NCBI GenBank assembly: GCA_963803975.1 | Contig: CAWDOY010000047.1 | Location: 112,096-176,095 of the forward strand | Length of the DNA: 64,000 nucleotides | From: an uncultured delta proteobacterium | GTDB taxonomy: Bacteria > Desulfobacterota > WTBG01 > CAIYCZ01 | Direction of reading: 5' to 3' | Shown: in pieces, positions 1-64,000 of the stretch | How the letters are laid out: each line of letters starts with the position of its first letter | How positions within the stretch are numbered: the first letter of the stretch is position 1 | Notes under the pieces: model-generated | Told to the model about the DNA's origin: nothing | What the model saw: only the letters and a program-made list of their open reading frames with translations | The model's database searches: none | Position numbers and translations under genes: made by a program

Positions 1-338
1 TGCGTTCGCTATTGCAGGATACCTGATATCCAACTAATTTTAATTCCTATACTTTTAAACCAGAAGGAGAAATAATTTAGTATATAATTAGCATGTACTG
101 TGCCATAAAATACTATCCCTATGGTTTAGAAAATCCCTCAATTCCTCCTTACAAAGAGTCCGCCTTTTTTTAATGCTGGGTGTTTAGCAGGGATACCGGA
201 TAGTATGTTGAGAGCAGAGTACAAACAAAAGATTATTTTTTCAAGTTAAATAGTAGCTGCTATTCTGCGACTGGCTCCAGGAACAAAGTTTCTTGACACT
301 CGCGGTAAAACATGTTTAAATTCAATAAGTCCAACAAG

Positions 339-416
<78 letters not shown>

Positions 417-423
417 GTAAAAT

Positions 424-457
424 CAAGCACTTAGCAGCACATGCTGAGTGCTTTTTT
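424..457 (+). terminator. Rho-independent terminator downstream of tRNA-Pro
   Basis: Imperfect hairpin AGCAC..CAGCA/TGCTG..GTGCT followed by TTTTTT. Confidence 0.5.
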
Positions 458-588
458 AGTGTCCACTGTATAGTAATTGTATAGTAGACATGAGATGACA
501 GTTAATTTCTCACGCAAAAAAGCGGAGCCAATTAATTACTGACTCCGCTTTTGTTGTGTAAATTCAGTTTTTGCTATCCACGAACTCC

Positions 589-1941
589 CTAATCCCAAAA
601 CCCTAATATAAGCCTCGGCGTTGCACTCACTGGCCCATGCATAGTTGAGTTGCCATTCAGGTCTATGTCTTCCAGTTTGTAGTAATAGGTCTTTCTGTTC
701 TTCACATCCGTTATCAATAAACTCATAATGATGCACCTTGGATGGATGAACCTTGGGCGGGGATTAATGATGCATTTATTTTGGTGTATTTACCATCTTC
801 TGATTCAGAGCGGTAGAGGTTGAAACCAGCGTTGTCGATTTCGGATTCTGTTGTCCATTGAATAATTTTTGCTTCTTTAGGTGTAGCAGTAAAAGAAGAC
901 AAATTAATGAGTGTTGCTGGTGCAGTTGTTGTGGTCGTAGATTGCTGTATAGTTGTAGTGGTTGATGTTGTTTCAGTCACATATTCATACACCCCCATAT
1001 CATAACCAGCACCTTGGGGTCTTTGAGTACCTTCTATATCAATAGATGGAGCGCCACTGCTCGTTCCACTATCAATACAGAGGGAAACAGGCTGCAGGTG
1101 GAAATCTCCGGGCACCCAATAATCATCCCCTATAGATGCAGTACCATTAACATTCCAGAACCCGGCATAACAAATTGAGGGTTACTGCTAATTTCCCCGT
1201 GCCAGTCCATCCACCGTAATGTCTGAGTAGGAAACGGTAACGAAAATGCTCGAAATTGTATCGGGAAGTCCGTTTGCTGTATTTCCCCAGATTATTGTGT
1301 TAATGACCAGAGCAGGGCCGCAGAATCTTCCGGCGCCTCTTGCATCGGAAAGTTCCGCCATTATCCGCTCTGTTTTGAGATATAGTACAATTCACAATGG
1401 TTGGTGAACCCTCGCTATATATTCCTCCTCCTCCATAAGCGCATAAATTACCACTAATAATACAATTTATAATAAGCGGAGCCCCGTCATAACAATAAAT
1501 CCCTGCTCCATAGACTGAGCGTCCACCATATATAAAACAATTTGAAATAGTTGGTGAGGCGTTATAGCAACTTATATTACCTCCTTCGAAATTCAATCCA
1601 TGAACGATGGTAAAGCCATCAAGCACTGTGTCACGTCCCAGTCCTGAACCAAATGCTACAGCACTGGTGAAACCACTACTACTACTCTGTGCGGCATCAA
1701 TAATAGTTCTGCCCGAACCATTCACTGATTTAACAATCAGCTTTTTGCTTACAATTATTGTCTCATGGTAGGTGCCATCATAGACTAAAATTGTATCTCC
1801 GGTGGTAGCAGCAGTTATTGCAGACTGTATAATGGTGAATGGCTTGCCACTTCCTACCTCAAGGGTTGCCGCATTTATGCTTGAAGAAACTGATATTACT
1901 ATTACCGCGACTGCTAAAAGAATGTTCTTTCGTGTTTTCAT
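589..1941 (-). CDS. Secreted right-handed parallel beta-helix (PbH1 repeat) protein with poly-Thr linker and conserved C-terminal domain. The reading frame is broken by at least three frameshifts.
   Basis: N-terminal signal peptide MKTRKNILLAVAVIVISVSSSINA. Repeated NCxIxGN / GGGIY beta-helix rungs, and the characteristic C-terminal DSG...D..G..RP.G.G.DMGVYEY of pectin-lyase-fold proteins. This is followed by TTTTIQQSTTTTTAPATLINLSSFTATPK...DNAGFNLYRSE...KTYYYKLEDIDLNG..HGPVSATP, pieced together from three frames. GGAGG RBS upstream. Confidence 0.6.
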
Positions 1942-1961
1942 CTTTTGTTCCCTCCTCTAAT

Positions 1962-2758
1962 TCACACTAATAGTTTTGTTAAATTTCTGGAATAGTCCCC
2001 AAACCCACTTGGTGTAGCACTCACCGGACCACGCATGGTTGACTTACCGTTCAGGTCTATGTCTTCCAGCTTGTAGTAGTAGGTTTTTCTGTTCTTCACT
2101 TCAGTATCAATAAATTCATATGACGCACCCTGGGTGGATGAGCCTTGAGCAGGAATTAGTGAGTCATTGATCTTGATATAATCACCATCCTCTGTTTCAG
2201 AACGGTAGAGGTCGAAGCCAGCATTGCCAATTTCTGCCTCTGTTGACGTATTGAATAATGACTGTGCTGAATTGTAGGTGTAGCAGTAAAAGAAGACAAA
2301 TTAATGAGTGTTGGTGGTGTAGTTGTGGTGGTCGTAGATTGCTGTATGGTTGTTGTGGCGGCGGTATCACATATTACATCCCAATTTCCATATCCGCTTC
2401 CGTAACACCGTTCAGGATGAGCGCCACACGTAGATGCTCCACCACCATGTATATTCCAGCAAAAAGTCCAGATGCCACTGATACTGACAAAGTTTGAACA
2501 CTCAAGTCCCAAACCTTCGATATAGTCTGATTAACAACCGCTGGACCAAGCAGGTTGCTGGACCTTGCAAATACTGGATACTGGAATAATTGCTGAGTAT
2601 GCTTCATACGCAGCCTGCTGAGTTTTTGAGGTTTCGTTAGTTTGTCTGGACCCACTTCTGTCACCTGTCCACACAATGCTACATCCTGCTGATGCCTGCG
2701 TAATGTGAAAACCAAAGAGTATGAAAACAATCAGAAATAAAAAAATTATCTTTTTCAT
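1962..2758 (-). pseudogene. Paralog of the secreted modular protein family (signal peptide, Cys-rich module, poly-Thr linker, CTD). It has a frameshift and a ~9-codon deletion at the start of the CTD.
   Basis: MKKIIFLFLIVFILFGFHITQASAGC... N-terminus is ~70% identical to the gene at 2775..3545. Linker TTTIQQSTTTTTTPPTLINLSSFTATP, then the frame is lost (PKSGKVIVQW is missing). The CTD EAEIGNAGFDLYRSETEDGDYIKIN...KTYYYKLEDIDLNGKSTMRGPVSATP is recovered in another frame. Confidence 0.5.
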
Positions 2759-2774
2759 AATTGTCCTCCTCTTG

Positions 2775-3545
2775 TTAATTTCTCAATACGAAAATCAATC
2801 GCGGTGTAACACTCACCGGCCCGTGTATGGTTGACTCTCCGTTCAGGTCTATATCTTCAAGTTTGTAGTAGGAGGTTTTTCTGTTCTCAACATCTCTATC
2901 AACATACTCATAAGATGCCCCTTGGGTGGATGAGCCCTGAGCAGGGATAAGCGAAGCGTTTATCTTGATGAAATCTCCATCCTTTGTTTCAGAACGGTAG
3001 AGATTAAAGCCAGCATTATCGGTTTCTGCTTCGGTGTTCCATTGCACAATAACTTTTCCAGATTTAGGTGTAGCAGTAAAAGAAGACAAATTAATGAGTG
3101 TTGCTGGTGTAGTTGTTGTGGTGGTGGTCTGCTGAATGGTGGTGGTGATGTTGTTACCACATATTACATCCCAGGTGCCAAGTCTTGTCGAGCACCTATC
3201 AGGATTGAAGACATCAGGACAAACTTTATAATCCCAAGAGCCGTCTATACAAACGCTATAACCTGAACCACTCCGGTGACAACCAATACTGGAGATTTGA
3301 CATTGGTCAGAAGTATTCCAATAAAAATTACAATTACAAAGGTCTAACTCACACTGCCATTGCAGGTCATTAAACAAAACCATAGATAATTCTTGTGCTG
3401 CTTGCGGGGTTCTTGATGTTTCATTTGTTGGCACTGAACCACTCAAATCACCTGTCCATACAATATTACATCCTGCTGATGCCTGCGCAATGTTAAAAAC
3501 AAAGAGTCCGAAAACAATTAAAAATATAACAATAATCTTTTTCAT
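2775..3545 (-). CDS. Secreted modular protein with signal peptide, 10-Cys module, poly-Thr linker and conserved CTD. This is the only apparently intact member of the family.
   Basis: Starts at the internal Met MKKIIVIFLIVFGLFVFNIAQASAGC, with an AGAAAGAGGG RBS. Cys-rich region C-x-C-N-C...CHRSGSGYSVC...C...C. Linker TTTIQQTTTTTTTPATL. CTD FTATPKSGKVIVQWNTEAETDNAGFNLYRSETKDGDFIKINASLIPAQGSSTQGASYEYVDRDVENRKTSYYKLEDIDLNGESTIHGPVSVTPRLIFVLRN. Confidence 0.8.
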   Translation of the reverse strand: MKKIIVIFLIVFGLFVFNIAQASAGCNIVWTGDLSGSVPTNETSRTPQAAQELSMVLFNDLQWQCELDLCNCNFYWNTSDQCQISSIGCHRSGSGYSVCIDGSWDYKVCPDVFNPDRCSTRLGTWDVICGNNITTTIQQTTTTTTTPATLINLSSFTATPKSGKVIVQWNTEAETDNAGFNLYRSETKDGDFIKINASLIPAQGSSTQGASYEYVDRDVENRKTSYYKLEDIDLNGESTIHGPVSVTPRLIFVLRN

Positions 3546-3559
3546 AACTGCCCTCTTTC

Positions 3560-4284
3560 TTAATTTCTCAATCCAAATATCAACCCGGGGTTGCACTCAC
3601 AGGGCCATGCATAGTTGACACTCCGTTCAGGTCTATGTCTTCAAGTTTATAGTAATAAGTCTTTCTGTTCTGGAATTCGATATCAGTAAACTCATAGATT
3701 AGCGCCTTGGGTGGGGGAGCCTTGTGCAGGGATCAGTGAGTGTTTATCTTGGTGTAGTTACCATCCTCTGATTCAGCGCGATAGATGTTAAAGCCGGCGT
3801 TGTCGGTTTCGGATTCGGTGGACCAAGCGAGAATAACGCTTTTTGACTTTGCATAAGCTTTAAAATCCCGCAGCGTAATCAGCGTGCTTGATTCGCAGGT
3901 GCTGTTGATACATTCATAGTTCCCCGCAGTGCACTGATACCCTTCACAAGTTTGAAGATAGCCCATGTCAATAACGCCAGATGTGCAGGTATTGTCTTTA
4001 CTGCAGCAGCCCTGCTGAACTTCCGGCACATAGGTTTTAATAGGTTGCATAACCCCCCTGCAGATGTCGCTACAACACTTTTCCCCCGGATAAAAAGTAC
4101 CTCCTGCATAATTTTCACAAAAGGAGGCTTCATTGAGTGGCGGGGTATCTCCACAACGATAACAGCCCATCATTGGCATATAATAATCGCACGCCCCGGT
4201 GTCCTGGGCATTTGATTTGCCGGATGTAACCAATAGAACAGGAAATATGATTGCAAGTAGAGCTATTATTCTGAGTTTTGCCAT
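3560..4284 (-). CDS. Secreted modular protein paralog with signal peptide, 14-Cys module and CTD. It has two single-base frameshifts, one of them in a T homopolymer.
   Basis: MAKLRIIALLAIIFPVLLVTSGKSNA signal peptide with a GGAGGAGGG RBS. The CTD begins KAYAKSKSVILAWSTESETDNAGFNIYRAESEDGNYTKIN. The remainder (YEFTDIEFQNRKTYYYKLEDIDLNGVSTMHGPVSATPGLIFGLRN) is recovered only by allowing 1-nt shifts, for example ccgggttga where ccgggtttga is expected. Confidence 0.6.
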
Positions 4285-4414
4285 GTTCCCTCCTCCTTTA
4301 TAAAGGCGCTATTCTATCAATAATTCTCACCCTGTTTACCGTCTGACAGAGTTTTAATAATCTATTTCCCTATTCCATAAATAAGCCGAGGCGTTGCTGA
4401 TACCGGTCCATGCC

Positions 4415-4480
4415 TCTTAGGGGCTCTTGATCAGTGGCCCGTGACCAGTGACTCGTGGCCAGTGACCCGTGGTTTGTGTT
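4415..4480. repeat. GTCAC-type short tandem/inverted repeat block inside a GGGGCT...AGCCCC hairpin. A related copy lies at 23333-23365.
   Basis: Minus-strand read: ccacgggtcactggccacgagtcactggtcacgggccactg. At 23333: gggtcacgggccacgggtcacgaggcacg. Confidence 0.4.
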
Positions 4481-4484
4481 TTAT

Positions 4485-4640
4485 TTAAGCCCCTGAGATC
4501 AGTCTTGGTGTTGCTGAGACCGGCCCGTGGAATGTGCCTGCTCCATTGTTATCAATATCTTCCAGCTTGTAGTAATAGGTCTTTCTGTTCTGGACCTTTG
4601 TGTCCGTGAACTCGTATGCCGCACCTGAGTGGAGTAACCT
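4485..4640 (-). pseudogene. 3' remnant (last ~45 codons) of another paralog of the secreted-protein family, with no N-terminal part
   Basis: Reverse translation gives GAAYEFTDTKVQNRKTYYYKLEDIDNNGAGTFHGPVSATPRLISGA*. Upstream sequence is unrelated and there is no start codon or RBS. Confidence 0.5.
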
Positions 4641-4820
4641 TTAGATGATTATCACATCTCAATTTTATACATTCGCACGGGATGGAGATTCAAGTACCGT
4701 TGTTCGACCATAGGGACTTTCCGGCCGCTCTTACTGACTTTTTTCATTTAATGGGCGCAAAATTTTCGCCCCATTATATAATTCCCAATAAAATACGCCA
4801 ATCAATGAGTGTCCCCAGTC

Positions 4821-5016
4821 TATTGATAGAAACTTGCTTTCGGATAGAGAAAATATAGGCCGGTGGTGGTTGTGTGTCAACAATTTGTTAAAAGATATGG
4901 GCAGGGGTTAACCGAACAAAAATCAACATCTTGTGGTATGCCTTAAAGGCAGGAAAGTGCAGCTTATGTATCAGCAGCGATGAGAAGTTTAGCAGCCTAA
5001 ATTCATTGATGACTTC
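4821..5016. repeat. Direct repeat copy A (~196 bp) carrying a sigma70 promoter. Copy B is at 6222-6423.
   Basis: ~80% identical to 6222-6423. Shared blocks: ATTGAyAGAAAyTyGCTTT, GGATrGAGrAAATATAGGC, TTGTGTGTCAAyAA, ATCTTGTGGT, TATCArCAGCGAT, AGAAGTTTAGCAGCyTAAATTCATTGATGACTTC. Confidence 0.75.
4852..4880 (-). promoter_or_regulatory. Consensus sigma70 promoter (TTGACA-17-TATATT) reading leftward into the secreted-protein gene array
   Basis: Minus-strand TTGACAcacaaccaccaccggccTATATT. -35 at 4875-4880, -10 at 4852-4857, AT-rich UP-like tract upstream. Confidence 0.6.
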
Positions 5017-5137
5017 TTTTGCAAAGCGCCAGTGACAGTTCAAAAAAATCATAGCAGTAGTAGCAACTCGGGCTCCATGATGCAGGGGGGTTCGTTATCA
5101 AAACCGGAAGATAACTCTCATAATTGCCTCAAAATAT

Positions 5138-6153
5138 TTAATCTAATTTTCTTCCGTCAGCCTGTAAGGCTGCAACTGCTTTTTTAATGTCTTCTTCTGC
5201 ACCACCCCTGATTTTAGGTTTTGCATAGCATCGAAGGGAGATATGAACATTTCCCGGATCTTCAATTAAATCTGCTGTAACAATATGCATGGACAGTGCT
5301 TTTCCATTATATTTTTTTGTCCCAATAAAATATGTATTATAATAGGTTTTTTTATCTTCTTTACATTCAATGTCATTCTGTTTTGCCCAGTCATTTAATA
5401 ATGAGGCTGCCTTGTCAAGATTTGCCTTAACACGCAAACGGGTAAAATAGCATCTTTTATCGCTTTGTGTATTTGTCCATGGCCTTATTGATAATTTGTT
5501 CTTATTTTTATCAGTAAGATTTCCGGGCTGTAATGACTCCCAGAAGCTTCTATATTTTTTTACCTCTTTTTCTTGTAGCGGCGTAAGGGAGAGGATCTTT
5601 GTACGTATGTCATTTGCGAATGCCTCTACCCTTTCAGGAATAAGTGATTCCCACATGTCAAGCCCTGTCCATCCCACTTTATCTGCAGGCATGGTTTTTC
5701 CAAGGATCCATATCAGCCTTGCATCATTTGAATTGAGATAACGGTTTACCTGGCGCCCGCCAAATGCCCCGAGTGTTATTGGTTTTAATTTGGGGAATTT
5801 TTCAAGTGTATCAAAGAAATAACTTCTCCCGCTCGAAAGATGAGGCGGTTTCCCGGGCATGTATATGATTATGGTTTCATCAATTTCACCGCAGGTAAGA
5901 AAGTATGCAATTTCCTTTTTTGTAAGTTCATCATGGAACCTTTCAATAAATTTATATGTTGATTTATGCGGTTTTTCCCATCTTGTGTATCCGCCGATTA
6001 TTACATAGTCATAGGGCTCTACAGTTAAAACTTGATTATACATTTTTACATCCACATGATTTTCAAAGCCGATCAGAGCTTTTAACCAGTATGCAACATC
6101 AGCTGCTGAGCCGTATTGGGTTTCATAAGCTATTAGTCCTTTTTTTCTACCAT
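5138..6153 (-). CDS. Flavodoxin-like-domain protein with a C-terminal domain of unknown function. It has a frameshift in an A7 run near the start.
   Basis: True N-terminus is MVEKKGLIAYETQYGSAADVAYWLKALIG with an AAGGAGGAG RBS. Phosphate-loop-like T..GS, DYVIIGGYTRWEKP and KEIAYFLTCG motifs of the flavodoxin fold. The listed ORF 5138..6055 joins after a 1-nt shift in gaaaaaaagg. Confidence 0.55.
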
Positions 6154-6221
6154 GTTACTCCTCCTTGTTTTATATCTATGTTGTGGTTATCTAAGGAGTT
6201 GCAAGCAATATAAATGCAGCA

Positions 6222-6423
6222 AAGAATTGACAGAAATTCGCTTTTGGATGAGGGAAATATAGGCTGGGGAGGATTGTGTGTCAATAAAAAATATGCCGCA
6301 AAATATGTAAAGGATTATTGCGACAAAAATCTACATCTTGTGGTGGGCATTGAACATTGAAAAGTGTAGACTAGTGTATCAACAGCGATAGAAGTTTAGC
6401 AGCTTAAATTCATTGATGACTTC
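6222..6423. repeat. Direct repeat copy B (~202 bp) carrying a sigma70 promoter. Copy A is at 4821-5016.
   Basis: See copy A. Confidence 0.75.
6256..6284 (-). promoter_or_regulatory. Consensus sigma70 promoter (TTGACA-17-TATATT) about 95 nt upstream of the flavodoxin-like gene
   Basis: Minus-strand TTGACAcacaatcctccccagccTATATT. -35 at 6279-6284, -10 at 6256-6261. Confidence 0.6.
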
Positions 6424-6492
6424 ATCTGGTAATATGCAATTGTCTGCTACGATCAAAATCGTGATTTTTTGTTTATCGTTAAAGCTCCCGAT

Positions 6493-6921
6493 TTATGTCG
6501 TCGTCTCGGCACTGGTAAAGCCGGTAAAAACCACCGGGATGATTTGAGAGTATTCAAAGAGAATTACACCCGTTCCGGCAATAAATGCTGTTGGTTCAAA
6601 GGAGGAACCAACCAGAAGCATAATGATGTCGCCTGTTTTGGTTCCGATTTTAGCATTAAGCGAGATATAGGCGCCTGTAAACAGGCTCAAGACGGTAACG
6701 TAAAATCCATCACCCTTAAAACTTGAAATAGTAAGACCGCCGGTATCGCTGAATAAAACCGGTGAGCTGAAAACATCCAGTGAGCAGACGAAATAGCAGA
6801 CGTACTCATTGCCGGTAACAACATTCGGGCCAATACTGTTTTCAGCACGGGCGGTGCTTATGAGTAAACCACCTGCGAGAAGCATACAGCACAATGTAAT
6901 TTTTATTATTTTTCTGTTCAC
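6493..6921 (-). CDS. Secreted hypothetical protein (GTG start)
   Basis: AAGGAGGT RBS 7 nt before GTG. Signal peptide VNRKIIKITLCCMLLAGGLLISTARA. No recognisable domain. Confidence 0.45.
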   Translation of the reverse strand: MNRKIIKITLCCMLLAGGLLISTARAENSIGPNVVTGNEYVCYFVCSLDVFSSPVLFSDTGGLTISSFKGDGFYVTVLSLFTGAYISLNAKIGTKTGDIIMLLVGSSFEPTAFIAGTGVILFEYSQIIPVVFTGFTSAETTT

Positions 6922-7003
6922 ACGTACCTCCTTATTTATTTTGTCTGGTATGTCATTATTTAATATGGTTAAAATCCCTGTTTTAGAAACTGACAGGGTT
7001 CCT

Positions 7004-7825
7004 CTATTTGACTTCCGGGGGCTGAAGCGGGACTTGGAATGGCTCGGCCAGCGTGAAATCAAGGTTGGTTTGAGACGGAATGCGAACTTCCGGACCTTTG
7101 GTCAATGCCTGATATGCTAGAGTTCCACCTGCTCCAACGCTCGCACCAATGGCTGCACCCTTGCCTCCGCCGAAAATTCCTCCAATTATTGCACCCGCCC
7201 CACCTCCAAGCACTGTCCTTTTGGCAGTCTGCTCACCGCGAGATGCGCTCTTATGTCGCACACTGCTGCTGTTTAACAGAATGGACTGCCCCTGTACAAC
7301 CAAATGATCCAAAACGACTTCAAGCTCACTTGAACCCTTAATGCTTCCTGAGGATTTAGCATTTACCAGTTTGATATACACATCAGTTCCCTTGGGTATA
7401 ACGACCTGATTACCAACTGTAATAGGAACATAGAGGGAGGAATGAAACAGGGAGCCAACCTGGCTCGACCTGGAATTAATTGAATCGATCATCTTGACCT
7501 GTATCTCTGTCCCTGCAGGGATCGTGATTACAGTTATTACCTTAATTGCGTCATTGACCTTCTTGATCCCGGGAGTGACACCAGCCAGCTCAACAGCCTT
7601 CTTGTGAATAGCATCATTTGATACCTCGCCTGACAAAGTAGCCTCCCCCTTTGACATGGTAACTTGAATCGATGCGGTCTTCAATTGGGGCTCTGAATAA
7701 AACTTTGCCTGGAGGGCCTGCGTCATTTCCTCATCACTCGGGGTCCTGGAACAGGCTGCGCAACCTAATGCCAAAACGACCAGTAGCAACCAATACGCTG
7801 AAAGATTTTTTAATGTGGTAAGCAT
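7004..7825 (-). CDS. BON-domain lipoprotein with C-terminal glycine-zipper region
   Basis: Lipobox LALGCAAC. BON-like segment QVTMSKGEATLSGEVSNDAIHKKAVELAGVTPGIKKVNDAIKV. C-terminal GGGAGAIIGGIFGGGKGAAIGASVGAGG. Confidence 0.65.
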   Translation of the reverse strand: MLTTLKNLSAYWLLLVVLALGCAACSRTPSDEEMTQALQAKFYSEPQLKTASIQVTMSKGEATLSGEVSNDAIHKKAVELAGVTPGIKKVNDAIKVITVITIPAGTEIQVKMIDSINSRSSQVGSLFHSSLYVPITVGNQVVIPKGTDVYIKLVNAKSSGSIKGSSELEVVLDHLVVQGQSILLNSSSVRHKSASRGEQTAKRTVLGGGAGAIIGGIFGGGKGAAIGASVGAGGTLAYQALTKGPEVRIPSQTNLDFTLAEPFQVPLQPPEVK

Positions 7826-7920
7826 TTTTTAATTCCTTTTTTCGTCTTTGCTTCAACCCAGCAAGTTAAAGGACAACAGCGCACTTTAATGACCCTATCT
7901 GGCAATAAATAAAATGCAGG

Positions 7921-8349
7921 TTACAGATTATACAGTTCCTCATCGTTCAATAATACAAATCCGGCTTTGGAAAGCAATGTCACTGCTTCAGGCATTTCCT
8001 CCACATCAAAAATCATTACCGCCTGATTTTTATCTTTAATGACAAACCCGTAGGCATCTTCGATATTGATTTCCTTCCGGGCAAATACTTCTGCGATCTT
8101 CTGCAGGCCGCCGGGCTGATCATCCATGAGGACGGCAATGACCTCCCGCAGATACGCAGTGAGCCCTTTTGCCCGCAACGTTTCAGTGGTTTTTACCGGA
8201 TCGTTGACGATCAGTTTAATAATGCCAAAACCCTGAGAAGTGGCGATGGTTATGGCCCGCATATTAATATGTGCGTCTTTAAGAATTTTTGTAAGCCGCT
8301 CGAGCCGTCCCGGTTTGTTCTCTGCGAAAATACACACCTGCTGCGCCAT
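7921..8349 (-). CDS. ACT-domain protein (PaaK-associated tandem ACT)
   Basis: ~140 aa with two ACT-like halves (VCIFAENKPGRLERLTKIL... and IAVLMDDQPGGLQKIAEVF...). Sits immediately downstream of a PaaK gene. 45% identical to the ACT gene at 23372..23803. Confidence 0.8.
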   Translation of the reverse strand: MAQQVCIFAENKPGRLERLTKILKDAHINMRAITIATSQGFGIIKLIVNDPVKTTETLRAKGLTAYLREVIAVLMDDQPGGLQKIAEVFARKEINIEDAYGFVIKDKNQAVMIFDVEEMPEAVTLLSKAGFVLLNDEELYNL

Positions 8350-8430
8350 GGCAAACCTCCCTGTTCCCCGTTAGGCGTTCTTGATCAATTGCCTTCAGTG
8401 TACTATATTCCCCTGTGAAAAATTATCAAA

Positions 8431-8516
8431 AAGGGTCCAGGGATTCGAGGGTTCATGGGTTCTAGTCTTTTTTAAAACTTTCACTTGGCCACTTGAATCC
8501 CAGACCACTTGACTCC
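8431..8516. repeat. Intergenic imperfect long hairpin built from degenerate GGGTTC/GGATTC hexamer repeats
   Basis: gggtccagggattcgagggttcatgggttc ... cacttgaatcccagaccacttgactcc, in the PaaK-ACT spacer. Confidence 0.4.
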
Positions 8517-8520
8517 TTTA

Positions 8521-9825
8521 TCATCCCCACTGTTTCCGGTTGTCAAGAACCCGGACCGCCTTACCTTCGCTCTTGGGCAAGGTATCCGGCTCCACCAGCT
8601 CCACGCGGGGCGTCACCAGAAGCTCAGACCTGAGATCGTCAATAATCCGCTTGCGCACGCTCTCAAGATGCTTTAAATCCCCGGTAAACATCTCTGCCCG
8701 TATCTCCGCTTTAACGGTCATAAAATCATTGTCGTCAATGGTGTCAAGAATAATCTGGAAATTGGACCCGACTTCCGGGATGGCCATGAGCGCCTTCTCA
8801 ATCTGAATGGGGAACATATTCACGCCTTTCACAATGAGCATGTCATCGGTTCTTCCTTTGATGCGGCTTATGCGGCGATGGGTTCTGCCGCAGGGACAGG
8901 GCTCCGGATAGACAAAAGCCAGATCACGGGTGCGGTAGCGCAATAGCGGCATGCCTTCACGCCGCAGGCTGGTGAATACCAGCTCCCCTTCAACACCATC
9001 CGGCACCGGCTCAAGCGTGGCAGGATCAATCACCTCCAGGATGTAGCTGTCTTCCCAGGTATGCAGGCCGTTCTGGCACGGGCACTCAAAAGCAACCCCG
9101 GGGCCATTCATCTCGGAAAGGCCGTAGGAGTTGTATGCCTTGACGCCGTATGCCTGTTCTATCCGCTGCCGTGTCTCTTCGGTATGGGGCTCAGCGCCGA
9201 TGAAGGCAATCTTAAGCTTCAGGTCTTTTTGCGGATCTATGCCCATAGTGCGGAACGTCTCAACGAGATGCAGGCCATAGCTGGGGATGATGTGGATAAC
9301 CGTGGTATCAAACTCCTGCATGAGCATGATCTGGCGCTTGCTGTTGCCGGCACCGGCAGGAATCACCATGGCGCCAAGCTTTTCCGCTCCGTAGTGAAAG
9401 CCCAGACCCCCGGTAAACAGGCCGTAGCCCATCATATTCTGGAAAACATCGCCCGGCCGCACCCCGGTCATGTACATGCAGCGGGCAACGAGTCCCGCCC
9501 ATTCATCAATATCACGGGCAGTGTGGAAAATGACGGTCGCCCGCCCGGTTGTTCCCGATGAGGAGTGCATCCTGACTATCTGTTCCCGGGGGACGGCAAG
9601 AAACCCGTAGGGGTAGTGCTCCCTGAGGGTATCCTTGGTGATGAAAGGGATGCGCCGGATATCATCCAGGCCTTTTATTGTATCGGGTGCTATCCCCTCC
9701 TGTTGAAAGAGTGATTGATAGTATGGTGAGTTTCCTGCCTGCTCCACGGTTTTCCGCAGCAGCAAGAGCTGCATCGTTTCAAGCCCGTCTCTGTCGAGCG
9801 TTTCAATATCCTTATTCCAGTACAT
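8521..9825 (-). CDS. paaK: Phenylacetate-CoA ligase (PaaK family, adenylate-forming)
   Basis: SSSGTTGRATV P-loop, YGLSE, GELVFTSL and RYRTRD motifs, C-terminal [13 protein letters not shown]. Probable start at the internal Met MYWNKDIETLDRDGLE. Confidence 0.85.
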   Translation of the reverse strand: MYWNKDIETLDRDGLETMQLLLLRKTVEQAGNSPYYQSLFQQEGIAPDTIKGLDDIRRIPFITKDTLREHYPYGFLAVPREQIVRMHSSSGTTGRATVIFHTARDIDEWAGLVARCMYMTGVRPGDVFQNMMGYGLFTGGLGFHYGAEKLGAMVIPAGAGNSKRQIMLMQEFDTTVIHIIPSYGLHLVETFRTMGIDPQKDLKLKIAFIGAEPHTEETRQRIEQAYGVKAYNSYGLSEMNGPGVAFECPCQNGLHTWEDSYILEVIDPATLEPVPDGVEGELVFTSLRREGMPLLRYRTRDLAFVYPEPCPCGRTHRRISRIKGRTDDMLIVKGVNMFPIQIEKALMAIPEVGSNFQIILDTIDDNDFMTVKAEIRAEMFTGDLKHLESVRKRIIDDLRSELLVTPRVELVEPDTLPKSEGKAVRVLDNRKQWG

Positions 9826-9932
9826 TACGCGAGACCTCTCTGTTTTCTGTTCCGCTATAAAACTCCCGGTCATTTCCGGTATTGTTAGACCATTACCGGT
9901 TTGTCGCATGCCCCCGCTGCTTGACCATACGG

Positions 9933-10505
9933 TTACAATTTATTGCGATAGAGAGCGGGGTCAACGGCCCGCACCATTGCCTGAATATCTAAACCACCGT
10001 CAAGAAAGGTGTTTATTTTTTCTGCCAGGAGCTGCGGCGCAGTCACAATATCAGAGTAGTTTACCGGAAGCATTGCAAAGCTCCGGTGGTTATGAATCCA
10101 GTGGTTGAATTTATTGAGCTGGCCTTTAAAAAGCTCGGCCAGCTTGTCATCACTCAGGTTTGCGCCTGTTTTCCCTGATCTCTGCAGCATTCTTTTTTGT
10201 GACGCAAGAACTTCGTAGATGTTTCGCTCCATGAAAATGACCCGGTATTCATATTCCAGCGGCAGGTCATATAACAGGCTGTAAATCACTTTTACCACCT
10301 TGCCCCGAGCTGTCGGCACCCATGAGGGATCGTCCCGGGTTTTTTTGACCGGCTCAAATTCGTAATATCCTTTCGGGTTATCCTCGTCCCGGGTGCGCTG
10401 GTGATCGGTGAGCACGGGGATGCCGCCCGCTTCAATCATCTGCATCATCATTGATGTGCCGGAGCGGGGAAGGCCTGATACAATCGTAACAAACGATAGA
10501 TTCAT
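9933..10505 (-). CDS. Sulfotransferase-family protein (PAPS-binding P-loop)
   Basis: 5'-PSB-like motif SGLPRSGTSMM and a 3'-PB-like region. ~190 aa, Stf0-like size. Confidence 0.65.
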   Translation of the reverse strand: MNLSFVTIVSGLPRSGTSMMMQMIEAGGIPVLTDHQRTRDEDNPKGYYEFEPVKKTRDDPSWVPTARGKVVKVIYSLLYDLPLEYEYRVIFMERNIYEVLASQKRMLQRSGKTGANLSDDKLAELFKGQLNKFNHWIHNHRSFAMLPVNYSDIVTAPQLLAEKINTFLDGGLDIQAMVRAVDPALYRNKL

Positions 10506-10592
10506 CGAAGGTTATCCTTTACTGGTTGTTTGTTTTCCTGTAGCTCCCGCGAGACTGCCAGGGGGCGTTAAACGAAAGAATTGCTGCCGCCC

Positions 10593-11441
10593 TCAGGCAG
10601 AGAGCCTGCCTTTTATAAAAGGGCTGGTAAGCAGCGCGGAGATCATTGATATGATACAGAACCATACCAGCCACCAGTCTGTTCCACAGATAAATGAATG
10701 CCGCGCCGGATAGGCAATGCTGATTGAAGCAACCGGACCCGCAGCGCTCAGCGGCTGCTCAAGGGGATGCATAATAACATCTGCCGCGTCTGTGCCCGGG
10801 CGTTTGGCGCTGACGCGCATGAAACCTGTGCCTATTGCCAGCTGCTTTACAATCTGCTGATCGCCCACCTGAAATTTGAGCAGATGGGTTCCGTCCTGTA
10901 CCGGCTGAATCGTCCAGCAGATCTCTTTCCGGCTTGCAATGCGCATGGGGCCGGCAACTATTCGCGCGCCGGGACGGGCATCAAGGGTTACGGCCGGCCA
11001 GTGTTCAGAAGCATTGTTCAGTTTCAGATTCACGACTACCGGCGCATCTCCCAACTGCAGGGGACGGGCCTGATACCACAGGCCCATCTGGGCAAGAATG
11101 AGGCTCAAGGGTATACTCATAATCAGCACCGGTATGAGTGAATATACGAACAGTTTAACGGAGCACAGCATCAGCCGTGCCTCGGACTTCATGGTAACCG
11201 CTATATTGTCCCGATAGAGGCGAACCGCCAGCAGACTGGCTTTGATATCATCAATGGTGCGGGTTAAAGCGCGCTGGTTTGAAGTGTACTTAAATATAAT
11301 AAATAACGGGATCCCGAGAACTGCCGAAATAATCGTGATTGAAAGCCAGCCCGGAACCATGGCAATCGGGGCCAATACCAGGCCGCAGACAGTGTTTGCT
11401 GCCGAGTTCACTATGAAAAGAAAATAAATCAATCCGCTCAT
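10593..11441 (-). CDS. Integral membrane protein of unknown function (4 TM helices plus a periplasmic domain)
   Basis: Hydrophobic segments at the N- and C-termini, no recognisable motif. Start overlaps the stop of the upstream small ORF (ATGA). Confidence 0.5.
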   Translation of the reverse strand: MSGLIYFLFIVNSAANTVCGLVLAPIAMVPGWLSITIISAVLGIPLFIIFKYTSNQRALTRTIDDIKASLLAVRLYRDNIAVTMKSEARLMLCSVKLFVYSLIPVLIMSIPLSLILAQMGLWYQARPLQLGDAPVVVNLKLNNASEHWPAVTLDARPGARIVAGPMRIASRKEICWTIQPVQDGTHLLKFQVGDQQIVKQLAIGTGFMRVSAKRPGTDAADVIMHPLEQPLSAAGPVASISIAYPARHSFICGTDWWLVWFCIISMISALLTSPFIKGRLSA

Positions 11442-11629
11442 TACTCAATATAGCCCAAACCGCGCAGCTGTTCTGATACTGCCTTATCATCATCAGGTGA
11501 CGCCTCAAGCAGGGCCAGCTCTTTTTCAATAACAGAGGATACAAACTCTTCAAAACTGCTGTACCCCGCAGCTTCCGCAGCCTTTTTTGCCCGCTCATAC
11601 AGCTTGCTGTCAATTTTTACTTTGGTCAT
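11441..11629 (-). CDS. Small (62 aa) ribbon-helix-helix-like protein
   Basis: MTKVKIDSKLYERAKKAAEAAGYSSFEEFV resembles CopG/ParD-type RHH N-termini. Translationally coupled to the downstream membrane protein. Confidence 0.4.
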   Translation of the reverse strand: MTKVKIDSKLYERAKKAAEAAGYSSFEEFVSSVIEKELALLEASPDDDKAVSEQLRGLGYIE

Positions 11630-11646
11630 GGCTCGCTCCCTGGCAA

Positions 11647-13677
11647 TTATACTTTAAATATATTTCGTCCGGTCATGGTCGCCGGCACCTTTACGCCGAA
11701 TGCCGTCAATATTGACGGCGCAAGGTCAGTAAGGGCCGACGCAGGGCTTATGATGTCCTGATTGCTGAACAGTATGCCCGGCAGTTCAGAGGAATCCATG
11801 CAGTGGTCAGCTGCCCAGGCTGAATCATTATCTGAAAGTATCTCTTTGGGCATATCTCCCAGGCATGATTTCCACGAGCAGCGGAAATCGCGGCTGTAGC
11901 CGATAATTAGATCCGGCGCATACTTCTGCTGCGGCCCTGAATATATCTTGTCTGCTCTGCGCGCTTTGCAGATAACGGCCCTGCCGTCGCTATCCCGCAC
12001 TGCCTCAAGCTTCTGCACAAGCTCTTCCAGAAGGGTTTCCCGCTCTGCAGCGGGGTCCACAATCCCGTACTGCTCCCGTCCTCTCTGGTTAAGATAGAGG
12101 CTGTTGATGCCAAGGCCGTAGGCCCTGGTTTTTGACCAGTCAACGTCAGAAAACAGTGACGTGCACTCAGGCGGACCCAGGTACCCGTTATCCCGCAGCC
12201 AGGTGTTCAAGTTGAACTGGCGCCTGAAGTTTGCAAATCCGTGATCACTCATGATAATGATATGCGCCGTATCACCGTACCGCTTCATGAGCGCTCCGAC
12301 CAGCGCGTCCATCCTGCCGTAGAGATCCTGCACATGGGTGAAATATTTTTGCGCTTCAGCTGCCGTGCGGTAGGGATGTTTTGCCGCGGTGTCCCACCAC
12401 AGCATGTGGGACTGCATGTCGGTACTGGAAAAATAAAAAAAGAGCAGCCCGTCATCATAATTGCGCAGCGCGTAGTCAAGCAGCTGCATGCGCTCCTGCA
12501 GCACATACTCTGCCTGCCGGACAAATTCATCATCACTGAAAACCTTGTTTGAGAGGGCCTTATGGTCTTCCTGAAAACCCGTATTGTAAAAAAGCCCCAG
12601 CTGCTGAGACAGCTCCGGAAGAAATGCGGGCGGCTCGGTAATTTTTATGGCCGGGTCGTTAGGATCAGTATTTATGGGGGTAACATACAGCCTGAAGTTG
12701 GGGGCCGCTTCCTGCAGATAAAACCGGCAGATGCCGCTTATTTTTTTGTCAGGCACCAGCGCGGGGGTTGAAAGGCTGTACTCGATTCGCACCCAGGGGC
12801 TCCATTCACCCTGCTTCATAAGTATCGTCTGCTGCTGAATTTCGACGACAGCAGCCCTGTCGTTGCGGTTGCGATGCACGATAAATTCTATGGTTGCGTC
12901 CTGCGGTTTTTTAAGAAAGGTATTTTTTGGGCCAATTAAAATAAGCGGCCGGGAGGTTTCGCCGTCAAAATATATTTTTGACCGCCTCCCTCCCCCTTCG
13001 CTGACGGGTTTCTCCGGGCCGTCTTCGGCAAAGTGCTGGTAGGTTCCATAAGAGCCCAGCAGGTCAGGGGTCCCCATTCCTGCAAGGCAGCGGTGATTCC
13101 CATGCGTTGAGGAACTGGGCGGGTAGTTTGACGGCAGATCGTAAAACGTTGAGGGAATACCCGCTGCATCAAGATACTCCCAGAACGGCACGCCTTCGCG
13201 CTTCAGCACGGTCCGGGGAGGGGTGTGATTGAAGGGCCAGAAATCAAGCTGCATTTTATGCTCGCCCAGTTCCAGGTAACCGACACCGGGCATTGTTTCA
13301 GCAGCTGCAAAAAAAGGTAACGCCTGTTTTTCCGGATTGCGGTGGATAAAATCAAATATACCGTGGGAGCCGGGGCCCGCGCCGTTGATAAAATTTGCCC
13401 AGGCAACCGGGCTTTGCGGAGGGTTGCTGGTAGCAAGCGGCCGGAATCCATTATTCTTTCTCAGCCGGTCAAGATTGGGCAGCCGGCCCTGCTCCATCAA
13501 ACGGATGCAGAGCAGCGGGTCCATGCCGTCAAAACCTATGACAATAACTTTTTTGCCCGCAACCCTGCGCGGCTTTTGTTCCTGCGCGCTTGCTGCGCGG
13601 GAGCTTATTCCAGCTGCCAGCGCTGCTGCAGCCGCGGTCGACTGTTTTATAAAATCCCGTCTGGTAAGATGTTTCAT
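11647..13677 (-). CDS. Alkaline phosphatase-superfamily protein (type I phosphodiesterase / nucleotide pyrophosphatase family) with a Tat signal
   Basis: Tat motif TRRDFIKQSTAAAAALAAG. GFDGMD metal-site motif, PISPVAW-like PQSPVAWANF, SDHGF. Paralog of 13690..15798. Confidence 0.75.
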   Translation of the reverse strand: MKHLTRRDFIKQSTAAAAALAAGISSRAASAQEQKPRRVAGKKVIVIGFDGMDPLLCIRLMEQGRLPNLDRLRKNNGFRPLATSNPPQSPVAWANFINGAGPGSHGIFDFIHRNPEKQALPFFAAAETMPGVGYLELGEHKMQLDFWPFNHTPPRTVLKREGVPFWEYLDAAGIPSTFYDLPSNYPPSSSTHGNHRCLAGMGTPDLLGSYGTYQHFAEDGPEKPVSEGGGRRSKIYFDGETSRPLILIGPKNTFLKKPQDATIEFIVHRNRNDRAAVVEIQQQTILMKQGEWSPWVRIEYSLSTPALVPDKKISGICRFYLQEAAPNFRLYVTPINTDPNDPAIKITEPPAFLPELSQQLGLFYNTGFQEDHKALSNKVFSDDEFVRQAEYVLQERMQLLDYALRNYDDGLLFFYFSSTDMQSHMLWWDTAAKHPYRTAAEAQKYFTHVQDLYGRMDALVGALMKRYGDTAHIIIMSDHGFANFRRQFNLNTWLRDNGYLGPPECTSLFSDVDWSKTRAYGLGINSLYLNQRGREQYGIVDPAAERETLLEELVQKLEAVRDSDGRAVICKARRADKIYSGPQQKYAPDLIIGYSRDFRCSWKSCLGDMPKEILSDNDSAWAADHCMDSSELPGILFSNQDIISPASALTDLAPSILTAFGVKVPATMTGRNIFKV

Positions 13678-13689
13678 AACAGTTACGTC

Positions 13690-15798
13690 CTATGAGATCG
13701 TTTTCTGCCCGGGGCCGTCCACCTGCAGGGATTTCCCGTCCATGTGGGAAGGAACCGGAACCCCGAACATTTCAAGTATGGTCGGCCCGATGTCCATGAG
13801 CCGCGGGTGCTCGTCATGAATCATGCGATTGCTGAACAGAATGCCCGGAACCAGTGATTGATCAATGCAGTGATCGCCGCTCCAGGCTTTTACATTATCG
13901 TGAACGACCCGGCCGGTTACTTCTCCAATGGCAGTTTCCCATGCCGCCCGGTAACCCGCATTATATCCGACGAGAAGGTCCGGAGCATCCTGTTTGTAGG
14001 GGCCCTGATAAATCTTCATGGCATTATAGACCCTCTTTATTACCGGCTGTCCGTGCAGGGGATCAATAAAACCTTGAAGCTTTTCGGCAAGTTCCTCCCG
14101 GAGCTGCACTGCTTCTGCCCCGGAATCTACCATCCCCTGCGCTTCTCTGCCCTTAAGGTTTAGATAGATGCCGGAAAGGCCGATGGCAAAGGCTCTGGTC
14201 TTTGACCAGTCAACACCTGCCAGATTTTTCCTGCCGCGCCCATTCTCAGTGAGCGACAGATAGCCGTTTTCCTCAAGCCACCGGTTTAAGTCTATGCCGT
14301 AGCGAAAGGAGTTAAACCCGTGATCGGAAATCACCATCAGCAGCGTGTTGCGGTCACGGCATTTTTTCATCGTCTCTCCGAGTATTCTGTCAGCATTCCG
14401 GTAAATCTTTTCAATTTCCGGTTCTGCTGCCGGCTGATAGCTGCCCCGGTGCGCGGGATGTTCGGGGTCAAGCTGGCGCCAGAAAGAGTGCTGTACGCGG
14501 TCAGTGCCGTCAAACACACACACGCACAGTCCCCGGCCGATATTGTCAAGGGCATCAAAGAACATGCTCACCCGCTCCCGGTCGGTCTGCAGGCACTGCT
14601 CAATAAACTGCTCATCACTGATGCGCTGTTCATTCAGCGCCCAGCTGTCCTCAGCCAGGCCCAGGGTTGCATACCGGCCCTGACGCTTGGCCAGGTACGT
14701 TGCATAGACCTGCGGATGGCTGATGGGCATTACCGGTTTATCCGGGTCAATGTTTATCGGCGTCACATAGAGCTTGAAATCCGGCTCAGCTGCTATCAGC
14801 AGAAACCTGCAGATGCCCCGCACCTTCATCCCCAGAGAGGCCTTGAAGGTAACCGGTATCCAGTCAGAGTATTGTCCTGCGATGAGGGCACAGGTTGCGC
14901 CATTGAGATGCAGCACCGCGCTCGTAGCATCCTGAATGGTTATTTCAAAAGGGCATTTCAGGACAACGCGTGCTTTAAGCATGGGATCGTGCGGCCCTGA
15001 CAGCTCTGCTTTGATACGGTTGCCGGTTCTCTCTACCTGATGTACTTCCCCGCCGGTATTCTCGCCCGCGCCGGCAGCGCTGGTCGTGTAAAAGGAAAAT
15101 ATTCCCTGGGATCCGCGCAGATCCGGGGTGCACATTGCCGCAAGCTGCAGGCCGTAAAATTGTTCCGGCGGAAAGGTAATGGGAACGCGGATTATGTTGC
15201 TGAAGATGCCATGCTCGCCGAGCGTCTTCCAGAAGGGAACACCTTTTCTCAGCAGACGGATATCACCGCGCCCGAGAGGAATCTGATAGCGTCCCACTGA
15301 CAGGGTGCGCAGCGGCCCCTTAATATCGGTAGAGCTCAGCTTGGGGGCATACGTTTTACGATCGCGCGTGAGAAAGTCAAAGATATTATGTTTGCCCGGA
15401 TTTACCCCGGTCTGAAATGAAGACCAGGCAACCGGTGAAATGGGGGGAATAGTGGACAGCAGCGGTTTAAAGCAGCCCTGTTCCTGCAGCTTTGCAAAAT
15501 TGGGCAATTTACCCTCATCCAGCAGTTGCGTGGTCAGCGTATAGTCCATGCCGTCAAATCCAATAACAATTGCTTTTTTGATGCGGCTGCGGGCATACAC
15601 TCTGCGGAACCGGATACTGCGCACGATCGTCCGGATCGGCCAGGTCACCAGTATTATAAGCGCAGAGACCAGTGCGGTAAATAAAACTAAAAATGAGCCG
15701 CCAACCGCAAAACCGGCACCCGGACCAATATAGGCGCTTGCAGAACCGGGAAGCAGTGCACTTAATAGTACTGCAAGAGCGACCAGCAAATATTTCAT
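13690..15798 (-). CDS. Alkaline phosphatase-superfamily protein (type I phosphodiesterase / nucleotide pyrophosphatase family), membrane-anchored paralog
   Basis: Two N-terminal TM helices, then IVIGFDGMD, PPISPVAWSSF, VISDHGF. ~35% identical to 11647..13677. Confidence 0.75.
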   Translation of the reverse strand: MKYLLVALAVLLSALLPGSASAYIGPGAGFAVGGSFLVLFTALVSALIILVTWPIRTIVRSIRFRRVYARSRIKKAIVIGFDGMDYTLTTQLLDEGKLPNFAKLQEQGCFKPLLSTIPPISPVAWSSFQTGVNPGKHNIFDFLTRDRKTYAPKLSSTDIKGPLRTLSVGRYQIPLGRGDIRLLRKGVPFWKTLGEHGIFSNIIRVPITFPPEQFYGLQLAAMCTPDLRGSQGIFSFYTTSAAGAGENTGGEVHQVERTGNRIKAELSGPHDPMLKARVVLKCPFEITIQDATSAVLHLNGATCALIAGQYSDWIPVTFKASLGMKVRGICRFLLIAAEPDFKLYVTPINIDPDKPVMPISHPQVYATYLAKRQGRYATLGLAEDSWALNEQRISDEQFIEQCLQTDRERVSMFFDALDNIGRGLCVCVFDGTDRVQHSFWRQLDPEHPAHRGSYQPAAEPEIEKIYRNADRILGETMKKCRDRNTLLMVISDHGFNSFRYGIDLNRWLEENGYLSLTENGRGRKNLAGVDWSKTRAFAIGLSGIYLNLKGREAQGMVDSGAEAVQLREELAEKLQGFIDPLHGQPVIKRVYNAMKIYQGPYKQDAPDLLVGYNAGYRAAWETAIGEVTGRVVHDNVKAWSGDHCIDQSLVPGILFSNRMIHDEHPRLMDIGPTILEMFGVPVPSHMDGKSLQVDGPGQKTIS

Positions 15799-15824
15799 GC
15801 GTAAGCCAACATAATTATAACTGT

Positions 15825-17126
15825 TTACAAAACTCTCTTATCAATAATCTTTCCGGATTGCTGCAGGTTCTCTTCGAGTGTTTTCCGCTCCACCAGCTTT
15901 ACCTCCACTCTGAGGCCGAGGCGGCGCATAAGGGTGCTGCGTGTCTGCTCCAGCAGCGAGCGCTGCCGCTTCATCTCATCAAAGAAGATGTTCTCTGAAA
16001 CTGCCACATGGACCTCCAGGGTGTCGCGATAGTCGTCCCTGGTCACCACAATCTGATAGTGCGGCTCGCATCCTTCTATTTCCCTGAGCACCTTTTCAAT
16101 CTGCCCGGGGACAACATGGATCCCTTTTACCACGATGATGTCATCCACCCGCTCCATGACCCGCTCCATTCTCACCAGCGTCCGGCCGCAGGTACACGGG
16201 CTGAAATCAAGGCTGGTTATATCCCCGGTGCGATAGCGCAGCAGGGGAAATGCTTCGCGGGTGAGGGTCGTCAGCACCAGCTCGCCGGTCTGGCCGGGCG
16301 GCAGCGGGGTGCCGGTCTGCGGGTCAATGATTTCCGGCAGAAAATGGTCTTCAGCGAGATGCAGTCCGCTTTTCGCGTCACATTCGCCGGCGATGCCGGG
16401 GCCTGACAGCTCGCTCACGCCGTAATTATCATAGACAGCGATAAAGAGCCGCTCTTCTACTTCCCGGCGCGTCTTTTCCGACCATGGCTCAGCCCCGAAC
16501 AGGCCTTTCCTGAGGCTTAAGGTTTTCGGGTCGATGCCCAGTTTCCGCAGCCGGTCTGCAAAAATCAGAGCAAAGGACGGCGTTGCCACCAGCACCGTGG
16601 TCCGGTAGTCCTGCATGATCCTGATCTGGCGATCGATATTTTCGCTGGATGCGGGAATAACCGACGCGCCGATGCACTCGGCGCCATGGTGCAGGCCGAA
16701 AGCGCCGGTATAAAGACCGTAGTGAAAGGAGATCTGCATGACATCGTCGTGGGTCACCCCGCCCGCGGTCAGAAACCGGGCGACCTGCGTGCCCCAGTTC
16801 TTCAGGTCATTGCGGGTGTAGCCGATGACGGTCGGCGTATCGATGGTCTCGGTGGTGGTATGAATACGCACCACCTCGCGCAGCGGAACCGCAAACAGGC
16901 CGTAGGGATAATTGCTCTGCAGGTCCTGTTTGGTAGTGAGCGGCAGGCGCTTGAATTCTTCCAGGGTTGAGATGTCTTCAGGGACGATTTTTTTCTCGTC
17001 AAAAATTTTCCGGTAGAATGATACGTTCTTATAGGCGCGGTTAAGGCTTGACTGCAGCCGCTCTAACTGGAGCTGCTGCAGCTCCTCGCGGGGACAACAC
17101 TCAATCTTTTCTTCCCAGATAGCCAT
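15825..17126 (-). CDS. PaaK-family adenylate-forming ligase (phenylacetate-CoA ligase / F390-synthetase-like) with a non-canonical P-loop
   Basis: PaaK-like along its length (YGVSELSGPG, GELVLTTL, RYRTGD, RVDDIIVVKGIHV). The AMP-binding loop reads IHTTTETIDTPTVIGYT instead of [10 protein letters not shown]. Confidence 0.75.
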   Translation of the reverse strand: MAIWEEKIECCPREELQQLQLERLQSSLNRAYKNVSFYRKIFDEKKIVPEDISTLEEFKRLPLTTKQDLQSNYPYGLFAVPLREVVRIHTTTETIDTPTVIGYTRNDLKNWGTQVARFLTAGGVTHDDVMQISFHYGLYTGAFGLHHGAECIGASVIPASSENIDRQIRIMQDYRTTVLVATPSFALIFADRLRKLGIDPKTLSLRKGLFGAEPWSEKTRREVEERLFIAVYDNYGVSELSGPGIAGECDAKSGLHLAEDHFLPEIIDPQTGTPLPPGQTGELVLTTLTREAFPLLRYRTGDITSLDFSPCTCGRTLVRMERVMERVDDIIVVKGIHVVPGQIEKVLREIEGCEPHYQIVVTRDDYRDTLEVHVAVSENIFFDEMKRQRSLLEQTRSTLMRRLGLRVEVKLVERKTLEENLQQSGKIIDKRVL

Positions 17127-17135
17127 GTGCTTCTC

Positions 17136-17873
17136 CTATTCCCAGATCGGTTTTTTCTCTTTGCCCAGATAGGCACGCTGCACTTCCCTGTTTTCCAGCA
17201 GATCCCGCGCATTGCCCTCAAACATTATTTTCCCGGTCTCCATGACATAGCCGCGGTCTGACAGTTTGAGGGCGGCCCGGGCATTCTGCTCCACCAGAAA
17301 AATGGTCGTCTTGCTCATCTCCCTGAGCCGGGCAACCGTTTTGAAGATTTCCGTGACCACCAGCGGGGCCAGCCCCATGGAAGGCTCATCAAGGAGCAGT
17401 ATCCGGGGCCGGCTCATGAGCGCCCGCCCGATAGCAAGCATCTGCTGCTCACCGCCGGAGAGGGTGCCGGCAAGCTGATTCTGCCGCTCCTGCAGAATGG
17501 GGAACAGGGTAAACATTTCTTCTATATCGCGCTGGATTTTTCTGCTTCCGTCGCGGCGGTATCTGATATAGGAGCCAAGCTTCAGGTTATCAAGCACCGT
17601 CAGCGGATTGAATATCTGCCGTCCCTCGGGCACCTGGGAGATGCCCATCTTAACCACACGGTCCGGACTTTTGCGCGCTATGTCTTTATTATTATACATT
17701 ATTTGCCCGGTCCGCGCATTAATAATCCCGGAGATGGTATTGAGCAGCGTGGTTTTGCCTGCGCCGTTGGCCCCGATTAACGAGACAATTTCTCCTTCCG
17801 CGATGTGCAGGGAAATATTCTTCAGAACGTGAATCTCGCCGTAGAAGGTATTGATGTTGAGCAGCCGGAGCAT
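17136..17873 (-). CDS. livF: Branched-chain amino acid ABC transporter ATP-binding protein LivF
   Basis: Walker A GANGAGKTT, signature LSGGEQQMLAIGRAL, Walker B LLLDEPS. Confidence 0.85.
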   Translation of the reverse strand: MLRLLNINTFYGEIHVLKNISLHIAEGEIVSLIGANGAGKTTLLNTISGIINARTGQIMYNNKDIARKSPDRVVKMGISQVPEGRQIFNPLTVLDNLKLGSYIRYRRDGSRKIQRDIEEMFTLFPILQERQNQLAGTLSGGEQQMLAIGRALMSRPRILLLDEPSMGLAPLVVTEIFKTVARLREMSKTTIFLVEQNARAALKLSDRGYVMETGKIMFEGNARDLLENREVQRAYLGKEKKPIWE

Positions 17874-17878
17874 CGTTT

Positions 17879-18646
17879 CTATTCCTCCTTGCCCAGATAC
17901 ACGTCAATTACTTCCTGGTTGGTCTGGATTTCCACCGGCTTTCCTTCTGCAATGCGTTTTCCGTAATTGAGCACGATGATTTCATCTGAAATATCCATGA
18001 CCAGCTCCATATCATGCTCCACGATGACCACTGTTATGCCCATCTCTTTTATGGTGCGGATAAGTGTGCCCAGCTGCCGTGTCTCCTGGGTATTGAGCCC
18101 TGCTGCCGGCTCATCAAGCAGCAGAATCTCCGGCTCGGTCGCCAGCGCCCGGGCTATCTCCAGCAGCCGCTGGCTGCCGATGGGAATGCTGGCGGCAGGC
18201 TTGTCTGCAATGTCCTGAAGGCCGACCATTTCCAGATAGAAGCAAGCCCGCTCGCCGGTGACCGGCTCCTCCCGGCGCATCCGCGGCAGCCGCAGCGCCG
18301 AGCTGATAATGCCTGCCTGCGTCCGGACATGGCGGCCGACCATCACATTCTCAAGCACGGTCATGTTGCCGAAAATCTGGGCGGTCTGAAATGTCCGGGC
18401 AAGCCCGCAACGCGTTATCTCATGCGGCTTCAGCCCGGAAATAGTTTTCTGGTTGAGAAAAATAGTTCCCCGGTCAGGCGCGTGCATGCCGCTCACCACA
18501 TTCAAAAGCGTGGTTTTCCCCGCCCCGTTGGGGCCGATAATCGCTGTTATGGTATTGCGCGCAATGAGAAAGGTGAGGTTGTCCAGCGCCACGACCCCGC
18601 CAAACCCCTTGCGTATATTTAATGACTCTAAGATAATGTCGCTCAC
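17879..18646 (-). CDS. livG: Branched-chain amino acid ABC transporter ATP-binding protein LivG
   Basis: GPNGAGKTT, LPIGSQRLLEIARAL, LLLDEPAAGL. Typical LivG C-terminal extension. Confidence 0.85.
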   Translation of the reverse strand: MSDIILESLNIRKGFGGVVALDNLTFLIARNTITAIIGPNGAGKTTLLNVVSGMHAPDRGTIFLNQKTISGLKPHEITRCGLARTFQTAQIFGNMTVLENVMVGRHVRTQAGIISSALRLPRMRREEPVTGERACFYLEMVGLQDIADKPAASIPIGSQRLLEIARALATEPEILLLDEPAAGLNTQETRQLGTLIRTIKEMGITVVIVEHDMELVMDISDEIIVLNYGKRIAEGKPVEIQTNQEVIDVYLGKEE

Positions 18647-18652
18647 GGTTCC

Positions 18653-19627
18653 TTAAGCCTTGCTTCGTCCGCGCCGTATAGTGCTGTATGCCATGGCAAA
18701 CCCCTGGCTGAGCCCTCCCGGCAAAAACATGATAATAAACAGGAGAATGAATCCATAGACAATTACATCGTAATCCTCAAACACGCGCAGATATTCCGGC
18801 AGTATGGTGAGCAGCGCTGCTCCCAGGATGCAGCCCCAGATATTGGCCATGCCTCCCACCACCACCATCATAACCAGCAGGATGGAAAACATGATATTGC
18901 ACGTGGTCGGGCTGATAAAGGTTACGAAATGCACATACAGGCTTCCTGAAACCGAGGCAACCAGCGCGCTCAGGATAAACACCTGAACCTTTAACTGCGC
19001 AGCGTTGACGCCCATGGCAGTGGCGGCAAGCTCACTGCCGTGAATAGACCGTAATGCCCTGCCGACGCGTGAGTTAATCAGATTGTTAATCAGTATAAAA
19101 ATGATGATAAAAACAATCCACACAAAATAATAATATTTCATGTCTGAATCAAGGACAAGCGAGCCGATCTGAATCCGGGGAATCTCGCCGAACCCTGACG
19201 GCCCGCCGGTCAGGTCCACCGCCGCATTGAGGAAAATATTGACAATCTCGCCGAACGCGAGCGTCGCCATGGCCAGATAGTGCCCCTTTAACCGCAATGA
19301 CGGGACGCCGATCAGGTACGCCACCAGTGCGGTCAGGACGAGCGCCGCGATAAAAGCAACAATGATGGGAACGTGGTAGTAAACCGTGAGTATGCCGGAG
19401 GTGTACGCGCCGATGCCGAAAAACGCCGCGTGCCCGAGAGATATCTGGCCGGTGTAGCCCATGAGCAGGTTAAGCCCCATGGTGGTAATGCTGTATATCC
19501 CGATAAAGACCAGAATGCTCAGATAGTAGGGGTTCTTAATAAAAAGGGGCAGCAGAAAAATGACCACTGCAAAAATCAAAGTTGCGCTGTGTCTGTTGAG
19601 CTTCATAATATCAAAAACAGGGTTCAA
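18653..19627 (-). CDS. livM: Branched-chain amino acid ABC transporter permease LivM
   Basis: Multi-TM permease with a GHAAFFGIGAY-type motif. Probable true start at the internal ATG (MKLNRHSATLIF), ~19604. Confidence 0.8.
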   Translation of the reverse strand: MNPVFDIMKLNRHSATLIFAVVIFLLPLFIKNPYYLSILVFIGIYSITTMGLNLLMGYTGQISLGHAAFFGIGAYTSGILTVYYHVPIIVAFIAALVLTALVAYLIGVPSLRLKGHYLAMATLAFGEIVNIFLNAAVDLTGGPSGFGEIPRIQIGSLVLDSDMKYYYFVWIVFIIIFILINNLINSRVGRALRSIHGSELAATAMGVNAAQLKVQVFILSALVASVSGSLYVHFVTFISPTTCNIMFSILLVMMVVVGGMANIWGCILGAALLTILPEYLRVFEDYDVIVYGFILLFIIMFLPGGLSQGFAMAYSTIRRGRSKA

Positions 19628-19708
19628 GGGCTCAAGTGATCAAGGATTCAAGTGCAATGCGTTTACAAAAATCGCTTGAACCCTCGAACCCTGGAATCCT
19701 TGAACCCT
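19618..19708. repeat. Intergenic imperfect long hairpin built from degenerate TCAAGG/GTTCAAG repeats
   Basis: ggttcaagggctcaagtgatcaaggattcaagtgc ... gcttgaaccctcgaaccctggaatccttgaaccctc, between livH and livM. Confidence 0.45.
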
Positions 19709-19712
19709 CTTG

Positions 19713-20612
19713 TTAAAATTCTTTCAGCTTGCTTGCCTCGCTCACGCCGAAAATGCCGCTCGGCTTTACAAACAGAACCAGCAGCAGCACTAAAAGCGCT
19801 ATGGCGTCTTTGTAGCCAGAGGAAATGAGCCCTGCCCCCAGTGATTCAAGAATTCCAATGAGCAGCCCCGCGACTACCGCCCCGACGCCGTTTCCCAGTC
19901 CCCCGAGCACGGCTGCCGCAAATCCTTTCAATGCCAGGATGGCTCCCCGGTCATATTCCATAAGGGCAACCGGCGTTATGATAATCCCGGCAGTGGCTCC
20001 CAGCGCCGCGCTCAGGGCAAAGGATAAGAGCACCATTTTTTTAACACTGATGCCCACCAGGCTTGCCGCGGTGGGGTTTACGGCGCAGGCGCGCATCGCT
20101 TTCCCCAGCATGGTAAAGTTGAAAAATCCCGCCAGAATGATGACCACCACAAACATGATCCCCAGAATCCAGAGGGTTTGCGGCAGGATGGTTGCGCCGA
20201 ACAGATAAAACGGCTCTTCCCCTGAAAAGTGCGGCAGGGTATAGGTTTCCTTTCCCCAGAACAGCATGGCCGAGCCTTTCATAATGATTGAGCCGGCAAG
20301 CGTTATCATGATCAGGATCAGCACCGACGGCCGCTTGAGCGGATAGATGGCAAGACGCTCAAACAGTGCGCCGATGAGTGTTACCATGATGACAGAAAGC
20401 GCAAACGCCGCGATCATGGGAATTTTCAGCACCGTGGTAAACCAGACCATGAACATGCCGCCAAGCATGACAAATTCACCCTGGGCAAAATTTATAATGC
20501 CGGTGGCATTGTAAATAATATTAAACCCCAGCGCTACCATTCCGTAGATGGTGCCTATGGTTATACCGGTCAATAGAAACTGCAGTATCTGACTGAAAAG
20601 CGACATGCACAA
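19713..20612 (-). CDS. livH: Branched-chain amino acid ABC transporter permease LivH
   Basis: ~300-aa multi-TM permease of the LivH type (GxxGxxG-rich C-terminus). Confidence 0.8.
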   Translation of the reverse strand: MCMSLFSQILQFLLTGITIGTIYGMVALGFNIIYNATGIINFAQGEFVMLGGMFMVWFTTVLKIPMIAAFALSVIMVTLIGALFERLAIYPLKRPSVLILIMITLAGSIIMKGSAMLFWGKETYTLPHFSGEEPFYLFGATILPQTLWILGIMFVVVIILAGFFNFTMLGKAMRACAVNPTAASLVGISVKKMVLLSFALSAALGATAGIIITPVALMEYDRGAILALKGFAAAVLGGLGNGVGAVVAGLLIGILESLGAGLISSGYKDAIALLVLLLVLFVKPSGIFGVSEASKLKEF

Positions 20613-20741
20613 CTACTCCACCCTGAGAAACAGATACCAGTCACCGGGGCTCCCCGCGTCCCTGCGGACAGGTGCCCCGCCAGTCGGAAGACGTCTAAAA
20701 ATCTGCACGATAGTAACTCATTATGACGTCTGTGTAAATTA

Positions 20742-20786
20742 CAAAAAAAGAGGCTAAACCCTAAATATAAAACCGGTGTAGCCTCT
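20742..20786 (-). terminator. Hairpin plus T-run between livK and livH (partial terminator or attenuator)
   Basis: Minus strand AGAGGCTA-n22-TAGCCTCT followed by TTTTTTT. Confidence 0.5.
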
Positions 20787-20857
20787 CATATGCTGCAGTC
20801 TAATGTTCACGGTTCAGGTATCGTGAAGCTTTAAACCTTAAACGTGAAACCTGCACA

Positions 20858-21999
20858 TTACTGTGCCGGCAAAAACTTTCCGCCCTTTATGGTGATCATT
20901 TCAAACGCATCTTTGGTGAGACCGGTATGATCTTCGGGTGAGTAAGTTGAAAACACCGCCGGTGCCGACAAAGTTTTTAGTGTTTTCAATATAGTCCCGG
21001 ATCTTTGCCCGGTCCGGCCCGACTGCGCGCAGGGCGGCGATCACCAGGGTAAGCGCATCATAGGCATGCCCGCCAAAGGTGCTCACATCGTTTTAAACTT
21101 TTCCTCATAGTCCTTCTTGTATTTCTCCAGCAAAGCGCTCTCTGCGGGTGGTCAGCCGGCAGCGAGTCCACCACCAGCAGCCTCCCGGCCGGGAACAGCA
21201 CCCCGTCTGCTGCATCGCCGGCAGCTCGCGCATATTTGATATTGCCAAACCCGTGGCTCTGAAACAGCGGTATGGTCATCCCGAGCTGTTTCCTGTTTTT
21301 GATAATGGTTGCCTGACCGGGCACAATGGACCAGTTGACAATTGCCTGAGCATCGGTGCCCTTGATCTTGGTCAGCTGGGCCGTCATATCGGTATCTTTC
21401 GGCCCATAGGTTTCATCCGCGACAATGGTAATGCCGTACTTTGGAGCAAGCAGGGTGAGCTGCTTTCTTCCTTCCATGCCGAACCCCTCGGTGGCGGTAA
21501 TGATAGCAACCTTGGAGATATTCATTTCTTTCATCTTCTCATAAATCCTGATTGCTGCATCGCTGTCTTTCTGCGGGGTTTTGAAGACCCACTTTCGCAC
21601 CGGGTTAACGATCGCCTCCGCAGCCGCGCATGATACGAGCGGCACCTGCGCCTTTTCTACGATGGGTATGACCGCCATGGTTGTCCCGCTCCTGGTGGGG
21701 CCGACAATGGCCAGCACGTTGTCTCTGTTGATGAGCTTCTGGACCGCCATGACAGCCTTTGCTTCTTCTCCCACCGTGTCTTCAATGATGATCTCCAGCG
21801 GGTGCCCGTTGATGCCGCCCTGGGCATTGACCTGCTCCTGGATCATCTTAACGGTGTTGCGCTCAGGTTCCCCAAGCCATGCCGCAGGACCGGTTATGGC
21901 GAATACCGCCCCGACCTTGTACGGCTCCGCTGCCATAACAGAACCGGCAGCGCCGAGTATCCATACCCCTAAGACAATAACCCCAAAAACTTTTTTCAT
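20858..21999 (-). CDS. livK: Branched-chain/aromatic amino acid ABC transporter substrate-binding protein (LivK-like), copy 1. Two frameshifts near the 3' end.
   Basis: Signal peptide MKKVFGVIVLGVWILGAAGSVMA. ~75% identical to copy 2. The C-terminal 60 aa (STFGGHAYDA...TGGVFN / YSPEDHTGLTKDAFEMITIKGGKFLPAQ) lie in two other frames. Confidence 0.7.
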
Positions 22000-22111
22000 T
22001 GTACCCTCCTCCTCGCGTGTTGTTGTTTAAGTATCCCCTCATGTATGTAAAACCGGCCGTCAGTCTTCAGCACAAACCCTGCTTCAAAGCCGGCTGCTAA
22101 GCACTGCAGGC

Positions 22112-23251
22112 TTATTTAACCAGCGCAAATGCGCCGCCTTTTACCGTGTACATCTCCAGCGCATCCTTATCAAGTCCCACATGATTGTCGGCAGAATAAT
22201 TAAAAACGCCGCCGGTGCCGACAAAATTTTTCGTGTTTTCGATATAGTCTCTGATCTTTGCCCGGTCCGGCCCCACAGCGCGAAGCGCTGCAATAACCAG
22301 GTGTATTGCATCATAGGCATGGCCGCCAAAGGTGCTCACGTCCGACTTAAAGCGGCTTTCATAATCTTTCTTGTATGTGGCAAGAAGCGCCTTCTGCGGA
22401 TGGTCTGCCGGCAGCGCTTCAACCATGAGCAGCCTCAGGGCCGGGAACATGAGCCCGTCTGCTGAATCGCCTGCGGCCCGGGCATATTTTATGTTGCCGA
22501 ATCCCGGGCTCTGGAACAGCGGTATGCTCATCCCGAGCTGCCGCCGGTTTTTAATCACCGTGGTCTGGCCGGGAACAATTGACCAGTTCACCAGCGCCTG
22601 AGCATCGGTGCCCTTGATTTTGGTGAGCTGTGCCGTCATGTCGGTATCCTTGGGCCCGTAGGTCTCATCTGCCGCAATCGTAATGCCGTACTCCGGAGCA
22701 AATCGCTTGAGCTGCTTGCGGCCTTCCATGCCATAGCCGTCAGTGCTGGAAATAACCGCCACGCTGGTGATGTTCATCTCTTTCAGCTTATCGTAGATCT
22801 TGAGCACGCCGTGGCTGTCATTCTGGGCGGTCTTGAATACCCATTTCCTGACCGGCCGTACTATTTCCTCTGCTGAAGCACACGAAATCAGCGGCACCTG
22901 CGCTTTCTCCACAATCGGGATGACCGCCATGGTGGTGCCGCTGCGTGTCGGCCCGACAATGGCGAGCACGTTGTCCTTATTAATGAGCTTATTTACCGCA
23001 AGTACGGTCCGGGTTTCCTCGCCCACCGTATCTTCCACAATGATCTGCAAGGGGTGACCGTTAATGCCGCCCCGGGCATTGATCTCTTCTTCAACCATTC
23101 TAACCGTATTGCGCTCGGGCTCCCCGAGCCATGAAGCCGGCCCGGTTATGGCGAATACGGCGCCGACGACGTAGGGCTCTGCTGCAAAAGAAACTGGTGA
23201 TAGAGCGGTGAGCACCGCCAGTGCTGCAAACAATAAAAATAGCTTTTTCAT
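22112..23251 (-). CDS. livK: Branched-chain/aromatic amino acid ABC transporter substrate-binding protein (LivK-like), copy 2
   Basis: Starts at the internal Met MKKLFLLFAALAVLTALSPVSFA. Periplasmic binding protein type I fold signature. Confidence 0.85.
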   Translation of the reverse strand: MKKLFLLFAALAVLTALSPVSFAAEPYVVGAVFAITGPASWLGEPERNTVRMVEEEINARGGINGHPLQIIVEDTVGEETRTVLAVNKLINKDNVLAIVGPTRSGTTMAVIPIVEKAQVPLISCASAEEIVRPVRKWVFKTAQNDSHGVLKIYDKLKEMNITSVAVISSTDGYGMEGRKQLKRFAPEYGITIAADETYGPKDTDMTAQLTKIKGTDAQALVNWSIVPGQTTVIKNRRQLGMSIPLFQSPGFGNIKYARAAGDSADGLMFPALRLLMVEALPADHPQKALLATYKKDYESRFKSDVSTFGGHAYDAIHLVIAALRAVGPDRAKIRDYIENTKNFVGTGGVFNYSADNHVGLDKDALEMYTVKGGAFALVK

Positions 23252-23371
23252 AGTACCCCCTGTTCTTGAATGAGTCGTGATTGCAGCGGCCCCACAAAAC
23301 CCCCGGCCCCTGGGGATACACCATAAACAACGGGTCACGGGCCACGGGTCACGAGGCACGTCGTTCACTCC

Positions 23372-23803
23372 CTACAGGCAGTATACTTTTTTTCCCTCCA
23401 GCACGGTAATACCTTTGCTGGTGAGCGTTTTAATGGCTTTATCGATTTCGTCAAAGCGGAAAATGATGACCGCATTGTCAGAGCTGCGCTCGACAAATGC
23501 ATACATATATTCCACGTTGGTGCCTTCCTTCTGCAGAAGGTCAAGGATGTGCGCCAGTCCGCCCGGCCGGTCATTCACCTCTACTGCCACAACCTGGGTC
23601 ATGCTGACGGTAAACTGGTTGGACTTGAGCACGCCAATTGCCTTAGCGCTGTCATTTACAATCAGGCGCAGGATGCCAAAGTCTGACGTATCGGCAAGGG
23701 AGAGCGCCCTGATATTTATTCCTGCTGCGCCCAGAACCCTGGTGACTTCAGCAAGACGGCCTGATTTGTTCTCTAAGAAGATGGATATTTGATCTACTTT
23801 CAT
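23372..23803 (-). CDS. ACT-domain protein (PaaK-associated)
   Basis: [35 protein letters not shown]... Two ACT halves. Immediately downstream of paaK. Confidence 0.8.
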
Positions 23804-23820
23804 AAGTAATTCCTCCCGTT

Positions 23821-23899
23821 ATGGAGTTACGGAGTGCAGGAGTTGCGGAGTTAAAAATATAAACTCCAAAACTCTCCAACTCCACAACTCATCAACTCG
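23821..23899. repeat. Intergenic imperfect long hairpin built from degenerate GGAGTT repeats
   Basis: ggagttacggagtgcaggagttgcggagtt-aaaaatataa-actccaaaactctccaactccacaactcatcaactc. Confidence 0.5.
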
Positions 23900-25203
23900 T
23901 TATATTTTCCTCTTGTCAATCACCCGTTTGGCTTTGCCCTCGCTGCGCTGGATGGTCTTCGGCTCTACCAGCTTACACTTACAGGTAACGCCAAACATCT
24001 CTTTTATATCCTTTTCAATCCGCTTTTCCAGCCGCTCCAGCTGCTTGATCTCATCTGAGAATACTTTTTCATTCACTTCCACCTGCACCTCGAGCGTATC
24101 AAGATTGCCTTCCCGGTCCACGATGAGCAGGTAGTGCGGCTCCACCCCTTCAATCTGCATGAGAACGCTCTCAATCTGCGAAGGAAATACATTAACGCCC
24201 CTGATGATCAGCATGTCATCGGTTCTGCCGGTGATCCGCTGCATGCGCACAAAAGTTCTGCCGCATTTACATATTTCCGGGTAGAGAACTGATATGTCCC
24301 GGGTGCGGTAGCGTATCACCGGGAAGGCCTCTTTGGTGATCGAGGTAAATACCAGTTCGCCCTTCTCGCCGTAGGGCAGCGCCTTACCGGTAGCAGGATC
24401 TATAATTTCAGGAATGAAGTGGTCTTCAAAAACGTGCAGCCCCTTCTTGGCTTCCAAACATTCGCTGGAGACGCCCGGGCCGATCACTTCGGTCAGCCCG
24501 AAAATATCGATGGCGTCAATGTTAAATTTCTTTTCTATCTGCTCGCGCATGTTCTCTGACCAGGGCTCTGCGCCAAAACAGCCCACCCGCAGCTTGAAAT
24601 CCTTTGCCGGGTTTAATCCCATTTCTTCCGCCACCTCACCAAGATGCAGTGCATAGGAGGGGGTGCAGGTGATAGCGGTCGGCCCGAAATCCTGCATGAT
24701 GATAATCTGCCGCTTGGTATTGCCCCCGGATATCGGTATAACCGACGCGCCCACCTTTTCCGCACCGTAGTGCAGCCCGAGCCCGCCGGTGAACAGGCCG
24801 TAGCCGTAGGCATTATGCACGATGTCGCCCCGGTGCACACCGGCACAGAACAGGGTCCGCGCTATGAGCTCAGCCCAGGTATCAATATCGCGCTTGGTAT
24901 AGCCGACCACGATCGGTTTTCCCGTGGTTCCCGAAGAAGCGTGAACCCGCACCACCTGTTCCATGGGAACGCTGAACAGGCCAAAGGGATAATTGTCCCG
25001 CAGGTCATTCTTGATGGTGAAGGGCAGAAGCTGCAGATCCTTCAGGTTTTTACGTGTGACGGCTTGACGCCCAGCTCATCAAACTTCTTCTTGTAAAAAG
25101 GTACTGTCTCGTACACCCGCTCAACGGTTGCTTTAAGCCGTTTGAGCTGCAAAGCCTCAAGTGCTTCGCGCGGCAGGGTTTCAAATTCTTCATTCCAGAT
25201 CAT
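23900..25203 (-). CDS. paaK: Phenylacetate-CoA ligase (PaaK). Frameshift in an A-run near codon 53.
   Basis: [41 protein letters not shown]. The N-terminal 53 aa ([51 protein letters not shown]) are in a different frame. The shift is in gtaaaaacctg. GGGAGG RBS. Confidence 0.8.
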
Positions 25204-25299
25204 AATAGACCTCCCGTTAAAAGTTTAAAGTCTAAACCCGACGTTACTAAACGCTAAATAAAAACTTTAGAATTGAAACATATTACGAATTTCAGGATT
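25204..25299. repeat. Intergenic degenerate TAAAC/GTTTA repeat tract between iorB and paaK
   Basis: gtttaaagtctaaacccgacgttactaaacgctaaataaaaactttagaattgaaac. Confidence 0.3.
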
Positions 25300-25887
25300 T
25301 CACCTTGTGTTTCTGCCCAGCATAAATGCCTTGATATTAACATCAACCAGTTTCGGTGGAAGCATTGAGGAAATGACTTCCTTCCACAGGTTCTCATCCA
25401 CACCAAAATGTTTGGACAGCGCCCCCAGAAAAGCCACATTCAACGCCCGGGCGTTTCCCGCCTGTTTGGCAATATCCAGGGCATCAACAATCTCAACCCG
25501 TGAGAAGCGCTCGCGCAGCAGCTCCGGCAACTGCTCCGGATAGGTATCGACACCCAGGGTAACGGAGGGCGGCAGCACCTTCTGCTTGTTGACAATGAGC
25601 AGCGCATCGCTGCGCAGAAAATCAAGGTAGCGCACGGACTCGAGCAGCTCGAAGGAGAAGAGCACGTCTGCATCACCTTTTTTAATAAGGGGCGAATAGA
25701 CTTTCGGCCCGAACCGGACATGGCTGCTGACGCTTCCCCCGCGCTGCGCCATGCCGTGCACTTCGCTCTTCTTGACATCATGTCCCGCGCGCATCATCAC
25801 TTCCGATATGATTTCGCTGGCAAGGATAACACCCTGTCCCCCCACGCCCACCATGAGAATATTCTGTACCCGGTCAGTTGTTTCCAT
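25300..25887 (-). CDS. iorB: Indolepyruvate:ferredoxin oxidoreductase beta subunit
   Basis: MVGVGGQGVILAS pyruvate/ketoisovalerate oxidoreductase gamma-type fold, ~195 aa. Start overlaps the iorA stop. Confidence 0.85.
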   Translation of the reverse strand: METTDRVQNILMVGVGGQGVILASEIISEVMMRAGHDVKKSEVHGMAQRGGSVSSHVRFGPKVYSPLIKKGDADVLFSFELLESVRYLDFLRSDALLIVNKQKVLPPSVTLGVDTYPEQLPELLRERFSRVEIVDALDIAKQAGNARALNVAFLGALSKHFGVDENLWKEVISSMLPPKLVDVNIKAFMLGRNTR

Positions 25888-27672
25888 CTTTTTTCCTTAT
25901 CGCACCTTTCCTGCAAAGCTGTGAACAGAGTTCGCATCCGATACACAGACTCGGGTTGACGAATGCCTCACCCTTCTTTTTCTTCAGTTCTGCCTGGTCC
26001 TGCGGCAACAGCGTGACCCATTCAAGAGCCGGACAGCCGAGCTGCAGGCAGGCTTTGCAGCCGATGCATTCACTGCTCTCCACATATAACAGGGGCCGCT
26101 GCGCCCCCTTTTCGACCCGCCGGTACAGCACACAGGGAGAGTCGGTAATGATGACCGAGGGCTCAGGCCGGTTGAGCTCCTTTTTGAGGACTGTATTAAG
26201 TTTTTTCAGGTCAAAGGGATCAACCTTTTTGACGTTCTTTATGCCCAGCGCTTTAACAAGTTTTACATAATCAACTTTGGTTGTTTTTTCTTCCCTGATG
26301 GTCATGCCGGTACCGGGGTGGTCCTGCCTGCCGGTCATGGCCGTGGTCCAGTTATCAAGTATTATAATCGTGCAGGCGCCGCGGTTATACGCCACATCAA
26401 GCAGCCCGGTAATACCGGAGTGGAGAAACGTTGAATCCCCGATCACTGCCACCACGCGGCCAAGCGCCGCGCTCCCCAGCGCCTTGTCCAGGCCCATGGC
26501 GTGCCCTATGCTCGCCCCCATGCAGATACAGGTATCAACTGCTTTGAGCGGCGGCAGGCAGGCAAGCGTGTAGCAGCCGATATCACCGGCGACAAACACT
26601 TTCAGTTTATTCAGAGCATAAAACAGCCCCCGGTGCGGGCAGCCCGGACACATGGTGGGCGGCCGCGGCGGAAGATAGGGCAGCGCAGCTCCTTTTTTTT
26701 CTGCCCCGGCGGCCCCGCCGATGCCCTGCTCCGCAGTGCCCGGATCAAATTCCCCGCAGGAGGGAAATACCTCTTTGCCGATTATCTCGATGCCGAGCGC
26801 CTTCACCTGCTCTTCAAAAAACGGGTCAAGCTCCTCAAAGGCGTAGAGCTTTTTCACCTGGCGGGCAAATTCTTTAATCTTCTTTTTGGGAAGGGGATAC
26901 ACCATGCCCAGCTTCAGAAATGAATAGCCGGGGAAGGCCTCCCGTGCGTACTGGTAACAGGTGCCGCTGGCGATAATGCCCACGGACGGGTCCTGCAGTT
27001 CCACGCGGTTTTCCGGCAAAATCTTCAGCAAAGGCTTCCAGATCCTTTATGCGCTGCTCCACCAGGGGGTGGCGCTGCCGCGCGTGGGCAGGGACCATAA
27101 CATATTTGCTCGGCTGTTTTTCCAGGGCGGGCGCGGCAGGGCGCTGCTGCGGCTCAGAGAGCTCTACAATCGATTTGGAATGGGAAACGCGCGTGGTGGT
27201 GCGCACGAATACCGGCGTGTCAAAGCGCTCGCTCAGCTCGAAGGCCAGTTTTAATATAGTCCTTGGCCTCCTGGCTGTCAGCGGGCTCCAGCATGGGGAC
27301 TTTTGCAAACTTTGCGTAATTCCGGTTGTCCTGCTCATTCTGTGAGCTGTGCATCTCCGGGTCATCCGCGGTCACAATGACCAGCCCGCCCTTGATGCCG
27401 GTGTAGGAGACCGTAAACAGCGGGTCTGCCGCTACATTCACCCCCACATGCTTCATGGCGGCAAGGGCCCTGCGGCCGCCGATGGCTGCGCCGGTGGCTA
27501 CCTCCAGCGCGACCTTTTCATTGGGCGACCACTCGGCATAAACGCCTTCGTAGGTGGCCATGTTTTCCAGTATCTCGGTGCTCGGCGTTCCCGGATAGGC
27601 GGTTGCCACTGCCACGCCAGCCTCATACGCACCCCGCGCAATTGCTTCATTTCCCGTGAGAATAACTTTCAT
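25874..27672 (-). CDS. iorA: Indolepyruvate:ferredoxin oxidoreductase alpha subunit. Two frameshifts.
   Basis: N-terminal pyrimidine-binding module (MKVILTGNEAIARGAYEAGV...). TPP-binding GDSTFLHSG...NRGACTIIILDN. Two C-terminal 4Fe-4S motifs CIGCKAC..C and CIGCELCSQLC. The parts lie in three frames (27220-27672, 26874-27365, 25874-27031). Confidence 0.8.
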
Positions 27673-27771
27673 GGCTTTGCTGTCACCTTTCCCGTAGTAT
27701 GGATATTGCGGCTGTGCTGTGCAGCCGAGATTGACAGTCTAATTTTTTTGAACGATTTTTGCAACAGGAAT

Positions 27772-27805
27772 TAAAAAAAGGGTGAGTGTTTTATCACTCA
27801 CCCTT
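27772..27805 (-). terminator. Rho-independent terminator after the porin gene
   Basis: Minus strand AAGGGTGAGTG-ataaaa-CACTCACCCTT followed by TTTTTTT. Confidence 0.7.
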
Positions 27806-27828
27806 CAGATACTGCAGCAGAGCTATGG

Positions 27829-29213
27829 TTAGTAGAAAAGAATCAGTTCTACAAATCCATAGTTGTTATCCGTATTTCCCTTATAACCCTTGGGATCATC
27901 CAAATACAGGAAGTAGTATTCAAAGAACAGCTTAACCTGCGGATGAATGGTATAGACTATTAACGGCGAGAAACAAGACCGGTCCCAGGCGCGCTTGCGT
28001 TTATGTCCGGATAGCGCTGCTGATCGTACTGGGCCTTTTCGTATTTAACGTAGAAGTCGGTATTAAACTGTTTCAGCTTGTAGCCGGCCATGGCATACCA
28101 CCAGTTGGCCTTCACGTCGGAAACCTGGCCCCAGAAGTACTGGCTCTGGAAGTGGAACGGGCCGCGCTTGTACTCGAGGTCAAACCCGGTTCTCCACTCG
28201 CGGTTATTGGTAGCGGGGTTGCCCAATGGATTACCCGCTGTTCCCGGGTTTCTTCCCATCATGGAATTAAAGGCTGCCATATCAGCGTTGCTGAGGCGCT
28301 GATGGTAGCCGGTGACGCCTGCTTCAAGTCCTTCAATAGGCGCATAGGCAAGACGCATGCTGAGCGCCTTGTTGCTGTTGTCGTCAATGTTCATCTGGTT
28401 CTGTCTCAGATACCTGATGCCGGCCGGGCGGGCGCCGAAGCGCTGGGCTGATGACAGTGACCAGCCGTTGAACACGGCAAAGTTGGCCTTAAACCGGTTC
28501 CACTTGGTCAGATACTGGATACCGGTGATGCGGGACTGGCTGTTGCTCTCGTGGAAGAGACCATAGTCGCTGTATACACGGTCCGGACCGGTGGGGGAGA
28601 TGCCGTACGCAAAGTTTCTGAATTTTCCTACCTGCAGCATGCCTTTTACCGGACCACCGAAATCGTTCAGCAGGCAGAACTCATGCCGGAATTCCGCGAA
28701 CGCGCTTTCAATAAAGGTGGTCGGTCCTGCCCAGTTTTTATAATCACTGAACCCGACACCATCAGGAGCATTGCCGCTCGGATGCCACCATACATGGAAC
28801 TCGCCGGATATATTTTTGGTAATGTCATAGCGCAGGTTGAACGCAATCTCGGTGACGTCAAACGTGGAGGCTTCCTGCTGTCCATCCTGCAGCCTGCTCC
28901 TTACATAGCCGCCCAGTTTCAAGCGGCCGAATTTCTTTGCCAGGTCATCAATCACCTTGTAGCGGCTTGAAACCTCGGCCATCTTGGTTTCCACCTGCTG
29001 CTGGGTGTTTGCTGACTGCTGCTGGGCAACAGCTGCGTCCTCTTTGGTCTTTTTGAGCTGGGACTCCATATCGTCGAGCTTCTGCTGCAGCTCATCCATC
29101 TGCTTTTTCAGCACTGATATCTGGCTCTCGACACTTGCCGCAGATGCATAATACGGAATGCACAAAGGCAAAATAAAGAGCATTGCTGAAATGAGTACTA
29201 TTAATTTTTTCAA
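27829..29213 (-). CDS. Outer-membrane porin with N-terminal coiled coil (DcaP / OprO-P-like). Frameshift ~40 codons from the 3' end.
   Basis: Signal peptide, then a ~70-aa heptad coiled coil (SVLKKQMDELQQKLDDMESQLKK...). Beta-barrel-like alternating aromatic pattern. Terminal ...NNYGFVELILFY is recovered in another frame. Confidence 0.55.
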
Positions 29214-29312
29214 GGTTAACCCTCCTCTAAATAGTTACAATATAAATTGTATATCTTTTTTCCCCACGAACGAACTTATTCTTCGGCAGCCGGTGGCGGA
29301 GTAGCTGACAAC

Positions 29313-29805
29313 TCAATCTTTATCGTGAAAGCTGAAAGGAGGTATTATATCAGTAGGATCCAGGTTGCTGACGCTGGTCACGATCAGCCCAAGGGCTGCG
29401 AAACCGAAATTTGACTTGATGGGGATTTTAGTCACTATGGGCAGCGGGTAGGTATTGCTTGCCAGGATATAGTTCGGTGTCCCGTCAATAGCGTAGTAGA
29501 AGCCGAACAGCATATAGCTGTCTTTATAGGTAAAGCTTTTTGATTTATCCTGCGGCGTAATGGTAACGGTAAAGGTGTCGGAAGCATCGCCCAGCGCGAC
29601 GAGCAGTGTCGTGGCTATGGGCGCCAGCTCCTGGGTGTTGAAAAGGTCATTGACGTAGAAATTGTCCTGCTTGACGCTGGGTGGGCTCATGATAAAAAGC
29701 TTGTCCAGATCCGTCTGGGCGCTGGCAATCGAAGCACATACCGGCAGATTGCCATGAGAACGGTTAGTACAGATAGACAAATGCTCTTTTTTTCAAGTAC
29801 TTCAT
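29313..29805 (-). CDS. Secreted/lipoprotein hypothetical protein. Frameshift in an A7 run.
   Basis: GGGAGGGA RBS. MKYLKKRAF... start. The shift is in gaaaaaaagag. No recognisable domain. Confidence 0.4.
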
Positions 29806-30150
29806 GTCTGTCCCTCCCATTAAATTAAATTGTATTTTGGTTTGTAACCCCTGTCAGAGCTTTTTCAGGCGGGCATAGAACCACCAGCGGTTCTATGGTA
29901 ATTGTTGCCCTGTATAGTATAGGTATATTGATATGTCAAATAAAAAATTATGTTTTTTTAAATAATTTTTAGTCGTAAAAATGCTATGAGATGGTGAACG
30001 GTCTCTATGCTTTTCTGTTTCTTCACTTTTTTACTATCAAAAACTACTCAGTTGTGTTATCCGTAAAACCCCGTGAGCAGCGCCGCAAAAGCACTGCTTG
30101 TAGCCCTGCGGTATGCGCGCCATGATAACTTTTTATAAAAGGAGCAGCCG

Positions 30151-31815
30151 GTGAGTAAAAAATTATTTGTAACAGCTCTACTGCTAAATGCTTTTGTTTT
30201 TATGTGTTGTCATGCGGCATTCGCCAGCGAGTTGCGTATTGCTATCTTCCCGTTTTCCGTCCACACCCAGGATGACATTTCCTATATCCGGGACGGCATA
30301 ACATCGCTGCTGCCCTCACGGATTGCAGTAAGCGGCAGGCTTTCAGTTATTGACAGCTTTCTGATCCGCAGTGAGCTGGGCAAACTTCCGGCAGAGCATC
30401 CGCTCACGGCAGATGTGGCGCTCGGGAAAAAACTGAACGCGGATTATATCCTCATCGGCAGCATCACCAAGATCGGCGCCAATGTGAGCCTGGATACGCG
30501 CCTGGTCAATACTGCCTCTCCTGATGATGTCACACCGTTTTTCATCCAGAGCATCGGCTTAAATGACATGCTTCCCCAGCTCACTTCCTTTGGCGCCCGG
30601 GTTCGGCAGAAAATCCTCGGCGGCGGCCCTGAAACAGATGCCGCTGCGGCGCAGCAAGCGCCGGCGCGGCAAAAACTGCGGGCTCCGGCGATGAACCAGG
30701 CCCCTGACGAAACGCTTGAAGCACCCCTTGAACCTGAATACCAGACCGTGGTGCAGCCGCGGGCGGAAAAAAGGCCCCCGCTGTTTGACGCCGCGCCCTT
30801 TTATACGCTGGATATTGATGGTGAATCACTGAGCTGTATGACCGCGGCAGATGTTGACGGCGACGGCGCGAAGGAACTGCTGCTGTCCGCTGCGCACAGA
30901 ATTATTGTTTATAAATGGGCTGAAGGCGCCCTTAAGCAGAGCGGGGAAATAAAAACCGATATCGGAGAGCACATTGTCCACATAGATACGGCGGATACCA
31001 ACAAAAACGGGCGGGATGAAATTTTCGTCACAAGCTTTGAGAAGAGCGCTCCCAATTCGTTTGTGCTTGAAGCGGCAGAGGCAGGAGCATACTCCCGGCT
31101 CGCAAAGTCCCAGCGCTGGTTTTTCAGGATATACCAGCCTCCGGGAAAACGGCTCATGATAATGGGACAACATGCCGGCGAGACCAGTCCCTTTGGCAAT
31201 GTGATCTACACTTTTTCCTGGAAAAACGGGGTACTGGAAGCGCGCAATGAATTCCTGATTCCGGAGTCCCTGCAGCTTTACAGCTTTCTGCAGGCAGACC
31301 TCGAAGGCGACGGCAGTCTTGAATATATTGCGTTTGACAAGGGGGTGTTCAGCTATCAGTATCAGCTGACCATTTTTTCCGGCCTGGGCAGGATGCGCTG
31401 GCGCGACCAGCACCTTAAACTGGGCGGCGAAGTTAATTATTTTACCAAACGCGTCTACGCGAACGATATTGAACAGAAAGAGTTCCTGCCCATGCGCATC
31501 CTGTGTGATGATTACAACCAGGACGGCAGGCTCGACTTCATCGCCGGCCGCAACTCCAAAAAAGGCAATCTTCTCAGTAAGAGGATGAGCGGCTACAACC
31601 AGGGAGAAGTATGCTGCCTCAACTGGGACGGATATGATCTTGCCCAAAACTGGTCAAGCGGACTGCTGGGCGGTTACGTAACTGATTACGGGGTGTTCGA
31701 TTTTGACGGGGATGGGCAGAAAGAGATTTTTGTTTTATCTGTTTCAGAATCAGGAATTTTGAGCAAGGTAAAAAACCGGCTGTCCGTCTTCAAGCAGGCA
31801 GCAGCAGCGCATTAA
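30151..31815 (+). CDS. Secreted FG-GAP / VCBS-like repeat protein with an N-terminal FlgO/CsgG/TolB-N-like domain
   Basis: GTG start with an AAAAGGAG RBS. Signal peptide. N-terminal domain ELRIAIFPFSVHT...ADYILIGSITKIG. C-terminal DxDGDG calcium-binding-like repeats (DVDGDGAKE, DLEGDGSLE, DYNQDGRLD, DFDGDGQKE). Confidence 0.65.
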   Translation: MSKKLFVTALLLNAFVFMCCHAAFASELRIAIFPFSVHTQDDISYIRDGITSLLPSRIAVSGRLSVIDSFLIRSELGKLPAEHPLTADVALGKKLNADYILIGSITKIGANVSLDTRLVNTASPDDVTPFFIQSIGLNDMLPQLTSFGARVRQKILGGGPETDAAAAQQAPARQKLRAPAMNQAPDETLEAPLEPEYQTVVQPRAEKRPPLFDAAPFYTLDIDGESLSCMTAADVDGDGAKELLLSAAHRIIVYKWAEGALKQSGEIKTDIGEHIVHIDTADTNKNGRDEIFVTSFEKSAPNSFVLEAAEAGAYSRLAKSQRWFFRIYQPPGKRLMIMGQHAGETSPFGNVIYTFSWKNGVLEARNEFLIPESLQLYSFLQADLEGDGSLEYIAFDKGVFSYQYQLTIFSGLGRMRWRDQHLKLGGEVNYFTKRVYANDIEQKEFLPMRILCDDYNQDGRLDFIAGRNSKKGNLLSKRMSGYNQGEVCCLNWDGYDLAQNWSSGLLGGYVTDYGVFDFDGDGQKEIFVLSVSESGILSKVKNRLSVFKQAAAAH

Positions 31816-31895
31816 AAATAATGATAATGCGACTGGATACTACATTGGTAATGCATGAAAGCCCGTGATCTATAATCTTTACTGGAACCTTATCT

Positions 31896-32052
31896 ACTAT
31901 CAGGTTATTGAAAAAGTAGTTTCTCCCAGGCTGGTCAAAAACATCCAGATGCAAGGCGCGCGAAATCAAGAGGAATGAGGCGTACTTTACAGTACGTCGC
32001 AATGACGAAGGATGAGCGCAACGAAGCAGATGGGCGTTTTTCAACAGCCTGT
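31896..32052. repeat. MITE-like element, copy 1 (~157 bp) with terminal inverted repeats. Copy 2 at 38136-38335.
   Basis: ACTATCAGGT...CAGCCTGATAG-type TIRs. Conserved core TTGAAAAAGT..CCCAGGCTGGTCAAAAACAT.CAGATGCAAGGCGCGCGAAATC..GAGGAATGAGGCGTACTT.AC.GTACGTCGCAATGAC...GCAGATGGG.GTTTTTCAACAGCCTG. Confidence 0.7.
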
Positions 32053-32601
32053 TAGGTGCTGGTCAGTACCTGATTCAGTATTCCCTCGGGGAAGCTTAAA
32101 AACCGCGCTTTTTCCACCTCAATTTTAATAATATCCATGGGAGTTCGGATTGCCTTGAGGTTCATCTGCTTCAGGTCCTGCCGCTCCTCCAGATTCATGA
32201 TTCTCCTGGCCTCTTCGTATAACGGACCATCCTGCGGCTTTATAATGACCGCTTTCCCCCATACCTGCAGGCCGGTCACAGACTGAAACCCGGTGTATTC
32301 ACCCACGATGCTCAGTGATACGTTCGGGTTGTCCCTGATATTTTTTACCTTGCCGCCTCCCTCGGTAAGAATATACAGGGTAAGCCCCCGGCTCCGGTAG
32401 CGCACCGGCGTTGAGCGGGGTATATTCTGCGCGCAGGTGGCCAGGGTGCAGATTTTCTGCTCCTGCAGAAAGCTTATTATCCGTTCCTTTAATTCCTCCT
32501 GCGGTAAGCCGTTTGATTTTTCCCTTCAGTAAGGTTACAAAATCATTTTCAAGCTTTTCATTGTAATCGCTTTCCATGTTTTCCAGGCGTTCATCACTCA
32601 T
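32052..32601 (-). CDS. Pyridoxamine 5'-phosphate oxidase-like FMN-binding protein (general stress protein 26 family), frameshifted
   Basis: N-terminal part MSDERLENMESDYNEKLENDFVTLLKGK and C-terminal part VRYRSRGLTLYILTEGGGKVKNIRDNPNVSLSIV... lie in different frames. Confidence 0.55.
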
Positions 32602-32744
32602 GGCTACAATCCATCCTAACCCGGACAAGCCGGAACCAAGGTTAACCGCAAAGATAAAAAAGAACAAAGAAGATTGAATTGGAACTCAGGAACTCACAAA
32701 GGTAAAAACAAATCCTGATTTCTTGAGTTCCAGATGCGGCTCAG

Positions 32745-32999
32745 TTATTCCTGGTACTCCTCAAACTCTGCGTCAGGTTCTGCAAGCCCGTCACCGGAAC
32801 CAAATTCCATGGCCTGCACCATTTCCGGGTATGAGGATTTAATGCCTGCAGGAAAACATTCATCGGTGTCAGTTACCGGCTGATCATCAGCTTCCGGATC
32901 CTGCATAACCGTGTCGATATAATTTTCTGCCCGCTGCAGCATTTCGTGCGAAAGAGCTGCCGTGGCACCGTCAGCATCTTTTCCTTTTGCCACTTGCAT
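32745..32999 (-). CDS. Small acidic hypothetical protein overlapping the 3' end of parA
   Basis: MQVAKGKDADGATAALSHEMLQRAENYIDTVMQDPEADDQPVTDTDE..., ~84 aa. 29-nt out-of-frame overlap with the upstream ATPase gene. Confidence 0.3.
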   Translation of the reverse strand: MQVAKGKDADGATAALSHEMLQRAENYIDTVMQDPEADDQPVTDTDECFPAGIKSSYPEMVQAMEFGSGDGLAEPDAEFEEYQE

Positions 33000-33753
33000 G
33001 CAATACTTCTTCCGCCAGGCGCTCATAGTCACAGTGCCCGTTTGACCGCTTGTCATACATGCCCACCGGCAGGCCGTAATCAACCGTTTCCCGAAGCCTG
33101 ATGTTGTAGCGGACTATGGTATTAAACACATTCTCGCCGAATTCCTCGGTAACCTTTTCCAGAACCCGGCGCGAGTATTTAGTCCTGCTGTCAAACATGG
33201 TGACGAGCGCGCGGGACACAATATCATGACCCAGCTTATCCTTAAGCAGCATTATTATTTCTATCAGCTTGGCCACCCCGCGCAGCGAAAAGAGGCTCAT
33301 ATCAATGGGGATAATGACCTCCTGGCTTACCCGGAGCGCATTAAAGCAGAGCAGCCCGATGCTGGGCGGGCAATCAATAATCAGGAAATCATAGGGGGTT
33401 TTAAGAGCGGCAATCGCCTCCAGCAGCCGGTCTTCCCTGCCGTCCCTGCCGGCCAGCTCCTGCTCAACGGCACTCAGTATGACACTGGACGGTGCCAGGC
33501 TGAAGCGTTCATTTATCGCAACCGCAATGGTATCGATCCCGGCGTTTTCGTCTTTATGCGGGCTCAACACGTCATACATCGTGCCCTCAAGTTCTGACGA
33601 CTTTCTCTTCAGACCCATGGTAGCGTGTGCCTGCGGGTCGCAATCAATCAGCAGCACCCGCTGGTTTCTGAGAGACAGGGAATAAGCGAGGTTGATGGCC
33701 GTTGTGGTCTTGCCGCACCCGCCTTTTTGATTTGCTACAGCAATTATGCGCAT
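32971..33753 (-). CDS. ParA/MinD-family P-loop ATPase (orphan Soj-like)
   Basis: Deviant Walker A KGGCGKTT, DCDPQ, IIDCPP. Confidence 0.8.
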   Translation of the reverse strand: MRIIAVANQKGGCGKTTTAINLAYSLSLRNQRVLLIDCDPQAHATMGLKRKSSELEGTMYDVLSPHKDENAGIDTIAVAINERFSLAPSSVILSAVEQELAGRDGREDRLLEAIAALKTPYDFLIIDCPPSIGLLCFNALRVSQEVIIPIDMSLFSLRGVAKLIEIIMLLKDKLGHDIVSRALVTMFDSRTKYSRRVLEKVTEEFGENVFNTIVRYNIRLRETVDYGLPVGMYDKRSNGHCDYERLAEEVLHASGKRKRC

Positions 33754-34014
33754 GAAAGCTCTCCTTGGTTTTGTTTTAAAATTATCACCACAGAGGTCAC
33801 AAAAAAAATCATTATTACGTATTTAAAAAAGAACACAGAAATCCTCTCTGCATTTTCTGCAATCTCGGCTGTCCTTATTTATTTATATCAAAAGTAAAAT
33901 TTTCGTCAAGGGAAAAATACTATATATAGTGGCCAAAACAAAAAATAACCACTATTTATGGGGCACATCAAGGATAAGGCCAGGAAAGGTGGTTGTAGCA
34001 GCAACGGGAAAAAA

Positions 34015-34782
34015 CTATGAGGAATGGTTTTTATTCTTCAGCACCACTAACATTATAAGAGAGACAACGATAAAAGCTAAAGCCAGCACCTGGGAAACGG
34101 CAAAGGTCTCCAGTATGAGATAGCCGCGGGGGTCTCCGCGAAAATATTCTATAATGAGCCGGGAGAATGAGTAGAAAAAAATCCACAGCAGGGCCAGCTG
34201 GCCGTCAAAGGTTTTTCTGCTGCTCCAGGCCCACAGCAGCAGAAACGTGGCAAGCGAAGCAAACGATGAATAAAGCTGCGTCGGGTGCAGGGCAACGCCG
34301 ATCCGGGCCAGGCTCTGCGGGTCGGTAAAAGTGACTGCCCAGGGATAGCTGCACTCCCGCCCGTAGCAGCAGCCCGCAAAAAAACAGCCGATGCGGCCGA
34401 AAAAATCACCCAGGGCAAGGGCAGGCGCAAACAGGTCAAAGGTCTTCCAGACCGCCATTTGATGGCGCTTCATATATACAACGCCGGCAATAAAGGAGAG
34501 AATAAACCCGCCAAAGAAGGTCAGCCCGCCCTGCCAGACTTTTAAAATATCCAGCGGATTATGCCGGTAGGAATCAAGGTTCGTCAGCACATAAAAAAGC
34601 CGCGCGCCGATGATTGCGGCAAGTATTATGTAAAACGCAAGGTCAAGGATGGGCTGAGGGTCAAGCCCCTGCTGCCGCGCTTCCCTCAGAGCAAAGCCCA
34701 GTCCGGCAAGAAAGCCCATGGCTACAAACAGGCCGTAGGCCTTTATGGAAAAGTAGGGGGTCTCAAAAATGATCGGGTGCAT
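34015..34782 (-). CDS. lgt: Prolipoprotein diacylglyceryl transferase
   Basis: Lgt signature with the conserved Y..HPTQLY motif and G-rich TM segments. Starts 10 nt after the lspA stop. Confidence 0.85.
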   Translation of the reverse strand: MHPIIFETPYFSIKAYGLFVAMGFLAGLGFALREARQQGLDPQPILDLAFYIILAAIIGARLFYVLTNLDSYRHNPLDILKVWQGGLTFFGGFILSFIAGVVYMKRHQMAVWKTFDLFAPALALGDFFGRIGCFFAGCCYGRECSYPWAVTFTDPQSLARIGVALHPTQLYSSFASLATFLLLWAWSSRKTFDGQLALLWIFFYSFSRLIIEYFRGDPRGYLILETFAVSQVLALAFIVVSLIMLVVLKNKNHSS

Positions 34783-34792
34783 TGCTTGAGTT

Positions 34793-35296
34793 TTATCCTG
34801 CAGCGTGACGCTGTTTTTTGTTTTTCGTGTCAAGCAGCATATCAAGGGCAAGCAGGCAGATGCCAATCGTTATGGCAGAGTCTGCAACATTAAAGGCAGG
34901 CCAGTGAAATGAAGAATACCAGTGGAGATCTATGAAGTCAACAACCGCCCCAAAGCGAAACCGGTCAATCAGGTTTCCGGCAGCACCTCCCAGCAGCAGG
35001 GAAAAGCAGAGCAGTTGCAGGCGCGAGCCGTCTTTTATCTGCGAGAGAAAATAGATAATGATAAAGACCGCCACGCCGGAAATCAGAAGCAGCATGGGGA
35101 CCCGGTAGCGGCTTCCAGCCTCGGTTAAAAGGCCGAACGCGATGCCCGGATTCCTGATATGAACGATGTGAAAAAAATTGCGGCTGACTTCTATCTGATG
35201 ATGGAGCGGCAGGGTCCGGCAGATCGCAAGCTTGGTCAGCTGGTCCAGTGCCACGACTGCCACTATGATACTTATGATAAACAGATACTTTTTCAT
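34793..35296 (-). CDS. lspA: Lipoprotein signal peptidase II
   Basis: NPGIAFG, GGAAGNLIDR, FNVADSAI motifs. Overlaps the ileS stop by 4 nt. Confidence 0.85.
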   Translation of the reverse strand: MKKYLFIISIIVAVVALDQLTKLAICRTLPLHHQIEVSRNFFHIVHIRNPGIAFGLLTEAGSRYRVPMLLLISGVAVFIIIYFLSQIKDGSRLQLLCFSLLLGGAAGNLIDRFRFGAVVDFIDLHWYSSFHWPAFNVADSAITIGICLLALDMLLDTKNKKQRHAAG

Positions 35297-38100
35297 CTGC
35301 CGGTCCCGTCAAGTGATGCGAGAACCGCTGCGCACCGCTCGCAGGCTGCAGGGTGTGCTGCGTGCGCGCCAACGCGGGGAGAATATTTCCAGCAGCGACC
35401 GCACTTTTCCCCGGCAGCAGCAGTAATCTCTACCTCGCCATCAGCAACCAGGTTTTCAAAGGAAGCATCGCCGCCGCCTTCTTTTTGTTTGAGGGTGACC
35501 TGGGAAACGATAAAAAGATCGGGGAGTTCCTGCTCGTATTCCTGCAGCCGGAGGTACAGCTTTTCCTGAACACGCAGCGCCACGCATGCCTCAAGGGCAT
35601 TGCCGATCTTTTTTGCGGCGCGCGCCTCCTCCAGACTTTTGAGCACCCGGTCCCGCACCTGCAGCAGAATACTCCAGCGCTCTGCTATCCCACGGTTATT
35701 ATAGTGCTCCGGCAGCACGGAAAAAGACGCAAGATGCACGCTCTCTGCCCTGCCGGCCTGATGCGGAAGATACTTCCAGGCCTCATCAGCAGTAAAGGAG
35801 AGTATCGGCGAGCAGAGCCGCAGCAGGCTTTCAAGCACCATATGGAGCACGGTCTGGGCAGCACGCCGCGACGGGTCAGCGGGGGCTGAGCAGTAGAGGC
35901 GGTCCTTTAAAATATCGAGATACACCGCGCTCATATCATTAATGCAGAAGTTGCTGATGCTGTGGTACACGGTATGAAACTCATATGCCCGGTACGCTTT
36001 AAGCACCCGGGCGGCAAGCGCCTGCAGCTGATGCAGTGCCCACTGGTCAAGCTCCGCAAGGTTTTCATACCGGACGCTGTGCACCGCCGGGTCAAAGTCA
36101 CAGAGATTGCCGAGCAGGAACCGGCAGGTGTTTCTGATTTTTCGATACCCTTCAGAAAGCCGCTTCAGAATGTCGGGCGATATGCGCATGTCCTCACGGT
36201 AGTTTTCCGAGGCTACCCACAGGCGCAGCACTTCTGCGCCATACTGCTTGATGACCTCCTCCGGGGAGATCACGTTTCCTTTGGACTTGGCCATCTTTTC
36301 GCCTTTGCCATCAACCACAAACCCGTGGGTGAGCACCGCGCGATAGGGCGCGCGGCCCCTGGTGCCGACACTTACCAGAAGTGAGCTGTGGAACCAGCCC
36401 CGGTGCTGGTCGCTTCCTTCCAGGTACAGGTCAGCGGGGCTGCCAAGCTGGGGCCTCTTTTCAAGAACCGCTGCATGGCTCACGCCTGAGTCAAACCACA
36501 CGTCAAGGATATCAGTCTCTTTTCTGAACGCACCTGCCCCGCACTGGCCGCACTTCACGCCCGGCGGGAGCAGCTCGGATGCTTCACGGGAAAACCAGAC
36601 GTCACTGCCGTGCTCATCAAAGAGATCTGCCACATGGTTGATGACCGGGACTTCAAGCAGCACCGCGTTGCAGTCGCTGCAGTAAAAGGCCACAATCGGC
36701 ACACCCCAAACCCGCTGCCGTGATATACACCAGTCAGGACGGTTCTCGATCATGCCGTACATGCGCTCCCGCCCCCACGGCGGAATCCAGTCCACCTGCT
36801 GAACGCAGTCAAGCGCCTTTTTCCGCAGGTCATTTTTTTCCATGGATATGAACCACTGCTCGGTGGCGCGAAACACCACCGGGTTTTTGCAGCGCCAGCA
36901 GTGGGGATAGGAGTGGACAATCTCCTCCTCTTTCAGCAGCGCGCCCGCTTCCAGCAGTTTTTTATTAACCGCGGCGTTGGCGTCAAACACAAACTGGCCG
37001 CCGAAAAACTCAACCTCGGGGACAAAGCGGCCGGCATCATCCACCGGCGCGTAAATATCCAGATTATATTTCAGCCCGCTCTCATAGTCTTCCTGTCCGT
37101 GTCCCGGAGCTGTGTGGACACAGCCGGTGCCCGCATCCAGGGTGACATGGGAGCCGAGGATCAGCAGCGACTCCCGCCCGTAGAGCGGATGGCGGCACTT
37201 CATTCCCTCAAGGACGGCTGCGGAAAAAGTTTCTTTAACTGCAAAGTTTTCGATGCCCAGCGTGAGCATGGTCCGCTGCAGCAGGCCCTCGGCAACGATA
37301 AAAACTTCGTCCCCGGCCTGTACGGCAACATAATCAAAGTCCGGGTGCAGGCAAATGGCCAGGTTTGCCGGTATGGTCCATGGCGTTGTCGTCCAGATAA
37401 CGACCGAGACCTTCTCCCCTTTCAGTAACGGCAGCTTGCTGCTGATATCTGAAATGAGCGGAAACTTTACATAGATCGACGGTGAGCGGTGTTCCTGGTA
37501 TTCAACTTCAGCCTCAGCCAGCGCCGTCTGGCAGGACGCGCACCACTGAATGGGCTTCTTCCGTTTATAGACAGAGCCGGCCTGCACAAATTTGCCGAAC
37601 TCCCTGACAATAGTGGCCGAGTAATCCGCGCTCATGGTGAGATACGGGTCAGCCCATTCCCCGAGCACGCCGAGGCGCTTAAATTCCTCGCGCTGTATGC
37701 TCACGAACCGGGCGGCATATTCTCTGCACAGCTTCCGCACTTCCACCTTGGGGATAGAGCCCTTCTTTTTTCCGAGCTCCTTTTCCACCTGCAGCTCGAT
37801 GGGCAGGCCGTGACAGTCCCATCCCGGCACATACCTGGTCTGGTACCCGTCCATGGTCTTTGATTTTATGACAATATCTTTCAGGATTTTATTCAGAGCA
37901 GTGCCGATATGAATATGCCCGTTTGCATAGGGCGGACCGTCATGAAGGATAAATTTTCTGCTGCTGTTATTGAGCGCAATAATTTTTTCATAGAGCCCCG
38001 TTGCTTCCCACTTTTTCAGCATCTCCGGCTCCTTGACTGCAAGGCTTGCCTTCATCGGGAAATCAGTTTTGGGCAGATTTATGGTATCCTTATAATCCAT
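35293..38100 (-). CDS. ileS: Isoleucine--tRNA ligase
   Basis: 935 aa. HIGH-type PYANGHIHIGTALNKI, KMSKS (KMAKSKGN), CP1 editing domain, C-terminal zinc-finger cysteines. Confidence 0.9.
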   Translation of the reverse strand: MDYKDTINLPKTDFPMKASLAVKEPEMLKKWEATGLYEKIIALNNSSRKFILHDGPPYANGHIHIGTALNKILKDIVIKSKTMDGYQTRYVPGWDCHGLPIELQVEKELGKKKGSIPKVEVRKLCREYAARFVSIQREEFKRLGVLGEWADPYLTMSADYSATIVREFGKFVQAGSVYKRKKPIQWCASCQTALAEAEVEYQEHRSPSIYVKFPLISDISSKLPLLKGEKVSVVIWTTTPWTIPANLAICLHPDFDYVAVQAGDEVFIVAEGLLQRTMLTLGIENFAVKETFSAAVLEGMKCRHPLYGRESLLILGSHVTLDAGTGCVHTAPGHGQEDYESGLKYNLDIYAPVDDAGRFVPEVEFFGGQFVFDANAAVNKKLLEAGALLKEEEIVHSYPHCWRCKNPVVFRATEQWFISMEKNDLRKKALDCVQQVDWIPPWGRERMYGMIENRPDWCISRQRVWGVPIVAFYCSDCNAVLLEVPVINHVADLFDEHGSDVWFSREASELLPPGVKCGQCGAGAFRKETDILDVWFDSGVSHAAVLEKRPQLGSPADLYLEGSDQHRGWFHSSLLVSVGTRGRAPYRAVLTHGFVVDGKGEKMAKSKGNVISPEEVIKQYGAEVLRLWVASENYREDMRISPDILKRLSEGYRKIRNTCRFLLGNLCDFDPAVHSVRYENLAELDQWALHQLQALAARVLKAYRAYEFHTVYHSISNFCINDMSAVYLDILKDRLYCSAPADPSRRAAQTVLHMVLESLLRLCSPILSFTADEAWKYLPHQAGRAESVHLASFSVLPEHYNNRGIAERWSILLQVRDRVLKSLEEARAAKKIGNALEACVALRVQEKLYLRLQEYEQELPDLFIVSQVTLKQKEGGGDASFENLVADGEVEITAAAGEKCGRCWKYSPRVGAHAAHPAACERCAAVLASLDGTGR

Positions 38101-38135
38101 TCAATTCTTCCTCCGTAGCAGGATATATCCATGAC

Positions 38136-38335
38136 AGTACTATCAGGTAGTTGAAAAAGTGGTTTTATCCCAGGCTGGTCAAAAACATTCAGATGCAAGG
38201 CGCGCGAAATCTCGAGGAATGAGGCGTACTTCACGGTACGTCGCAATGACACCCCTCTTCATCCCCCCTTGCCAAGGGGGGACACGGGGGGTAGAAGATA
38301 ACGCAGCAGATGGGTGTTTTTCAACAGCCTGATAG
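38136..38335. repeat. MITE-like element, copy 2 (~200 bp), carrying an extra internal hairpin insertion
   Basis: Same TIRs and core as 31896-32052. A ~50-nt insert contains the hairpin cccccttgccaagggggg. Confidence 0.7.
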
Positions 38336-38487
38336 CAGGCCGTAAAAATTACCATATACGGGCACAAAGTCAAGGGAATAGCGTGCAGAAATGGTTCTGC
38401 CAATAATCCTGGACATCTCATTTAAATTATATTATTAGTTTTTCTGATAACAAATAGTAATATAAATACAGCTATATATTTGAAGCA

Positions 38488-38662
38488 ATGCGCCGTCTAA
38501 TCTGTCATTCTACTTTTATTTTTACTTTAGGTACTCTGCCAGTGGTCCGTGAGTAGCGGAGAAGATACTACCAGGCCATGGGCAGAGTTTACCCGCTGCC
38601 CATGGCTTTTTTTATAATTGAAAAAGCCATGGAACCAGATCGTTCATGGCTTTTTTTTATTT
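38488..38662 (+). promoter_or_regulatory. Candidate transcription-attenuation leader upstream of the DAHP synthase gene: a 22-codon leader ORF plus two overlapping terminator hairpins
   Basis: Leader ORF MRRLICHSTFIFTLGTLPVVRE (38488-38556). Hairpin 1 is CCATGGGCAG-n10-CTGCCCATGG followed by T7 (38576-38613). Hairpin 2 is AAAAAGCCATGG-n12-CATGGC followed by T8 (38621-38658). The 3' arm plus T-run of hairpin 1 is exactly complementary to the 5' arm of hairpin 2, giving mutually exclusive structures. Confidence 0.4.
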
Positions 38663-38776
38663 ACGTAACGGTTTCAAACCCAAGCACTCAGAGAAAAACT
38701 CTATATACAATAATTTCTCAGAGTCCTGTGGTTATAGTTTGACAATACTTTGTTTGAGCAGAAGGAGGATACACAG

Positions 38777-39807
38777 ATGATCATAGTTATGAAGGCCAAA
38801 GCATCCGAGAAAGAACTGCAGGAAGTGCTCAACACCATTAAGGAGTTCGGCTACCAGCCGCACCCGATCTATGGAACAGAACGAACCGTAATCGGTGCGG
38901 TGGGAAGCGAGCGGGGCAAGGAAAAACTGCAGGCGCTGGAAATGCTTCCCGGGGTGGAAAAGGTGGTTCCCATCCTCCAGCCCTACAAGCTTGCGAGCCG
39001 TGAGGTAAAACCCGAGAAGTCGGTCATCGCCATCAGCGATACCGTGCAGATCGGCGGCGATGAGGTGGTGGTGATTGCCGGCCCGTGTTCCATAGAAAAC
39101 GAGCAGCAGATCATTGAAACTGCACGTGGCGGTAAAGGATGCCGGGGCAACCATGCTGCGCGGCGGAGCATTCAAACCCCGCACCTCACCCTTACAGCTT
39201 CCAGGGCCTTGAGGGAGAAGGGCTTGTGCTGCTGGATAAGGCGCGGCAGCTTACCGGGCTTCCCGTGGTCACGGAAATAATGAATCTCGAAGACATAGAG
39301 CTGATTTCAAATCACGCGGATATCCTGCAGGTGGGAGCGCGCAATGTTCAGAACTTTGCCCTGCTCAAAGCCCTCGGAAAATGCAGCAAGCCGATCCTGT
39401 TGAAGCGCGGCATGATGACCACTATTGAAGAGTTCCTGATGTCAGCGGAGTATATCCTGTCGGAAGGCAACCAACAGGTCATTCTGTGCGAGCGCGGGAT
39501 ACGGACATTTGAGACCGCCACCCGCAACACCCTTGACCTGAGCAGCATCCCGGTGCTGCGGGAGCGCACCCATCTCCCGGTCATTGTCGACCCCAGCCAT
39601 GGGACCGGCCACTGGAAGCTCGTTGCCCCCATGTCGTTTGCGGCAATTGCCGCAGGTGCTGATGGCCTGATGATAGAAGTGCATCCCCATCCTGATCATG
39701 CCATGAGTGACGGTGTCCAGTCGCTCAAGCCCGGTAAATTTGCAGAGATGATGCAGCGGCTGGTTCCGTTTGTAAAGGCAGCGGGAAGAACGATACGGGA
39801 AGGGTGA
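38777..39807 (+). CDS. aroF: 3-deoxy-7-phosphoheptulonate (DAHP) synthase, type I-beta with N-terminal ferredoxin-like regulatory domain. One frameshift.
   Basis: GAAGGAGGA RBS. N-terminal ACT-like domain [26 protein letters not shown]. Catalytic KPRTSPYSFQGLGE..., [20 protein letters not shown]. The join near 39130-39180 needs a 1-nt shift. Confidence 0.8.
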
Positions 39808-39994
39808 ATCAAGGGGTAGGTGAACCCGCTGCGCCAGAGCGGCAGCGCGGCGAGCCGTCGCGTCGGTGCAAGAGGTTAAAAGGTCAATAGGTTACGAGGT
39901 GAAAAGGTAAAAAGATGAAAAGACAAAGAGGTGCAACAGGTTCACTGTAATCCTACACCTTTTAGCCTTTTAACCTCTGTAGCTGTTAACCTGT

Positions 39995-41032
39995 TTAGTA
40001 GATTGTCTTTACTTTATATCCGGCAACGAGCTGCATGGTTACCGGCATGCCGTTTATTTCCGCCAGCAGTTTTGCCTGCTGCTCGCTGCCGAAGGTCTTT
40101 TTAGCGATAATGGTAAACGTGTCACCCTCTTGCGCAGTATATATTTTTATGTGGCGTAAATTCTCTTTCGGGCCGTAGGCAAGCCCCTCAAGGTAGTCCT
40201 TGTACCGGTCAGATAATATCTGGCCCTTTGCAGCACGGCCCGGCACTCCTGCCTGGGGTCCGTTATTGATCTGCTGCATGGCATTATTCATGGCCAGCAT
40301 AACTTTTGACTGCGCTGTTGACCGCTCGATACGGTTCATCATATCCGGGTGCGTTGAGTTATACACCTGATCGCCGATGGGACCCTGCGTTATCCGGGAG
40401 AGATTTTTCTGGAACGACGCCATCTGTTCCGGGTCATAGCCTGCCTTGCTCATGTAGGCAACACCCTGCTCATCTGCAATATATTCCTTCTCCCGGCCGA
40501 ATCCCATCATGACAGAGTTGAGCAGCATACCGGTTGCTTGCGCAACATCAGCTCCTCCCGGTGCTGCAACGCCTGCAAGCACTGCAAACTGGGCAAGCAT
40601 CGATTGCGATATCTGGTTTGCGCTGTCTCTGCCGACGACATGCCCGATTTCATGGCCGAGCACTCCGGCCAGCTCCGCCTCGCTGTTCAGGTATGCAAGC
40701 AGCCCGCGGGTGATGTAGATGTATCCGCCGGGAACGGCAAATGCATTTTCCATCGGGGTATCGAGCACGGCAAAGTGATAGGTAATATCCTTTCGCTTGC
40801 AAACAGCCACCAGCTTCTGTCCTACTTCGTTTACATAGCGCTGCAGATCTTCATTCTCATAATAACCGAACTGCTTTATGATTTCCGGGTGTGCCTGCCT
40901 GCCAATATTGTGTTCGCGTTCCTCGCTCACGATGTTAAATTCGCTCTGCAGGGTTACGGGATTGACCATGCACCCCGTCAGCACCACCATAAAAGCCCCT
41001 AATACTATGAGCGACAGCTTAGATGCCTGCAT
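39995..41032 (-). CDS. M48-family zinc metallopeptidase lipoprotein (BepA/YcaL-like) with a C-terminal LysM-like domain
   Basis: AAGGAGGT RBS. Lipobox LTGCMV. HEIGHVVGRD zinc motif. C-terminal QEGDTFTIIAKKTFG...LLAEINGM. Confidence 0.7.
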   Translation of the reverse strand: MQASKLSLIVLGAFMVVLTGCMVNPVTLQSEFNIVSEEREHNIGRQAHPEIIKQFGYYENEDLQRYVNEVGQKLVAVCKRKDITYHFAVLDTPMENAFAVPGGYIYITRGLLAYLNSEAELAGVLGHEIGHVVGRDSANQISQSMLAQFAVLAGVAAPGGADVAQATGMLLNSVMMGFGREKEYIADEQGVAYMSKAGYDPEQMASFQKNLSRITQGPIGDQVYNSTHPDMMNRIERSTAQSKVMLAMNNAMQQINNGPQAGVPGRAAKGQILSDRYKDYLEGLAYGPKENLRHIKIYTAQEGDTFTIIAKKTFGSEQQAKLLAEINGMPVTMQLVAGYKVKTIY

Positions 41033-41145
41033 AATGATAGCGTAGATTACCTCCTTAGTGCCTGCTGTAATTTTAATAATCATTATAATTATATTATAGC
41101 ACGTTTTTTACCAGCTTCAAATAAGCGTTTCTCCCGTGAAACACT

Positions 41146-41877
41146 TCAATCGCGCCTGCCCTTGTGCATATTGTTTCCGATCTCTTCCATCAGCTCAAGC
41201 TGTATCTCCTGGATCTCAAGCAGCCGCTGCCATTGCCGCGTGACCAGATGATCCATTTTTTCATGCAGCTGCCTGATTTCCAGCTCTGCCTTCAGATTAA
41301 CCTGATAATCATGCCGGGAGCGAAGCCGGTCTTTAGCTTCCTGGCGATTCTGGCTCATCATAATGATGGGGGCTTGAATGGCGGCGATGCATGAAAGGAC
41401 CAGATTCAGAAATATGAACGGATACGGATCAAGCGGCTGTCTGAAAAAAATATAGCTGTTGCCGCCGATCCATAAGAGTATGAAGAAAAAAAAGATACCA
41501 ATAAATTCCCAGCTTCCGCCAAACGCTGCTAATTTATCTGACCAGCGCTCGCTCAGCGTAAGCTTTTCTTCATATTCAAGATCTATGTCCCGGGAAAGAA
41601 GCTCCTGTTCTTTTATGCTCTGCACCACCTCCATTTCCAATGTTGAGAGTTCACCCTTTTCCGCTTTTACTTCCTGCTCAACATACTGGTTTCTGAAGCG
41701 GTTCAGATCAGCAAGGCAGATGAAGCTGTCGGCTGACCAGTCAGGACATTGATGCTTTATCAGTTCCATGATTGATTCACGAACTGCTTCAGCAGGCAAC
41801 ACGTCGCTCAGTTTTTTCTCTTGCCTGCAGCACTGGCATTGAACTGTTCGCTGCTTTTGCCTTGGCATTGCGTTCAC
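41146..41877 (-). CDS. DUF1003-family membrane protein
   Basis: Two TM helices and the conserved FIFLNLVLSCIAAIQAPIIMMSQNRQ block. Coiled-coil C-terminus. Confidence 0.6.
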   Translation of the reverse strand: MNAMPRQKQRTVQCQCCRQEKKLSDVLPAEAVRESIMELIKHQCPDWSADSFICLADLNRFRNQYVEQEVKAEKGELSTLEMEVVQSIKEQELLSRDIDLEYEEKLTLSERWSDKLAAFGGSWEFIGIFFFFILLWIGGNSYIFFRQPLDPYPFIFLNLVLSCIAAIQAPIIMMSQNRQEAKDRLRSRHDYQVNLKAELEIRQLHEKMDHLVTRQWQRLLEIQEIQLELMEEIGNNMHKGRRD

Positions 41878-41943
41878 CGGATTACGAAACTGATGGGTAA
41901 AGCCCCCCGCATTACTTACAATACGGGGGGCTTTGATTACTTT

Positions 41944-42036
41944 TTACTTTTTACAGCCACATCCTTTTTTTGCTGTTTTAGCTGGTTTCTTTGCTGCTTT
42001 GACAGGTTTCTTTGCGGTGCTTTTTGTTGCGGCCAT
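41944..42036 (-). CDS. Tiny (30 aa) lysine-rich protein with a C-terminal GCGC motif
   Basis: MAATKSTAKKPVKAAKKPAKTAKKGCGCKK. Strong GGAGGGA RBS 6 nt upstream. Followed by a GC hairpin (41898-41933). Confidence 0.35.
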   Translation of the reverse strand: MAATKSTAKKPVKAAKKPAKTAKKGCGCKK

Positions 42037-42209
42037 GGGTTCCCTCCTGTAAATCGTTATGTTGTTTAGCTGATTGTTTTGTGCTTCAGTGCACAGGCTT
42101 GTTATGAAAAACTTTATCAAACCAATGATGCTATGTCAATAAAGCTCATGGTTTTGCCCGTTGATTTTTTTCTTCTTTCCTGATAGGTACAGAGAGGCCT
42201 GACATACTT

Positions 42210-43277
42210 ATGCTGCAACAAAAAAATAGAAGACTTGCAATGCACATCAGAGAGCAGTTGGAAGCGATTGAAAAAAAGACCCTGGCACCCCAGGCAGCGC
42301 TGAGCTGCAACAGCAGGGGCAGGCTCATGGCGGAAGACGAATGCGACCTGCGCCCCGCGTTTCAGCATGATCGTGACCGCATCATTCATTCCAAGGCGTT
42401 CCGCCGTCTGAAGCACAAAACCCAGGTATTTCTCGCCCCCAGCGGTGATCACTACCGGACTCGCCTCACCCATACGCTTGAGGTTTCACAAATTGCCCGG
42501 ACTATCGCCCGGTCACTCTTCCTTAATGAGGATTTGACTGAGGCTATCAGCCTCGGCCATGACCTTGGGCACACGCCGTTCGGCCATGCGGGTGAAGCGG
42601 TGCTGGACAAAATCATGCCCGGGGGATTTCGTCATCCTGAGCAGAGCCTGCGGGTGGTGGATGAGCTGGAAAAGCTCAATCTCACCCATGAAGTGCGGGA
42701 AGGCATACTGAAGCACTCAAAACGGGAGGGAGAAATTCTGCCCGATGACCCGGAACTGATTCCCGGCACGCTTGAAGGTCAGATCGTGCGTATCGCCGAC
42801 ACCATTGCCTATATAACACATGATCTGGATGATGCGCTGCGGGCAGGGCTGGTGACTCATGAAGACATCATGGACGGCGCGCGCGACATTATCGGAATTC
42901 TCGGGACCACCAGTTCGCAAAGAATTGACACCATGGTGCGGGATATTATTACCACTACGCAGAAGAACAACCTGGAGAAAATTTCGGTAAGCCGGGAAGC
43001 GATTGAAGCGGCACGCAAGCTGCGCCGGTTTCTAAACGACCGGGTCTATTATCTTCCGGGGCTGCTGCAGGATTTTACGCGGGCGTCAAAGATCATTACC
43101 GAGCTCTTCGATTACTATCTGCAGCACAGTGACCGCTTCTTCCAGGAGGCGGGGAAAAGCCCTGACACTGAAGATCTGCATATCCAGGTCTGCGATTTTA
43201 TCGCCGGCATGACCGACCGTTACGCCTTCAGCACCTATGAAAAAATTTTTCTTCCGCAGCCCTGGCTTATCCTGTAA
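42210..43277 (+). CDS. dgt: dGTPase-like HD-domain phosphohydrolase (dGTP triphosphohydrolase family)
   Basis: HSKAFRRLKHKTQVF...YRTRLTHTLEVSQIAR...GHDLGHTPFGHAGE. HD motif and metal ligands. Confidence 0.8.
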   Translation: MLQQKNRRLAMHIREQLEAIEKKTLAPQAALSCNSRGRLMAEDECDLRPAFQHDRDRIIHSKAFRRLKHKTQVFLAPSGDHYRTRLTHTLEVSQIARTIARSLFLNEDLTEAISLGHDLGHTPFGHAGEAVLDKIMPGGFRHPEQSLRVVDELEKLNLTHEVREGILKHSKREGEILPDDPELIPGTLEGQIVRIADTIAYITHDLDDALRAGLVTHEDIMDGARDIIGILGTTSSQRIDTMVRDIITTTQKNNLEKISVSREAIEAARKLRRFLNDRVYYLPGLLQDFTRASKIITELFDYYLQHSDRFFQEAGKSPDTEDLHIQVCDFIAGMTDRYAFSTYEKIFLPQPWLIL

Positions 43278-43293
43278 CCTTGTCTGCTGCAGC

Positions 43294-45588
43294 TCACGGG
43301 GGAGGGGTGTTTACTTTGTCTTTGAGCAGGTCATTTAAAACCGCCGGCAGCACCTTTTCAATAAATATATCCATCACATCTTTTTTCAATGCTACCCGGT
43401 AATCATAAAAACTGCCCCTGATCTCAACCGGGAGCACGGTCCACCCGTCTTCCTGGGGGAGGTATTGTCTGATTTTATCGCTCACCATGCGCCCTGCCAG
43501 ATTGGGAGAAATTTTCATAATGGTGTCAACATTCAGAGAACCGTCAAGGCCAATCTGACCATCAGGATACAGACCAAGGTCCTGGTTGGTGAACGACCCA
43601 TCAACATCAACCGCACCATCATGCAGTTTGTACTGCACCTGCGCCTGGTCAAAGCGGAAGCCGTCGCCTCCGTCCATTCTTATAAACGAGGCAATGGCGC
43701 CCATGCTGGGCAATCCCTTGATCAGAGCATCACGCAGGGTAAAGAGTCCCTCGCCCTTCAGATTCTTCATGAAACGCACCGGCGTCACCCCATTCCCGCT
43801 CAAGGTGCAGGTGCCGGAAATCGTTCCATCTACAAAATTTTGATAGGAGGGCGATAGTGCCTGGGCCAGGTTTTTCAGTGATGCCTGATCCAGTCGCAGG
43901 TTAAGAGCGTAATCAAGTCCTTTGACCCCCAGGTCGACCAGGCCGGTAAGCTTGAACGCTCCCTCACCTATGGAGCCCATGAGTTCCTTGAGATGCAGTT
44001 GATTTCCCTCCAGGGTATAGGTGCCGTTCAGGTTATTGATCGCCATCCCGGCAAAAGAGATGCTGCCCATATCAATAGGCCCCCCGAGGGTAAGTCCCCT
44101 GAGATCAAAGGGCCCCACTTCCTCTTTTTCAGCCTCTTCCGGTGTGGTTTTATCGCTCAAGAGAAAATCAGCTGCATTAATGTTTGACGAGACGATATTG
44201 ATATTGGCCTGCGGGGCCCCGCCCAGATAGTTGCGAATTTCTCCTGCAAGGGTGATGGTTGATTTCTTGATCCCGATTTTCAGATCGCTCAGAGCTATTT
44301 TAGTAGTATCAACCAACCCAATCCCTTCTATGTCCGGCTGATAACCGCCCAGGGGCTTATAGGTAATGCGATTTCCCTTGAACATAATCCTGAATTTGGT
44401 GAAAACCGAATCCGGCAATTTACCCTCCACATTCATGGTAAGGTCAGCCTTGCCTGAAATGCTTGCCTGATCCAGCATAAACGGAAGATTGCGCGGCAGG
44501 TGGCGGAAAATATTTTCCAGGGGGAAGTCGTCTGCCTTGAGCACAAGCTTTATATACGGGTCCGTGCCAATTCCTTTGATAAAGCCCTCTCCATGATATG
44601 CTCCGGAAAAAACTGTTCCCTCTATCTTCTGAAAGGTCAGCAGTTGTTTGGGAATATCCCACATTGTGGCAAAATTAAGCTTTGCCTCAGCACCCTCTAA
44701 ATAAATCTGCTGCTGTGCCTCCTTATCAATAAATGAAGCGATGCCTACCGACATCCCTTGTAAATGCACATTTCCCGTCAATTTAACGGACTCGAACTTA
44801 TCTATTTCCAGTTTTGAATCAATGGTTGCGATCCCTCCCTGCACCGGAATCTTATAGAGATTCAGATAGTCCCTGAGGATTGAAAGATCGGCGTTCGTCA
44901 GGGAAATATCTGCCGTAAGGGATCTTTTGGGGACAGATATTTTCCCGTTCAAAGTAAACACGGAGGCATCATTTTGGTTAATGCGCGCAGTAATACTAAA
45001 GGGAAATGAAAATAACAGGGACACATCGCTGATCAGCATCTGCACATGGTCGAGCGCAACAATAACCGGCTGAGGAAACTCCCGGGCGGTGCTTTTCACG
45101 GTAACCGTGCCGCTGCGAACCTCGACATGACCGGGAAGCAAGATGACGCTGAACAGGGAAGTGCTCTTGGATGAGGGTGCGACGTTGCGTTTACTCAGCT
45201 GTCCCGAAAGGCTGATATACTGGCCCAGGTCGCGCTGATAAAAACGAACCTGCGGGCTATACAGGACAATCCCCTTGATGAACAGCCTGTTTAACAGCAG
45301 CGGCAGCAAACGTATTTTTACCGTTACATCAGGACACATCAGCACATCATCTTCTTCCCAGGGAAATGATTTGTGCAGCACCACATCCTTCAGCCGGATG
45401 CCGTCAAAGAGGCTGATCTGGACACTGCCAAAGGAAATCTCCCGCTGCAAATACTGGGCAATCTCGGCAACAAAGGTCTGTCGCACTTTCAGCGGCGTGA
45501 GGGTTATTTGTGCATACAATACCACTATGACCGCCAAAAGCAGTGCCGCGGCTATTAGTATCAGGACTATGGTGCGCAGTGTTTTCAT
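43294..45588 (-). CDS. asmA: AsmA-family outer-membrane assembly protein
   Basis: N-terminal TM anchor, then ~740 aa of predicted beta-rich repeats typical of the AsmA/TamB-like fold. Confidence 0.65.
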   Translation of the reverse strand: MKTLRTIVLILIAAALLLAVIVVLYAQITLTPLKVRQTFVAEIAQYLQREISFGSVQISLFDGIRLKDVVLHKSFPWEEDDVLMCPDVTVKIRLLPLLLNRLFIKGIVLYSPQVRFYQRDLGQYISLSGQLSKRNVAPSSKSTSLFSVILLPGHVEVRSGTVTVKSTAREFPQPVIVALDHVQMLISDVSLLFSFPFSITARINQNDASVFTLNGKISVPKRSLTADISLTNADLSILRDYLNLYKIPVQGGIATIDSKLEIDKFESVKLTGNVHLQGMSVGIASFIDKEAQQQIYLEGAEAKLNFATMWDIPKQLLTFQKIEGTVFSGAYHGEGFIKGIGTDPYIKLVLKADDFPLENIFRHLPRNLPFMLDQASISGKADLTMNVEGKLPDSVFTKFRIMFKGNRITYKPLGGYQPDIEGIGLVDTTKIALSDLKIGIKKSTITLAGEIRNYLGGAPQANINIVSSNINAADFLLSDKTTPEEAEKEEVGPFDLRGLTLGGPIDMGSISFAGMAINNLNGTYTLEGNQLHLKELMGSIGEGAFKLTGLVDLGVKGLDYALNLRLDQASLKNLAQALSPSYQNFVDGTISGTCTLSGNGVTPVRFMKNLKGEGLFTLRDALIKGLPSMGAIASFIRMDGGDGFRFDQAQVQYKLHDGAVDVDGSFTNQDLGLYPDGQIGLDGSLNVDTIMKISPNLAGRMVSDKIRQYLPQEDGWTVLPVEIRGSFYDYRVALKKDVMDIFIEKVLPAVLNDLLKDKVNTPPP

Positions 45589-45783
45589 AATCAGATGAGT
45601 CGTTTTGTCATGTGCCTACTTCTATATAATATTATTCTGACACATTGCAAACTAATCTTTAACCATAAGTAAAGTTGTCCGGGGAATACTGTCTATGGCA
45701 GGATTGCGTGTGACCGGCAAGGGTAACCGGTGCTGCGCAGGTGAAGTGCGGCGGGACAGACGGGCGGATACTCTCAGGCGCGG

Positions 45784-46626
45784 TCAGTAGTGCGAAAGTT
45801 TCCGGATAACGCTCATATTGTTAAAATCCTCCCTGTCTGTCTTTCGGGGAGTTTCCATAATCCCTGGTAAGGGCTGCAGCACCGGATGGTTGACGATGCG
45901 GCGGAAACCGGGGCGGCCGATGAAACCTTCTCCAATATGCCAGTGCCGGTCAGCATGTGACCCCAGCGGCGCCTTTGAGTCATTGAGATGCAGAAGCTGC
46001 AGTTTTTCAAGACCCAGGTGGTATTGAAATTCATCCAGCATTGTTTCAAGCCCCGGTTTAGTGGAGAGATCATATCCTGCCGCAAAGGCATGGGCGGTAT
46101 CAAGACATATTCCAATACGACTCCCGTCACTCACGCCGCGCACAATATGGCGCAGCTGACGTATGGTATAGCCAATTTCAGTCCCCTGCCCTGCGGTATT
46201 TTCCAGGAGCACCGTAATGCTATTGGGGGCCATGGCAAAAGCCCTATTAAGAGCACTGCTTACGCGTTCACCTGCTTCATCTTCAGACCGGATACCCCGG
46301 TGACCTACGTGGGCGATAACAGCGGAAGCCTGCAATGCCTCTGCTCTCCTGAGTTCTTCACTCAGGGCATTGACAGAGCTCGTAAACAGTTTTTCATCTG
46401 ATGAAGCAAGGTTTGGAAGATAGGGCAAATGGATAAATACCGGCGCAATGCCGGTCACAGCGAGGGATTCTCTGAAAGCTCGGACCTGAGCGGCATCAAG
46501 CTCTTTATAAGCCCAGCCGCGGGGGTTGCGGGAAAAAAACTGGATAGTCTGGCACTGTTTTGTCAGTGCCCGGTCTATGATTTTTGCAAATCCGCCGCTG
46601 ATTGAAATATGAAATCCAAACCGCAT
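45784..46626 (-). CDS. nfo: Endonuclease IV (AP endonuclease, xylose-isomerase-like TIM barrel)
   Basis: MRFGFHISISGG start. HxxY...LLENTAGQG...CLDTAHAFAAGYD...HLNDSK metal-site motifs. Confidence 0.8.
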   Translation of the reverse strand: MRFGFHISISGGFAKIIDRALTKQCQTIQFFSRNPRGWAYKELDAAQVRAFRESLAVTGIAPVFIHLPYLPNLASSDEKLFTSSVNALSEELRRAEALQASAVIAHVGHRGIRSEDEAGERVSSALNRAFAMAPNSITVLLENTAGQGTEIGYTIRQLRHIVRGVSDGSRIGICLDTAHAFAAGYDLSTKPGLETMLDEFQYHLGLEKLQLLHLNDSKAPLGSHADRHWHIGEGFIGRPGFRRIVNHPVLQPLPGIMETPRKTDREDFNNMSVIRKLSHY

Positions 46627-46723
46627 AGAGGAATCAGAAAGAGAAAAGTTATTCGCAGCATGAAGAAGCCAAGCCGCAGAAGGCGTGCAGGCAAGGGCAG
46701 GAGCGCTGGAAGCCGGGCGCTGT

Positions 46724-48952
46724 TCAGGCAAGTATGTTAATGAGTGCCGCGACAACCGTCGGGTCGTAGATTCCTGATTCAGTTTCCCTGACTATCTCAT
46801 CCAGCGCAACAGACCGCTCCCAGGGATCCCGGTAGGGCCTCCATGATATGAGCGCATCATATGCATCAGCTACAGCAATAATTCTTGAGCCCAGGGGAAT
46901 TGCATCCCCTCTGAGTCCATCAGGATAGCCGGTACCGTTGAAATTTTCATGGCTGTGACGGACAATCTTGAGCATATACTCATTTTCATAGCCCATTTTC
47001 CGCTGGGAGTTGGCCCCCTCAACCGGATGCTCCTTAACAAGTTCCATCTCGCGGGGCGTTAGAGTTCCATTCCGGTTTAAAAGGTGATGGGGAACAATCT
47101 CTTTGCCAATGTCTGCTATGTAACCGGAGTGCATGATATCAGTTTTTTCCTTGTCAGACAACCCTAAATAGCCGGCTATGGCATAAGAGAACAGGGCAAC
47201 CATTTTGCCATGGCCAATGCTGCCGTCGAGAGCTTCAACCGGCAGCAGGACATCCTCAGGTATCTGGATAAGGTCCGCAACCGGGCGGTACTGTTCTGCA
47301 AAACGCTGGGAAACCTTACTGCGGTCCTCAAGGGGATCCTTAATGCCCGTAACCTCGTAGGCCTCTATCCGCTGCCGTCTCCCCTTGATATTGATTGAAT
47401 CCTGCTCACGGATTTTTATGCTCGCTTCAGCATACGAGAGTTTGGCGTTTGCATTACTCGGATCAAGCTGCATAGCACGTTCAAAATATTGCAGGGCTTC
47501 AACCGGCTCATTAATTTCCAGATGAATTTTGCCAATACGATAATAGTGCTCGGGGTTATCCGGCTCTGCTGCAGCCTTTGCATGCAACTCCTCAAGGTGC
47601 AGCTCTTTCTCTATATTGACAACATCCCGGGTAGACACATCACGCTTTTTACGGGCATTAATAAACCTGCTTACTGTTTCGTAGGTGTAGCGATCCATTA
47701 AAACCTGCCCCGGTGCGCAGGCTTTCTGCAACCGGGCGCTTATGTTGACCACATCGCCAATTGCGGTATATGACTGACGCTTGTTTCCAACCAGGCCTAT
47801 AATAGTCGTTCCCGAGGCTAAGCCGATGCGCATCTGCCAGGGATACTCCATCCTGGCCATTTTCTCCTGCATTTTAATCGCAGCCAGCACCGCCATCAGA
47901 CGATACATTGAATAATCCAGGGGGGCGCCAAATTCGCTCATGATACCGTCCCCCATGTAGTGGTCAATGTGGCCGTTATACGTGATGAGTATTGGTTCCA
48001 TATCCGCAAAGTAGCGATTGATATCACGGATAACTATTTCAGGAGGATTTACCTCTGAGTAGGTGGTAAAACCAACCAAATCAGAAAAGAGGATGCTGAC
48101 ATTGCGCTTTTCATTCCGCAGCCGGCCTTCGATAAGTAATTTCACCACCGAAGAATCCATGGTTGAGTAGAGGGCCATCTCCACTTTGGCTTTTAACGAT
48201 TCTATTGCCTCTTTTGATTTTTCAAGCTCCTCGGTTCTCTGCTTGACCATCACCTCCAGATTCTCGCTGTATTCACGCAATGAATTATTAGCGCGGTCAA
48301 GCTCTTCGGTGCGCTGCCTGACTTTAGATTCCAGGTTTTCGTTGTAATCCTTAAGTGCTGCATGTGCGTTATTCAGTTCTCCCTGCTGGAATTTAAGTTC
48401 CTGGTTGAGCTGTCGGGTAACAGCTACCTCCATAACCAGTTTTTCTTGAAGCCCGCCCACAATAGCACCGGCAAGAATGAGAAAGCAGCCCCACGTGACA
48501 AGACGGAGATAAAAATAGATTGACTTGGCTTCCGGTATAACTGAGTCCGGATAGATTATTATATAAAGAAACATAACCAGGACGGTTAAAAATGCTGCGA
48601 GCACTGCGTTGCGGCGCCCAAGATAATAGCCGCCCAGGATAATAGGGAGAAAGTAAAAATCAAGAAATGCAAATTTCTGTGGTATCAGGTAATGAATAAC
48701 AAAGGTGGCCGCCAGAATGAGGGAGACAAAAACGATCTCGAAATATTTTCGAATATAAGCACTTAACACAACCCGGGAAATGCATGCGTGCGGCTGCTCC
48801 GCCCCCTTGTTATTGCCTTCCTGGGCAATAGTATTTGCTTCATGTAAGAACATTGTCGACTTGATGTCCACTAACATTGTATTAACACAAATATAAATGC
48901 GTTTTTGTTTTACCGCCAGCCTGTTTGCGCTAAAGGTATTTTCGGAAATCAC
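46724..48952 (-). CDS. Multidomain signalling protein: TM region, coiled coil, class III adenylate/guanylate cyclase, TPR repeats and HD-GYP phosphodiesterase
   Basis: 4-5 TM helices, heptad repeats (NLESKVRQRTEELDRANNSLREYSENLEVMVKQRTEELEK). Cyclase motifs FSDLVGFT, MGDGIMSEFGAP, IGLASGTTIIGLVG. TPR-like YYRIGKIHLEINEPVEALQYFERAMQLDPSNANAK. HD-GYP region HH..NGTGYPDGLRG. Confidence 0.75.
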   Translation of the reverse strand: MISENTFSANRLAVKQKRIYICVNTMLVDIKSTMFLHEANTIAQEGNNKGAEQPHACISRVVLSAYIRKYFEIVFVSLILAATFVIHYLIPQKFAFLDFYFLPIILGGYYLGRRNAVLAAFLTVLVMFLYIIIYPDSVIPEAKSIYFYLRLVTWGCFLILAGAIVGGLQEKLVMEVAVTRQLNQELKFQQGELNNAHAALKDYNENLESKVRQRTEELDRANNSLREYSENLEVMVKQRTEELEKSKEAIESLKAKVEMALYSTMDSSVVKLLIEGRLRNEKRNVSILFSDLVGFTTYSEVNPPEIVIRDINRYFADMEPILITYNGHIDHYMGDGIMSEFGAPLDYSMYRLMAVLAAIKMQEKMARMEYPWQMRIGLASGTTIIGLVGNKRQSYTAIGDVVNISARLQKACAPGQVLMDRYTYETVSRFINARKKRDVSTRDVVNIEKELHLEELHAKAAAEPDNPEHYYRIGKIHLEINEPVEALQYFERAMQLDPSNANAKLSYAEASIKIREQDSINIKGRRQRIEAYEVTGIKDPLEDRSKVSQRFAEQYRPVADLIQIPEDVLLPVEALDGSIGHGKMVALFSYAIAGYLGLSDKEKTDIMHSGYIADIGKEIVPHHLLNRNGTLTPREMELVKEHPVEGANSQRKMGYENEYMLKIVRHSHENFNGTGYPDGLRGDAIPLGSRIIAVADAYDALISWRPYRDPWERSVALDEIVRETESGIYDPTVVAALINILA

Positions 48953-49239
48953 ATATAATTACTTTAAATAAAATAAATACCGTGTAATCTTTTGCCGATT
49001 CTTCGCGATGTTCTGTGGTGCAGGAGTTGCGAGTTACCTTCAGGTACTGCTTTTGTTACCCACGGTATAAGACCAGAATAGTCATGTAATACCGGCAATA
49101 AGCGCATCCCTGTCTCATGAAAAGTAATTCCATGGTACCTGATAATTTTTATAAACTTTAATACCGGGATACCGATAGAGACAAGCGGGGAAACCTCAGA
49201 AGATAAGAGTAACAAAATTATAAAAGGCGATGAGGTTTA

Positions 49240-49566
49240 ATGCAAAATCCAATATTAAAAGGAAACAATCGATCCTGGCAGAGGTTTAATGTACTGCTGA
49301 AGACCCGGTATTTACTGGATGATTTCAGCTGGTACCGGGAGGGCGTTATTATTGACATAAGCAGACAGGGTGCATCTATAAACCTGCCGATTGATGAAAA
49401 TGTAGCACTGGGTAATAGTATTATTCTGGAGATAATTACCAAACAATTGGAAAGCATTACCATGAATGGAGAAATTACCTGGATTAAGCAATTTGAAAAG
49501 GCCTTTCTTATTGGCGTCCAGTTCAAGAAGCTGCTTGATTTTCGTCTGCTGGGGAAAATATATTAA
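49240..49566 (+). CDS. PilZ-domain protein (c-di-GMP receptor)
   Basis: RSWQRF (RxxxR) and DISRQGAS (D/NxSxxG) motifs. 108 aa. Divergent from the cyclase/HD-GYP gene. Confidence 0.7.
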   Translation: MQNPILKGNNRSWQRFNVLLKTRYLLDDFSWYREGVIIDISRQGASINLPIDENVALGNSIILEIITKQLESITMNGEITWIKQFEKAFLIGVQFKKLLDFRLLGKIY

Positions 49567-49732
49567 AATCCGTCTTTTTTGCTAGTACATAGCTGCCAGT
49601 TAATCTCTGCACCTTTTACCTGTCCTGTTAAAAAAATCCTTTCTATCTTAATCAAGGTTGATTAATATTACTTTGTTATCGATCAGTTGCTGTACTAACG
49701 AATCCCTCGATGAATGAAACATAGCGATTGTA

Positions 49733-50701
49733 ATGCACCATGGGTATCGCATGAAAGCTCTTGTCTTTGATGGTAATCTAAAACTGCTCCACGACCTCCC
49801 CCTTCCCGTGAGGGCTGCAGGTGAAGCGCTCATTAAAGTTTGCATGGCGGGCATCTGTCAGACTGATCTTGAAATAACCAGAGGGTATATGACATTTCAT
49901 GGCACCCTTGGCCATGAATTTGTCGGCGTTGTCGTGGCGTCAGACGACCCGTTGTTAACAGGGAAAAGGGTGGTGGGCGAGATTAACTGTGTCTGTGGCT
50001 CCTGTGCGAGCTGTATCTCGGGAAGGTATCGCCACTGTACCCGCAGAACAGTGCTGGGGATTGCCGGGAAAGACGGCGCCTTTGCTGAATATTTGGTCCT
50101 GCCTGAAAAGAACCTCCACCTGGTGCCTGACACTATCAGCAATGAAGAAGCAGTCTTTGTTGAACCGCTTGCTGCGTGCTATAGAATCCTCGAGCAAGTC
50201 ACCCTGCAAAAAGAGCATACGGTGCTGGTCCTGGGCGATGGGAGACTGGGGCTCCTGTGTGCCCAGGTTTTAAAAACAGCTCAATGCCGGGTGACACTTA
50301 TGGGTAAGCACCGGGAAAAGCTTTCCCTGTTAGAGGGGATGGGCATTAACTCCGGATTGATACATGAAGCGACCGGGGAACTCTTCGATATGGTGGCGGA
50401 CTGCACGGGTTCACCGGAGGGGCTTCCGTTTGCCTTACAGGTTATTAAACCTCAGGGAATTATTGTCGTCAAGACAACGATTGCCGCGCGCCGATCTATT
50501 GACCTGAACAGCATGGTTATTAATGAAATTCAGATACTGGGTTCCCGCTGCGGACCGTTTCCGCCTGCAATTCAGGCCCTGGAGAAAAGACAGATCATGG
50601 TATCCCCCCTTATCTCGCAAATCTTTGCCTTTAACGATGCCGTGGCAGGATTTCATGCAGCAACGCAAAAGGGAGCTCTCAAGATACTGCTGCACCTGTA
50701 A
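49733..50701 (+). CDS. Zinc-dependent alcohol dehydrogenase (MDR family; threonine/sorbitol dehydrogenase-like)
   Basis: Catalytic Zn ligands GHEFVGVV, structural Zn CxxCxxC...C (CGSCASCISGRYRHC), GxGxxG LVLGDGRLG. Likely start MKALVFDG at 49751. Confidence 0.8.
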   Translation: MHHGYRMKALVFDGNLKLLHDLPLPVRAAGEALIKVCMAGICQTDLEITRGYMTFHGTLGHEFVGVVVASDDPLLTGKRVVGEINCVCGSCASCISGRYRHCTRRTVLGIAGKDGAFAEYLVLPEKNLHLVPDTISNEEAVFVEPLAACYRILEQVTLQKEHTVLVLGDGRLGLLCAQVLKTAQCRVTLMGKHREKLSLLEGMGINSGLIHEATGELFDMVADCTGSPEGLPFALQVIKPQGIIVVKTTIAARRSIDLNSMVINEIQILGSRCGPFPPAIQALEKRQIMVSPLISQIFAFNDAVAGFHAATQKGALKILLHL

Positions 50702-50712
50702 TTTTAATTGAC

Positions 50713-51486
50713 ATGACTGCTGTTTTAGCCAATAAATACATTAACATGATACTAAACAAACATACCCGGTATATGGTTGGAGCATTAAAAACCCTCATAG
50801 CACTTTCACTGGCACTGGGTCTGCTTGCTTTATGCAACAGGCCGGCTTTCGCGGCAAAAGAACCTGAAAATCAGTCGGCTGAGGAAGTGATTGAAGGCAT
50901 GGTTAAGTTTTCAGGAGGGCTCATGAGCGTACAGGCACGGGACTCGCGGCCAGAAGAGCTCATGAAGGAAGTGGGAGAAAAGTGTTCAATTAAAATCGTC
51001 CTCTACGGAGATGTTTTCACCGATACTCCCGTGAGCATCCAGTTCCAACAGGTTCCGCTCCGTCAGGGAATAGAGCGTATACTGAGAACGGCAAGAATTA
51101 AAAACCACCTCACCCATTTTGGTGAGACCGATGAAAACCGTGAGCGGATTGTGCAGCTTGATCTTATTGGCAAAAAAGGCGGGCAACGGGAATTGACCAG
51201 CGGATCTTATCCGCAGCTGAAAAAACAGCTCGCTGAGCAGATTAAAGCACCTACCGAGAATACTCAGCCTAAAGTTGTGCCGCCGCAGATGGGCAAAGAT
51301 GATGCAGAACGGATGCAGCAGAATTTCCTGAATATGATGGATCAGATTTTGGAACAGAAGTTTGAAAAAGGGGAAGAGCCCGATCCAACGGCGATACTGC
51401 AGCTGTTCAATGATATGGTCCCTCCTGAGATGAGGGATAAAATTCCTCCGGAAGTTCTGGAGCAGATGGAAAAGCTGAAAGAGTAA
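50713..51486 (+). CDS. Secreted hypothetical protein
   Basis: Signal peptide ...LALGLLALCNRPAFA. Charged C-terminal half, no recognisable domain. Confidence 0.45.
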   Translation: MTAVLANKYINMILNKHTRYMVGALKTLIALSLALGLLALCNRPAFAAKEPENQSAEEVIEGMVKFSGGLMSVQARDSRPEELMKEVGEKCSIKIVLYGDVFTDTPVSIQFQQVPLRQGIERILRTARIKNHLTHFGETDENRERIVQLDLIGKKGGQRELTSGSYPQLKKQLAEQIKAPTENTQPKVVPPQMGKDDAERMQQNFLNMMDQILEQKFEKGEEPDPTAILQLFNDMVPPEMRDKIPPEVLEQMEKLKE

Positions 51487-51499
51487 CGTGCTCATCCGC

Positions 51500-52085
51500 C
51501 TATTTCAGGCGGGGATTCCCTCCATTAACCCACCAGTCGCCCTTATCCTTGAACCACCACGATGTTGAATCTGTCGCAAGAATGGCCCGGGCCAGAACCT
51601 GCGCCCGTTCAGTCCTGAGCCTTTTAATGGCAAATGCAAGCCACTCATCCGCATAGGTGTTGCCCAGGTCCTTGTATTCCTTCAGCATCAGTATGAGCTC
51701 AAGCTGGTCAGCATCATTGGCAATCTGCGCTTCTCTGGTCTCAGCCCGGTTAAATTCCTCAATGATGCTCTGTATGTCATCACCAAACGGAATGGTTTCC
51801 GCCAGGTCGCGGACGGCCTTCTTTTCATCAGCAATGACATACTTTTTGTTTACATAGTTAAGGTCCCCGGTACGCGCCTCAGGAAGGTCATGGAGAAAGC
51901 ACATCTTCAACACCTTCATTTCATCCACATCCTGTTCCATGCGGGCAAGCGCATAGCCGATATAAATCGACGCGGAAGACATGTTCTGCAACCGACTCTT
52001 CTCCTGACCCTAAAAATTGCAGCCCCGTTCGCGGCGTTCTTTTCAGCATCCCCACTTCAAAAAGGAAGTTGGCAATATTCTCCAT
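51500..52085 (-). CDS. HD-domain 5'-deoxynucleotidase-like protein (YfbR-like), frameshifted
   Basis: N-terminus MENIANFLFEVGMLKRTPRTGLQFLGSGEESVAEH (other frame), then HDLPEARTGDL, DADQLEL. Confidence 0.6.
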
Positions 52086-52239
52086 TTGGTTCTCCGTTAT
52101 ATCTCACCGCAGAGAACGCAGAGATCGTCAGGAGGTATGAAACAAATTAAATCAGGGTAACCAATTCTATCAAATTAAACAATAATTAATCCCTAACTCC
52201 TGCGCTCATTAACTGCGTACTCGCTGCGGTGAACAGTTT

Positions 52240-53330
52240 TCAGCTCATGAGATATGCTTCGATGAAGCCGTCAAGTTCGCCGCCCAGCACCGCGTCAACG
52301 TTGCCCATCTCCTTGCCGGTGCGGTGGTCCTTCACCATCTGATAGGGCTGAAGGATATAGGAGCGGATCTGGCTGCCCCAGGCTATCTGTTTCTTTGATG
52401 CATTGATCTTATCCAGTTCCTTCTCGCGCTCCTCCATTTCCTTCTCATACAGGCGCGCCTTCAGCAGCTTCATGGCCGTGGCGCGGTTCATGTGCTGGGA
52501 GCGCTCGTTCTGGCACTGCACCACGATGCCGCTGGGAAGGTGCGTAATGCGCACCGCGGAATCGGTCTTGTTGACATGCTGCCCACCGGCGCCGCTGGCG
52601 CGATAGGTGTCAACCCGCAGGTCCTTGTCGTCAATTTCTATGACCACATCGTCTTCGATGTCGGGATAGACGAACAGCGAGGCAAACGAGGTGTGCCGCC
52701 GCGCGTTGGCATCAAAGGGGGAGATGCGCACCAGCCGGTGTATGCCGATTTCCGCCTTTAAATAGCCGTAGGCATAATCGCCGTTCACGATGAAGGTTGC
52801 GCTTTTTATGCCGGCTTCTTCGCCCTGCAGGATATCAACCAGCTCGGTCTTGAAGCCTCTTTTCTCCGCCCAGCGCAGATACATGCGGAGCATCATCTCC
52901 GCCCAGTCCTGGGCCTCGGTGCCGCCGGCCCCGGCATGAATGCTGACGATGGCGTTATTAAGATCATTCTCACCGCTCAGCATCTTCTTGAACTCAAGCT
53001 CCGCCACCTCCTGCTCAATCCGGCCGGTGCTCTGCTCAAGATCCGCGGCCACGTCCTCTTCAGCCCCCTCTCGGGCCAGTTCCAGAAGCACGTGGCTGTC
53101 TTCTACCTCCTGCTCCAGCTTGTTCCACAGGGCGAGAACGTTTTCGATGGTTTTCCGTTCCTTGGATATTTTTTGCGCGTTCTTTGTGTCTGACCAGAAA
53201 TCAGACTCGTCCGATCTCCTTATCGAGCTCCTGAATGCGCGTCTTTTTCTGAGTTATTTCAAAGATACCCCCGCAGCGTTTCCATTCTCTGCTCCAGGGA
53301 ACTGATTTTTTCTTCCCACTGATTTAGCAT
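52240..53330 (-). CDS. prfB: Peptide chain release factor 2, with the conserved programmed +1 frameshift site (plus one additional shift)
   Basis: Leader ORF MLNQWEEKISSLEQRMETLRGYL ends at CTT TGA (TGA at 53259-53261), preceded by the SD-like GGGGG (GGGGGTATCTTTGA, identical to the E. coli recoding site). Downstream SPF, GGQHVN and RITHLPSGIVVQCQ motifs. Confidence 0.85.
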
Positions 53331-53357
53331 GGCTGTTCTCCCGTATAATGAAAATGT

Positions 53358-54892
53358 TTAAAATTGTTTTTGCCGGCCCCGTGCCGTGATGAACGTTATG
53401 CCCAGTACCGCAAGGCTCAGGAGCGTGCACAGAAGCGCAAAAATATCCCCGAAGCGCGAATAAAAGGTCAGTTCTTTTTCCAGTAAAATAATACCAGCTA
53501 AAGATGCCGGAGTAAAGAGTTTGCTTTGCTGCACGATTCTTCCGCTGGCATCAATAATAGCGCTGATGCCGGTGTTGGCGGCGCGGGCGACAAAGCGGCG
53601 GTTCTCAACCGCGCGCAGCACCACCATGGACAGGTGCTGATAGGGCGCAGCAGTGCGGCCGAACCAGGCGTCATTGGTTATGTTGACCAGAAAGGCTGCT
53701 CCATTCCTTTACAAACCGGCGCACCAGGTCCGGAAATATTATTTCATAGCAGATAAGCGTTCCAAAGCTGCCCCCGGGGAAGCTCAGGTTTTTAACTTCG
53801 CGGCCGGAAGTAAAATCCCCGATACCGACCACCATCTTGTCAATGAACGGGAACAGCTGCTTGAGCGGGACGTATTCACCATAGGGCACCAGATGAATTT
53901 TATCATAGCGCCCGTTAATGGTTCCCTCCGGAGAAACCAGAAACGCGCTGTTAAAATAGTGCGTTTCATTACCGTCATTCTCCCACGCCGGGCTTCCCAG
54001 CAGCAGATATGCACCCAGCCCTGCGCGCAACCGCGGCCACCATTTCCTGATACAGCTTTTCGGACTGAAAAAAGAACGGGGTTGCTGCTTCCGGCCAGAT
54101 AACAAGCGCAGGCTTCTCCGGGGCAGCGGCCAGGGTCAGACTGCTGTAGATGGTCATGGTCTCATCAAGAAATGCAGGGTTCCACTTTACGTCCTGCGCA
54201 ATGTTCCCCTGTACCAGCGCAACCGTCAGCTTTTCACCCTCCTGCCGGTCATAGCGCTCCAGCCGCGCCCGGCCATACAGCAATGAAGCTGCCAGCAGCA
54301 AAACCGTAATGGCAATCAGCTTATACGGAACGGTTTTTTTCAGCGCGAAGGTTTCCAGAAGAACAAAAATGACCCCGTTTACCAGAACCAGTAAGAAGCT
54401 GATGCCATAGACGCCGGTTATATCCGCAATCTGTATCACCGGAAGCGCCAGGAACTGGGAGTAGCCGAGGTTCTCCCAGGGAAAACCGGTAAGAAACCAC
54501 GATTTTATGTATTCGCCTGCAGTCCAGAAAAACGGCAGCGTCGCAATGACAGCGATTCCCTGCCTGCGTTCCACATAGCAGCTGCACCACACCGGAGCCC
54601 CGATAAAAAGGCTCAGGTAGGCGGCAAATAAAATGAGCACCAGAATTGAGAGCGCAGCGTTCATTTTACCATAGGTGGTCATGGAGACCGTCACCCAGTA
54701 GACCAGGCCCAGGTTAAACACCAGTCCGGTAACCGCGCCAAGAATACAGCCCTGCGAGGCATCCTTGCCCCTGACCGCCCAGAGCAGCGGCACAAGGCTC
54801 ACCCAGGCCAGGGCAAACAGGTTCCATTGGGGAAAGCTGAGGATCAGCAGCAGGCCTGAAATGGAAGCTAATAAATAGTCTTTTACCTTCAT
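53358..54892 (-). CDS. lnt: Apolipoprotein N-acyltransferase, split by two frameshifts
   Basis: N-terminal 6-TM region, then a CN-hydrolase domain (ALVQGNI...WPE...ICYE..F). The three pieces are 53975-54892, 53671-54105 and 53358-53627. Confidence 0.8.
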
Positions 54893-55016
54893 TACTCTTG
54901 AAAAATACTTGCCATTATGACTTCATCTGTATTAGAGTGTAGACCCTGTCGAATAGAATCGAGCGCTGACCTGCACACCATTTCATGTATATGATTAAAT
55001 TCTTACAGGAGTTTTT

Positions 55017-56691
55017 ATGACCAGCCAGCCCTGGCTTTCATCATATGACCGGGAAGTGCCTGCATCGATTGAGTATCCGGACCTGCTCATCCATCAGCTC
55101 TTTGAAAAAGCAGCGGGCCGGTTCCCTGACCATACGGCACTCAATTTTTTTGGCCATGTAATAAGCTACCGCGAGCTGCAGGAAACAATCCTGCGCTTTG
55201 CCGGAGTGCTGCAGAGCCTTGGTGTTAAGCCGCGGGACCGGGTGGTCCTTTTTCTGCCCAATACTCCCCACATGGTAATTTCATTTTATGCAGCGCTTTC
55301 TATTGGTGCCATGGTAGTGCCCACCAACCCGCTCTATACTGAAAAAGAGCTCGCGTTTCAGATAACTGATGCCGGGGCAGAAACACTTATCACACTGGAC
55401 CTTCTCTATGCAAGAGTAAACAGCATAAAAACCCGCACTCCCCTGAAGAGAATCATCGTGGGGAAAATCGAGGATTACCTGCCGCCGCTGAAAAAAATTC
55501 TCTTTCCTATTATAGGCAAAAAGGGCGTTGATGTTCCGGCCATAGAGGAATCCGAAGAACTGTTCCTGTTCCAGCATCTGCTGCGCAAAAAAACTGCCCC
55601 GCTGGTTGCGCCGGACACAAAACCGGGAGATACCGCGCTGCTGCAGTATACCGGCGGTACCACCGGCACCTCTAAAGGCGCCATGCTCAGCCACCGGAAC
55701 ATTGTAGTAAACAATGCGCAAATGCGCCACTGGTATTTTGTGGCGAGAGAGGGCCAGGAGACGTTTATCTCCGTGCTGCCCTTTTTCCATTCTTACGGCA
55801 TGGCGGCGGCGCTGAGCCTGCCGCTTTCACTCGGCGCAACCCTCATCCTGATACCACGCTATGTCCCGAAAGATGTCTTAAAAGCAGTAGAGCATTGCTA
55901 AGGCAACATTTCTCCCGGGCATCCCGGCAATTTATGCCTCCCTCAATGCCTATAAGGATATAAAAAAGTACGATGTCTCGAGCGTCGCGTACTGCATTTC
56001 CGGATCAGCCCCGCTTCCTGACACCGTGCTCAATGACTTCGAGCGTTTAACCGGCGGCATTATCATTGAAGGATACGGGCTCACGGAAGCATCTCCGGTA
56101 ACCCATTGCAATGCCATCGGCAAAAGAAAAATCGGCAGCATCGGCTTGCCGGTGCCGGACACTGACTGTAAAATCGTCGATATTGAAACGGGGACGGAGG
56201 TTCCCCCCGGTGAAGAAGGCGAGCTGTGTATCAGGGGGCCGCAGGTCATGCAGGGCTACTGGCAGAAGCCGGAAGAAACGGCCCAGGTTATTCGGGACGG
56301 ATGGCTCTACACCGGGGACATCGCGCGCATGGATGAAGAGGGGTTTTTCTACATCGTGGAGCGGAAAAAGGACATGATCATATCAGAGGGGTATAATGTC
56401 TACCCGCGTGAGATTGACGAGTTTCTGATGACCCATCCCAGTGTGCGCGACGCTGCCGTCATCGGCGTGCCTGATGAGCTGCGGGGCGAAAAAGTTATAG
56501 CCTATGTTATCCTGAAGGAGGGCTGCAGCGCCACCCAGGAGGAGATTATAAAATACTGCCGGGATAATCTTGCCAAATATAAAATCCCGAAAAAAATTAT
56601 TTTTAAGGACGAACTCCCCAAAACCATGGTCGGCAAGGTGCTGCGCAGGGTGCTGCGGGAGGAGGAATGCAAGACGGCAGATGCCGTTTGA
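55017..56691 (+). CDS. fadD: Long-chain-fatty-acid--CoA ligase (AMP-binding family), one frameshift near 55895
   Basis: [13 protein letters not shown]-loop, [50 protein letters not shown]. Extra t in gagcattgctaaggc. Confidence 0.8.
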
Positions 56692-56801
56692 TTTCCGGAT
56701 TAAACACCTCGCCGGGAGCATTGCAACAGAAGTAACCGCATACAATTTTATTTTCTAACGCTGAAAGCTGAACGCATCTGGCTTTCAGCCGGAGCACTGC
56801 C

Positions 56802-58040
56802 ATGATAGATCGCTACGCACGCGACATAATGAAAAAAATATGGTCTCCCGAGAACCGCTTTCAAAAGTGGCTTGCGATTGAGATTGCTGCCTGCGAAGCG
56901 CTCTGCACACTGGGCCTGGTGCCGGAACCGGCGCTGAAAAATATTAAAGAGAAGGCGCGCTTTGACATCAAGAGGATTGATGAGATTGAGCAGGTTACCC
57001 GGCACGATGTTATCGCCTTTACCACCTGCGTGGCGGAATATGTGGGTGAAGATGCCCGCTATATACACTGGGGCCTGACCTCGTCTGATGTTCTTGATAC
57101 CTCTTTCTCCCTGCTGCTGAAAGAATCCGCTGAAGTAATTCTTAAGGATATTGACGATTTTCTTGCCGTGCTCAAAGACAAGGCCCTGCAGTATAAAGAC
57201 ACCGCCATGATCGGCCGCACCCACGGTATACACGCCGAGCCGATCACCTTCGGCCTCAAACTGGCGGTCTGGTATGACGAGATGAAGCGGCACCGGAAGC
57301 GCATGGAGCGAGCCAGGGAAAATATCAGCTATGGCAAAATCTCGGGCGCGGTGGGCACCTTTGCCTACAATCCTCCGTTTGTGGAACAGCATGTCTGTGA
57401 AAAATGCGGCCTCAAGCCCGCCCCGATCTCGACGCAGATACTCCAGCGCGACCTGCACGCCGAGTACTTCACCACCCTGGCCCTTATCGGCAGCTCGCTC
57501 GATAAGTTTGCCACTGAGATACGGCATCTGCAGCGCACCGAGGTCTCGGAAGCGTCGGAATTCTTTTCCGCCGGTCAGAAGGGTTCCTCTGCCATGCCCC
57601 ACAAGCAGAACCCCATCCTGTCAGAAAATATCTCGGGCCTGGCCCGTATTCTGCGCGGCAACGCGCTTGCTGCCATGGAAAATGTAGCGCTGTGGCACGA
57701 GCGTGACATCAGCCACTCTTCTGTTGAGCGGGTCATCGGTCCCGACAGCACCACCCTGCTCGACTTCATGCTGGTCAGGTTCACCGGTCTCATTAAAAAT
57801 CTGCTCGTGTACCCGGAAAAGATGATGGCAAACATGAACATCACCCGGGGGATATTTTTTTCACAGAAATTGCTGCTTGAGCTTACCCAGCGCGGAATGA
57901 CCCGTGAAGACGCGTACCGGCTGGTGCAGAAAAACGCGCTGCAGGCATGGAGTGAGCAGAAGGATTTTATGGAGTTAGTCCAGGGCGACCCTGAAATTAC
58001 CCGGGTTCTTGCCAAAGAAGAAATCGCCGCATGCCTGTGA
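56802..58040 (+). CDS. purB: Adenylosuccinate lyase
   Basis: Fumarate-lyase signature GSSAMPHKQNP, 412 aa. Confidence 0.9.
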   Translation: MIDRYARDIMKKIWSPENRFQKWLAIEIAACEALCTLGLVPEPALKNIKEKARFDIKRIDEIEQVTRHDVIAFTTCVAEYVGEDARYIHWGLTSSDVLDTSFSLLLKESAEVILKDIDDFLAVLKDKALQYKDTAMIGRTHGIHAEPITFGLKLAVWYDEMKRHRKRMERARENISYGKISGAVGTFAYNPPFVEQHVCEKCGLKPAPISTQILQRDLHAEYFTTLALIGSSLDKFATEIRHLQRTEVSEASEFFSAGQKGSSAMPHKQNPILSENISGLARILRGNALAAMENVALWHERDISHSSVERVIGPDSTTLLDFMLVRFTGLIKNLLVYPEKMMANMNITRGIFFSQKLLLELTQRGMTREDAYRLVQKNALQAWSEQKDFMELVQGDPEITRVLAKEEIAACL

Positions 58041-58097
58041 TATCCGCTTCTTTTTCCGGCACGTCGATGAAATATTTAAACGGGTCTTTGCCGAAGG

Positions 58098-58673
58098 ATG
58101 ATGACGCGGGCGGTATTTCTTGACCGGGACGGCACCATTAATGTTGACGTTGGCTATCTGAACCACCCTGACCAGATGGAGCTGATTCCCCGGGCTGGTG
58201 ATGCGATCAGGCTGCTCAATGAGGCTGGCTTTAAAGCAGTAGTGGTCACGAACCAGGCAGGAATTGCCAGGGGGCTTCTTCAGGAAGAATTATTGCCCGC
58301 AATCCACCAGCGTCTTTCAGCGCTGCTTGATCAAGAGAAGGCGCGGATTGACGGCTATTACTATTGCCCGCACCATCCCGAGGCGGCCATAGAACAGTAC
58401 CGGATTGCCTGCCAGTGCCGCAAACCTTTTCCCGGCCTGATACGTACGGCTGCTGCTGACCTGGGAATTGATGTGGCGCGCTCCTGGGTCATCGGCGATA
58501 AATCATGCGACATAGAACTTGCCCACAACGTTGGGGCCGGGGCAGTTATGGTCATGACCGGATATGGCAAAACTGAATTGGCGCTTCATGAAGAGTCGCA
58601 GCGTCAGCCTCCGCATCACATTGCAGCAGATCTGTATGCTGCGGCGCAATGGATTCTCAGGGAGAGCCGGTAA
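58098..58673 (+). CDS. gmhB: D-glycero-D-manno-heptose 1,7-bisphosphate phosphatase (HAD-IIIA)
   Basis: FLDRDGTIN motif I, VVTNQ motif II, Cys-x-His zinc motif CPHHP...C.CRKP, GDK.CD motif. Confidence 0.75.
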   Translation: MMTRAVFLDRDGTINVDVGYLNHPDQMELIPRAGDAIRLLNEAGFKAVVVTNQAGIARGLLQEELLPAIHQRLSALLDQEKARIDGYYYCPHHPEAAIEQYRIACQCRKPFPGLIRTAAADLGIDVARSWVIGDKSCDIELAHNVGAGAVMVMTGYGKTELALHEESQRQPPHHIAADLYAAAQWILRESR

Positions 58674-58715
58674 GCAGCGGAGGATGCAGATAAACGCAGA
58701 TGTAAGGGATGCATA

Positions 58716-58907
58716 ATGATAAGCAAAGGAGAGCGTATGGCCCTAAGCAAAGACTTACTTGATATTCTTGCCTGTCCCCAGTGCAAAGGAGATATTCGGT
58801 TAAATGAAAAACAGGATGGTCTTATCTGTGATACGTGCAAACTGCTCTATCACATTAAAGACGACATCCCTATCATGCTGATTGATGAGGCAACGAAGCT
58901 GGAATAA
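58716..58907 (+). CDS. Trm112-like small protein (UPF0434/YcaR family)
   Basis: LLDILACPQCKGDIRLNEKQDGLICDTCKLLYHIKDDIPIML. Probable start at MALSKD (58737). Confidence 0.6.
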   Translation: MISKGERMALSKDLLDILACPQCKGDIRLNEKQDGLICDTCKLLYHIKDDIPIMLIDEATKLE

Positions 58908-58924
58908 TGGTAGCCATCAGCGCA

Positions 58925-58970
58925 CAGCTATCAGCATTCAGCTAGTTTTTTAGCTGACAACTGATAGCTG
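58925..58970. terminator. Bidirectional hairpin between convergent genes
   Basis: CAGCTATCAG...AGCTAgttttttAGCT...CTGATAGCTG. Confidence 0.45.
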
Positions 58971-58986
58971 ACGGCTGACTGCTTCA

Positions 58987-60319
58987 TCAGTATGCCGGAT
59001 AACCGAGCCGTGTGGCCGGCTTCATCATAGCGATGGCCTGCTCGGGGGTAAATTGTGCAAGCTTTTCTGCCAGCTGCGGCCGCTCTTTTTTAATCCGATC
59101 CAGATGCGGCTGCATTCCCCGCATGATATGCCCGTAGAGGTTAAAGGGATTGAGAGACCAGAACAGTTTCTGGGTAATAACCTTGTGCAGATAATTTAAT
59201 TCATCCTCGTTAAAAATACGGAAAAAGACCGGATAGCAGAGAAAGTCTTTATAGTCATGCGTTTCCGGCCAGTTCTTCTGCCACCACTCAATATAGTCCA
59301 TAACGCCTTCCCGGTCGGCCTTGCCGGTATGCAGTGCTTTGCAGACCGCATTGGCTGCCTTATGACCTGACAGCAGTGCCCCGGTATTTTCAGCTTCGGC
59401 AAACCAGCAGCTGTCCCCCACAAACAGCACATTGTCCTTGAATGGTTCCCGGGCAGGGCCCCAGGCATTGATCACCGCGCAGCGCTTGTGCGTTACCTCG
59501 ACCTTGTTGAACCATTTGCTGAAGGTGCTCTTCTGGGTGAAAAATTTAAGCTTTTCATCACCGTGCGATATAGAGCCAGTATTCGTCATCCCGGTAAGGG
59601 CTCGGGAGCATGCAGAAATGTACTGACCCCAGGTTCCCCTGATGGTCAAACGCATTGCCCATGCAGATCATCTCCGAGCGGTCAAATTTGACACCGGTTA
59701 TATAATAGCTTACCGAGGCGGAGGTGAAGAGAAAAACTCTTTCCTGGTTCAAACCAAGCCTTCGTGCCAGGCGGGAGTTGATGCCGTCGGCAGCAATACA
59801 GAAGGTACCGGTAATCTTGTCCCCGTTGCTTGTCAGCACCTCGACTCCTGCTGCCGTCTTGCCTGACATCAACAACATTTCGCTCAAGATAAAAATCAAC
59901 CCCTGCCGTCTGTGCTTCTTCAAACAGGCCCTGCAAGCAGTGCTTCCTTGTTAAAAACAACTGCCGCCAGTGTCCTGGCCCGATGCATTTGCTTCATAAT
60001 CCCCTATTTCAATACGGTCCTCGGCATTGGGAGCGATGAAGTGGGTCCCATAGAATTCGCGGTAGCTGCCCTTATAGTTGACGGAAAAGTTATTCACCGG
60101 AAAAATCCACTTCTGCTTTTCACGGGAAAAGTACATTCGCTCATTATAGAACGAATCCATGTTCATCAGAAACATCTGAGCGCAGGCCCGGTACACGAGG
60201 GCAGGATGGGTTTTTCTCTCCAGAAGAGCCACGCTCAATCCATTTTCAGCCGCGGTTTTTGCAGCCTCCAGGCCTGATGTACCTCCCCCGACAACAACGA
60301 GATCATATTTCTTGCTCAT
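58987..60319 (-). CDS. FAD-dependent oxidoreductase, geranylgeranyl-reductase/FixC-like family, paralog 1 (two frameshifts)
   Basis: DLVVVGGGTSGLEAAKTAAENG Rossmann motif. CIAADGINSRLAR. C-terminal GDSCWFAEAENTGAL. Three ORF pieces. Confidence 0.65.
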
Positions 60320-60475
60320 GGATCAACCTCTCTGAAATGTACTATTATAAGTCCGTCGCCGGCACTGAGATTTTTTTGCTGTCCCCTGTATTCTCTTGTC
60401 TGCTCGCCCGCCGTAGCTTTATGCGCATGTGGATAGCGAAGGCGGGTCTTCTGTATTCTGTTCTCTGCCATCTCT

Positions 60476-61802
60476 TTAATAGTTCGGATACCCTGCCCGG
60501 GAGGCCGGCTTCATCATGGTAGTTGCCATCTCGGGCCGGAACATGGCGATCTTTTTCGCCAGAGCGGGGCGTTCCTGCTTGATCCGCTCAATATGCGGCT
60601 GTATGCCGATCATTACCCGCTCATAGAGCTTGAACGGGTTCATGGTCCAGGGCAGCTTCTGCGTGACAATCTGATGCAAATAGTTGTGCTCATCTTCAGT
60701 AAACAGGCGGTTAAAAACCGGGTAGCAGAGAAACTCCTTGTAATCATGGGTTTCAAGCCAGTTGCGCTGCCACCACTCGATATAATCCATGACCCCTTCC
60801 CGGCCGGGCTGTCCCGCTGTGCAATGCCGTGCAGACCGCATGGGCGGCCTTGTGGCCGGACAGCAGCGCGCCGGTGTTTTCCGCCTCGGCAAACCAGCAG
60901 CTGTCCCCGACAAACAGCACGTTGTCCTTGAACGGTTCCTTTGCCGGGCTCCAGTTGTTGATAACCGCGCAGCGCTTATGGGTCACCTGGACATTATGAA
61001 ACCATTTTTTAAACGGGCTTTTCTGGACAAAATACTCGAACCGCTCCGCGCTTTGGATATAGAGCCAGTACTCGTCATCGCGGTAAACGCTCGGCAGCAT
61101 GGAAAAAGGAAATGTGCCGCGCCCGCTGGGGCCTGGGCAGATGCCGAGGAAAATGACCTCGGAGCGATCAAACTTGACCCCGGTTATATAATAGCTGATC
61201 GCCTTGCCGGTGTTGCAGAACACCCGGTCCTTATTCAACCCGAGCTTTCGTGCCAGCCGTGAATTTGCGCCATCCGCAGCAATGCAGAAGGTCCCGGTAA
61301 ATTTCTCACCGCTGGTTGTCAATACCTCAACGCCCTGAGCGGTTTTGCGGGCATCTATCACGTTGCGCTCAAGATAATAGGTAACGCCTGCCTTTTTTCC
61401 CTCGGCATACAAACCGCCCAGCAGAACACCCTTGTCAAAAACCACTGCCGGGATTCCCGCACCTGTTGCATTGGCTTCATAGTCGCCGATCTCGATCCGG
61501 TCTTCTGCATTGGGGGCAATGAAATGGCATCCGTAAAATTCCCGGTAGGTACCCGGATAGTTAACCGTGAAATTATTGACCGGGAACACCCATTTTTTTG
61601 TTTCACGGGAAAAGTACATCCGTTCATTATAGAACGAATCCATGTTCATCAGAAACATCTGGGCGCAGGAGCGCTGAATTTTTCCGGGATCAGTTTTCCG
61701 CTCCAGAAGAGCAACCGCGAGTCCGTTTTCAGCCGCGGTCTTTGCAGCTTCCAGCCCTGAAGTGCCGCCGCCCACCACTATGAGATCAAACTTTTTTGCC
61801 AT
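60476..61802 (-). CDS. FAD-dependent oxidoreductase, geranylgeranyl-reductase/FixC-like family, paralog 2 (one frameshift)
   Basis: ~70% identical to paralog 1. DLIVVGGGTSGLEAAKTAAENG, CIAADGANSRLAR, GDSCWFAEAENTGALLSGH. Confidence 0.7.
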
Positions 61803-61971
61803 AACAAACTCCAGACTTTTCAGATAACACTATACCCGGTCTTTACCGGGCACACCATACCATAACCATGCGGGGTTAAAAAGTAGAATTTGCATCCCGT
61901 GATGATGGGGTGCTGTCCATTGCTTGCCCGCCGTAGCTTTATGCGAAGGCGGGTTGACTATTGCCTGCTGC

Positions 61972-62859
61972 CTATTGCCTATTGCCTAATACACGCTCTA
62001 TAGCCCAACGCAATTTCCGCAGCCGGAGAAACAGCCGCATGCGCATAAAATCTTTTCTCAGTCTTTTCCTGATGCCGGCATCTGTCCCCCAGTAGGAGCG
62101 AAGGAAATAAAGCTGGTCCCGCTCTGTCAGCGCCAGGCCCTGCCGGCTCAGTTTTACCATAGAGCGGCAGCAGCGCACCATATTGCTGCTGCGCTGGGCA
62201 GGAGAAATGTTTTCCTGTGCCCGCGATTTATCCCAGTCTATTATATAAACCGTATTCCGGTGCTCCGCATCTATGAGAATATTTTTCAGGTTCAGGTCCC
62301 CGTGGTAAAAGCCCCGGTCGTGCATAGCGCGGATGGCCCGCGCTGCCCGTGCAAGGAGCGCTCTCCTTTGTTTCTGAACGTTTCTTCAGCTGTTTCGGCA
62401 CGGGCGGCGCTTAAAAATGCCGGCAGATCTCTGCACCCGGAAAGCTCTCTGGTTATAAGATAGCCGCGATAGAATGGCCCGGCAACCCTGAACGCGACCG
62501 CGGCCAGTACCGCTGCGGTGGGAATGCCGGCTTGCAGGGCAGCTGCGCCCACCCGCAGCTCTTCTAAAGGCCGCTGGTCCCCCCAGTACAGGTCCCGCAC
62601 CAGAAAACGCAGCAGCCCTCCCCGGCGATAGGTCTTTATGATCATGCGCTCGCCGGGTCTGCCCGTCTATGGGAACTGCAGGCGTTGCGCCTCTTCCGCT
62701 ATAGCGGGCAGAGCTGTCCCGGCACAGGGCACGGAGCTTTTCAGGATTATCTATACCCTGCTGCAGCAGCTCTGCCTTATAGTCTTCCCGGACAACCACG
62801 GTTGTATGGCTGTCCCTGATAAGAGCAAATCCCGGGGGGCATGTAGCAGATGGTTTCAT
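61972..62859 (-). CDS. Kdo / lipopolysaccharide-kinase-family protein (KdkA/InaA-like), multiple frameshifts
   Basis: Catalytic loop HDRGFYHGDLNLKNILID and YIIDWDKS (DFG-equivalent). The N-terminal parts lie in other frames. Confidence 0.55.
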
Positions 62860-63095
62860 TAAGACGCCTGCCAAGGGTATTGTTAGTTCTGCCGGAGGTG
62901 AACCAGCACCGCCTGAGCCGCATAATAAAATCCCCCTGCCGTCTCTGTCAAATACTAAAATTAACAGGCCCCGGCGCAGGAAGGCCGGGGCCTGTTCCAT
63001 AATCATCCCGTTGTTGCGCAGTCATCCGGGTTCCGGAGGTCGTTCATTCCGCTGTCAGTTCCCTGTGCAACGGATTTCATACCACAGCCGGGCCA

Positions 63096-63650
63096 CTATT
63101 TATCGAACTGGGGATCCCCTTCAAATTTTATAGACTCAATACAGACACCTTTTATACCGCCATAGCCGGGGTAAACTTCCCCGTACACTTCTACTTCCCT
63201 TCCCACCAGGGGAACCAGCGTGGCCCACGTGTTCAGCTTTGGTCCTTTTTTCTGCGCCTCAGTTAAGACTCTCGGTATGCGGGGTGAATTCATGCTCTGA
63301 GATACGCTTTCACCTTTCCGCGGGGTCGGGTAATACAGGGTCCCGTCTTTGGTGAGAATAAAAACCTTGCTGTTCCGCTCTGCGCTGAATTTGGCAGGCC
63401 GCAGCTCTTCTTTCGAATAGGGCTGTTCATAATTTTTTTGTGGTGAGGTAGTACCGTTAAAAAGAGAATTTCCCTCCACAGCAACACCTTTTACGGTCTT
63501 TCCCTCCTGAGCCGCAGCAGAAAACTTGTCCTCTATAATCTTCATGCGCTCTTCATACGTAAGTTTTTTAGCTGCTGCCTCTTCAGCCTGGACTGATTGT
63601 GCAAAAAATATGGACACCAGAGCAATAAATATATATTTCCAATTTCTCAT
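63096..63650 (-). CDS. Secreted hypothetical protein
   Basis: Signal peptide MRNWKYIFIALVSIFFAQSVQA and a GGAGGAGA RBS. Confidence 0.5.
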   Translation of the reverse strand: MRNWKYIFIALVSIFFAQSVQAEEAAAKKLTYEERMKIIEDKFSAAAQEGKTVKGVAVEGNSLFNGTTSPQKNYEQPYSKEELRPAKFSAERNSKVFILTKDGTLYYPTPRKGESVSQSMNSPRIPRVLTEAQKKGPKLNTWATLVPLVGREVEVYGEVYPGYGGIKGVCIESIKFEGDPQFDK

Positions 63651-63703
63651 ATTCTCCTCCTCTAATCATTAAAAAGTGCTTAAACGTGACGATCGTGTTT
63701 CAA

Positions 63704-63985
63704 TTATATAACATCCTTTGATTCTATCGCTTCCCTTTTTCTCTTGCGCAGATCATTGATAATTAAATAGGTTGAAACCGCAAAACCGCCGATAATGACC
63801 GACATGATGGGCCAGTTGATATGCACCCAGGGTTCTTTCAGCATGCCCCATTTGGCAAGAATTTCCACATCATTCCACAGAATGGTCACGGTCGGAATAG
63901 CGTACTTCAAATTGGCCCCGAATTTGTCATATCCTAGCAGTTTATAGCAGAGGTAGAAAAACACTGAGAACGAGGCAAAAAACAC
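63704..63985 (-). CDS. Small membrane protein (2-3 TM helices), hypothetical
   Basis: Hydrophobic segments FFASFSVFFYLCY and IMSVIIGGFAVSTYLII. It starts with ATG inside the window, but may belong to a larger gene if there are upstream frameshifts. Confidence 0.35.
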   Translation of the reverse strand: MFFASFSVFFYLCYKLLGYDKFGANLKYAIPTVTILWNDVEILAKWGMLKEPWVHINWPIMSVIIGGFAVSTYLIINDLRKRKREAIESKDVI

Positions 63986-64000
63986 GAGATAGGTGAACCA

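Follow-up and report, generated by a model that had tools for sequence, protein, structure and literature searches.

A widespread, apparently undescribed family of probable ~150-bp MITEs with a covarying hairpin core

The 64-kb stretch of DNA analysed here (the window) carries two related intergenic repeats, copy 1 (31897-32055) and copy 2 (38140-38335). Copy 1 lies between convergent FG-GAP and PNPOx-like genes, and copy 2 separates the ribosome-binding site of ileS from a conserved promoter-like block (Table 1); a first-pass annotation had placed both just 3' of convergent gene ends, which describes copy 1 correctly but not copy 2, which is 5' of ileS. The shared core of ~150 bp, put there at more than 90% identity, is indeed homologous, at ~90% overall: the alignment falls into three blocks of 87, 36 and 28 nt with 93%, 92% and 89% identity, and one 20-mer, expected 0.01 times by chance, is found in the window just twice, once in each copy. 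Both copies have the inverted termini that had been described, except that their outermost 4 nt (CTAT...TTAG in copy 1, CTAT...ATAG in copy 2) belong to target-site duplications that have decayed, and both contain the further inner inverted pair CAGGCTGGTCAAAAAC / GTTTTTCAACAGCCTG. Neither encodes a transposase, as had also been observed.

Table 1. Positions in the window of the two repeats, their parts and the adjoining genes.
Feature	Position	Strand	Remark
Copy 1 left target-site duplication remnant, CTAT	31897..31900	+	Family-wide position of the 4-bp direct duplication
Copy 1 element proper, CAGG...CCTG, 151 bp	31901..32051	+	From alignment, nhmmer and fold
Copy 1 left terminal inverted repeat (TIR)	31901-31916	+	Within element proper
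Copy 1 inner repeat, same motif as TIR	31927-31942	+	Within element proper
Copy 1 long imperfect hairpin	31927-32051	+	Within element proper
Copy 1 right TIR	32036-32051	+	Within element proper
Copy 1 right target-site duplication, TTAG	32052..32055	+	Complement CTAA gives the PNPOx-like TAA stop
PNPOx-like gene	32052-32405	-	TAA stop supplied by CTAA, the complement of the copy 1 right duplication
ileS	38100->35293	-	Start codon 36-40 nt downstream of copy 2
Copy 2 left target-site duplication remnant, CTAT	38140..38143	+	Orthologous copy in L305 has CTAA / CTAT, a 3/4 match
Copy 2 element proper, 188 bp	38144..38331	+	Lies antisense within the ileS 5' leader
Copy 2 left TIR	38144-38159	+	Within element proper
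Copy 2 inner repeat	38171-38186	+	Within element proper
Copy 2 private 49-nt segment	38251..38299	+	Net gain 36 nt
Copy 2 perfect 8-9-bp GC hairpin, CCCCCCTT-GCC-AAGGGGGG	38263-38281	+	Inside private segment
Copy 2 right TIR	38316-38331	+	Within element proper
Copy 2 right target-site duplication remnant, ATAG	38332..38335	+	Family-wide position of the 4-bp duplication
ileS promoter-like block, TTGACT, 16 nt, TAATTT	38346..38373	-	Directly adjoins copy 2 on its upstream side, reading with ileS; context, outside the element

Copy 1 scores 164.6 bits with nhmmer, against 34.9 on the opposite strand, its + strand folds at -52.2 kcal/mol (z = -4.4), and it forms row 1 of A2, the family alignment used for hairpin covariation. 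Its left flank has decayed relative to the right, leaving the TA core alone in common. The extra segment and perfect GC hairpin that distinguish copy 2 are present as first described, although not as a clean insertion of ~50 nt: 49 nt replace 13 nt of the 3' arm. Within the family, internal insertions are most frequent at model position 109 (17 of 71), which is where this private segment lies; the segment's sole relative is in the orthologous copy of L305/L306.

Both repeats belong to a large family. In ~2 Mb of fetched loci nhmmer recovered 302 distinct elements of unambiguous orientation, and a two-block pattern matched at least 120 times in a genome collection and at least 120 times in a metagenome collection; where the first-pass annotation had allowed that only two copies might exist, there are hundreds, in many genomes. 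Carriers are Thermodesulfobacteriota (including uncultured members), Syntrophia, NC10/Methylomirabilota, Rokubacteria, Acidobacteria, Nitrospirae, Firmicutes (Peptococcaceae), Omnitrophota, Bdellovibrio and one phage tail module; in all, at least eight phyla of bacteria are represented, besides the phage. Additional copies occur about once per 21-33 kb of fetched loci, in agreement with two in the 64 kb of the window. Subfamilies are lineage-specific, with 79-88% identity within genomes and 70% between them. No near-identical copies were seen among the family copies compared, the maximum being 95%, and there is therefore no evidence of current activity. Searches of plasmid and phage collections gave no matches.

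The element proper, CAGG...CCTG, is ~150 bp long, and the modal length in the family is 155-159 nt with the duplications counted. Its TIRs are 15-16 bp, with CAGGYTGYTGAAAAA on the left and its complement on the right; the two ends pair over 15 bp, with 88% of cells complementary in 77 copies and two co-varying positions. The inner repeat is more closely complementary to the right end (97-98%) than is the outer left TIR (88%). ORFs in the element are short and unconserved across the family, their frames broken by indels.

The 4-mers that flank CAGG...CCTG are IS5-type target-site duplications. Of 73 full-length copies, 26 have the same 4-mer on both sides, where 10,000 shuffles give 5.1 on average and never more than 14; the consensus at both ends is YTAR (C/T-T-A-A/G), matched strictly in 30-31 of the 73. 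Identical pairs are mostly non-palindromic (CTAA/CTAA eight times, TTAG/TTAG five times), only two reverse-complement pairs occur among non-palindromic flanks, and no longer duplication (5-8 bp) was present outside the element ends in the copies examined. Flanking duplications, which the first-pass annotation had named as a check on its reading, are thus statistically clear family-wide, the window copies' own having decayed. IS5 makes a 4-bp 5'-YTAR-3' target duplication (PMC5009759). As they share this duplication, the present elements presumably depend for their movement on a DDE transposase that acts in trans and chooses its targets as IS5 does, and the enzyme probably belongs to or resembles the IS5 family, an assignment that, made by target alone, is provisional. 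IS5 insertion sequences and the MITEs derived from them also resemble our family in their short TIRs and bias to non-coding DNA, but here neither a transposase nor a full-length insertion sequence was recovered, and the TIR begins CAGG. Ends of the IS5 group start GG, and 4-bp duplications are also made by other IS families. An autonomous insertion sequence or transposase with these termini was not found in ~2 Mb of MITE-rich loci, searched for pairs of inverted motifs separated by 0.6-4 kb, for split elements and for multi-copy ORFs.

A YTAR target includes TAA or TAG, and many insertions therefore fall exactly on a stop codon. Genes that read into the 3' end of the element stop exactly in the duplication in 23 of 81 cases, those that read into the 5' end in 10 of 58, and some gene C-termini run four codons into the element. 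The duplication restores the stop codon at insertion, and the gene survives. Copy 1 landed in this way on the stop codon of the PNPOx-like gene, with the duplication regenerating it; the C-terminus of the encoded protein has the same length as in orthologues. The empty orthologous site in L300 reads ...CAT-TAA-AAGG, and the target of copy 1 was therefore T-TAA, a YTAR site; L301-L303 retain only a 23-nt right-end remnant there.

Copy 2 inserted a few bases beyond the probable start of ileS transcription and is therefore carried antisense in the ileS 5' UTR. The block upstream of it, TATTCCCTTGACTTT..GTATATG.TAA.TTTTACGG, is conserved in five lineages (the window, L304, L305, L307 and L308) and is the putative ileS promoter; a simple promoter scan misses it because its -10 hexamer matches at only 3 of 6 positions. 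The site is filled in L305/L306 (ileS 86% identical in nucleotides) and lacks the element in L304, L307, L309, L310 and L311. Four relatives with 96-98% ileS nucleotide identity are without it, so that in the closest relatives the element was either lost or never gained. We also considered a T-box or other ileS leader: no Rfam T-box matches, and the closest relatives have no such element in their ileS leader, whereas hundreds of unrelated loci do carry it.

Orthologous filled, empty and remnant sites are available for the window copies, and a third filled/empty pair (L272 filled, L187 empty) has the TAG stop of the neighbouring gene in the same place. Neighbours are unrelated housekeeping genes, with no gene linked to the element and no RAYT or integrase seen among them. 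Insertions favour convergent over divergent intergenic regions (61 versus 24, p = 7e-5), and orientation relative to neighbours is weakly biased (46 sense versus 72 antisense, p = 0.02). The family is shorter than about 300 bp without a transposase, and has TIRs, a duplication of fixed length, dispersed copies and insertion polymorphism. We conclude that both repeats are very likely copies of a ~150-bp non-autonomous DNA transposon (MITE), the interpretation first proposed for them, which copy number, 4-bp duplications and filled/empty orthologous sites support.

Much of the element is occupied by a structured interior that is no mere filler. In it the inner repeat, which is the third occurrence of the terminal motif, base-pairs with the right end to close an imperfect hairpin of ~125 nt with 34 pairs, of which 22 show double changes. 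Pairing is kept across phyla by compensatory changes: 95.4% of cells pair (85.6% in shuffles), and the covariation score of 0.314 is reached by none of 500 shuffles (0.138 shuffled; slid registers 0.03-0.08). The internal loops are conserved and purine-rich, including two GA/GA tandem mismatches, the tip is invariant (GGCGTAC-loop-GTACGYC), helix expansions of variable length cluster at defined sites, and fold z-scores run from -3 to -5.6. G-U outnumbers A-C by 146:38, an excess on one strand. This excess lies mainly in ~8 pairs and could reflect inheritance within subfamilies. In four orthologous pairs only, 11 of 222 conserved positions and 54 of 259 variable ones differ between the copies (p = 2e-7), 4-5-fold less change at conserved positions, and singletons within genomes occur at 1.8% versus 6.9% per site; gene conversion between copies could mimic such in-situ constraint. 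Strongly conserved unpaired loops and post-insertion constraint are unexpected for a purely selfish MITE. The pattern suggests that the hairpin interior is a constrained RNA, ssDNA or protein-binding module, which may be needed for transposition or for a host-tolerated role as bidirectional terminator or mRNA-end stabiliser.

We consider it unlikely that the core, with its A5 - long hairpin - T5 arrangement, serves mainly to terminate transcription intrinsically in both directions or to stabilise mRNA 3' ends, and persists because it insulates convergent genes in the manner of REP/BIME or ERIC. The layout TCAAAAAC-[hairpin]-GTTTTTCA reads the same on both strands, and elements prefer convergent regions and often abut stop codons, yet purifying selection against promoter disruption would yield the same excess of convergent regions. 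A terminator scan calls none in copy 1 or copy 2 on either strand, the stem beside the T-run is broken by mismatches, and an interrupted hairpin of ~90 nt falls outside the canonical definition. The position of copy 2 between the promoter-like block and the ribosome-binding site of the essential ileS makes efficient termination impossible in that orientation.

Another reading, that the family is primarily a structured ncRNA (sRNA, cis-regulatory or 3'-UTR element) whose product is the hairpin, and not primarily a transposon, is decidedly improbable. The strong covariation, conserved purine loops, one-strand G-U excess, low fold z-scores, clustered helix expansions and constrained columns in orthologous copies are all in its favour, and a conserved hairpin, covariation and conserved internal loops are features of Rfam families. 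Against it, the 4-bp duplications and filled/empty sites show transposition, no gene family is consistently associated, orientation bias is weak, and at ileS the element is dispensable in relatives 96-98% identical. Nor does any Rfam family reach its gathering threshold, as an annotated ncRNA would, or match even with E<=10; the sole sub-threshold match in the region is of the copy 2 GC hairpin to whalefall-1 (16.8 bits, gathering score 37). The first-pass annotation had offered a small structured RNA family as an alternative to a MITE. The interior does evolve in a structure-preserving way, the two readings do not exclude each other, and an RNA function is possible as a layer added to the MITE.

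Two other modes of transposition fit less well than the IS5-like one. A TA-duplicating MITE of IS630/Tc1-mariner type inserting at CTAG is very unlikely: the ends do look like C-TA-n-CAGG...CCTG-n-TA-G, and the TIR CAGGCTGGTCAAAAA appears to resemble the Tc1 end, CAGTGCTGGCCAAAAAG, but the 4-mers match as whole units, outer and inner bases included (CTAA/CTAA, TTAG/TTAG), as a 2-bp TA duplication would not, and identical 4-mers number 26 against 5 in shuffled pairings. Movement by a RAYT (Y1, IS200/IS605-type) or another ssDNA-hairpin system such as integron attC would suit a hairpin-forming, high-copy, intergenic element with strand-asymmetric G-T tolerance, but is extremely unlikely, as IS200/IS605-type transposition makes no target duplication, REP/BIME elements are 20-40-nt palindromes with a GTAG head where ours is ~150 bp, duplicates 4 bp and has true TIRs and no such head, the ends lack the RYYYAAC/GTTRRRY boxes of attC, and neither RAYT nor integrase was seen beside it.

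Of known elements, ERIC (IRU) sequences are imperfect palindromes of ~127 bp in transcribed intergenic regions of Enterobacteriaceae and Vibrio, with no known transposase. Their long imperfect hairpin is conserved across genera, and variants carry inserts at a few defined internal sites. They show no clear 4-bp YTAR duplication and occur only in related families of a single class. The present family resembles them in size, hairpin, defined internal insertion sites, transcribed intergenic location and want of a known transposase, but has no sequence similarity to them, has the YTAR duplication and spans at least eight phyla. The Correia elements (CREE/NEMIS) of Neisseria are genus-restricted MITEs of ~100-155 bp in hundreds of copies, which form hairpins when transcribed, often lie beside gene ends and can affect expression; they duplicate TA (2 bp) and carry 26-bp TIRs and an IHF site. 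MITE size, TIRs, copy number, hairpin folding and gene-end proximity are common to both, whereas our family duplicates 4 bp and is not restricted to a genus. Reading copy 1 for an IHF site gave AATCAA as the closest stretch, without the TTR part of the consensus. With no Rfam family, literature record or plasmid or phage database match found, the family appears undescribed; MITEs are well known as a class, and this is a previously undescribed member and not a new kind of system.

It is possible, if somewhat improbable, that the ~125-nt core is a functional module riding on the transposon and selected after insertion, so that the MITE would have spread a single ready-made regulatory or structural RNA element among the intergenic regions of anaerobes of at least eight phyla, partly via phages. 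The core may then act as a structured RNA or ssDNA to which a conserved protein of the host or transposon binds, as a bidirectional terminator, or as an mRNA-end stabiliser. In MAG annotations the element family accounts for many small ORFs that are spurious and for altered gene ends, and its insertions are a marker of strain-level polymorphism. Its YTAR preference is a clean natural example of target choice under which an insertion can land safely on a stop codon. The covarying core, together with the apparent constraint after insertion, makes the family a good candidate case for asking whether MITEs of bacteria serve to spread RNA or DNA modules that have a function.

The two copies align in three blocks of 87 nt (93% identity), 36 nt (92%) and 28 nt (89%), which bears out the homology proposed in the first-pass annotation, and the 20-mer common to them occurs only these two times in the window (chance expectation 0.01). 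Both have the inverted termini and inner pair described there, and on either strand their folds are more stable than those of shuffled controls (z -3.0 to -5.6). The extra hairpin reported for copy 2 is present as a perfect GC hairpin, but the supposed ~50-nt insert is a 49-nt segment that takes the place of 13 nt of the 3' arm. The gene context was half right: copy 1 does lie between the convergent FG-GAP and PNPOx-like genes, but ileS runs on the minus strand, so that copy 2 sits not 3' of it but 36-40 nt upstream of its start, in a divergent region common with the DAHP synthase gene. The PNPOx-like and DAHP synthase genes are each broken into a pair of overlapping ORFs, their homologues being single proteins (~182 aa and ~340 aa); the DAHP split recurs in the 99% relative L304 and not in L305, L309 or L310, and both splits could be real frameshifts or else long-read assembly errors.

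The annotation read the copies as MITEs, naming flanking duplications, further copies and an Rfam scan as checks, and that reading is supported by target-site duplication, copy number, and filled and empty sites. Tabulating the 4-mers directly outside CAGG...CCTG over 73 full-length copies, we found identical direct repeats in 26; shuffled left/right pairing gave 5.1 on average and never more than 14 (10,000 trials). The identical pairs comprise CTAA/CTAA (eight), TTAG/TTAG (five), CTAG (four), ATAG (two) and others; reverse-complement pairs among non-palindromic 4-mers number only two, no 5-8-bp duplications exist around full-length copies, and the flank consensus at both ends is C/T-T-A-A/G. 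A 4-bp YTAR duplication is the signature reported for IS5 (PMC5009759). An IS630-like duplication of TA only is ruled out by identity of the whole 4-mer, outer and inner bases alike. The position of the duplication just outside CAGG...CCTG fixes the limits of the element proper; the termini first proposed (ACTATCAGG...CCTGATAG) wrongly included the duplications, which in the window have decayed to CTAT/TTAG at copy 1 and CTAT/ATAG at copy 2.

Coordinates of the elements, neighbouring genes and related features in the window and in loci fetched from other genomes and viral contigs (L-numbers)
Feature	Sequence	Position	Strand	Remark
Copy 1, element proper	window	31901-32051		boundaries from 4-bp duplication just outside CAGG...CCTG; 31897-32055 with duplications
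Copy 2, element proper	window	38144-38331		boundaries from 4-bp duplication just outside CAGG...CCTG; 38140-38335 with duplications
Copy 2 private segment	window	38251-38299		49 nt
Perfect GC hairpin	window	38263-38281		in copy 2
FG-GAP gene	window	30151-31815	+	convergent neighbour of copy 1
PNPOx-like gene	window	32052-32405	-	convergent neighbour of copy 1
PNPOx-like gene, overlapping ORFs	window	32299-32667 / 32052-32405	-
ileS ORF	window	38100->35293	-	935 aa; first gene of ileS-lspA-lgt operon
ileS promoter-like block	window	38346-38373	-	TTGACT, 16-nt spacer, TAATTT
Region upstream of DAHP synthase	window	38480-38700	+
DAHP synthase, overlapping ORFs	window	38750-39280 / 39139-39807	+
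tRNA gene	window	340-413	+	62.2 bits (Rfam)
Right-end remnant, PNPOx/FG-GAP site	L301	2007-2033
Right-end remnant, PNPOx/FG-GAP site	L302	3547-3573
Right-end remnant, PNPOx/FG-GAP site	L303	1980-2006
Diverged element	L027	450-597		phage locus
Head-to-tail elements	L287	2155-2511
Head-to-tail elements	L177	1315-1614
Head-to-tail elements	L103	6699-7026
Head-to-tail elements	L112	651-1021
~39-nt unit	L071	~5499-5715, ~6279 on
~39-nt unit	L262	~1836

Scans of viral contigs returned one diverged relative, L027 (IMG/VR UViG 3300006192_000272), comparison with which revealed four conserved blocks: CAGGCTG-N-TCAAAAA, AGATGCAAGGCGCG, GCGTACTT...GTACG and GCAGAT-N4-GTTTTTCAACAGCCTG. Two-block patterns assembled from these gave at least 120 matches in a species-representative genome collection and at least 120 in a metagenome collection. 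Carriers among the matches listed are Desulfatibacillaceae, Syntrophaceae/Smithella, Desulfuromonadales and other Thermodesulfobacteriota, NC10/Methylomirabilota, Rokubacteria, Ca. Sulfotelmatobacter, Nitrospirae, Peptococcaceae, Omnitrophota, Bacteroidota and Bdellovibrio; the NC10 chromosome OY970067.1 and Desulfatibacillaceae JBKHBM01 are two such carrier genomes; more distant relatives of the window's ileS are labelled Thermodesulfobacteriota or Deltaproteobacteria. An iterated nhmmer profile extended the window's two copies to 302 distinct elements in ~2 Mb of fetched loci, their orientation unambiguous (best strand at least 32 bits above the opposite one). Leaving out each locus's recruiting copy, there is one extra copy for about every 21-33 kb, the density of the window (2 per 64 kb), which extrapolates to roughly 100-200 copies per genome. 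Identity is 79-88% within one genome (maximum 95%) and 70% between genomes, and therefore the family consists of lineage-specific subfamilies with no recent burst. Four loci hold two or three whole or partial elements head-to-tail, 10-40 nt apart; these arrays are tandem insertions or local MITE duplications.

Since L027 is a genuine phage tail-fibre module, phage DNA carries the family too, and this is a possible route for its spread between phyla. The element there lies between the genes for a phage tail protein and a tail-collar fibre, directly upstream of the latter's RBS. BLAST of the element against plasmid and phage collections gave no match. Rfam holds nothing relevant to the element, and thus no matching annotated ncRNA family, at the gathering threshold or at a permissive E<=10; its sole gathering-level match in the 64 kb is a tRNA gene. 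In the literature, strings from the element match unrelated primers only, and no paper was found connecting MITEs with the carrier taxa. We conclude that this is a MITE family of ~150 bp with TIRs of 15-16 bp and a 4-bp YTAR duplication, with numerous copies across many phyla and an occurrence in one phage, and missing from Rfam and the searchable literature.

Orthologous sites are found filled, empty or holding a remnant. Of the orthologues L272 and L187, the second lacks precisely the element; its empty site reads CCTG-CTAG-TTTCC, and the neighbouring gene's TAG stop stands in the same place in both. Homologue searches with the window's proteins recovered further ParA-PNPOx-FG-GAP and ileS loci. 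At the copy 1 site L300 is empty: PNPOx ends CAT-TAA and runs directly into a terminator-like hairpin, so that the target of copy 1 was T-TAA. In L301-L303 the same PNPOx stop codon is followed by no more of the element than the initial 23 nt of its right end, PNPOx and FG-GAP being convergent and just 23 nt apart; here a deletion took the rest of the element plus spacer. PNPOx ends ...LTST in the window and ...LTIT in the remnant-site orthologue, at equal length; copy 1 therefore inserted into the stop codon itself, which the duplication restored. Copy 2 has an orthologue with the same internal GC hairpin in L305/L306 (ileS 86% identical in nucleotides), in L305 still flanked by CTAA/CTAT, and is missing from L307 and from L304, L309, L310 and L311 (ileS 96-98% identical); close relatives are thus polymorphic at this site, and ileS can do without the element. 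Both window sites show insertion polymorphism.

Insertion at a pyrimidine-preceded stop codon is non-disruptive because YTAR contains TAA or TAG. Counting the single longest ORF per flank, an analysis redone because the first caller miscalls genes, the stop codon falls exactly in the duplication for 23 of 81 genes that run into the 3' end and for 10 of 58 at the 5' end, a difference that is not significant (p = 0.16); a second frame ends at TGA 9 nt inside the element. A stop-codon-linked recoding signal (SECIS/PYLIS-like) is rejected, since all three stops are found, at either end and on either strand, and the coincidence is accounted for by the YTAR target. According to a crude, greedy ORF caller, which gets some genes wrong (both neighbours in the window among them), 61 elements are convergent intergenic and 24 divergent (p = 7e-5), and among co-directional ones 46 are sense and 72 antisense (p = 0.02).

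We infer mobilisation by an IS5-like DDE transposase, whose own element would be bounded by CAGGYTGYTGAAAAA repeats; a candidate for it was not found in the loci searched. Genes adjoining elements are unrelated housekeeping genes with no transposase among them, and the fetched loci held no autonomous partner: pairs of terminal motifs in inverted orientation, 0.6-4 kb apart, are neighbouring MITEs or noise, split elements hold inserts of at most 250 nt, and the ORFs that recur belong to housekeeping genes. High copy density is enough to explain the 1-2 kb spacing in some NC10 loci. An integron attC site is rejected for want of R''/R' boxes, and the nearest match to an IHF site, by reading the sequence, is without its TTR half.

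Directly upstream of the copy 2 insertion point, the block TATTCCCTTGACTTT...GTATATG-TAA-TTTTACGG is conserved in five lineages; its TTGACT/TAATTT portion, kept across lineages with 76-99% IleRS identity, is the putative ileS promoter, and the ileS RBS, GGAGGAAGAATTGAATG, comes after copy 2. If the block is the promoter, copy 2 would be transcribed in the ileS 5' UTR, antisense to the family's + strand. A simple promoter scan did not call this block and made two calls, both upstream of copy 2 or at its edge. In either case ileS transcription must traverse copy 2, and the element therefore does not terminate efficiently in that orientation. An ileS T-box or attenuator is rejected: Rfam gives no match, and the element is missing from the ileS leader of the closest relatives. 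Between the window and L305 the element is 87% identical and the alignable upstream spacer 76%. The gene caller for L308 starts ileS at an ATG inside the promoter-like block, making the protein 20 aa longer, probably a miscall. The region upstream of DAHP synthase, highly conserved in L304, L305, L309 and L310, holds a pair of terminator-like hairpins, each with a T-run after it on the + strand (GCCATGGGCAGAG...CTGCCCATGGC-T7 and AAAAAGCCATGGAACC...CATGGC-T8); it could serve the aromatic amino-acid gene as attenuator or leader, and its Rfam matches are sub-threshold only (VrrA 36.4 bits, gathering 50; trpB motif 32, gathering 59).

Within the element the inner repeat is a third copy of the terminal motif and pairs with the right end, closing a ~125-nt imperfect hairpin. 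RNAalifold on 77 non-redundant canonical copies predicted 34 pairs, 22 of which retain pairing through double changes; columns 71-133 covary as GC 38, CG 21, GU 7, AU 4 and UA 3, and columns 87-116 as AU 50 and GC 25. Standard pairs fill 95.4% of cells (shuffled mean 85.6%, slid registers 34-42%), 219 cells are changed on both sides (53.6; 22-55) and the covariation score is 0.314 (0.138; 0.03-0.08), none of 500 shuffles attaining any observed pairing or covariation value. The match between the outer left TIR and the right end is weaker (88%, covariation 0.113 versus 0.083). The three motif copies shift together by lineage, CAGG to CAGC in Desulfatibacillaceae and GTT to GCT in NC10, which a co-evolving transposase fits as well as pairing does. 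Unpaired stretches near-invariant across phyla (AGATGCAAGG, GAGGAATGAGG, CAATGACGAAGG and GCAGATGG) put GA opposite GA twice, and on the + strand G-U pairs outnumber A-C mismatches 146 to 38, an excess concentrated in ~8 pairs.

Internal insertions of at least 8 nt occur in 47 of 231 elements, clustered at few positions, chiefly model position 105-109, the site of copy 2's private segment; several elements have matched expansions on both arms. The GC hairpin of copy 2 is not a nested repeat family, having no other copies. Insertions in some elements have a ~39-nt unit (...CCGTGAGCCTGTCGAAC...) in common, apparently another small repeat family that nests within the MITE in NC10 genomes and related ones. 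A conserved small peptide in the core (MQGARN...) is rejected, its frame being broken by indels between subfamilies.

Within genomes, private mutations hit family-conserved columns at 1.8% per site and variable ones at 6.9% (p = 6e-20), and four orthologous pairs differ at 11 of 222 conserved against 54 of 259 variable columns (p = 2e-7). These sequence comparisons point to selection on inserted copies, a reading with real caveats in gene conversion among copies, undersampled subfamilies and few pairs. The small structured RNA family offered by the annotation as an alternative survives only as a layer added to the MITE. The hairpin core would be a module with a function, either single-stranded or bound by protein, that is needed for transposition or fills a role tolerated by the host, for instance in ending or stabilising transcripts. 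MITEs are an already-known class, to which this family, of moderate overall interest, adds a new member; its core, conserved, covarying and apparently constrained, is the feature that merits follow-up.

Follow-up and report, generated by a model that had tools for sequence, protein, structure and literature searches.

A candidate leader-peptide transcription attenuator with repeated CCAUGG cores upstream of aroF in an uncultured delta proteobacterium and its relatives

What controls a DAHP synthase gene that is preceded by a short open reading frame and two terminator-like hairpins? The question is raised by a 64,000-nucleotide stretch of DNA from an uncultured delta proteobacterium (the whole of which is called the window here), in which aroF lies at 38777-39807 on the + strand, behind the ribosome-binding site AAGGAGG (38762-38768). 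Its product is a type I-beta DAHP synthase; the match to the Thermotoga maritima enzyme 1RZM (E = 5e-105) is full-length and takes in the N-terminal regulatory domain. The initial annotation had placed a 22-codon ORF about 220 nt upstream of aroF and had proposed that an attenuator dependent on this leader ORF governs the gene. The ORF is indeed present at 38488-38556 (+ strand), the aroF start lying 221 nt past its stop codon. As argued below from sequence comparison, the element very probably functions as a ribosome-mediated (leader-peptide) transcription attenuator of aroF; the proposal gains strength from the presence of the element at about 30 loci, from covariation in both of its folds and from a Trp-specific paralogue.

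Two hairpins, T1 and T2, sit between the upstream ORF (uORF) and aroF. They had been put at 38576-38613 and 38621-38658, both built on CCATGG, and they are found as placed, each with its T tract. The arms of the first (38575-38585 and 38596-38606) are 11 nt long and 100% complementary, then comes T7 at 38607-38613; those of the second (38621-38631 and 38645-38655) are likewise 11 nt long and 100% complementary, then comes T8 at 38651-38658. In terms of segments, all on the + strand, B (38574-38587) and C with its U7 tract (38596-38613) form the intrinsic terminator T1, while D (38621-38632) and E with its U8 tract (38645-38658) form the intrinsic terminator T2. The 3' arm and T-run of the first hairpin had also been described as exactly complementary to the 5' arm of the second, and this pairing extends over 12 of 12 bp, 100% complementary, between 38600-38611 and 38621-38632 (CCATGGCTTTTT / AAAAAGCCATGG). 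It makes D an alternative partner of C (antiterminator 2). The initial annotation overlooked a fifth segment, A (38533-38548), which falls within the final codons of the leader ORF, can pair with B as the 5' arm of antiterminator 1, and provides the link from translation to folding. The longer arm around A (38533-38555), within the 3' end of the ORF, is complementary to 38566-38588. A:B and B:C are mutually exclusive, and C:D is incompatible with B:C as well as with D:E. Since B, C, D and E each contain the self-complementary core CCAUGG, each is able to pair with either neighbour. The classical 1:2/2:3/3:4 geometry originally suggested for the leader is thus right as regards mutually exclusive pairings, but the first hairpin is not simply a 1:2 hairpin: both hairpins are terminators placed under one decision.

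The helices have calculated energies of -26.5 kcal/mol (A:B), -24.7 kcal/mol (B:C, terminator T1), -18.7 kcal/mol (C:D, 12/12 bp) and -16.4 kcal/mol (D:E, terminator T2). A comparison of alternative structures had been recommended in the initial annotation. When the pairs are enforced, the two mutually exclusive folds come out at -50.5 kcal/mol (A:B + C:D) and -51.4 kcal/mol (B:C + D:E), a gap of less than 1 kcal/mol; such near-isoenergetic folds match what is expected of a switch. For the 301-nt leader the z-score of folding is -3.97, and none of 100 shuffles folds as well. A simple terminator scan of the window called neither T1 nor T2, only because their loops exceed the 8-nt limit of the scan. 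The upstream neighbour of the leader, ileS, is on the opposite strand, and there is no + strand gene here in need of a terminator. Downstream, 118 nt separate T2 from aroF in the lineage of the window, a spacer that most relatives do not have and that holds an extra, lineage-specific hairpin (38677-38733, + strand). This hairpin is present in the related locus L001, and in another, L068, its loop carries an insertion of about 200 nt.

Which reading frame would a ribosome follow through the leader? The ORF as encoded, in the frame of the ATG at 38488 (38488-38556, MRRLICHSTFIFTLGTLPVVRE; leader peptides given without an ellipsis end at a stop codon), has an F-I-F group as its only aromatic cluster, and this frame is not kept in relatives. 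The peptide of the ATG frame (MRRLICHSTFIFTLG...) had been taken for the leader, and the leader had been judged poor in regulatory codons. Both statements have to be revised: the conserved frame is the +2 frame, which ends in SNLSFYFYFYFRYSASGP and reads FYFYFYFRY, that is, 8 aromatic residues in 9 consecutive codons. This ancestral frame (APSNLSFYFYFYFRYSASGP, 38490-38552, + strand, with the aromatic cluster at 38508-38534 and the stop TGA at 38550-38552) is homologous to the leaders of L068, a metagenome contig in which ileS is placed as in the window, and of L001. These two leaders are intact and near-identical to that of the window (MHQSNLSFYFFYFRYSASGP in L068, MRQSNLYFYFRYSASGP in L001), which is one base short in codon 3, at about 38495. 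Clustered end-product codons are therefore found in a short uORF, though no start codon lies in the ancestral frame as assembled, the ATG at 38488 being off by 1 nt. The stop of the ATG frame lies 4 nt past the ancestral stop, and a ribosome translating that frame as written would still cover A.

The offset in the leader is probably an assembly indel, since several other genes of the window are split as well. aroF is broken into three frames by 1-nt insertions near 39123 and near 39192, neither of them present in L001 or L068; lnt (53674-54922, - strand) has LNT_N and a truncated CN_hydrolase domain in different frames; and an iorA-like 2-oxoacid:ferredoxin oxidoreductase gene (25877-27738, - strand), with POR_N and TPP_enzyme_C in different frames, is spread over three. 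The assembly of the window seems to carry many indel errors. The stretch between the two aroF insertions (39115-39200 region) is unusually diverged at synonymous sites. Programmed frameshifting that would join the ATG to the aromatic frame was considered and set aside: reading the U-rich run by eye gave no convincing slippery heptamer, and an assembly error is simpler. Elsewhere in the window, more same-strand overlapping ORF pairs are seen, for example at 6493-7828 and 60476-61829.

A tentative leader promoter (38410-38438, + strand) consists of TGGACA, a 17-nt spacer and TATTAG, with 9 of 12 matches, and occupies the same position as the TTGACA-17-TACTAT promoter of L068. A consensus scan of the window reported no + strand promoter, and the leader box is weak. 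The same scan also missed evident TTGACA promoters in relatives, which were found by a script instead. Since it overlooked T1 and T2 through its loop limit and found no + strand promoter, the consensus promoter and terminator scan is uninformative for the window. The weak + strand promoter and the ATG displaced by 1 nt from the aromatic codons are nonetheless points against an attenuator at this locus. One alternative is that the family element is an attenuator but that the copy in the window is a decaying relic, the leader deletion and the aroF insertions being real, so that the element would have no functional gene left to regulate. Three indels within about 700 nt, none of them in L001 or L068, would fit such decay, as would the degeneration of the promoter (TGGACA / TATTAG) relative to that of L068. 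However, the segments A to E are undamaged and differ little from their counterparts in L001 and L068, and the splitting of lnt and the iorA-like gene across frames points to assembly indel errors, so that we regard the relic explanation as unlikely. On the minus strand, a promoter-like site facing ileS was noted at 38426-38453 (TTGTTA, 16 nt, TATAAT; 10 of 12 matches). An Rfam search found neither a T-box nor any other leader for the divergent ileS.

Conservation of the leader upstream of aroF orthologs, which had been put forward as a way of checking the attenuator, was found. A scan with the repaired AroF protein, limited to one genome per species, gave 67 loci, and in about 30 of these, all related Desulfobacterota loci, the element recurs immediately in front of aroF. 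They belong to uncultured Desulfobacteria, Syntrophales, Geobacter and Desulfarculaceae, and their AroF proteins are 60-96% identical to that of the window. The uORFs of these relatives (e.g. MRQSSISRFFWFYFNFSPSAGGA, MLRTYFWFYFYFRHALPVAT, MGRNLNVNYWFSYFYFGGSVCPSLMSS and MELNRFFNAYYFFFWFGFYFRPSARVEV) contain 5-12 F/Y/W codons per leader, Trp codons included. A uORF with at least six F/Y/W in 10 residues occurs in 54% of 59 aroF upstream regions, as against 2% of 1180 dinucleotide shuffles. In most relatives, a TTGACA-16/18-TATAAT-like promoter precedes the uORF by 20-60 nt. T2 and the aroF ribosome-binding site are in most of them a mere 10-35 nt apart, too short a distance to hold a separate aroF promoter. 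In L064 and L029 the scan did report T2-type terminators. In L034, two tandem aroF genes, followed by aroB, each possess an attenuator of their own (3720-3910, MMNKSYYWYFFIIVCPWAGGG; 5139-5327, MIHKNYYYWCFYTNVCPLADGG).

Have the two folds been maintained by selection for pairing? An alignment of 26 leaders (A1), in which pairs were counted for each fold, bears on this point. In the terminated fold, B:C + D:E, 91.9% of the cells are paired over the 26 sequences, 10 pairs are changed on both sides and 58 cells are changed on both sides, with a covariation score of 0.328; none of 500 shuffles did as well by any of these three measures of change. Sliding the partners by 1-3 columns brings pairing down to 25-56%. 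In the antiterminated fold, A:B + C:D, 82.1% of the cells are paired over the same 26 sequences, and sliding by 1-3 columns reduces this to 27-44%. Here 30 cells are changed on both sides (reached by 1 of 500 shuffles) and the covariation score is 0.205 (0 of 500 shuffles); the number of pairs changed on both sides is 7, a value that 251 of the 500 shuffles also reached. The swaps in the antiterminated fold include GC (16 sequences) for CG (10) at columns 34/103, and CG (9) for UA (9) at columns 47/90. Helix by helix across the family, A:B is 80.7% paired in the 26 sequences, with GC/CG and CG/UA swaps, C:D 84% and B:C 98.6%, and 8 of the 14 pairs of D:E show changes on both sides. RNAalifold, unaided, predicted B:C and D:E. 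A covariance model built from the relatives (R1) gives the window 127.5 bits (E = 3e-22) and its minus strand 32.5 bits. This difference, together with the frequent G-U pairs found across the family, assigns the structure to the + strand RNA. A U tract follows B:C in 20 of the 26 members; it is absent in six (the L004 clade, L011 and L002), and B:C in these six is presumably a relay hairpin only, leaving D:E as the sole terminator.

These results also bear on whether the CCATGG palindromes could act as DNA, being operators, clusters of restriction sites or a repeat element. Four CCATGG-like palindromes within about 85 bp might suggest as much. But the core is replaced in relatives while the pairing stays (by CCGUGG/CCACGG, or in Geobacter by CCGGGG/CCCGG), the G-U pairs that are common in the family would be A-C mismatches on the opposite strand, and there is only one copy in the 64 kb; a role at the DNA level is hardly credible. 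An origin of the CCATGG hairpins in a repeat or MITE was rejected on the ground that they occupy a single locus in the window.

For the position of a ribosome to select between the folds, the uORF has to be suitably placed, and the geometry of the 26 sequences is consistent with this: the distance from the end of the aromatic cluster to A is -1 to 12 nt, that from the end of A to the stop codon is 2-14 nt in all 26 (2 nt in the window), and that from the stop codon to B is 14-36 nt. From this spacing and from the footprint of a ribosome we infer the direction of regulation; A:B may also play a part in the pausing of RNA polymerase. Transcription would begin upstream of the uORF, in the middle of which lies the run of Phe and Tyr codons (joined by Trp codons in relatives). 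In fold 1, B:C + D:E, two successive intrinsic terminators would be presented, each with a U tract after it; in fold 2, A:B + C:D, one arm of each terminator would be sequestered. When charged aromatic tRNAs are ample, the ribosome would reach the stop codon and cover A but not B. With A covered, B would pair with C and RNA polymerase would terminate at T1, any read-through then meeting T2. When Phe-tRNA or Tyr-tRNA is scarce, the ribosome would stall in the aromatic cluster upstream of A and leave A free. A:B would then form as soon as B is made, C would pair with D, E would stay unpaired, and both terminators would be bypassed, allowing aroF to be transcribed. If the leader were not translated at all, A:B should form and read-through is predicted, because the leader has no hairpin of the 1:2 type. 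One feature of the geometry tells against this scheme: the final one or two codons of the aromatic cluster lie directly against A, and a ribosome stalled there would partly cover A, which would not favour read-through. An even chain like that of his leaders would require a sixth segment, upstream of A, but the alignment contains no conserved complement to A within the uORF.

The same helices might instead end an independent small unit, an sRNA or small-protein gene closed by tandem terminators, with aroF expressed from its own downstream promoter. The 118 nt between T2 and aroF in the window lineage would accommodate such an arrangement, and a second promoter might conceivably lie in this spacer, which counts to that extent against attenuation as the sole control. 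Sub-threshold matches to sRNA families were also obtained, and terminated attenuator leaders that act in trans are known, for instance Sinorhizobium rnTrpL (PMC7968998). Against this explanation, the consensus scan reported no + strand promoter-like site between T2 and aroF, T2 abuts the aroF ribosome-binding site in most relatives, the element is always linked to aroF or trp genes, and A:B and C:D, which a plain terminator pair would not need, have been kept with covariation. We consider an independent unit extremely unlikely.

The initial annotation had left open that the signal might equally be sensed by a protein or a ligand. In such a case, the leader would be an antiterminator controlled by a riboswitch, a T-box or an RNA-binding protein, leaving the uORF without a part in the decision. 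The expression platform of a riboswitch does indeed also consist of alternative terminator and antiterminator folds, and there is weak, sub-threshold Rfam similarity to two-hairpin motifs (trpB motif, 32 bits; VrrA, 36 bits). But searches of positions 37900-38900 of the window at E <= 10 returned no riboswitch or T-box, nor Trp_leader, Phe_leader, His_leader or another leader family, and none of 15 related loci matched any Rfam family at its gathering score. For the trpB motif RF04312, which has a gathering score of 59, the window scores 32.0 bits and L008 24.7 bits. VrrA (RF01456) scores 36.4 bits for a threshold of 50, in an alignment that covers two hairpins and a U tract only. Neither family can therefore claim the element as a member, and we set these matches aside, along with one to Qrr, as generic two-hairpin resemblances. 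RF04312 is itself a riboswitch candidate of Firmicutes and Fusobacteria (PMC11109978). Like the present element, it has two hairpins, the second a terminator, and is associated with amino-acid genes; it differs in consensus, taxa and gene context. The alignment of 26 has no conserved unpaired core resembling an aptamer, and no ligand- or tRNA-binding core was matched in Rfam; what is conserved outside the stems is the aromatic codon run, with its frame and the position of the stop codon.

The most telling observation concerns a second copy of the scaffold. In L007, L008, L009, L010 and L057, model R1 finds a divergently oriented copy with the same CCAUGG/CCGUGG scaffold (at 3326-3499, - strand, in L008). 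This copy has a uORF containing WWWW (e.g. MNGKEISYDYNNNWWWWNNY...) and lies upstream of trpB2-trpE, so that the change of the codon run to WWWW goes with a change of the regulated genes to trp. The Trp codons of L008 are 22 nt upstream of A, a distance at which a stalled ribosome would clearly leave A free. An unchanged scaffold with what appears to be an altered amino-acid specificity is the strongest support for sensing by a ribosome. With the codon run conserved in one set of loci and exchanged along with the genes in the other, control by a ligand or a protein is very unlikely, and the initial suggestion that it might equally apply is not borne out.

How does this putative attenuator compare with those already described? 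As in the trpL and pheL leaders of E. coli, a ribosome at the stop codon would block the antiterminator and one stalled on regulatory codons would permit it; the WWWW paralogue upstream of trpB2-trpE is a direct counterpart of trpL. Unlike these leaders, the element has no counterpart of segment 1 and hence no 1:2 hairpin, its regulatory codons are upstream of the first segment and not inside it, and the outcome predicted for an untranslated leader is read-through rather than super-attenuation. The his leader of Salmonella and E. coli uses a chain of alternative hairpins, A:B, C:D and E:F versus B:C and D:E. The resemblance lies in the relay of a single decision, taken by the position of the ribosome, through mutually exclusive helices; the chain described here differs in being composed of four copies of one self-complementary core and in having, in most members, two U-tract terminators and not one.

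Attenuation of a DAHP synthase gene has precedents. In the aroR-aroF system of Corynebacterium glutamicum, a leader peptide with Phe-Tyr-Phe precedes the DAHP synthase gene and ribosome stalling raises transcription (Neshat et al. 2014, summarized in PMC11802643). The analogy, an aromatic-codon leader upstream of a DAHP synthase gene, is a functional one drawn from descriptions. By that summary, aroR differs in belonging to the Actinobacteria and in having three regulatory codons, compared with 5-12 F/Y/W codons, five segments and usually two terminators here. In Acholeplasma, a predicted uORF with Phe codons, uORFC-13-1, adjoins an intrinsic terminator and occurs nowhere but upstream of aroF (Brewer et al. 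2021, PMC8632094). Judged by its description, it is a different motif, limited to Acholeplasma and environmental sequences, and the Rfam searches of the window and 15 relatives gave no match to a counterpart of it. A literature search for an aroF or aromatic attenuator in Geobacter, Desulfovibrio and other deltaproteobacteria found none, within a coverage that is incomplete and in a field where earlier comparative-genomics predictions may exist.

In several other phyla, too, aroF is preceded by aromatic uORFs (e.g. MNNTRKNYFYFWFFYCEQRS) accompanied by intrinsic terminators, the RNA scaffolds being unrelated. They were seen in Leptospira (L056, L058 and L059), Vallitalea (L046), Aeoliella (L065) and Athalassotoga/Mesoaciditoga (L062/L066), and in L054, L055 and L061; Clostridia MAGs likewise have an aromatic uORF and a terminator upstream of aroF on an unrelated scaffold. 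The recurrence of aromatic uORFs on unrelated scaffolds suggests that the strategy is widespread.

The mechanism proposed here is of a well-known kind, and the element leaves the general understanding of attenuation unchanged, but the family, conserved in bacteria of the sulfate-reducer type, appears to be new. Its notable traits are that the leader mixes F, Y and W codons, that one palindromic core is used four times to build the relay, that two terminators are coupled, and that the scaffold recurs with a Trp leader. The mixed leader would allow one DAHP synthase to answer transcriptionally to all three end products, Phe, Tyr and Trp, and attenuation would thereby complement the feedback inhibition exerted through the N-terminal regulatory domain of the enzyme. 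In Desulfobacteria, Syntrophales and Geobacter, a large group most of which is uncultured, a concrete regulatory mechanism can thus be proposed for the first step towards the aromatic amino acids. A broader reading is that the element represents an undescribed, modular attenuator chassis of the Desulfobacterota, in which four copies of the CCAUGG core and a segment of the uORF relay one ribosome decision to two terminators, and which has been re-used with F/Y/W codons (aroF), with a run of W codons (trpB2-trpE) and possibly with others. We give this generalization about an even chance of being correct. If it is, loss of leader translation would result in constitutive read-through, the opposite of the behaviour of E. 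coli trp, and the palindromic-core relay with its Trp re-use would make a clean natural example of a modular attenuator. The element could be entered in RNA family databases and help the annotation of leaders and small ORFs in metagenome-assembled genomes.

Two minor observations concern the surroundings of aroF. One locus, L013, has an aroF leader (3786-3982) with a T2-like CCATGG terminator and without an aromatic uORF; in the front half of this leader another structured sequence is found, which had no match in an Rfam search and may be a different sensor. In the window, the ileS-aroF intergenic region contains a MITE-like element of about 200 nt (38138-38335) with the terminal inverted repeats CTATCAGGTAGTTGAAAAA / TTTTTCAACAGCCTGATAG, at a site that is empty in L068. 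A second MITE-like copy, 91% identical, is present at 31895-32055, and related copies occur near aroF in L057, L010, L026 and L003.
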